From positions 59,954,001 to 60,018,000 of the forward strand of contig NC_043009.1 of NCBI RefSeq assembly GCF_006345805.1: a stretch of DNA of 64,000 bases. Reading direction: 5' to 3'. The notes under the pieces are model-generated. The model was not told the origin of the DNA, did no database searches, and worked only from the letters and a program-made list of their open reading frames with translations. The DNA comes from Octopus sinensis. Taxonomy: Eukaryota. Positions 1 to 64,000 of the stretch are shown here, piece by piece. Each line of letters begins with the position of its first letter. Within the stretch, counting starts at the first letter, position 1. The position numbers and the translations under genes were made by a program.

Positions 1-13034: not shown

Positions 13035-13416
13035 ACTCTTTTACTTGTTTCAGTCATTTGACTGCGGCCATGCTGGAGTACCGCCTTTAGTCGAGCAAAA
13101 CAACCCCAGGATGTATTCTTTGTAAGCCCAGTACTTATTCTATCGGTCTCTTTTGCCGAACCGCTAAGTTACGGGAACGTAAACACACCAGCATCGGTTG
13201 TCAAGCGATGCTGGGAGGACAAACAGATACACAAATATATACACACACATATACGACGGGCTTCTTCCAGTTTCCGTCTATCAAATCCACTCACAAGGCT
13301 TTGGTTGGCCCGAGGCTATAGTAGAAGACACTTGCCCAAGGTGACACGCAGTGGGACTGATCCCGGAACCATGTGGTTGGTAAGCGGCTACTTACCACAC
13401 AACCACTCCTGCGCCT
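13035..13416 (-). mobile_element. Family A SINE, full length
   Basis: Complete head, core and tail on the minus strand. Confidence 0.92.
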
Positions 13417-13539
13417 ATATATGCACATTGAAAATTCATCTGTCTCCGTGTTCCATAGTATAACGAATTATCATATGCATAGTTTATTGGAAATTCAACG
13501 GTTTCTCTGTATCATCATATAGCATTGTTTAGATAGTCA

Positions 13540-13710
13540 GGCACTCCGTCGGTTGCGACGACAAGGGTTCCTGTTGATCCGTTCAAAGGAACGGCCTACT
13601 TGTCAAGTTACTGGCATTTCTTTCTGTCTTTATGCTCTGAGTTCAAATTTTGCGAAAGTCGACTTTGACTTTTATCCTTTCGCAGGTCGATGAAATGATT
13701 ACCAGTGCCA
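13540..13710. mobile_element. Family C tail fragment (-) joined to a family B fragment (+)
   Basis: ggcactccgtcggttgcgacgac matches the reverse complement of the 25320-25365 tail. gagttcaaatt...gtcgactttg matches family B. Confidence 0.65.
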
Positions 13711-14510
13711 AAATTTGAAACCAATATTTCACATTCTTTAATTTCAAATTCAAAATTCTAAATCTTGTCTCGTGTTGTAAGGAGGTAGTTACCTCCCTTC
13801 TATTAACAGCCGTAACTAGAGGGCACTACCTGTATCAGAAATAATTACGCTCAGAAAATTTGAATTCAAAATTAATAAATTTGCCGATAACAAATGGCGT
13901 CCTGTTTTTTCCCAGTATTCTTTTAGATGTTTATCTTGAATATTTAGTTGTTCGGGCCACCCGTTATCGATGAATTACTTAATTGGAATATTATCAATAT
14001 CAGACTTTAAGACTGATTCGATTCGTTCTTGTTTTTCCTTAGTAACCGGCACTCTATGACAATTTCCATGATTTAATGCATCTCAAATCCAGATAGTTTG
14101 TGTTTATGACTTGTCAAAATTGTAATCAGCTCCGATCGGTATTCTTGATAAGGCATCGGCATTTTTGTGTTGCTCTGGAGCCTTAAACCGTATTGTATAT
14201 TTATAGAAAGATAATCACATAGCTAAACGCTGCAATCGTTGAATGCGAGTACAGTTCTTTTTTTTTTCCTCTGCTGAAAACATGTGTAATACAGACGTAT
14301 AGTAATAATTGAAAATATTGTCCGTATAGGAATTGATTGAAATTATGAAGACCTAATATAATAGCTATTAGAGCTTTATCTATTTGTGAATATTACTGTT
14401 GGTCTGCAGTCAATGTTTTTGTTGCATGAGCCAATGGACGTTCGACTCCATTTCCACGTTTTATGAGAACTACACCAGCACTAATGGAGGCACATATACT
14501 GGTAAAATTT

Positions 14511-14741
14511 AGGCGGCGAGCTGGTAGAAACGTTAGCGCGCCGGGCGAAATGCTTAGCAGTATTTCGTCTACCGTTACGTTGTGAGTTCAAATTCCGCCG
14601 AGGTCGACTTTGCCTTTCATCCTTTCGGTGTCAATAAATAAAGTATCAGTTGCGCACTGGGGTCGATGTAATCGACTTAATCCCTTTGTCTGTCCTTGTT
14701 TGTCCCCTCTATGTTTAGCCCCTTGTGGGCAGTAAAGAAAT
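14511..14741 (+). mobile_element. Family B tRNA-derived SINE (Nin/Deu-like central domain), full length
   Basis: 17-bp TSD atatactggtaaaattt at 14494-14510 and 14742-14758. B box GAGTTCAAATTCC. Central gcctttcatcctttcgg..tcgataaa..agtaccag motif; the domain name is from recall. Confidence 0.92.
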
Positions 14742-14900
14742 ATATACTGGTAAAATTTTCATTATCATATGCAAGCTTGGTAGCCTCAAACAGTTGTTTC
14801 AACTCATTAAAACTGCATTGATAATCACTACACGTGACACTCAGAGAAGCAAAAAAAAACTGACCCGACCAAAATAAAATAGATTATCAATTCCTACTAT

Positions 14901-14970
<70 letters not shown>

Positions 14971-15017
14971 ATGATGCAAAAACAAATAAAATTGCATACA
15001 CAATATATAATGTATAC

Positions 15018-15352
15018 ATGTAAATAGAGAGAAAGCAAAGACTGAAATTTTCAGATTAATATTCAGGTATATATATATATATGGATATTTATATATTAAC
15101 AAAACAAACTTACACAGAGTACAAAGACACAGAAAAATGAAAGGAAAAAATACGACAGCTGTTTCTGAGGGCTCGGAGTTATTTCATGATGTTGGCAGAA
15201 ACAGCTGTCAGACTTATTCCCTTTGCTTTTCCGTATCTTTGTACTCTGTGTAGGTTTGCTCTGTCATTAATAGATATACAAATATCTATATATTTATACT
15301 TGAATATTCATTGTCTGAAAGTTTTTACTCTTTGCTTTCTCTCTATTTACAT
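15018..15352. mobile_element. Foldback element with ~150-bp imperfect inverted arms
   Basis: atgtaaatagagagaaagcaaaga...acacagagtacaaaga...gacagctgtttctg (to 15167) is mirrored by cagaaacagctgtc (from 15196)...tctttgtactctgtgt...tctttgctttctctctatttacat. Confidence 0.8.
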
Positions 15353-15569
15353 ACATATATATATATATGTACATATATTTTGTACATCAGATTCAAGCAG
15401 TTTTACTTATTTATTTGTGTTGTTATCTCCATACCTACTCACCTGGATTCTTCTTGTCGTCACTCTTTACCCCGCGGACTTGTTCGTCAGTAAAGTTTTC
15501 GGAATGTAAGATCAAATCATTTAACTACTACTGTTGCTTTCTATATTGAGACTCTCTAGATCTCATCTG

Positions 15570-15850
<281 letters not shown>

Positions 15851-16679
15851 GCTTCACTTGTTACCTTGCCAATACCCATAGGTTGTGGTTGTCTATCTAA
15901 TCTAGTCAAAACAGAAGGTGTTTCAACGTAATGAAAACACTCTGTCCATCTACGAGTACATATTCAAAATCTTCGTTTTTAAGTCAACAAAAAAGAGCTT
16001 CTATGTAGTCATTTATCCTGCTAGAAATGACAGCCAAATTCACATGTTTGGAAAAGAAAGGACACATTGGATAACATAGTTCCATCCGTTTCGGAAAGGT
16101 CGACGGGAAGGCATCAGCTGAAAACGTTTGATCATTGCTCTGCTCCAAGATAAGGCAGATCATGATAGGAAGCTAAGAGACGAAAATACAACCTTGGGTT
16201 AAACAACAACAACACTATCATATACATGTTTTGCCTATCTAATGAAAATCTATATTGTCCTTCTTTCTATTCAACATCTCCATGTTGTGTCTGTATTCAG
16301 CGTCGACATCTACGTGTTGTATTAATCGTTAGAATAGCTTTATCATCATCATATTTACATGCTAGTACATTCTATTAGTGCTTTACTGTCTACACAATAC
16401 ATCCACGTATGTACACTCACTGCATATCGTTTGAAGTGTTTTTATCTATTTGCTGTAAGCTATGTAGATTGATACAGCAGAAATCTATCTCGCTGTTAAC
16501 CTTGTTTCGTTCTGTTGAAATCAGCGCAGCAACCATCAGCAAAAGCGGAGAAATTGATTGGAAATTGAAAGCAATAAATATATATATAAATAATATATAA
16601 GAATAATATATAAATGAAAATAATATTTGAAATAAAATAAAAATAATCAGAAGCTAAGAGTAATAATGTTAATAAAAAT

Positions 16680-16686
16680 GATGATG

Positions 16687-16757
<71 letters not shown>

Positions 16758-16783
16758 GATTTCTTTTATTTGCCACAATAATG

Positions 16784-16825
<42 letters not shown>

Positions 16826-16874
16826 GTAATGATAGTAATAATAATAACGATTTCTTTTATTTGCCACAATAATG

Positions 16875-16919
<45 letters not shown>

Positions 16920-16968
16920 GTAATGATAGTAATAATAATAACGATTTCTTTTATTTGCCACAATAATG

Positions 16969-17025
<57 letters not shown>

Positions 17026-17200
17026 GTATTGATAAGGATTTCTTTTATTTGCCACAAGGTCGACGGATGAGGAGACGTTGCAAGGAGATATTACAAACAC
17101 GGTACGGATTCTCACAGAATCGATTATAAGAAAACCGACATGGGAAGCAACACAACAACAGCAACAACAACGATAACATAACAACAACAATAAAAGTGAC

Positions 17201-17239
<39 letters not shown>

Positions 17240-17247
17240 TAATAATG

Positions 17248-17278
<31 letters not shown>

Positions 17279-17283
17279 TAATG

Positions 17284-17350
<67 letters not shown>

Positions 17351-17360
17351 CAATAATGAC
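16680..17360. repeat. (TAA)n array with a ~91-95 bp higher-order unit
   Basis: The anchor atttcttttatttgccacaa recurs near 16756, 16847, 16941 and 17036. Confidence 0.9.
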
Positions 17361-19099
17361 AAGAATAATGTTTCAGGCAATTTTACTTTTAGCTTCTCAA
17401 TCAATTTACTTTTGGTAGGTTTCCAAAAATCTCTGCGCGGTTTATCACTTCATTAAGTACACTTTACAACAGACTTAAGATTTCATCACTTATACGTTTG
17501 TTCAATAGCATGCATGTTTAGAATTTATCCTTATGCCACAGTATCTCACACACACACGCTCGCGCGCAAGCACGCTCATATACACACGCACACATTCACA
17601 TATAACCCTATCTATGTACGGACAGACTTGAGTGTAGACAACAGGGAGAAAAAGTGAAGCGAATAGACGATATTATAAATAGCTTGAATTAATTTATTGG
17701 AAGTTGAACCTTCACGAATCTTTACTCCGATTTTATCGCTGCCCATCCAAGGATGCTTACGAAAATAGAAACATAACATTTTTTAAAAAACTATATGCAA
17801 AAGATTTTGAATAAAACAGCGAGCAATGACTGGACGCTAGAATATAACAGAAAGATATTATTGGTTGATAGGGTGTAACGGATGGATGCTATTTGGAGGG
17901 AGCAAATAATATTCTATTTTGTTTTTATAATGAGGCTGTAAAATTGACTTAAACTAACAAATGTATTTAATATAATAATTGTGACAAATAAAATGAAATT
18001 ACCTTCCGGCTCTTCAAATCCCGCTTAACTCAACTCCACCTTTCATCCCTCCGGCATCGATAAAATAAAATACCTATGTATGCTATGAACAGTATGTTAG
18101 TTGACAGCGATGGGTTTGCGAAGTCTGCATTCTGAGTTCAAATTCAGTCGAGGATCGTCATTGCATTTAATCCTTCTAAGAAAAATTGGAGAATTAAAAT
18201 TAACCAAAACAAAAACAACAGCATCGAGAGACTGTCAGAGAGAAACTACCCAAATAAAAGTATTAATAAAAAAAAACCCATAAAATAATGACGAAATATT
18301 TCCGTTAGACGATACACGTTAATTTTACCTGATTCATAATATAACATTGTAAAACTAAAATTTCGCAGAACGCGTATAGCTGATGATATTTTTCGTGCTT
18401 TCATTCAATCCATTCCAGTCTAGAAATAAAATGGCCATTTTCCACCGAGGCAGAGGGAAAAGTACAATTTAGGCGAAATGCTTCACTGATGTAAGGTAAT
18501 GCAAAACCCAGAATAGATAAGTAAATTCCAAGGGCAGCTGATCTTGTGTTTTTTCAGCTTCCAAATATACTTGGAGAAAGCTGCATCTTATCTTTTTTCG
18601 GTTTCTGGCAAGAATATGATTGAAGAAATTTTCAGTAAGCTCGATATAAGATTTAAAGGCGGTATTAAAATGAGGAGAAACTTTGTTCCAGTAGAGCATA
18701 ACTCTTAAAGAGTATTGGCCCATCGAAGAAAAGCGGTGGTATAGAAATTACAATTACAAACAGAGGAATGGATTGTATAATTTGTGTTGGATAAGTTCCC
18801 TGTGTCGAATTTAGCGATAGAGGCTATATAGTCGATAATACAAGACAAGCTACATTTAAGCATGATTTGATTAAAGAGATTAGAATATTTATACGTAAAG
18901 TATACTAGCCAACTCAATATGGCTAACCACTAAGGGTGTTACTGCAGCTTTTAGCCCCAGGAGATCATCGTCTCCAACTGGCTTTAGAATATCTATAATT
19001 TTCTAGGAAATGGAAAGATTTACATCTAGTATTGAGTTTCATTATATCTCTAATTGCCTGTACAACAACAACAACAATAACAATAACAATAACAATGAT

Positions 19100-19144
<45 letters not shown>

Positions 19145-19159
19145 AATAATAATAATAAT

Positions 19160-19360
19160 GATATTTCAATTATTGGCACAAGGTCTGAAATTTCGGGAGA
19201 GAGTGGTGTAAGTGTAACTGGTACTTATTTCATCGACCTCGAATGGGTGAAAGGCAAAGTCGGTCTCAGCGGAATCTAAACTCAGAATGTAAAAACGGAC
19301 GAAATGCAGCTAAGCATTTTGTCCGGTGTGCTAACAATTCTACCAGTTCGCCGCCGTAAT
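19160..19360 (-). mobile_element. Family B SINE with the alternative (B2) tail
   Basis: ggcacaaggtctgaaattt tail plus the family B body, reverse orientation. Confidence 0.75.
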
Positions 19361-19400
19361 AATAATAACAAAAACAATATTACTTATTATTATTTTATTC

Positions 19401-19443
<43 letters not shown>

Positions 19444-19444
<1 letters not shown>

Positions 19445-19832
19445 GAGCAAAACGCCTCCCGTCCAATGGACGGTGCTGGGTTGTCAAACATTTAAACCAA
19501 ATTTTCTCAAAACAACTTGTCCGACCGTCCTATTTTGTGGCGTTATTTCAAGCCAGCCGGCTTTTTATTTGCGAAAACTCCACGTGCATTTTTCTCGCGT
19601 ACGCGTAGTATCGATCGCAACAGCTGATGTAGTTGCGCGTACAAATACACGTTCCCACGGCTTTATCGACCGCATTCTCACCTGGAATCGATTTTTGTAA
19701 TTTTTTCAAGACTTATACACGCCCTGATACCGTCGGTATCTACATATCAAATTCGAGCGCAATCGGATGGAAGATGCCCGAGATCCTAGAAGACACACGC
19801 ACAGACAGACAGAACAGATTTTATATAGTAGA
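19444..19832 (-). mobile_element. Non-autonomous Helitron
   Basis: Minus 5' A|TCTACTATATAAAATCTG. Subterminal palindrome ccgtccaatggacgg at 19459-19473. 3' CTCG|T (degenerate CTAG). Confidence 0.75.
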
Positions 19833-19974
19833 TGTTAAAAGGTAGATTTTATTATCTATATACACACACATGCACATATAATTACACACATGCATACACA
19901 CACTTACACACACATGCACATATATATCAATCTATCTCACTACCCACCTCTCCATCTATCTATATATATCTACA

Positions 19975-19979
<5 letters not shown>

Positions 19980-20010
<31 letters not shown>

Positions 20011-20460
20011 TGTATGTATGTATGTATGTAGTATGATGTATGTAGTTCATGTATGTATGTATGTATGTAGGATGTATGTATGTAGTATGATGTATGTATG
20101 TATGTATGTATGTATGTATGTATGTATGTATGTATGTATGTATGTATGTATGTATGTATGTATGTATGTATGTATGTATGTATGTATGTATGTACGTATG
20201 TATGTATGTATGTATGTATGCATGCATGCATGCATGCATGCATGTATGTATTATGTATGTATGCATGTATGTCGTAGTATGTATGCATGCATGTATGTAT
20301 GTATGTATGTATGTATGTATGTATGTATGTATGTATTATGTATGTACGTACGTATGTATGTATGTATGTATGTATGTATGTATGTATGTATGTATGCATG
20401 CATGCATGCATGTATGTATGTATGTATGTATGTATGTATGTATATATGTATGTATGTATA
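19980..20460. repeat. (TATG)n/(CATG)n array
   Basis: Directly visible. Confidence 0.95.
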
Positions 20461-20864
20461 TGGTCTATCAAGGAGCGCTTTGAGTGCAAATTTCGCCGTG
20501 GTCAGTTTTTCTTTAATTCCTTTCGTAGAGGTCAATAAAGTCATATCAATCGCTTAGTAAATTCACTCAATTTAAATCTATTATACACTTGTATATGAAC
20601 TTCTGGCATTTTATCAAGGAAAACGATCAATTTCAATTAAAGCGATCGACATAAACTATACTTCCGAAATAATGATGATGAAGATGAAAATGATGATGAT
20701 GATGAGGAGGAGGAGGAAGAGGAGGGGGGGAGGAAGAGGAGGAAGACTTCTTTTATTTACCACCAGGGTAATGAATGAGGGGCACGTTGCAGATAGATAT
20801 GAAGAGTGGGATTTACATGGAATCGAATGTGTGTGTGTGTATGTATGTATATATATGTGTGTGT

Positions 20865-21015
20865 GTGTGTGCAGAACCTAGCAACGCTATTTTCTGAAGT
20901 TCTCCTACGTTAACACTGCAAGGGAGTTTGTCGAGCTGCTTATCAAGGGCCTTTTTAATTAGCCCTAATGCTCCAATCACTATTGGTGCTGTGCTGCTTT
21001 TCATTTCCCACATTA
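20865..21015 (-). pseudogene. C-terminal fragment of a restriction-like-endonuclease LINE (R4/NeSL type)
   Basis: [49 protein letters not shown] is homologous to the 30533-30830 fragment (PIIIGALG...IQKIALLGTAH). Confidence 0.78.
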
Positions 21016-21133
21016 CGTAATCATTGTTATATGTTTTATCTTATATTTAATCTTTCTATAGATGTAATTTATTCTAAATGGTATAATTTATTTTTCATTA
21101 TTGAATTGATAAAAGGGTTTTTTTCTAATTTGT

Positions 21134-21412
<279 letters not shown>

Positions 21413-21418
<6 letters not shown>

Positions 21419-21625
21419 ATCCAAACAAGAAAACTAAAAAAAACACAACAACGCGAGGACGTGGAACAAATATTGTATTATTGGACGCTCAGGAAAGAAG
21501 GAAAAAAGGAGTTTAACGTTTCGAGTGGAGCTCTTCGTTGGAAACATAGGAGAAGGAAAGATCTAGAGAAGGGAAGACAGAGGAAAAAAATCGCCAACGG
21601 TACACACGAGGTCACATTTTGAAAT
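21413..21625 (-). mobile_element. Probable Penelope pLTR fragment with a core-mutated hammerhead
   Basis: Minus strand GTTT-CCAACGA-AGAGCTCCACTC-GAAACGTT-AAAC, where the core CTGACGA has become CCAACGA. Flanked by (TA)n. Confidence 0.45.
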
Positions 21626-21668
21626 ATATATATATGTATATATATATGTATGTATGTGTGTGTGTGTG

Positions 21669-21699
<31 letters not shown>

Positions 21700-22164
21700 A
21701 TGTACGTTTTTATGTATGTATATAAATACATATATTTCTCTGTTCAGATATTAATTGTTAAAATCTTGTTATATAACATTTGTTAACCCAGCTAAAACCA
21801 TATAAGGCGCGTTGCTTTTTTTATTTATTCATTTTGTTCTTCTGCGAAGGTAGCAGGTGACACTCAGAGAGAGGTGGAGCACGTATCAAGGTCTTTCCTT
21901 TTCACTTTGCTTATGAATGAAGAGGAGGACAATTTTTAAGCGTTGAAAGTTACAAACTCGAATGCTTTAACAGCAGACAATGACGATGGCGGCGGCGGTG
22001 GGTTGCGGTGAGCGGCGGTGGCGTCGATGGCGGTCGGGGTGTCGGTAGCATTAACAAAATTGACCACAGCAGCAAAGACAGCATTCTGCTCATGGAAAGT
22101 GAGGAGGAGATTTCATCAATGAATTGTTCTAAGTTTTAAAAAAATTGTGCTCCTACTCTATAGC

Positions 22165-22398
22165 TATTTCTTTACTAACCACAAGGGGCTAAACACAGAG
22201 GGAACAAACAAGGACAGACAAACGGATTAAGTCGATTACATCGACCCCAGTGCGTAACTGGTACTTAATTTATCGACCCCGAAAGGATGAAAGGTAAAGT
22301 CGACCTCGGCGGAATTTGAACTCAGAACGTAACGGCAGACGAAATAACGCTAAGCATTTCGCCCAGCGTGCTAACGTTTCTGCCAGCTCGCCGCCTTA
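22165..22398 (-). mobile_element. Family B SINE, full length
   Basis: Complete reverse copy; its head starts just after the tRNA terminator. Confidence 0.92.
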
Positions 22399-22407
22399 AA
22401 AGTTCTC

Positions 22408-22494
22408 CGCCCGCAGAGGGACACGAACCCGCGACCCCCATATGTCATGAGAGGACTTAAAAGTCTGATGCTCTACCGATTGAGCTATGCGTGC
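22408..22494 (-). tRNA. tRNA-Lys(TTT): tRNA-Lys(TTT) with a 14-nt canonical-position intron, degenerate (probable pseudogene)
   Basis: GCACGCA TA GCTC AATCGGTA GAGC A TCAGA CTTTTA [AGTCCTCTCATGAC] A TATGG GGGTC GCGGG TTCGTGT CCCTC TGCGGGC G, then TTTT (22398-22401). Mismatches at 3:70, 30:40 and 50:64; A58 has become T. Confidence 0.82.
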
Positions 22495-22496
22495 CT

Positions 22497-22678
22497 CTAA
22501 AGGGATTAAGTCGATTCCATCGACCCCAATGCGTAACTGGTACATAATTTATCGACCCCGAAAGGATAAAAGGCAAAGTCGATCTCGGCGGAATTTGAAC
22601 TCAGAACGCAAAGGCAGACGAAATAACGCTAAGCATTTCGCCTGGCGTGCTAACGTTTCTGCCAGTTCGCCGCCTTGC
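22497..22678 (-). mobile_element. Family B SINE, 3'-truncated
   Basis: Head and body present; ends 2-3 bp upstream of tRNA position 1. Confidence 0.88.
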
Positions 22679-22844
22679 GCTCCTGCTAACGACTGTAGCT
22701 GTAAAAGCGACATCAATAACAGCAATAGCAGTAATGTTCAAAGTCAGCAGCAGCAATTAAGATGCTACAGGTAACAACAACATCAGGGGGTAGCTGGAGC
22801 AGCAATGACAACAACGATAATTGCAGAGACAGCAGCAGCAGTGG

Positions 22845-23030
22845 AGGCGCAATGGCCCAGTGGACTCGCGGTCGTAAGAACGCGATTTCGATTCCCAGAC
22901 CGGGCATTGTGAGTGTTTATTGAGCAAAAACACCTAAGCTCTACGATGCTCCGGCGGGGGGTAGTGGTGAACCCCACTGTACTCTTTCACCACAACTTTC
23001 TCTCACTCTTTCTTCCTCCTTCTGCCACAA
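22845..23030 (+). mobile_element. Family C SINE 5' part
   Basis: ggcgcaatggcccagtgg...tttcgattcccagaccgggc...cacctaagctc matches 24992-25170. Confidence 0.8.
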
Positions 23031-23791
23031 AGCAGAGGAACCATGGTGTAACCCACTATGGTGTGGTAAACTTTCAAACTCTAGTCTAGATTGCGAATCC
23101 TCTGTACCCCAGGATGGTTCAGCTCTCCACCCGCTAAAAGCCACCGTTTACGGAATGAGGATAACAACGTAGCTTTCGCACCCGTACAACCGCCAGTCTA
23201 TCGCATGTGGTGGGTGGATCTTCAAGTTGCTACACGCATTCTTAGTTGTTTAGAGTAGGCTCGAATTAGAGATTATCCTTTGTGGCTAATGACGTTAGTC
23301 CTGATTGGAAGAAGAAGAAGACAACTATATCAGGAATAGCAAGAGCAGCAGCAATGACAGCAACAATAATTGCAGAGACAGCAGTCGCTGCGACAACAGC
23401 AGCAACCGTTCAAGAATCTGGACCTGGAGATCTCCATTTCCAGCGACTTCGAGGGTCACCTCCCAGTGGTGTCGGGCGTCAACGAAGAGCCCTCGACTAC
23501 ATCAAGAGAACCAAATTTTTTTCCCAAGGTCTGGGGTCTCCCGCCCCTAAGCCCTAGACCATCACCTAATCACCCTTACCCGTCTTGTTGCTTAACAACA
23601 ACAACAACAACAACATCAGCAGCATTAGTGGGTAATGGTGATGACACCCTCGGCTAGATTCTGGACGTTTATGTGAATCAGTCAACTGTAAATGGGCTGT
23701 ATATGTTGAAGCCCAACTCCCATTTGTCTCTGTACTGTCTCAAATATGCTTTTTGTATCCCTTGTGGCCAATAAAGTGAGTAGGCCAATAA

Positions 23792-23956
23792 AGGCGTGGG
23801 AGTGGCTGTGTGGTAAGTAGTTTGCTTACCAACCACATGGTTCCGGGTTCAGCCCCACTGTGTAGCACCTTGGACAAGTGTTTTCTACTATAGCCTCGGG
23901 CCGACCAAAGCCTTGTGAGTGGATTTGGTAGATGGAAACTGAAAGAAGCCCATCGT

Positions 23957-24036
<80 letters not shown>

Positions 24037-24258
24037 ATGTTTGGTGTTGTGTCTGTCCCCCCCAACATCGCTTGACAACCGATGCTGGTGTGTTTATGTC
24101 CCCGTAACTTAGCGGTTCGGCAAAAGCGATTGATAGAATAAGTACTAGGCTTACAAAGAATAAGTCCTGGGGTCGATTTGCCCGACTAAAAGGCGGTGCT
24201 CTAGCATGGCCACATTGATTTGACTGAAACAAGTAAAAGAGTAAAAAGAGTAAAAGAG
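23792..24258 (+). mobile_element. Family A SINE, full length
   Basis: Head, core, internal (TA)/(TG) tract and (GTAAAAGA)n tail. Confidence 0.92.
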
Positions 24259-24991
24259 ACTATTAGTATCAGTAGTAGTTGTAGTAGCCGCAGAAAGAAC
24301 AGCAGCCGAAAAGAATGTGATGAAAAAGAGTTCCAGCCTTGACAAACTGATTTGCTAATTTTGTGGCACAATATATCTAGGTCTACATGACTCTAATGTC
24401 TTTCTTTTAAATGATGGTAGAGAATGGAATTTAAGAGAGCGGTTTGGCTGGTATTTCTAGCAGGCCTTCTTCGTTGGCTCTTTATGTACAAATCATATCT
24501 TGTGATTGATATAATCGACTCCGCCCTAACTTCCCCGATAACGTGTGACCATGTGACAAATTTAGATACCATTATTATTAAATTAGAGCAATAACAACTG
24601 CAGAGTTGATCAGATATCGATCTCGTTGTTATAGCTATAATATTGACATAATATTATTAAATTATTATGTAATCTTATTAGGGAAGCATATAAACAAACA
24701 GAAATGTGTCTTCTGATATCAGAATTGAACCCTGATACATATAATCATTTATACAAACAAACGCCTGCACACATACACAAACACACACATATACACACAT
24801 GAAGACATAATACATTTGCAAAAGCAGATACACACACACTCACACATACACATACACACGCGCATATATAAACATACGCACACTCTACGCATACACACAC
24901 ATACACATTCATACACTGGCAATGCTACGCTAACACACACATAGAGAAGCATTAATACACCTATACACACATTCATGTATATACACATGTG

Positions 24992-25365
24992 GAGGCGCAA
25001 TGATCGAGTGGTTAGGGCAGCGGACTCGCGATCGTGGGATCGCGGTTTCGATTCCCAGACCGGGATTTTTTAGTGTTTATTGAGCGAAAACACCTAAAGC
25101 TCCACGAGGCTCCGGCAGAGGCTGGTAGCGAACCCTGCTGTACTCTTTCACCACAACTTTCTCTCTTTCTTCCTGTTTGTGTTGTGCCTGTATTTCAAAG
25201 GGCCAGCTTTGTCACACTCTGTGTCATGCTGAATCCCCTCGAGAACTACGTCAGGGTACACGTGTCTGTGGAGTGCTCAGCCACTTGCAGGTTAATTTCA
25301 CGAGCAGGCTCTTCTGTTGATCGGATCAACTGGAACCTTCGTCGTCGTAACCGACAGAGAGTCAC
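24992..25365 (+). mobile_element. Family C SINE, near full length (tail type 2)
   Basis: A box TGATCGAGTGG, B box GGTTTCGATTCCC. Tail ...gatcggatcaactggaaccttcgtcgtcgtaaccgac also occurs reversed at 13540 and 26020. Confidence 0.85.
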
Positions 25366-25529
25366 GTATGTACATATACACACACAGAAATAGCGTGGGA
25401 GCTGCTATGTAGATGCTCAACCTGCTAGTAATAGGAGGCAAATCTCAAATCATTTTATACGAATGAAGAAACGGAAGGACACATTGCTCAATGTATTCCA
25501 TGATATATAAACCGATGAGGTCATTTATA

Positions 25530-25738
25530 GTTCTTTAGTTATTTGACTGCGGCCATGCTGGAGCACCGCCTTTAGTCGAACAAATCGACCCCAGGACTTA
25601 TTCTTTGTAAGCCTAGTACTTATTCTATCGTTCTCTTTTGCCGAACCGCTAAGTTGCGGGGTCGTAAACACAGCAACATCGGTTGTCAAAGCGATGGTGG
25701 GGGAACAAACACAGACACACAAATACATACACACACAA

Positions 25739-25783
<45 letters not shown>

Positions 25784-25885
25784 CGATGGGCTTCTTTCAG
25801 TTTCCGTCTACCAAATCCACTCACAAGGCTTTGGTTGGCCCAAGGCTATAGTAGAAGGCACTTGCCCAAGGCTATAGTAGAAGAC
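25530..25885 (-). mobile_element. Family A SINE, 5'-truncated, with a local duplication
   Basis: Reverse copy; aaggctatagtagaag.cac is repeated at 25842 and 25868. Confidence 0.85.
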
Positions 25886-41900: not shown

Positions 41901-42239
41901 TTGGATATCTTCTGTTAGCCATTTTGCTCTATATGGCCAACGGATGTTCATATATATATATGTATATATATATGCACATAAACATATGTATACATACAAA
42001 CATATATATATATGTATGTATGTGTATATATATATATAAAATATAAATTAGAGATAAAACCACTATTATGCAACTCAAACAGTGATAAACATAAACCAAA
42101 ACATAAAAAACAAATAAAATATACTTTTATAAAACATATAACTAGATCACAAAAAGTATAAAAATGAATAATCAATATATAAGTAAAAACCATAAAAGAA
42201 TATATATATATAAATCTTTATATATATATATATATATAT

Positions 42240-42505
42240 TCTTTTTATGCTTTATTGTTTCAGTCATTTGACTGCGGCCATGCTGGAGAACCGCCTTTAG
42301 TCGAGCAAATCGACCCCAGGACTTATTCTTTGTAAGCCTAGTACTTATTCTATCGGTTTCTTTTGCCGAACCGCTAAGTTACGGGGACGTAAACACACCA
42401 GCATCAGTTGTCAAGTGATGGTGAGGGGACAAACACAGACACACAAACACACATACGAACATACATGCATATATACATGCATACATACATACATACATAC
42501 ATACA

Positions 42506-42571
<66 letters not shown>

Positions 42572-42722
42572 TATATATATATATATATACGACGGGCTTC
42601 TTTCAGTTTCCGTCTACCAAATCCATTCACAAGGCCTTGGTCGGCACGACGCTATAGTAGAAGACACTTGTCCAAGGTGCCACTCAGTGGGACTGAACTC
42701 AGAACCATGTGGTTGGTAAGCA
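42240..42722 (-). mobile_element. Family A SINE
   Basis: Near-complete reverse copy with an expanded internal microsatellite. Confidence 0.9.
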
Positions 42723-43069
42723 AGGGGTAAAAGTTATTAAAATAATAATTTATACCAGTGGTTAGAATGCATAAAAAAAGTCGGTAGGCATAAATGTTTT
42801 TATGATATATATATGAGTGTATAAAATTTTTGAAACAAAATTAGGCTTTGACACTGCAGTTTGGCATGGAGGAAAGTAATTTCTCGCTTAAAGCAACGCC
42901 TCCTGCAGTCTGCAGAAGGCGCCCTGAGATGATTATGGTGTTATTGCATTATCTTGTTCAAAGCGAGAATTTTAACTTCACAGCACACTGTAATGAAAGA
43001 AATCATTTACGTGTACAAATACGCCCCAAACATATTTGGACTGATCTAAAGTTTAGGCTTATGTAATGT

Positions 43070-43091
43070 ATTGTATTGTACTGTATTGTAT

Positions 43092-43123
<32 letters not shown>

Positions 43124-43226
43124 TGTCTGTCTGTATGTATGTATGTATGTATGTATGTATGCTTGTACGTATGTATGTAATGATAATAGTTGTTTTCTTA
43201 AACATATATATACATAAGTATATATA

Positions 43227-43257
<31 letters not shown>

Positions 43258-43471
43258 ATATACATACATATTTTTCTTACATTTTTCTATTTTTTCCTAT
43301 TAGATCAGGAGGAGGTAGTAAGGTATTAGGGTCTTAATTCGGTTGAGATTAAACATGATAAATTTTGTCCTATTGTTATATATATATATATATACGTATA
43401 TATATGCATGTATATATGTATATAAATATATATGTATATATATGTATGTATATATGTACGTATGTATATAC

Positions 43472-43503
<32 letters not shown>

Positions 43504-43534
43504 GTTATATATATATATATATATATGTGTATGT

Positions 43535-43565
<31 letters not shown>

Positions 43566-43692
43566 ATGTACGTACTTGCATTATATATGCATGTATATAT
43601 GTATATATATGTATGTATATATGTATATATATATATTTTATATATATAATGTATATATATATACATATATAATATATATATATATATATAAA
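43070..43692. repeat. (TATG)/(TA)n arrays, left flank of the Penelope-like element
   Basis: Directly visible. Confidence 0.9.
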
Positions 43693-43902
43693 TAATAAAT
43701 ATTAGGGAATATATCCAAATTTACAGGGAAAAAAAATCAGATTTAGGATTAAATCCAATTTTATAGTAAAATATTATAAAATTTATTTGAGACAAAACCA
43801 CTATTTTGCAAAACAAACAAGGAAAGACTTAATCAATACATAAAATTTAATAAATAGTCAAAAATTTTGTATATTGAGTGTAATACCTCAATTTCGCAAA
43901 TT

Positions 43903-46399
43903 ATGGATTTTACAGGTAAGATAGAACCGCTGTTTTGGGATTCATCTTTGAAAGATATTCCTATTCCTTCTAGAAAGGAATTTATCTTGAAACTTGTTAA
44001 TAATGTTAAAGATTTTATTTCTAGAATTAAATGGAAAGCTTTTTACTATAATTTTTATTTATTTAATGATATTGATAGTAGGAATGATAATTATACCTCT
44101 AAATTTAAATCTAGAAAGGAACCTCCATTTAATAAAGAATTACAATTACTTGAAGATAGTTATGGAAGGTGGTAAAAAATTGAATTCCATAAATACCCAA
44201 ATAGAAATAATGAATATTTAAGGAATTTAGCAATTAAAATTAAAGATTGAGAAATATGGATAATATTATAGTACAATCTGATAAAACGGAATTTATATAA
44301 ATTAGATGTTAAATTATATGATAAACTATTAGGGAAGAAATAATTAAAAAATATAAAATTGTTCCAGATGATATTATTTATAATATTAATAAGGCCTCTA
44401 AAGTAGTAATGTTAAATATGAGTTGGATAATAAACTGAACCTTATGTACCTTTGCACCCCAGATTACTCTTAAAGACCATAAAGATAATTTTTATTCAGA
44501 CCCTAAAGTTAGATTAATTTGCCCATGTAAATCGGACCTAGGTAAATTAAGTAAATTTATTTTAGATAAATATATTGATAAGTTAAATAAACTTAATTAT
44601 TTAAAATTATGGTTTAGTAATAATAATACATTGAAATGGTTTAATAATATTAAGATAAAAATCGTTATAAATTTATTCAAATAGATATAGATAATTATTA
44701 TTCTTCTATTAATGAAATTGGTGTTTAATAAAGCGCTTATTTTCGCAATGAATAAAGTGGGCATGTCACGGGAAGAAGTTAATGTAATTAATTGGCTAGG
44801 AAATCGCTAATTAAATATAAAAATAAATTATGGGCTAGGAATGATACTAGAGATTGTTTTGATATACCTATGGGAGCACCAGATTCTGCACAGGCTACTG
44901 ATTTAGTAGGTATTTTTCTTTTATCTGAACTCCAATTAGAAAATCTTAAGATAGAGGGTGGTTTATATAGAGACGATCTTCTACTAGTTACAAAGAATTG
45001 TACTAATAGGAATCTAGAAGTATATAGAAAAACTATATAGTTTCTTTAAAAGATATGGTTTACGTATTACTATATATAAGGAGAATTATAATGTTAATTA
45101 TTTAGATGTTAACTTTAATCTTATTACAGGTAAAACACAACCATATCATAACTTAATGAGAACCTTAGATATATAATGTTAATAGTAATCACCCATTTTC
45201 TATTAAAAAATCGTTGATTAATAATATAAGTAAACGTATTTCATTACTCTCTTATGATATAGAGATTTTTAATAAACATGCTAATTATTATAATGAGGCC
45301 CTTAGAGGGCAGGTTATAATAAGAATATTAAATTTTATAATATTAGCGATAATGATTTAAATGATAATTTTCGAGATACTTCTAATAATAATTATAATTT
45401 TGTTACGTTTAGTGGTAAAAATAATAGATATTATAAAAAAATAATAAAAATGATAAAAATATAAATAAGATAATAATAATATAATAAATATAATAATAAT
45501 AATATAAATAAGAATAATATAAATAAAAATAAATTTAATAATTATTATAATAATTATATTGATAAATTTAATAATATTAATAATTCCTTAAATGCTGTAC
45601 ATAGATATAATTCTGATAATAATTTTAATAAAATAAAGAATTATAAATATATTTATAATAATGATAATAATAATAAGGTTAATAAGAATAAAATTTGGTT
45701 AATAGTTCCTTATGGAGATCAAGTTAAAACGAATATTATTAAAGAGATTTTAGATGTTATAGAACTATTTATTAGAGATAATCGTAAATATAGAACATTT
45801 TTCTCTTTTAATATAATTTTGGAGTTGGTTACTCTACCACTAATAATGTTGGTAACATTATTTCTTCATTTAATAAATATAAACTGAATAATTTTTATAA
45901 AAAGAAATTATTTGATGATAATAATTAATAATGATAAGACTTATATTAATTGTACATGTAGAGATAAATCTAATGTATATTAAATATAATTGTGATATTA
46001 AAGATGTAGTGTATAAATGTATAGTTACATTACATGATAATAACTTTAAGAATAATAATTACACAAAAGCGGTTTATATAGGTTCTACTTCCTCAAAAAT
46101 AAAACTAAGAATTGCACAACATATGAATCTTTTAAAATAAAAACTTAATCAACTCAACCGGACTTAGTAAGTATATTTGGAGTCTTAAATCACTAAATAT
46201 TAATTATAGTTTAATATGGGAAATAATTTGTAAAACTAAATCATATAATATAGGAGCTAATTGTTGTTATTTATGCTCTAATGAGTTTAAAGAAATTTTA
46301 TTTTATAAGTATGATAATTTACTTAATACTGGGGAGGAGCGCAAAATAAAATGTAGACACAAGTTACTTTACTTATATAATAAGTTTCATGATAAATAG
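43903..46399 (+). pseudogene. Penelope-like reverse transcriptase plus GIY-YIG endonuclease (frameshifted)
   Basis: SLKDIPIPS...RIKWKAF; DHKDNFYSDPKVRLICPCKSDLG; FDIPMGAPDSAQATDLVGIFLL; GLYRDDLL; NYLDVNFNL; SNHP. C-terminus CTCRDKS...VVYKCIV...VYIGSTSSKIKLRIAQH...LSKYIWSLK...CCYLC...KCRH, stop TAG at 46397-46399. Confidence 0.92.
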
Positions 46400-47655
46400 C
46401 AATAATAGTTCCCTTTTAGGTTATTTTAGTTTAGTTTAAATTAGTTTAGATGATATATTTGGTTATGTTGTCTAGGATTTAATTATAGTTAGTCTTTATT
46501 GATATTTCTTTGTTTTAATTAGTTCATTTTTAATGTATATTAATTTAGCAGTTTATGGTACGTTAAAACTTAATAATAATTTATATTAGATTTTTTTATT
46601 TTTTATTTTATTTTTATTTATTTTATTTTATTATGTATTTTTATTTTGCATTTGTTATATGTATTTTGAGGATATATTTATATGTTTTTGGGTGTTATTT
46701 AGTGGTGTTTTTATTGAGTTTTGTATGTATGTGTGAATGTTTAAGATCCCTTTGTTTTTTGTTTTTTATTTGTATGTTGAATTGACAGATTTTATTTGGG
46801 TTTTGTCTTTTATAATGAAGTACACACCCATAACAATTATAAGTGCCCACTTCATTCGTTGTACTTGGGTTTGCATGTGAGCCTCAGCATATGCACCTAA
46901 CGGCCACTCCAGCCCCACATGGATAAATAAACACATACATCCTATTAAAAAAAATAAAAAAAATAATAAAATTAAAAAAAAAAAAAAAAAAAAAATGGGA
47001 GTAATCCCATTCACACCAATTATATGTATACAATTATACACACTTGAATAATACATACTAGCCCTAATATACAGAACATACTAATAATCACCAACTAACC
47101 ACCATCACAATGAACCCACACCCATACAATGACAAAACTCCCCCATACCCTATTTACACCTACATAGTAATCCCAATATATTCTTCCATACATGGACGCA
47201 AGTGCGTGAAGCACATGAACATAATTAGTACGTACAACCCCTAATACACACTAATATATACGTATCAAGCTCGACCTCCACAGTGATAAGTTTACACACA
47301 ATCACACCCAGATGGGTGAATTGCACAACCAGTGAATGCTCACATTTACGGGCGCGATTACATTGTTGCATATATCGAGCCAAAATAGTATGCATATGTA
47401 CATGTGGGGGGTACACGTAAATGAAGTGAGCGTGTACCCCCTGTATTTATACCCGTGCGTGAATATACACATGGAGACTACCACACAGGTACAAATGTGT
47501 TTAGAAATGGGAGCCCCATCACTACACTTAATGTATACTCTCACCCATCCGCACGGATGTGTAAGTGTATCTCCGGTGTTATGTTAGGGCTTATATGTAG
47601 AGTTGTTGAAGGAATGTCGTTGAAATTGTGAATGAATGGGTAGAGTTGGGAATTG

Positions 47656-49231
47656 TAACCGGGTGGTGGACTAGTGTTGCTTGGAATTGTGAATGGATTA
47701 GGTGGGTAATGAGGTAGGCATTGAGTTTGGGTTACTGTAAGTTTTTTGTTAGAGTTATAGGGTGAGCTAAAGCTCATAAATGTATTTAATTGATTTTTCA
47801 TGATAGTTTTTAAAGAATCCATTCATAATAAATTTTTTTAAGTAGCGTTGGTTTGCTACGTGGAAATAGTTTTTAGTTCCATTTATTATATTTCTCCATT
47901 CATACTATGAATGACGTTTACTTTCTATGGCGCGTATTCTTTTTTTACATTAGTTATTTCCATGGTAACGTAATTTTGTTTGGTTTTTTAACGGCTAATA
48001 ATCTAATTTCACTTCATAATTTGTAACTGAATTGTAAGTATGTATTTGATTTATCCTTATGTCATAATGTTATTTTTGATATTCTGGTTAATTACGATGT
48101 ATTTATTGTTGTTTTCATAAGAGTGTTTATGTATATGAGATTGGTTGTGAGTTTTTAATTGTATAATTAATTATTTATATCTGTATGAGTGTGGATGTAA
48201 ATATTGTTGTATATATCGAGTTTTAGTGAGTATGTATATGCGTATATGTGAGGGAGCATATGTATCTGTTTGTGTGTGTGTTTTTGCGTGTGTGTGTGTT
48301 TGTGTGTGAATGTGTATTTGGGTTTGTTATTTAGGATTTGGGATGTATGTGTTAATTTGTCTGTGTGGGGAGGGAGTGGTTTTTGGTGTATAGAGGTTAT
48401 AAGTTAGTATAGGTTTGTGTATAAGTCTTGGGTCTGTGGTTTACGTGTGGGTTTTTTGTGTGTGAATGTTTAGGTTAGGGGGATTGCTATATAAGTTTGT
48501 TATAGGGTTTAGCAAAGGGAGATTTTATCGTATATGCTTTTATGAGTTTTGGTTTATCATGGTTTTTTTTTAGGGTAATTTGTGGTATTTTGTCTATTTT
48601 AGGTGTTGGTTATTTTTTTACATTGTTTCATTCATAATTTTTGAGTGGTGCTCGTTTTGCCACGTGAATAACCGGGTGGTGGACTAGAGTTGTTTGAATG
48701 TGAATGGAATAGTGTAGTAGTGAGGTAGGCATAGAGAATGGGATTGGGTTACTGCAAGTTGTTTGTTAGAGATGCTAAGGTGAGTTAAAGCTCATAAATG
48801 TATATAATGTTTTATGTGGTGTGTAAGTATTTGTTGTATTGTCGAGTTTAGTGAGTATGTATAGGCGTATATGTGAGGGAGTATATGTATCTTTTGTGTG
48901 TGAGTGTTTTGTTGTGTGTGAGTGTGTGTTTGTGTGTGAATGTATATATGGGTTTGTTATTTAGGTTTTGGGATGTATGTGTTAATTTGTCTGTGTGGGG
49001 AGGGAGTGGGTTTTGGTGTATATTGAGGTTTATAAGTTAGTATAGGTATGTGTAAAGTCGTGAGTCTGTGGTTTACGTGTGTGTATTTGTGTGTGAATGT
49101 TTAGGTTAGGGGGTTTACTTTATAGGTTTGTTATAGAGTTTAGCAAAGGAGATTTTATCGTTATATGTTTTTAAAGAGTTTGTTTTAGTAGGGTTTTTTT
49201 TAGGGAATTCGTGGTAATTAGTCTATATTTT
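47656..49231 (+). repeat. Two pairs of diverged direct repeats in the PLE 3' extension
   Basis: R1 at 47656-47790 and 48669-48808; R2 at 48202-48600 and 48829-49231. Confidence 0.9.
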
Positions 49232-49348
49232 CGATATGGATTATATATAGGTTATATGGATTATATACTTATATTTTTTCATTTATACTTTAATTATTTA
49301 AAAGTATTATTTTTATATTTTAAAATTTTGATTTTTTAGATTGGAAGT

Positions 49349-49391
49349 CCACCTGAAGATTGTCGATCAAGACAAGAAACGATTGTAGTGG
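49349..49391 (+). ncRNA. Minimal type I hammerhead ribozyme
   Basis: CCAC-CTGAAGA-TTGTC-gatcaa-GACAA-GAAA-C-gatt-G-TA-GTGG. All core nucleotides are present, stems I and II are perfect, and the predicted cleavage is after GUA at 49387. Confidence 0.85.
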
Positions 49392-49499
49392 CGGTTTTTT
49401 TGACTATTTATTAAATTTATTATGGATTAGTCTTTCCTTGTTTGTTTTGCAAATAGTGGTTTGTCTCAAATAATATTTTATATATATATATATTATATA

Positions 49500-49508
49500 T
49501 ATATGTGG

Positions 49509-49539
<31 letters not shown>

Positions 49540-50583
49540 GTGTTTGTGTGTGTGAGTTTGTGTGTGTGTGTACGTACTTGCATTACATAGATACAGGCAT
49601 ACATACAGAAATAGTTTCGAACAGACATATATACACATGTACGTATATATGCATGTAGGTATATATACACATATAAAGATACTCTTATGACAATAGGGGC
49701 CGGTATGTATTTATATTTATGTGTGAAACCGGTTAGAACTCATCAAAGCTGCAATGGCTAATTACTGAAAGAGCTCCATGCAAATTTCTCATCGATGGAT
49801 TGAAAACCAAAATCATCTCGACTGAGAATTAATATCTCCTTCTGGTTACTATAGCAACGAGATTGGCTAATTTGAACGGATTTTAATAATAAGATAATCG
49901 ATATACTCTGACAAGCAATAACCTTATTGGTCATTTTGGTACCATGATTTCGAAAGGGAAAAACCAGGTATGTATGTATGTATGTATGTATGTATGTATG
50001 TATGTATGTATGTATGTATGTATGTGTGTGTGTATGTGTGTGTGTGTATGTATGTATGTATGTATGTATGTATGTATGTATGTATGTATGCATGCATGTA
50101 TGTATGTATGAATGTATGTATGTATGTATGTAAGTATGCATGCATGTATGTATGTATGAATGTATGTATGTATATAAATATGCATGTATTTACATATTGC
50201 ATACATATGTGTATGTGTGAATATATAAACACATACATACATATATATATATATATACATATAAATACATGTACATATATACATGTATATAGATATGTAT
50301 ACCACGCGTACATACATATATCTACTCATAAGCATATGTGTATATGTGTGTATGTGCGTGTGTGCATGCATACACATATATACATACATGCACATATATA
50401 TCTTTATATAAACTTTGCATGTGTTTGTGTATTATGTATGTATATATAATACATTCGCACATGCACACACATGCATATATATATATACATATATATTATA
50501 TATTACATATAATATTATATATATATATATATATATATAATTATATATATATATATATATACATAATATATATATATATATAC

Positions 50584-50616
<33 letters not shown>

Positions 50617-50665
50617 CTATATATAATATATATAATATATATCTATATACTATATATCATATATA

Positions 50666-50707
<42 letters not shown>

Positions 50708-51000
50708 ATATTATATATATATATTCGTACATACACACATATACACCATTGATATGCAAATGTATTAAATTATCAACGCCGACATACATACTTACGTACA
50801 TACGTACATACATTACATAGATACAGACGTACATATGCAGAAATACTTTCGCACACACACACACACACACGCATATACACATGTACGTATGCACGTATAT
50901 TCATACATGTGTACGTACATATATATATATGTGTCTGTACGTATGCTATGTATGAACGTATGTGCGTAATTATGTATGTATTGATCATTTAATGACATTT
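49500..51000. repeat. (TG)/(TATG)/(TA)/(CA) low-complexity region
   Basis: Directly visible, with short unique interruptions. Confidence 0.85.
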
Positions 51001-51454
51001 TGTAGTGAATTTAGCCTCCAATTTTGTTATTAAAACTTTCCCCTAACGGCCTTACACACCAACATGTTTGGCTCGCTTGTTCAGTGAGATCCTTATCAGA
51101 CTTATTTCACAACCAAAGAGTCATGTGTACTATTGTACTAGCATTATGATTATATTAATGCTATGAGGTTTTGTTTCGCCTCCTCATCTTCTGTGTTCAA
51201 ATCCCACCGAGATCTATTCTGCCTTTCATTCTCTCGGCGTCCATGAATATAATACAAAGGATCGATGATATCGACCAATTCTTTTGATCCAGTTTCTGGC
51301 CTTGCGCTGAAAGCACAAATTATACACGGTCTCGGCTTGGTAGTATCGTTAAAACGTCTGACAAAATGCAAGGTTAGTATTCCTTGTGCCATTTTTCGTT
51401 CCGTGTTCAAATCCTGCCAAGGTCAACTTTGCGTTTTAAGTTTTTCGGGGGTTA

Positions 51455-51657
51455 CTCTTTCACTTGTTTCAGTCATTTGACTGTGCCCATGCTGGAGCAC
51501 CACCTTTTAGTCGAGCAAATCGACCCCAGGACTTATTCTTTGCAAGCCTAGTGCTTATTCTATCGGTCTCTTTTGCCGAACCGCTAAGTTACGGGGGACG
51601 TAAACACACCAGCATCGGTTATCAAGCGATATTGGGGGGACAAACACAGACACACAA

Positions 51658-51688
<31 letters not shown>

Positions 51689-51825
51689 CATATATACGAC
51701 AGGCTTCTTTTAGTTTCTGTCAACCAAATCCACTCACAAGGTTTTGGTCGGCCCGAGGCTATAGTAGAAGACACTTGTCCAAGGTGCCACGTAGTGGGAA
51801 TGAATCCGGAACCATGTGGCTGGCT
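51455..51825 (-). mobile_element. Family A SINE
   Basis: Near-complete reverse copy. Confidence 0.9.
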
Positions 51826-52069
51826 GATAAAATTAAGTACCAGTTAAGTACTGGGGATGACTAAAATTGGTGGCCTTGTGTCAGAATTGGAAACCACAAA
51901 AAATACAGTGAGATGACAGATTCTGTGGACATCGTATAAAGTACTTAATGGTATTTCTTTCGACTTCTTACTTTCTCGGTTAAAATTCCACCGGGGCCAA
52001 CTTTACTCTGTATCCCTTCGGGGTCGATAGAATAAAGTGTCATTTAAATACTGAGATCGATGTAATCGA

Positions 52070-52113
<44 letters not shown>

Positions 52114-52254
52114 TTGCTTAATAAAGGGATCGGCTGAAAAGTTCATAGGCTGACCAAGATAGTCTTATGGAATGTGACTAAATGAGGTTTATTTTTCAGC
52201 ATTGTCCTCCTTGTGATCCACAAACAACTTCCATCGGTGTTGTGGTGTTTGCAT

Positions 52255-52355
52255 CCCATTGGTGAAGAAGCTTTCACCTAGGTGTTTTCGCTCAATAAAC
52301 ACCCACAACGCCCGGTCTGGGAATCGAAACCGCGATCCTCCGACCGCGAGTCCGC
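52255..52355 (-). mobile_element. Family C SINE head fragment
   Basis: Reverse of gcagcggactcgcggtcg..gatcgcggtttcgattcccagaccgggc. Confidence 0.75.
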
Positions 52356-52799
52356 TGCTGCTGCTGCTGTTGTCGTTGACATCGTTCTTGTTAACGTCAG
52401 TATCACTACCGATTTTAATATTAGCACTACTAGAAATGTTCTAATTGTTTTGTCTCCTGATATTATTTTCGATAACTGTCGAAAATGTCTTCACGTAACT
52501 CTTAACATTACTTAATATTTTAAATTGTACTTCTGGTTTTTTTTTCCTCAGAATCTTAAATTATTCTTTTTTCCTTGCGAACATGTCTTTCACCTTCTTC
52601 AATACTGCTATTACTTCTAACTTGGCTCTTACTGCTGCTACAGATGTAGTCGTGTTTACAGAATATTTCAAATGCATAACCACTAAACTAAAAAAAGATC
52701 AAAGTTGAAATAAAACAATTCTTTCTCCCCCAGAAATGTAGCAGAATTAAAATTTCAGGTCTCACCTCGTTCAACAAACAGACCACACAAAAAATGGAA

Positions 52800-52841
52800 A
52801 CACGCACACACACACACACACACACGCACACACACACACAC

Positions 52842-52925
<84 letters not shown>
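52800..52925. repeat. (CA)n
   Basis: Directly visible. Confidence 0.95.
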
Positions 52926-52928
<3 letters not shown>

Positions 52929-53213
52929 TCAGACGGTAATTCAATTTTTGAAACACGAAACCGACAGACAAGTTATGAGCACGACCGACTGATTGTACAT
53001 TTAATAATAATTTTATCCAATTTCGGCGCAAGGTTAGCCATTTTGAGAGAATGAGTAAGTCAAATTACATCGACCGCATTGCTTGAATAGAACTTAAGGC
53101 TGAGAGGCAAAGTTGACCTCGGCGGAATTCCAACTCAGAATTTAATAAATCGGAAGAAATGCCGCTAAGCATTTTTGCCCGGCGTATTAACGATTCTGCC
53201 AACTCGCTGTCTT

Positions 53214-53274
<61 letters not shown>

Positions 53275-54083
53275 TTACTCGTTTATCGAAATCCCAGTAT
53301 CGAAATCAATACGGGACCTGGGGATAGACATGAGTGACGATGCATCTTTTTCTTCACACATCGCGAAGGTGGCGACAATGTGCAGACGACTCACTGGCTG
53401 GATCCTGAGGACATTCCGGACAAGAGACTGCGAGACCATGTTGACACTATGGAGGACATTTGTCCTAAGCCGCCTGGACTACTGCTTCCAACTGTGGTCA
53501 CCGCATAGTGTCAAACTAACCACAGAGCATGAGACAATCCAAAGACATTTCACCAAGAGGATTTCCACCATGAAAGAAAAGAACTATTGGGAGAGGCTTA
53601 GGGAACTCAATTTGTACTCCTTGGAACGAAGACGAGAGAGATATGCAGTGATATACATATGGAAAATCCTGGAGGGACTAGCACCAAATTTTGGAATTGA
53701 GAGCTGTTCCAATCCCCGTACAGGACGTCACTGTGTGGTGCCAAAGGTCCCGTCTTCCACATCCAGGGTAAGGAGCAGATACTGTAATAGCCTGGGGTTC
53801 AGGGGCCCTCAGCTGTTCAACAAACTGCCAAGAAAACTAAGAGATCTACATGATGCGGATGTGGACATTTTCAAAAAACATCTAGACAACCTGCTTTCCG
53901 GGATCCCAGATGAACCCACTGCAAGGTACGAAGGTAACCTAAGGGCAGCAGCTACAAACTCTCTCTTAGATCAGTGGCCAGCCACGGCAAACTGGACTTA
54001 GAGAGGGTAGCAACAAGGGCGGTGCCCCAGCATGGCCTCAGCCGGATGGCTGAAACAGGTAAAAGAGTAAAAGAGTAAAAGAG
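53275..54083 (+). mobile_element. 5'-truncated CR1-group LINE (ORF2 C-terminus, 3' UTR, (GTAAAAGA)n tail)
   Basis: Uninterrupted ~240 codons: IRDLGI...FSSHI...GWILRTF...LSRLDYCFQLWSP...LYSLERRRERY..IYIWKILEG...FRGPQLFNKLP...IPDEP. Stop at 53999-54001; tail at 54017-54083. Confidence 0.92.
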
Positions 54084-54087
54084 ATAT

Positions 54088-54250
54088 ATATACACATATA
54101 TACGACGGGCTTCTTTCAGTTTCCGCCTACCAAATCCACTTACAAGGCTTTGGTCGGCCCGAAGCTATAGTAGAAGACACTTGCACAAGGTGCCACGCAG
54201 TGGGACTGAACCCGGAACCATATGGTTCGAAAGGAAGCCACTTACCACAC
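54088..54250 (-). mobile_element. Family A SINE 5' half
   Basis: Reverse head and core. Confidence 0.85.
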
Positions 54251-54253
54251 ACC

Positions 54254-54312
<59 letters not shown>

Positions 54313-54359
54313 GAAGAAGAAGAAGAAGAAGAAGAAGAAGAAGAAGAAGAAGATGGTTT

Positions 54360-55200
54360 TGCTGGTTATAGTGTTGGTTGAGGTCTTTGCCCCAACGCAG
54401 GCAGCAGTGGAGATCTTCGACTCCTTAGACCTTTCATTAGTTCAGAGCAGAAGGCTCGCAAATGGGTTGTTCCTCCACAAACGAGACAGTGTGGCTTTTT
54501 CCCCTCTGTTATTATGTGTATTACCGATTTTATCTTTTCAGGCTGCTTTCTTCGTCTCTGCTGAGATGCATCTGAAATGTACTGTTCTCTCTACTGCTTA
54601 GATCGTTTCTGTCGGGATGGTTAGGTTGGCCCAGGTTTGCTCGTGTTTCACGAGTTTCCAGGCTTCGGCCAACTTTTCATCCTTGTGAGGTCTAGGCTGA
54701 ATTGTGGTCTCATCGTGGATGCTGCCACTGCGAAAGTGTTCGTGTTGTTGTTGTTGGAAATACTGGTATCATTGTTGTTGTCGTTGTTTCACTGTTGCTG
54801 CTACTGCTGCTGTTGTTGTCATTGTTATGGTTGGTATTGTTGACACCTTTGTTATTGTTGTCGTTGCCATCGCTGCTGCTGCTGCTGACGTTGCTGTCTC
54901 GCGTTTTGTTGATGTTGCCACCACTACTACTACTACTGCTGGCAGTGGTGGTAGCGGTGAAGGATGGTAGTGTTTTCGCTTATGATGTTGGTGTTCGTAA
55001 TTTTCACTTGTTTCTGCGGTGGTAAAGAGGAGGAGAGAAGCAAGGGGAATTTCATTTTCATACGTTCCACGTGCGCAATTATGTTGCTGTTGTTGCTGCT
55101 ACAGTAGTCGCTGTCTTGTTCAACTTGGCTGTTCTGTCTTGATAACCCGCTGTTCTTTTCAGCAGACGGACGGTTTTCGTTCGCCATCTTTGATTTTAGC
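54360..55200 (-). pseudogene. Decayed gag-like LINE ORF1 (Tx1-like) with a CCHC zinc knuckle
   Basis: Minus strand HIITEGKKPH-CLVCGGTTHLRAFC (C-x2-C-x4-H-x4-C, 54447-54488). A probable start MANENRPSAEKNSG lies near 55188. The interior is invaded by trinucleotide runs. Confidence 0.55.
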
Positions 55201-55432
55201 GAAAAAAATGAGGAGGGGTTGTAACTCAAATAAATCTCAAAATAGCCTCTAAGGGCTACAAACGGGGAAGAAATAACCAGTTCCCTAAGGTTCTGGTTTG
55301 TTTAACTAAGTTAATAATAACAAATGTACAATGTAAAACAATATGAATAATATTAAAACGCAACGATGTGCGAGCACGTGTCGATAGACGAACAGCATCA
55401 ACAACAACAACGACAACAACAATAATATTATT

Positions 55433-55541
<109 letters not shown>

Positions 55542-56298
55542 GAAATAACAACAACAACAGCAGCAGCAACAATAACAACAGGAATTCAGTATACAAAATA
55601 CAAAGATGGCATTACAACAAAACTAAAAAAAAACTACGAAAAAAATAAAATATCTTGAATGATTAAAACCATAGCTTTCTCCATGGAAAACCCAAATAAA
55701 CTCAACAGAACGACAATATAAATACATTCTTGTCCCCACAAACAAGCTAAAAATACGCTTCACAATAGATGAACCACATTTAACACAGGAGAAGATGATA
55801 AATAAACTAGAAGAAAGCATAGTGGAATCGATGAGAATGGATCAATCTGGCTAAACTATACACGAATAAATAGCTCGAAGGTAGAATACATAAATGTGAA
55901 AGGAAGCTACAAGAAGTTGTGATCGTGGAAAGAAACCACCTGAATATCGATAGAGCAATCGATTGAAAAGTAATGTTAAAATGGGTGGAAACTGGATCCC
56001 ATCCTAATATAATCAGACGCCATTTTTGCCAAACCTCACAAGAAAGAAAGAAAGAAAATATGTTAAATAAAATTGAACCTCCTCCACAAAAGAAAGGGAA
56101 AAGAAATTATTAGAAAGTTCTATCTTTACTTAACGAAATGGAAAAGTAAAAATCTGATATCAAAAAGAGGAAATAAATGAAAATAATTTATAAAATATAT
56201 TAATAGAAAAAGAATATACACGAATATAAAAAAAGCGTTTTAGGAAATTATAGCAAAAACATGCGACATGACATGTTTGAAGAAACCTAACCGCTTCT

Positions 56299-56531
56299 GA
56301 AGGCGGCGAGCTGGCAGAAACGTTAGCACACCGGGCGAAATGCTGGGCGGTGTTTCGTCTGCCGCTATGTTCTGAGTTCAAATTCCGTCGAGGTTGACTC
56401 TGCCTTTCATCCTTTCGGGGTCGATTAAATAGGCACCAGTTACGCACTGGGGTCGATGTAATCGACTTAATCCGTTTGTCTGTCCTTATTTGTCCCCTCT
56501 ATGTTTAGCCCCTGGGGGGCAATAAAGAAAT
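56299..56531 (+). mobile_element. Family B SINE, full length
   Basis: 19-bp TSD aagaaacctaaccgcttct at 56280-56298 and 56532-56550. Confidence 0.93.
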
Positions 56532-56869
56532 AAGAAACCTAACCGCTTCTTTCAGAACAATGAATTAAACGCCAAACGATTTTGCAAGGCTATTTAACCA
56601 AAAATCCCCCGGATGACACACCAACAATATTAGAGGAGACACTAACAACGCTGGAAGTTCAAATGTCTTCTCATATGAAACCTTGGAGTGTGGACGGTTC
56701 ATTCATCTCTCTGCAGCTATTTTAACGGTTGCAATTTTAAACCCGTTATCCTTTTATGCTTTCGATCTAATGTTTCTCTAGCCTTTATCAGAGATTTCTG
56801 TTGTCTTCTTCATGGTCTTTTCTCAGGACCTTCTCCTGCAACGAACAATAATTCTAGGCTTTCTACCCA

Positions 56870-57515
56870 GATAGCCTGTCCATAATATTGCAATTTTTGG
56901 TCGCCTACTTCTTTTAAGAGACTCCACGTGTTCTAATTTAGTATAACGCCAACTGTTCTGCCCTTTTCCTTACTGTTCAGCTACTTATTAGGATTCTTCT
57001 ATAAGAGCAACCTTGAAAAATCCTCTGTCTTTAGTCTAACAGTTTTCTGAAGAGTTTAGTATTCAGATCCATACATTGCTATTGAAAATATCAAAGTGTG
57101 CTGCAATCTTAGCCTGGTAACTTTACATACTGATGGATTTTTTTTCCTAAATGCAGTTTAACGAGATAACAGAGGATTTGGCTGTTTGCAAGATTTCTTT
57201 CAACTCTTTGCTGTTATCACATTGATTTGTAATAAATCTTCTAAGATATTGTCGGATGAATGATTGATTTAGGTTCCTCAAAATTAATGAGTTGATCATA
57301 TTCTTCGCTTGTTTCTTTCCTTTTCTTCATCAAAATCCTCAGTACTTCTTCGCTACTAACCATAAGGACGGTGTCATCAGCATATCTAAAATCGACAACC
57401 ATTCTTCCACCGATCTTAATTGTATCTCCAGAACTTTCTAAAACTTTCTTCATTACTCTTTTTGCAGAGATGTTAAGCAGAGAAAAAGAAAGGGCGTATC
57501 CTTGTCGCACTTCGG
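56870..57515 (-). pseudogene. RTE-clade LINE reverse transcriptase relic
   Basis: RQGYALSFSLLNI...IKIGGRMVVDFRYADDTVLMVSSEEVL, and downstream LIFSIAMYGSE..TL, match the RTE pattern GVRQGCILSP/NLRYADDT/YGCETWT. Confidence 0.8.
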
Positions 57516-58199
57516 TTCAGCCCCAAGCTATTCAGTGAAGTTTATGTAAGTTTGAACAGCTGCAAATGAAGTGATATTAATATTTACATAAAATATTAAG
57601 GAGAGTGCTGTTTCTATCGACATTAATCAAAATTTGTCATAAATGAATGTGTCAGATGTGTACAAGGAACGCAATATAAAAAAACAAACAAACAAACAAA
57701 AAAAACAATTCAAAAAATCAGACTGCAATGGATCAAAAGGGAAAAAGATTTTTAAAAAAAGCAGAATAGCACCATGAGCTTGATCGACCATAGGTGGCAA
57801 GGAAATATCACCAACACTTTAAGAAAGGCAGTCAATAGCAGTCAATGAACTGGTGAACACAGTAATATCAACACCTGAATAAGTGTCGGTGAGGAAAACA
57901 ACGTTAATTCTTAAAAATAAAACAAGTGGAGACCTCTTAAACAACAGGTTTTTTTTAGCCCAATGACAACAACCTACAGAATCCTAACACTCATATTCTA
58001 AAACTGGCTGCTTGTTGACGTAAAGAGCAATAACAATTTAACAGAGAAATACAAAGGGTACCGGGAAGATAAAGGATATACTTACATGCATTCTAAAACA
58101 AACTCATTCCGACATAAAGAAATAATTGAAATATTTTATTATTCATATATTATTCATATTCGTATTACGTAGGAGAAATTACAGTAAACACGAGAATTA

Positions 58200-58439
58200 C
58201 TCTTTACTCTTTTACTCTTTTACTTGTTTCAGTCATTTGACTGCGGCCATGCTGGAGCACCGCCTTTAGTCGAGCAAATCGCCCCCAGGACTTATTCTTT
58301 GTAAGCCTAGTACTTATTCTATCGGTCTCTTTTTGCCGAGCTGCTAAGTTACGGGGACGTAAACACGCCAGCATCGGTTGTCAAGCGATGTTGGAGGGAC
58401 AAATACACACACACACACACATACACACGCACACACACA

Positions 58440-58492
<53 letters not shown>

Positions 58493-58622
58493 GCATACGT
58501 ATATACGACGGGCTTCTTTCAGTTTCCGTCTACAGACACTTGCCCAAGGTGCCACGCAGTGAGACTGAACCCGGAACCATGTAGTTCGTAAGCAAGCTAC
58601 TTACTACAGCCACTCCTGCGCC
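58200..58622 (-). mobile_element. Family A SINE with an internal deletion
   Basis: Reverse copy lacking part of the core. Confidence 0.88.
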
Positions 58623-59127
58623 TATGGACTTTTCACTATTATGGTTGCTCGGAACCCTGCATTAGATGTTCTAAGTACATTTGGACTCTTAACCAGAACT
58701 GATCATCAGGGAACACTTCGTTGCATTCAATTACAGAGAATCAATGCATTGCGTTTTAGAGGATAGAAAGCGTATCGGAAAGAGATGTGTAGGATTACAT
58801 CTGTCTTGATTTATATAGCAAAATGACTCCAGCATAAGGATAGAATTCAAAATATGTTTTTTTTTTGCAGCAAAAATGTCAATATCGTACATGAAATATC
58901 ACTTTCACTTGGCTACTGGTTGGAATCTCGTGGCTCCAGAAATATTCCGAACAAAGACCAAATCTAATACTGCTCATGAGATAGTTGTCAATGGATCTAA
59001 AAATAAATTTTCCATAAAATGTACGAATAGTAGACATTGAACTTTCCAAGTCGAAAGGAGTGTTCATGTAAAAAACGAAAGCGCAGTAAGTTTAAATAAG
59101 ATATGTATGGCAATACAAGAATGTCTG

Positions 59128-59475
59128 TTACCTCCGCTTTAGTGAAGGCGGAGGTGTTGTTTCAGCCGTGTTTGTTTGTCCGTAGACAAGATATCTCAAG
59201 AACCGCTGGATGGATTCGGATGAAACTTTCAGGGATATTTGGCCTCGTGACTGGCACAAACTAATTAGATTTTGGGATTGATCCGGTACCGGACAAAGGT
59301 TCTAGATTATTTTTCGTTTTTTTCCCACTTAACTTTTGAGAGCGGTCAGGTTCATTTTTTAGCATTCTCGTTTGTGAGAGCAGTCGAGTGTATTTCAGAT
59401 ATTCTCATTTTTAAAATATATCATCTCTGGCTAATCGTTGATGTTGCCTTGGCGGAGGTTTGCGACGCATGCTAT
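59128..59475 (+). mobile_element. Helentron-associated (HINE/DINE-1-like) non-autonomous element
   Basis: 5' acctccgc (59130-59137) with a nearby inverted copy gcggaggt (59148-59155), a gtttgtttgtc tract, and a 3' ggcggaggt (59451-59459). The 3' hairpin has decayed. Confidence 0.65.
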
Positions 59476-59555
59476 AAAATAAGTGATTGGGAAAAAAATC
59501 AGTACGAAGAATGTCCAAAGTTCCTTTGTATCGTGAAATGAAACTGTGTACATTA

Positions 59556-59772
59556 CTAGTGGGTGCTGAAAAGTTCCTGGCTTTAAGGGTATCGCGAAAG
59601 GCCTGATTGGAGACCCAAACGTTTGAGTTCTTTCACAGGGCTTAGAAAAACTGAAGGACCGCTGCAATAAATGTGTAAATCTGAGAGGGGAATATATTGA
59701 AGGAAACCATAATTATCTGATCCTCCAGTATTTTCTTTTACTTAAAGCCAGGAACTTTTCAGCTTTCTCTCG
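59556..59772 (+). mobile_element. 217-bp mariner-derived MITE
   Basis: TIRs gctgaaaagttcctggctttaa / ttaaagccaggaacttttcagc with flanking TA. Retains the transposase tail LEKLKDRCNKCVNLRGEYIE. Confidence 0.85.
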
Positions 59773-60389
59773 TATAAACAAGATTTGTTTACCAAAAGAA
59801 ATATAACACAAACAGAAAATTCCTGAATAAGGATATCAAATAAGTGACATACGAAAAATATAAGAGTATAATACTGTGTGATGTGGATTTAATTGGAAGC
59901 AAGACAGCTCTGCCGAAAAGGAAAAATAATTCTGTTTAACTAATGTCAGGTAGGTTAAAGAAAGTCTCTCTGCTCGCGCACGAAGCGAAAAGCAATTTGT
60001 GTGAAAAATGGTTGATGACGTTTGGTCGTATGACATGCAAAATAGAGTAGCCCTACAGAGTCTTTTCGACACTCAGGAGAATTAATTACAGATGTAAAGA
60101 CTAGCTACAAGTGAATATAGTAATTACTGGAGACAGCAAAATGAATAAAGCAATCGTTAGTGTGGTATATAGATTGTTGAAAACTATTTAATAGTAAACT
60201 ACACTCTTTGATACCAGAGATACACGTTACAAATAAAACAAATTTAACACTAGCATGACACATGAAACACGCCATCAGTTTTGTTTCTATAAAGAGAAAA
60301 TCTTTTTCGTTGAGGTTTATTATCTCCCTATTTTACTGCAGAGCTCTGACTACATAACTAAACAACACTTCTGAATCTAAGAACAAATA

Positions 60390-60955
60390 TTGGGTTGTCC
60401 GGAAAGTTCGTGTCGATTTATAGTAGATTACTTTTCAACTTATTTTAGAATATGGTTGAGTCCATAAAATAGGATTTGACTACACCTCCATTTAGAGCAC
60501 AGTTTAAGTTATCTTTTCGTGGAAGAAGGTTTATGTTCCTATAACTTGTGTTAATTTTGTAACCCTTTAAAATGAAAGATAAGAAAGTTCATTTTCGACA
60601 CTTGATGCTTTGGGAACCAGACAAAAATTGCTGCAGCTCAGCTGGGATGTGTTACCCCACCCTCCATATTCACCAGATATTGCTCCTTCGGATTTCCATT
60701 TATTCAGGTCTCTGCAGAATAGTCTTAATGGTAAAAATTTCAATTCCTTGGATGACGTAAAAAGATACCTTGATGAATTCTTTGCCATGAAACCACCTCA
60801 ATTCTGGGAAGAGGGTATTTTCAAGTTAAAGGAAAGATGGAGGCGCATTGTGAAACAAAATGGTTCATATTTAGTTGATTAAAAATGTAATGGCAAGTAT
60901 TTATTGATCTTTTTCTTTTCTTTAAAAATCGGCACGAACTTTTTGGACAACCTAA
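60390..60955 (+). mobile_element. Internally deleted mariner (566 bp)
   Basis: TA-flanked ~30-bp TIRs ttgggttgtccggaaagttcgtgtcgattt / reverse complement ttaggttgtccaaaaagttcgtgccgattt. MKDKKVHFRHLML is fused to ...HPPYSPDIAPSDFHLFRSLQN...ERWRRIVKQNGSYLVD*. Confidence 0.92.
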
Positions 60956-61274
60956 TAGTTATAAATTGTTCGTAGACAGTATAAACCATCACCTCCAGAA
61001 GCTTAAACTATAAACAAGAAATAGTACCCAGCAGGGAAAACTACAAAAAATTGTTTAAGAACTCAGTCAGGATATAATAATGAGTATGAGACTAGACAAA
61101 TCTGTCAAATCTACTATAAAGAAGAGACAAAATATCATTAAACTAGATCCAAGCATTAAGATCAGAAAACCAGACCTGAACTACTCTTACAAATCCTTAT
61201 GAGCAAATGAAATTGATATAACACACAGAAGGGTCAGGGTAGCATCTAGAACTGGACTCAATATTAAGAATAAG

Positions 61275-61865
61275 ATTAAGGTGGTGAGCTGGCAGAATCG
61301 TTACCGTGCCGCTCTAAATGCTTAACAGTATTTCGTCCGTCTTTACGTTCAGAGTTCTAATTCCACCGAGGTCGACTTAGGCTTTCACCCTTTGGAGATT
61401 GATAAAATAAATACCAGCAGAGCACTGGGGGGTCGACGTAATTGGCTATCCCCCTCCTCCGAAATTGCTGTTCTTGTGCCAGAATTTGAAACCAATATTG
61501 GAAGACCTCCTTCGGTCAGGAATGATCATGGTATTGCACCTAGAAAGTTACCCTCCGAAGCACAAGTCCAGGCAAGATTGTTTATGGGAGACCAGCAGTC
61601 GCCCATGCATACCAGCCTCCTCTTTCCACATCACCGATGTTGTCCAAGGGAAAGGCAAAAGGGGCCGATACAGCTTGGCACCTGTGACGTCGCAACTCAT
61701 TTCTACAGCTGAGTTAACTGTAGAAACGTGAAATAAAGTATCTTAGCGGTTCTGCAAAAGAGACCGATAGAATAAGTACTAGGCTTAGACAGAATAAATA
61801 CTGGGGTCGATTTCCTCGACTAAAGGCGGTGCTCCAGCATGGCCGCAGTCAAATGACTGAAACGA
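61275..61865. mobile_element. SINE cluster: family B2 (+, 61275-61500), an unassigned SINE-like fragment (61500-61740) and a family A tail (+, 61745-61865)
   Basis: The B and A parts align to other copies. The middle part contains actcatttctacagctgagttaactg, loosely echoed near 26275. Confidence 0.65.
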
Positions 61866-62159
61866 TTAACCCTTTTTGTATAAAATTTAAATATTCATCG
61901 TCCGACACATCACAAAACATAATCACCACCTAACAAGATAACACAACTTATATTGGATACATTCTAACGTAACAAAGTAAAATGATATACAAAATTCACA
62001 CCAGAAACAGCAAAGAACACCCTACAACAAGGCCAGACTAATGCAGCATAGAAACACTCTTCTACGCTCCCAAAAGACAATGTTGTGCGCAGCTCAAGAA
62101 CATAAAGGTGTGCCTGGTGATGGAGTAGGACGCTGGCAAGGAACTGTGGAAAACATGTT

Positions 62160-62219
62160 GTTGTTGTTGATGATGATGATGATGATGAAGATGATAATGA
62201 TGAGAATGATGATGACGAT

Positions 62220-62250
<31 letters not shown>

Positions 62251-62273
62251 ATGATGAGGATGACGACGACGAC

Positions 62274-62312
<39 letters not shown>

Positions 62313-62364
62313 GATAAATATGATGATGCCGACGGTGATGTTGACAGCGATGATGATGATAATG

Positions 62365-62460
<96 letters not shown>

Positions 62461-62465
62461 TAATG

Positions 62466-62535
<70 letters not shown>

Positions 62536-63071
62536 TAATAATAATAATGATAATAAAAATACTGATTATAGCAATAAAAACAGCAACCCTCTAATTTTCC
62601 ATAATGATAATTCTAAAATTACAAAACAAGAGTATAAACAAATAAAAAAATTAATCGAAATAAATTAAATAATAAAAAAAAAAGCTAAGACATAAAAAAG
62701 AGCAAAGACTGTTTCACTTGGTCTGAGTCCAATCTAATTAAGTATACTTTATAACTATTTCGGTCTAATATTGATCTGATTCGATTATATAGCGACAGTT
62801 GTATTGTTGTTGTTGTTGTTGTTGTTGTTATTGTCATGGTTGTTGCTATTGCTGCTGTTGTTGTTGTTGTTGTTGTTAAGAGTTCGTTAGATTTCGTTAA
62901 CACACCTCTGCTTCCAATCGTTCACCCATGCCAAATGTGGATGTATGGTTGTACGTATGTATAAATGTATGTATGAATGTGTGTGTGTGTGTGCGTGTGT
63001 CCGTGTGTCCGTGTGTCCGTGTGTGTGTGTGTGTCCGTGTGTGTGTGTGTGTGGTGTGTGTGTGTGTGTGT

Positions 63072-63107
<36 letters not shown>

Positions 63108-63266
63108 TGTGTGTACACACTCAGCCATAATTTTATCCGATTTATGCCCGTAACATATTTTCATATGTACAAATACAATGTTCATTCCTCGCTAATCACT
63201 TTTTGCTTCGTCACTCAAATTGCTTTTCTTGGCCAACGTAATATGTACGTATATATATATATATAT

Positions 63267-63300
<34 letters not shown>

Positions 63301-63358
63301 GCATCTATATCTATCTATATATATATGTATATATATATACATGTATGCATTTATGTGC

Positions 63359-63397
<39 letters not shown>

Positions 63398-63408
63398 CAT
63401 GTAATAAG

Positions 63409-63440
<32 letters not shown>

Positions 63441-63560
63441 TACATATGTATATATATGCACATATATAGATATATAAATACATATGTATATATGTATCTG
63501 TATGCATATATACACGTTTGCGAGTGTGTTTGTGTTTGTGAGTGTGTGTGTGTGTGTGTG
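62160..63560. repeat. (GAT)n, (TAA)n, (GTT)n, (TG)n and (TA)n arrays
   Basis: Directly visible. Confidence 0.9.
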
Positions 63561-64000
63561 TGCGCGTGTAAGTGTGTGCGCGCGTGCGCGTGAATTTTAA
63601 AAGAGTAAAAAAAAATGCAGAAAAATATATGAAAGAATGGAAGAGTAAAGAATTAATACTGGAAGCCCATCTCTACTTCTTCCTTCTTTAAAAACAAACC
63701 GCTTTCTTCATTACAATCAGTCGCATCCATTTTAAATTATTATGACTTCCTCATGTACATCTCCGCCTCTCACTCCTCCTCTTCTATTAGACTCTCTCTT
63801 TCCTTTTCTTTTGTTCCTCTTATCTGTGTTATACCTCCTCCTCCTCCTCAGAGTAGGTCGTGCGCATGATCACACAGACAAATATATATGCATGCATGTG
63901 TTTGTATGTATGTGTGTGTGTAATTGTATTTATATATATATGTATACATATATATATATGTATACATACATATATATATATGTATACGTATGTGTGTGTG

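What the first reader, a model, noticed from the sequence alone, without database searches (positions are those of the whole stretch)
46860..49060. Long-range inverted repeat whose transitions all create G-U pairs on the sense RNA
Seen: 46870-46945 is an inverted copy of about 48340-48410 and about 48970-49040. In a by-eye alignment of ~75 nt, the roughly ten transitions all go one way: C in the reversed arm versus T, and A versus G (for example ctgaggctcaca versus ttgaggtttata). Every one is therefore a G-U wobble on the + strand RNA and an A-C mismatch on the - strand. Inference: a 1.4-2.1 kb-range RNA duplex maintained on the sense transcript under strand-specific C-to-U/T pressure. ADAR A-to-I editing fixed by reverse transcription would give the same pattern.
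Basis: partly seen in the sequence, partly recalled or inferred. Interest (0 to 1): 0.7.

Follow-up and report, generated by a model that had tools for sequence, protein, structure and literature searches.

The report
Inverted copy of a C-poor repeat
A real 75-base inverted repeat in an octopus-like genome pairs with G-U wobbles on one strand only because the right-hand repeat copies have almost no C on that strand, not because an RNA duplex is being preserved.

Summary
46868-46944 is an inverted copy of 48339-48412 and 48969-49045 (z=13.5 against dinucleotide shuffles). All 8 and 11 transitions go one way: C or A in the reversed left arm, T or G on the right.

The interpretation mostly fails. 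The right arms lie in two tandem copies, B1 and B2. These sit in a 1.7 kb tract (47581-49300) whose + strand has only 3-9 % C. A paralog in DIRECT orientation (47362-47474 against 48203-48321) cannot pair, yet shows the same bias, 22:2. Changes that break pairing are not depleted: 9 transversions and 3 gap columns against 11 transitions. So the G-U wobbles are a by-product of strand-skewed composition.

The cause of the skew is unresolved. I favour strand-specific C-to-T loss before the B1/B2 duplication. In a perfect hairpin in the normal-composition copy, all 8 C of its G-C pairs are T in B1. The reverse polarity cannot be excluded: that would be an A-to-G edited, polyadenylated retrocopy, or a natively skewed family.

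The context is an octopod genome. The locus lies beside a decayed reverse-transcriptase-like retroelement, inside a 5.7 kb block bracketed by 100-bp inverted repeats.

The parts
46868..46944 (+). Left arm (L1): an inverted copy of part of the B unit with normal base composition (A .30, C .29, G .15, T .25 for 46820-46945)
   Evidence: z=13.5
46946..46995 (+). A-rich tail (88 % A; the last 22 nt are pure A) directly after L1. An AATAAA lies about 15-20 nt upstream. This looks like the 3' end of a polyadenylated retrocopy, but no target-site duplication was found.
   Evidence: read directly from the sequence
48339..48412 (+). Right arm in copy B1
48969..49045 (+). Right arm in copy B2
48173..48642 (+). 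B1, a tandem repeat copy (C 4.0 %, G 29 %, T 48 %)
   Evidence: 84 % identical to B2 over 490 columns
48798..49278 (+). B2, a tandem repeat copy (C 2.9 %). It shares 12 residual C with B1; 7 are B1-only and 2 are B2-only.
47656..47790 (+). A1, a direct repeat of A2 (81 %)
48669..48808 (+). A2, a direct repeat of A1
47362..47474 (+). P: a DIRECT-orientation paralog of B1 48203-48321 and B2 48831-48951 with normal composition. It serves as the control that cannot pair.
   Evidence: z=8.9 plain, 14.0 with C and T collapsed
47581..49300 (+). C-poor, G+T-rich tract of normal sequence complexity. GC skew is +0.45 to +0.82, and both boundaries are abrupt.
46996..47190 (+). G-poor, C+A-rich tract (G 5.6 %). 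It may be an inverted copy of the downstream half of the B unit, but the homology is only tentative.
   Evidence: joint z about 6; alone z=2.2
47191..47580 (+). Core of normal composition that contains P. It holds a 17-bp hairpin at 47402-47446 (-24.9 kcal/mol, z=-4.7). All 8 C of its 8 G-C pairs are T in B1.
43921..46360 (+). Decayed reverse-transcriptase-like retroelement reading frame with frameshifts and stops (GC 21 %, C 8.4 %). It is homologous along its whole length to 759-806 aa octopod proteins.
43762..43864 (+). Left member of a 100-bp inverted repeat that brackets the whole 5.7 kb block
   Evidence: 90-92 %
49397..49497 (-). Right member of the bracketing inverted repeat

Best explanation
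The left arm is a short inverted fragment of a repeat family that lies around it in both orientations. The right-hand copies (A1, B1, A2, B2, inside 47581-49300) have almost no C on the + strand. Where a less skewed copy has C they have T, and less consistently G for A.

When such a copy is compared with an inverted, unskewed copy, every transition must appear as G-U on the + strand RNA and as A-C on the - strand. The wobble pattern is therefore a by-product of strand-asymmetric composition. It is not the trace of selection on an RNA duplex. This part is shown.

The rest is inferred, at about 0.5. The skew arose by deamination-type loss of C (C to U/T), with some A to G, on one strand of the ancestral B unit while that strand was single-stranded nucleic acid. 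It may have been a single event, or a cumulative pressure on the sense strand of the neighbouring C-poor retroelement lineage. It happened before the tandem duplication that made B1 and B2.
For: 1. The bias does not depend on pairing. The direct paralog P against B1 gives 16 C>T and 6 A>G against 1 T>C and 1 G>A (p=4e-5). P against B2 gives 23:2.
2. Pooled over the three comparisons, C in the normal copies is kept at 5/58 sites and is T at 44. G and T are each kept at 84 %, and A at 54 % (Fisher p=6e-21 for C against G).
3. The C-poor tract is 1.7 kb of normal-complexity sequence. It is the only stretch of that length in the 64 kb window.
4. Nine SINE copies in the window have balanced transitions. 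B1 against B2 is also balanced.
5. B1 and B2 share 12 of 19 and 14 residual C, so the skew predates their duplication.
6. Polarity: the core hairpin has 8 G-C pairs, and all 8 C are T in B1. B1 still folds, through G-U pairs, on the + strand only (-12.5 against -1.5 kcal/mol). Eight specific T>C changes at the observed 27.5 % rate have probability 3e-5. Eight C>T at 76 % have probability 0.11.
7. The adjacent retroelement frame is also C-poor on the + strand (8.4 %, against 21.8 % in an intact relative).
Against: Polarity is not proven. If the C-poor copy is taken as ancestral, an ordinary strand-symmetric substitution process is not rejected: T>C 44/160 against A>G 9/58, p=0.08.

Loss of about 76 % of all C with no sequence-context preference exceeds anything described for APOBEC-type editing.

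The retroelement frame keeps 104 of 135 family-conserved residues, with only 5 simple C>T or G>A type replacements. So its C-poverty is native and not a hypermutation event.

The A>G excess is absent in the third, weaker comparison (12:8). No other family members could be retrieved.
Confidence: 0.7

Rival explanations
1. Reversed polarity. The family is natively G-poor on its C+A-rich sense strand. The normal-composition pieces (L1 with its A tail, and P) are retrocopies of RNAs that were hyper-edited by ADAR (A to I, read as G), with some C to U, before reverse transcription.
For: L1 ends in AATAAA plus a 50-nt A-rich tail on the + strand. On that same strand it carries G at 7 sites and T at 4 sites where the B sense strand has A and C, with none in reverse.

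The implied editing level is 27.5 % of A (44/160). That is within the ADAR hyper-editing range (own knowledge).

The edited fraction by 5' neighbour is U 41 %, A 38 %, C 25 %, G 1/5. This follows the known ADAR preference order.

An inverted partner lies within 1.4-2.0 kb and gives a stable duplex. The host is an octopod, a group known for heavy A-to-I editing (own knowledge).
Against: The neighbour trend is not significant (p=0.35). No target-site duplication flanks L1.

P would have to be edited on the opposite chromosomal strand. The unedited - strand RNA at the hairpin does not fold at all (-1.5 kcal/mol), so it is a poor ADAR substrate.

This reading leaves unexplained why the family would natively have 3-4 % G. 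The hairpin argument favours C as the ancestral state.
Confidence: 0.15
2. Native skew without any editing. The units are a minisatellite-like, G+T-rich, strand-asymmetric repeat, partly built from degenerate (GT)n and (GTAT)n. The normal-composition pieces are simply diverged relatives drifting back towards equilibrium composition.
For: From the C-poor copy's point of view the per-base transition rates are similar: T>C 27.5 %, G>A 18 %, A>G 15.5 %, C>T 2/9.

The window is full of GT, GTAT and ACAT microsatellites. Parts of B are (GT)n-like.

The neighbouring retroelement frame is natively C-poor on the same strand.

Strong strand asymmetry is common in tandem repeats (own knowledge).
Against: The tract has the sequence complexity of ordinary DNA (compression 0.41-0.43).

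Neutral drift would have to create a perfect 17-bp hairpin by 8 specific T>C changes (p about 3e-5).

The composition boundaries at about 47190 and 47580 are abrupt.
Confidence: 0.25
3. One reading: a 1.4-2.1 kb-range RNA duplex (or a hairpin-RNA/siRNA precursor) on the + strand transcript, kept by selection that tolerates only changes producing G-U.
For: The + strand duplex is much more stable than the - strand one: -85/-91 against -61/-65 kcal/mol. Shuffled partners give -37 ± 5. All transitions are of the G-U type.
Against: The same bias appears in a direct paralog (22:2) and over 1.7 kb without any partner.

Twelve of 23 differences between the arms break pairing, so ts:tv (1.2) is not raised over the neutral SINE value of 2.4.

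Under such selection the left arm would also drift towards G+T on the + strand, but it is C+A-rich.

There is no covariation to examine, and no evidence of transcription.
Confidence: 0.05
4. An in-situ process centred on the normal-composition core (47191-47580). Divergent transcription with R-loops, or a replication origin, exposes the + strand on the right and the - strand on the left to deamination.
For: The sign of the skew flips across the core: GC skew is -0.68 at 46996-47190 and +0.45 to +0.82 at 47581-49300. The core is GC 44 % with near-expected CpG. The direction of the flip matches non-template or lagging-template exposure (own knowledge).
Against: The magnitude is far beyond known transcription or replication skews. 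The flip is equally explained if the left tract is an inverted copy of the same unit. A further C-poor + strand tract (46400-46819) lies to the left of the G-poor one, which breaks the symmetry.
Confidence: 0.05

Closest known systems
APOBEC-type DNA editing of retroelements fixed in vertebrate genomes (Knisbacher & Levanon 2016, PMC4866542)
   Same: Paralogous repeat copies differ by a cluster of one transition type on one strand. The complementary type is depleted more than 10-fold (44 C>T against 2 T>C).
   Different: About 76 % of all C are converted with no dinucleotide motif. The sense strand of the B units is not established. The host is an invertebrate, and that study found no such editing in 19 invertebrate genomes. 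Molluscs do encode AID/APOBEC-like deaminases (PMC5889660).
ADAR hyper-editing of long inverted-repeat dsRNA
   Same: An inverted repeat 1.4-2 kb apart can form a stable duplex. Under reversed polarity the main change is A>G on the sense strand of a polyadenylated copy.
   Different: This is DNA, so fixation needs reverse transcription. The dominant class is C>T if the right copies are the derived ones. The direct paralog shows the same bias.
Repeat-induced point mutation (RIP) of fungi
   Same: Near-saturating C-to-T change in duplicated DNA, with runs confined to one strand (own knowledge).
   Different: The host is an animal. There is no CpA preference beyond expectation (19/44 against 36 % window-wide). 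G on the same strand is untouched.
Single-strand deamination skew, as on the mitochondrial heavy strand
   Same: Joint C>T and A>G enrichment on one strand, giving a G+T-rich and a C+A-rich strand (own knowledge).
   Different: The context is nuclear. No mitochondrial reading frames appear under genetic code 5.
Penelope-like and other GIY-YIG retroelements with direct or inverted terminal repeats
   Same: The neighbouring frame has a YRDD box and a C-terminal GIY-YIG-like motif. The block is bracketed by 100-bp inverted repeats.
   Different: Pfam does not recognise the frame or five of its full-length relatives. No hammerhead ribozyme was found. The family assignment rests on motifs recalled from memory.

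Membership tests
Selected long-range RNA duplex / hairpin-RNA locus | Compensatory (double) changes that keep pairs across copies or species | not testable with these tools
   There is only one left arm. B1 and B2 differ in the arm only by one T/G site and small indels. No orthologous loci could be retrieved.
Selected long-range RNA duplex / hairpin-RNA locus | Deficit of changes that break pairing (transversions, indels) relative to neutral DNA | tested here: not met
   11 transitions against 9 transversions and 3 gap columns. SINE copies give 155:64. Fisher p=0.20, in the wrong direction.
Selected long-range RNA duplex / hairpin-RNA locus | Directional bias confined to the paired segment | tested here: not met
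   The direct paralog P gives 22:2. The C-poor tract is 1.7 kb long.
APOBEC-type edited retroelement | At least 10 clustered mismatches of one transition type between same-family copies, with the complementary type depleted | tested here: met
   16 C>T against 1 T>C (P against B1). Pooled 44 against 2.
APOBEC-type edited retroelement | The change reads as G>A on the element's sense strand | tested here: inconclusive
   The A tail of L1 implies that the C+A-rich strand is sense, which would fit. However, the B units lie on the same strand as the neighbouring retroelement frame, which would give C>T on sense.
APOBEC-type edited retroelement | A preferred dinucleotide context at edited sites | tested here: not met
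   5' neighbours of converted C: G 14, A 13, C 9, T 8. 3' neighbours: A 19, G 10, C 8, T 7.
APOBEC-type edited retroelement | The host encodes a DNA cytidine deaminase of the AID/APOBEC kind | not testable with these tools
   The literature reports such genes in molluscs but does not mention octopus (PMC5889660).
ADAR-edited retrocopy | A>G cluster on the sense strand of a copy that bears retroposition marks | tested here: inconclusive
   L1 has AATAAA and an A tail, and 7 G-for-A sites on that strand. No target-site duplication is present, and the polarity is unknown.
ADAR-edited retrocopy | 5' neighbour preference U≈A>C>G | tested here: inconclusive
   U 41 %, A 38 %, C 25 %, G 1/5; chi-square p=0.35.
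Repeat-induced point mutation | C>T and G>A in duplicated DNA with a CpA preference, in a fungal host | tested here: not met
   The host is an octopod. G is kept at 84 %. CpA is not enriched.
Penelope-like retroelement (for the neighbouring frame) | Reverse transcriptase followed by a GIY-YIG endonuclease, plus a hammerhead ribozyme in the terminal repeats | tested here: inconclusive
   There is full-length homology to 759-806 aa octopod proteins. Pfam gives no RT or GIY-YIG hit. Rfam finds no hammerhead. The motifs were recognised by eye only.

The most novel reading that the evidence does not exclude
The B units are the germline-fixed product of a near-saturating, strand-specific deamination event or pressure in a cephalopod: C to T at about three quarters of sites, plus A to G at about a quarter. 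The reverse reading is that L1 and P are ADAR-edited RNAs written back into the genome by a retroelement reverse transcriptase. Either would be an editing footprint in invertebrate germline DNA of a kind so far described only for vertebrate APOBEC targets.
Probability: 0.3. Interest if true: 0.7.

Novelty: new member of a known kind. Interest (0 to 1): 0.3.

Why it matters
As found, this is a caution. Inverted copies of any strand-skewed repeat will mimic a 'G-U-only' RNA duplex, so that signal needs a direct-orientation control.

If the skew proves to be a deaminase footprint, it would show nucleic-acid editing leaving heritable marks in an invertebrate genome. The host group is already exceptional for RNA editing, and the idea could be tested genome-wide with a C/T-collapsed repeat search.

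Tried and rejected
1. The T-rich tract 46400-46870 as a further direct copy of B: z is only 2.2-2.9, so it was not accepted.
2. Homology between the retroelement frame and the reverse complement of the C-poor tract, using a G/A-collapsed alphabet: only non-specific A-rich matches.
3. One-off hypermutation of the retroelement frame: rejected. 104 of 135 conserved residues are intact, and only 5 replacements are of simple C>T or G>A type.
4. A nuclear copy of mitochondrial DNA: no long frames under genetic code 5.
5. A known RNA family or hammerhead ribozyme in 43000-51500: only sub-threshold microRNA-like hits on microsatellites.
6. The 3' flank of the Octopus sinensis relative (L004) as an outgroup: no homology to the B units.
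7. Finding the genome or other family copies: exact-protein look-ups failed. Two metagenome pattern scans found nothing. The last protein search gave one 67 % hit.
8. A transition-tolerant Smith-Waterman over the whole region gave long, noisy, uninformative alignments.
9. The inverted tract 46996-47360 as a robust third paralog: significant only when taken as a whole (z about 6), not by halves (z 2.2 and 1.7-3.4). It is treated as tentative.

Full report
**What the window is.** The 64 kb are repeat-rich animal nuclear DNA. They hold a mariner transposase remnant, many microsatellites and at least nine copies of a roughly 370-bp SINE. That SINE also occurs in an Octopus sinensis chromosome segment (L004) at 72-87 % identity. 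A reverse-transcriptase-like frame next to the finding has its best relatives in Octopus sinensis (XP_029653623.1) and Argonauta hians. I take the host to be an octopod. The exact species and assembly could not be found.

**Check of the observation.** 46904-46942 is 85 % complementary to 48341-48379 and to 48971-49009, which lie 1398 and 2028 nt away. BLAST and MAFFT extend the match to about 46868-46961. Against dinucleotide shuffles the score has z=13.5. In a global alignment of the reversed left arm with the B2 arm there are:
- 54 matches
- 7 C>T and 4 A>G
- no T>C and no G>A
- 9 transversions and 3 gap columns

With the B1 arm the transition count is 8:0. The binomial p-values are 0.001 and 0.008. 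The + strand duplex is predicted at -85 and -91 kcal/mol, the - strand duplex at -61 and -65, and shuffled partners at -37 ± 5.

**Anatomy around it.** The two right arms sit in two tandem copies, B1 (48173-48642) and B2 (48798-49278). These are 84 % identical. Each is preceded by a shorter direct repeat, A1 (47656-47790) and A2 (48669-48808). All of 47581-49300 has a + strand with 3-9 % C, 22-34 % G and 30-48 % T. Its compressibility is that of ordinary sequence, so it is not a microsatellite, and it is the only tract of that length in the window. To the left, in order, lie:
- a core of normal composition (47191-47580)
- a G-poor tract (46996-47190)
- a 50-nt A-rich run (46946-46995)
- the left arm, inside 126 nt of normal composition (46820-46945)
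- a T-rich, C-poor tract (46400-46819)

These segments are described.

**The decisive control.** 47362-47474 in the core is a paralog of B1 48203-48321 and B2 48831-48951 in DIRECT orientation (z=8.9, or 14.0 when C and T are collapsed). It cannot pair with them on any RNA. It nevertheless differs by 16 C>T and 6 A>G against 1 T>C and 1 G>A (p=4e-5).

A third, weaker comparison uses the reverse complement of 47191-47360 against B2. Its joint z is about 6, but by halves it is only 1.7-3.4. It gives C>T 21:1 but A>G 12:8.

Pooled over the three comparisons, C in the normal-composition copies is kept at 5 of 58 sites and is T at 44. G and T are each kept at 84 %, and A at 54 % with 26 % to G. SINE copies in the same window have balanced transitions, and so do B1 and B2 against each other. 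The one-way transitions therefore belong to the C-poor copies whatever their orientation. The G-U appearance follows arithmetically when the partner happens to be inverted.

**Against a selected duplex.** Twelve of the 23 differences between the arms break pairing. The ts:tv ratio is 1.2, not raised above the 2.4 of the SINEs. The left arm is C+A-rich on the + strand, although G-U-tolerant drift would push both arms towards G+T. No covariation can be assessed. Conditioned on the right arm's composition (79 % G+T), 11 of 11 has p=0.08.

**What made the skew.** B1 and B2 share 12 residual C, against 7 and 2 private ones, so the skew predates their duplication. The polarity of the change is the open point.
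- With the normal copies as ancestor, the process is extremely asymmetric: C>T 44/58 against G>A 9/92, p=7e-17.
- With the C-poor copies as ancestor, a strand-symmetric process is not rejected: T>C 44/160 against A>G 9/58, p=0.08.

One internal clue favours C as ancestral. The core holds a 17-bp hairpin (47402-47446, -24.9 kcal/mol, z=-4.7) with 8 G-C pairs. All 8 C are T in B1, which still folds through G-U pairs on the + strand (-12.5) and not on the - strand (-1.5). Creating that stem from the B state needs eight specific T>C changes (about 3e-5 at the observed rate). Losing it needs eight C>T (0.11).

Against a single enzymatic event, three quarters of all C are converted with no context preference. 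That is more than is described for APOBEC editing (PMC4866542). That study also found no such editing in 19 invertebrate genomes. AID/APOBEC-like genes do exist in molluscs (PMC5889660).

**Reversed polarity.** The left arm ends with AATAAA and an A-rich tail, like a polyadenylated retrocopy. On its own sense strand it has G at 7 sites and T at 4 sites where the B sense strand has A and C. Read this way the main change is A>G at 27.5 % of A. The 5' neighbour order U≈A>C>G matches ADAR, but not significantly (p=0.35). No target-site duplication is visible. The direct paralog would have to be edited on the other strand.

**Context.** 43921-46360 (+) is a decayed frame covering residues 1-745 of a 759-aa octopod protein. 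It has a YRDD box and a GIY-YIG-like C-terminus, which I recognised by eye. Pfam does not recognise it or its relatives. Its + strand has 8.4 % C, against 21.8 % in an intact relative. However, 104 of 135 family-conserved residues are intact, and only five replacements are of simple C>T or G>A type. The frame is therefore natively C-poor and not hypermutated.

A 100-bp inverted repeat (43762-43864 and 49397-49497, 90-92 %) brackets the frame and the whole finding. Whether the B units belong to this element is unknown. If they do, a standing C-to-U pressure on the element's sense strand would be the economical reading: unconstrained in non-coding parts, filtered by selection in the frame.

**Verdict.** The duplex-maintenance interpretation is not supported. 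The strand-specific transition asymmetry is real, but it is a property of the repeat copies. Its cause can only be settled with the rest of the family or with orthologous loci, and neither was reachable here.

Noticed in passing
43921-46360 (+): Decayed, very AT-rich (GC 21 %) reverse-transcriptase-like frame with a YRDD box and a GIY-YIG-like C-terminus. It is homologous to 759-806 aa octopod proteins that have no RT or GIY-YIG Pfam hit; one source names a relative 'GATA zinc finger domain-containing protein 14-like'.
   Followed up: partly
43762-43864 and 49397-49497: A 100-bp inverted repeat (90-92 %) brackets a 5.7 kb block that holds the retroelement frame and the whole finding. (TA)n runs lie near both outer sides. 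No other copy occurs in the window.
   Followed up: partly
47402-47446: A 17-bp hairpin (-24.9 kcal/mol, z=-4.7) with an 11-bp perfect core, in the normal-composition core. The homologous B1 segment keeps it only as a G-U hairpin on the + strand.
   Followed up: yes
6510-6799, 7300-7690, 13047-13407, 23801-24230, 25534-25871, 40727-41049, 42257-42492, 51466-51823, 58454-58614: Copies of a roughly 370-bp SINE with an internal (TA)n/(TG)n stretch, shared with Octopus sinensis. Copy 13047-13407 has 8 A>G and 0 T>C against the consensus.
   Followed up: partly
22408-22494 (-): Rfam tRNA hit (39 bits) that ARAGORN does not call. It may be a tRNA-derived repeat head.
   Followed up: no
976-1575 (-) and 60583-60879 (+): Mariner/Tc1-type transposase remnants. 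The closest named relatives are spread over Octopus, lizards and fishes.
   Followed up: partly
46580-46647 and 46925-46995: A T-rich tract and an A-rich tract flank the left arm and are 70-81 % complementary. The match is low-complexity, so it may be meaningless.
   Followed up: no
2350-2950, 4300-5700, 19950-20300, 31300-31550, 49968-50189: Long tetranucleotide-type microsatellites (GTAT/ACAT-like in 4300-5700, 19950-20300, 31300-31550 and 49968-50189; a G-free C/T/A unit in 2350-2950) that produce the other strong GC-skew peaks in the window.
   Followed up: no
57244-57516 (-): Short frame with a reverse-transcriptase-like YADD motif. It is probably another retroelement remnant.
   Followed up: no
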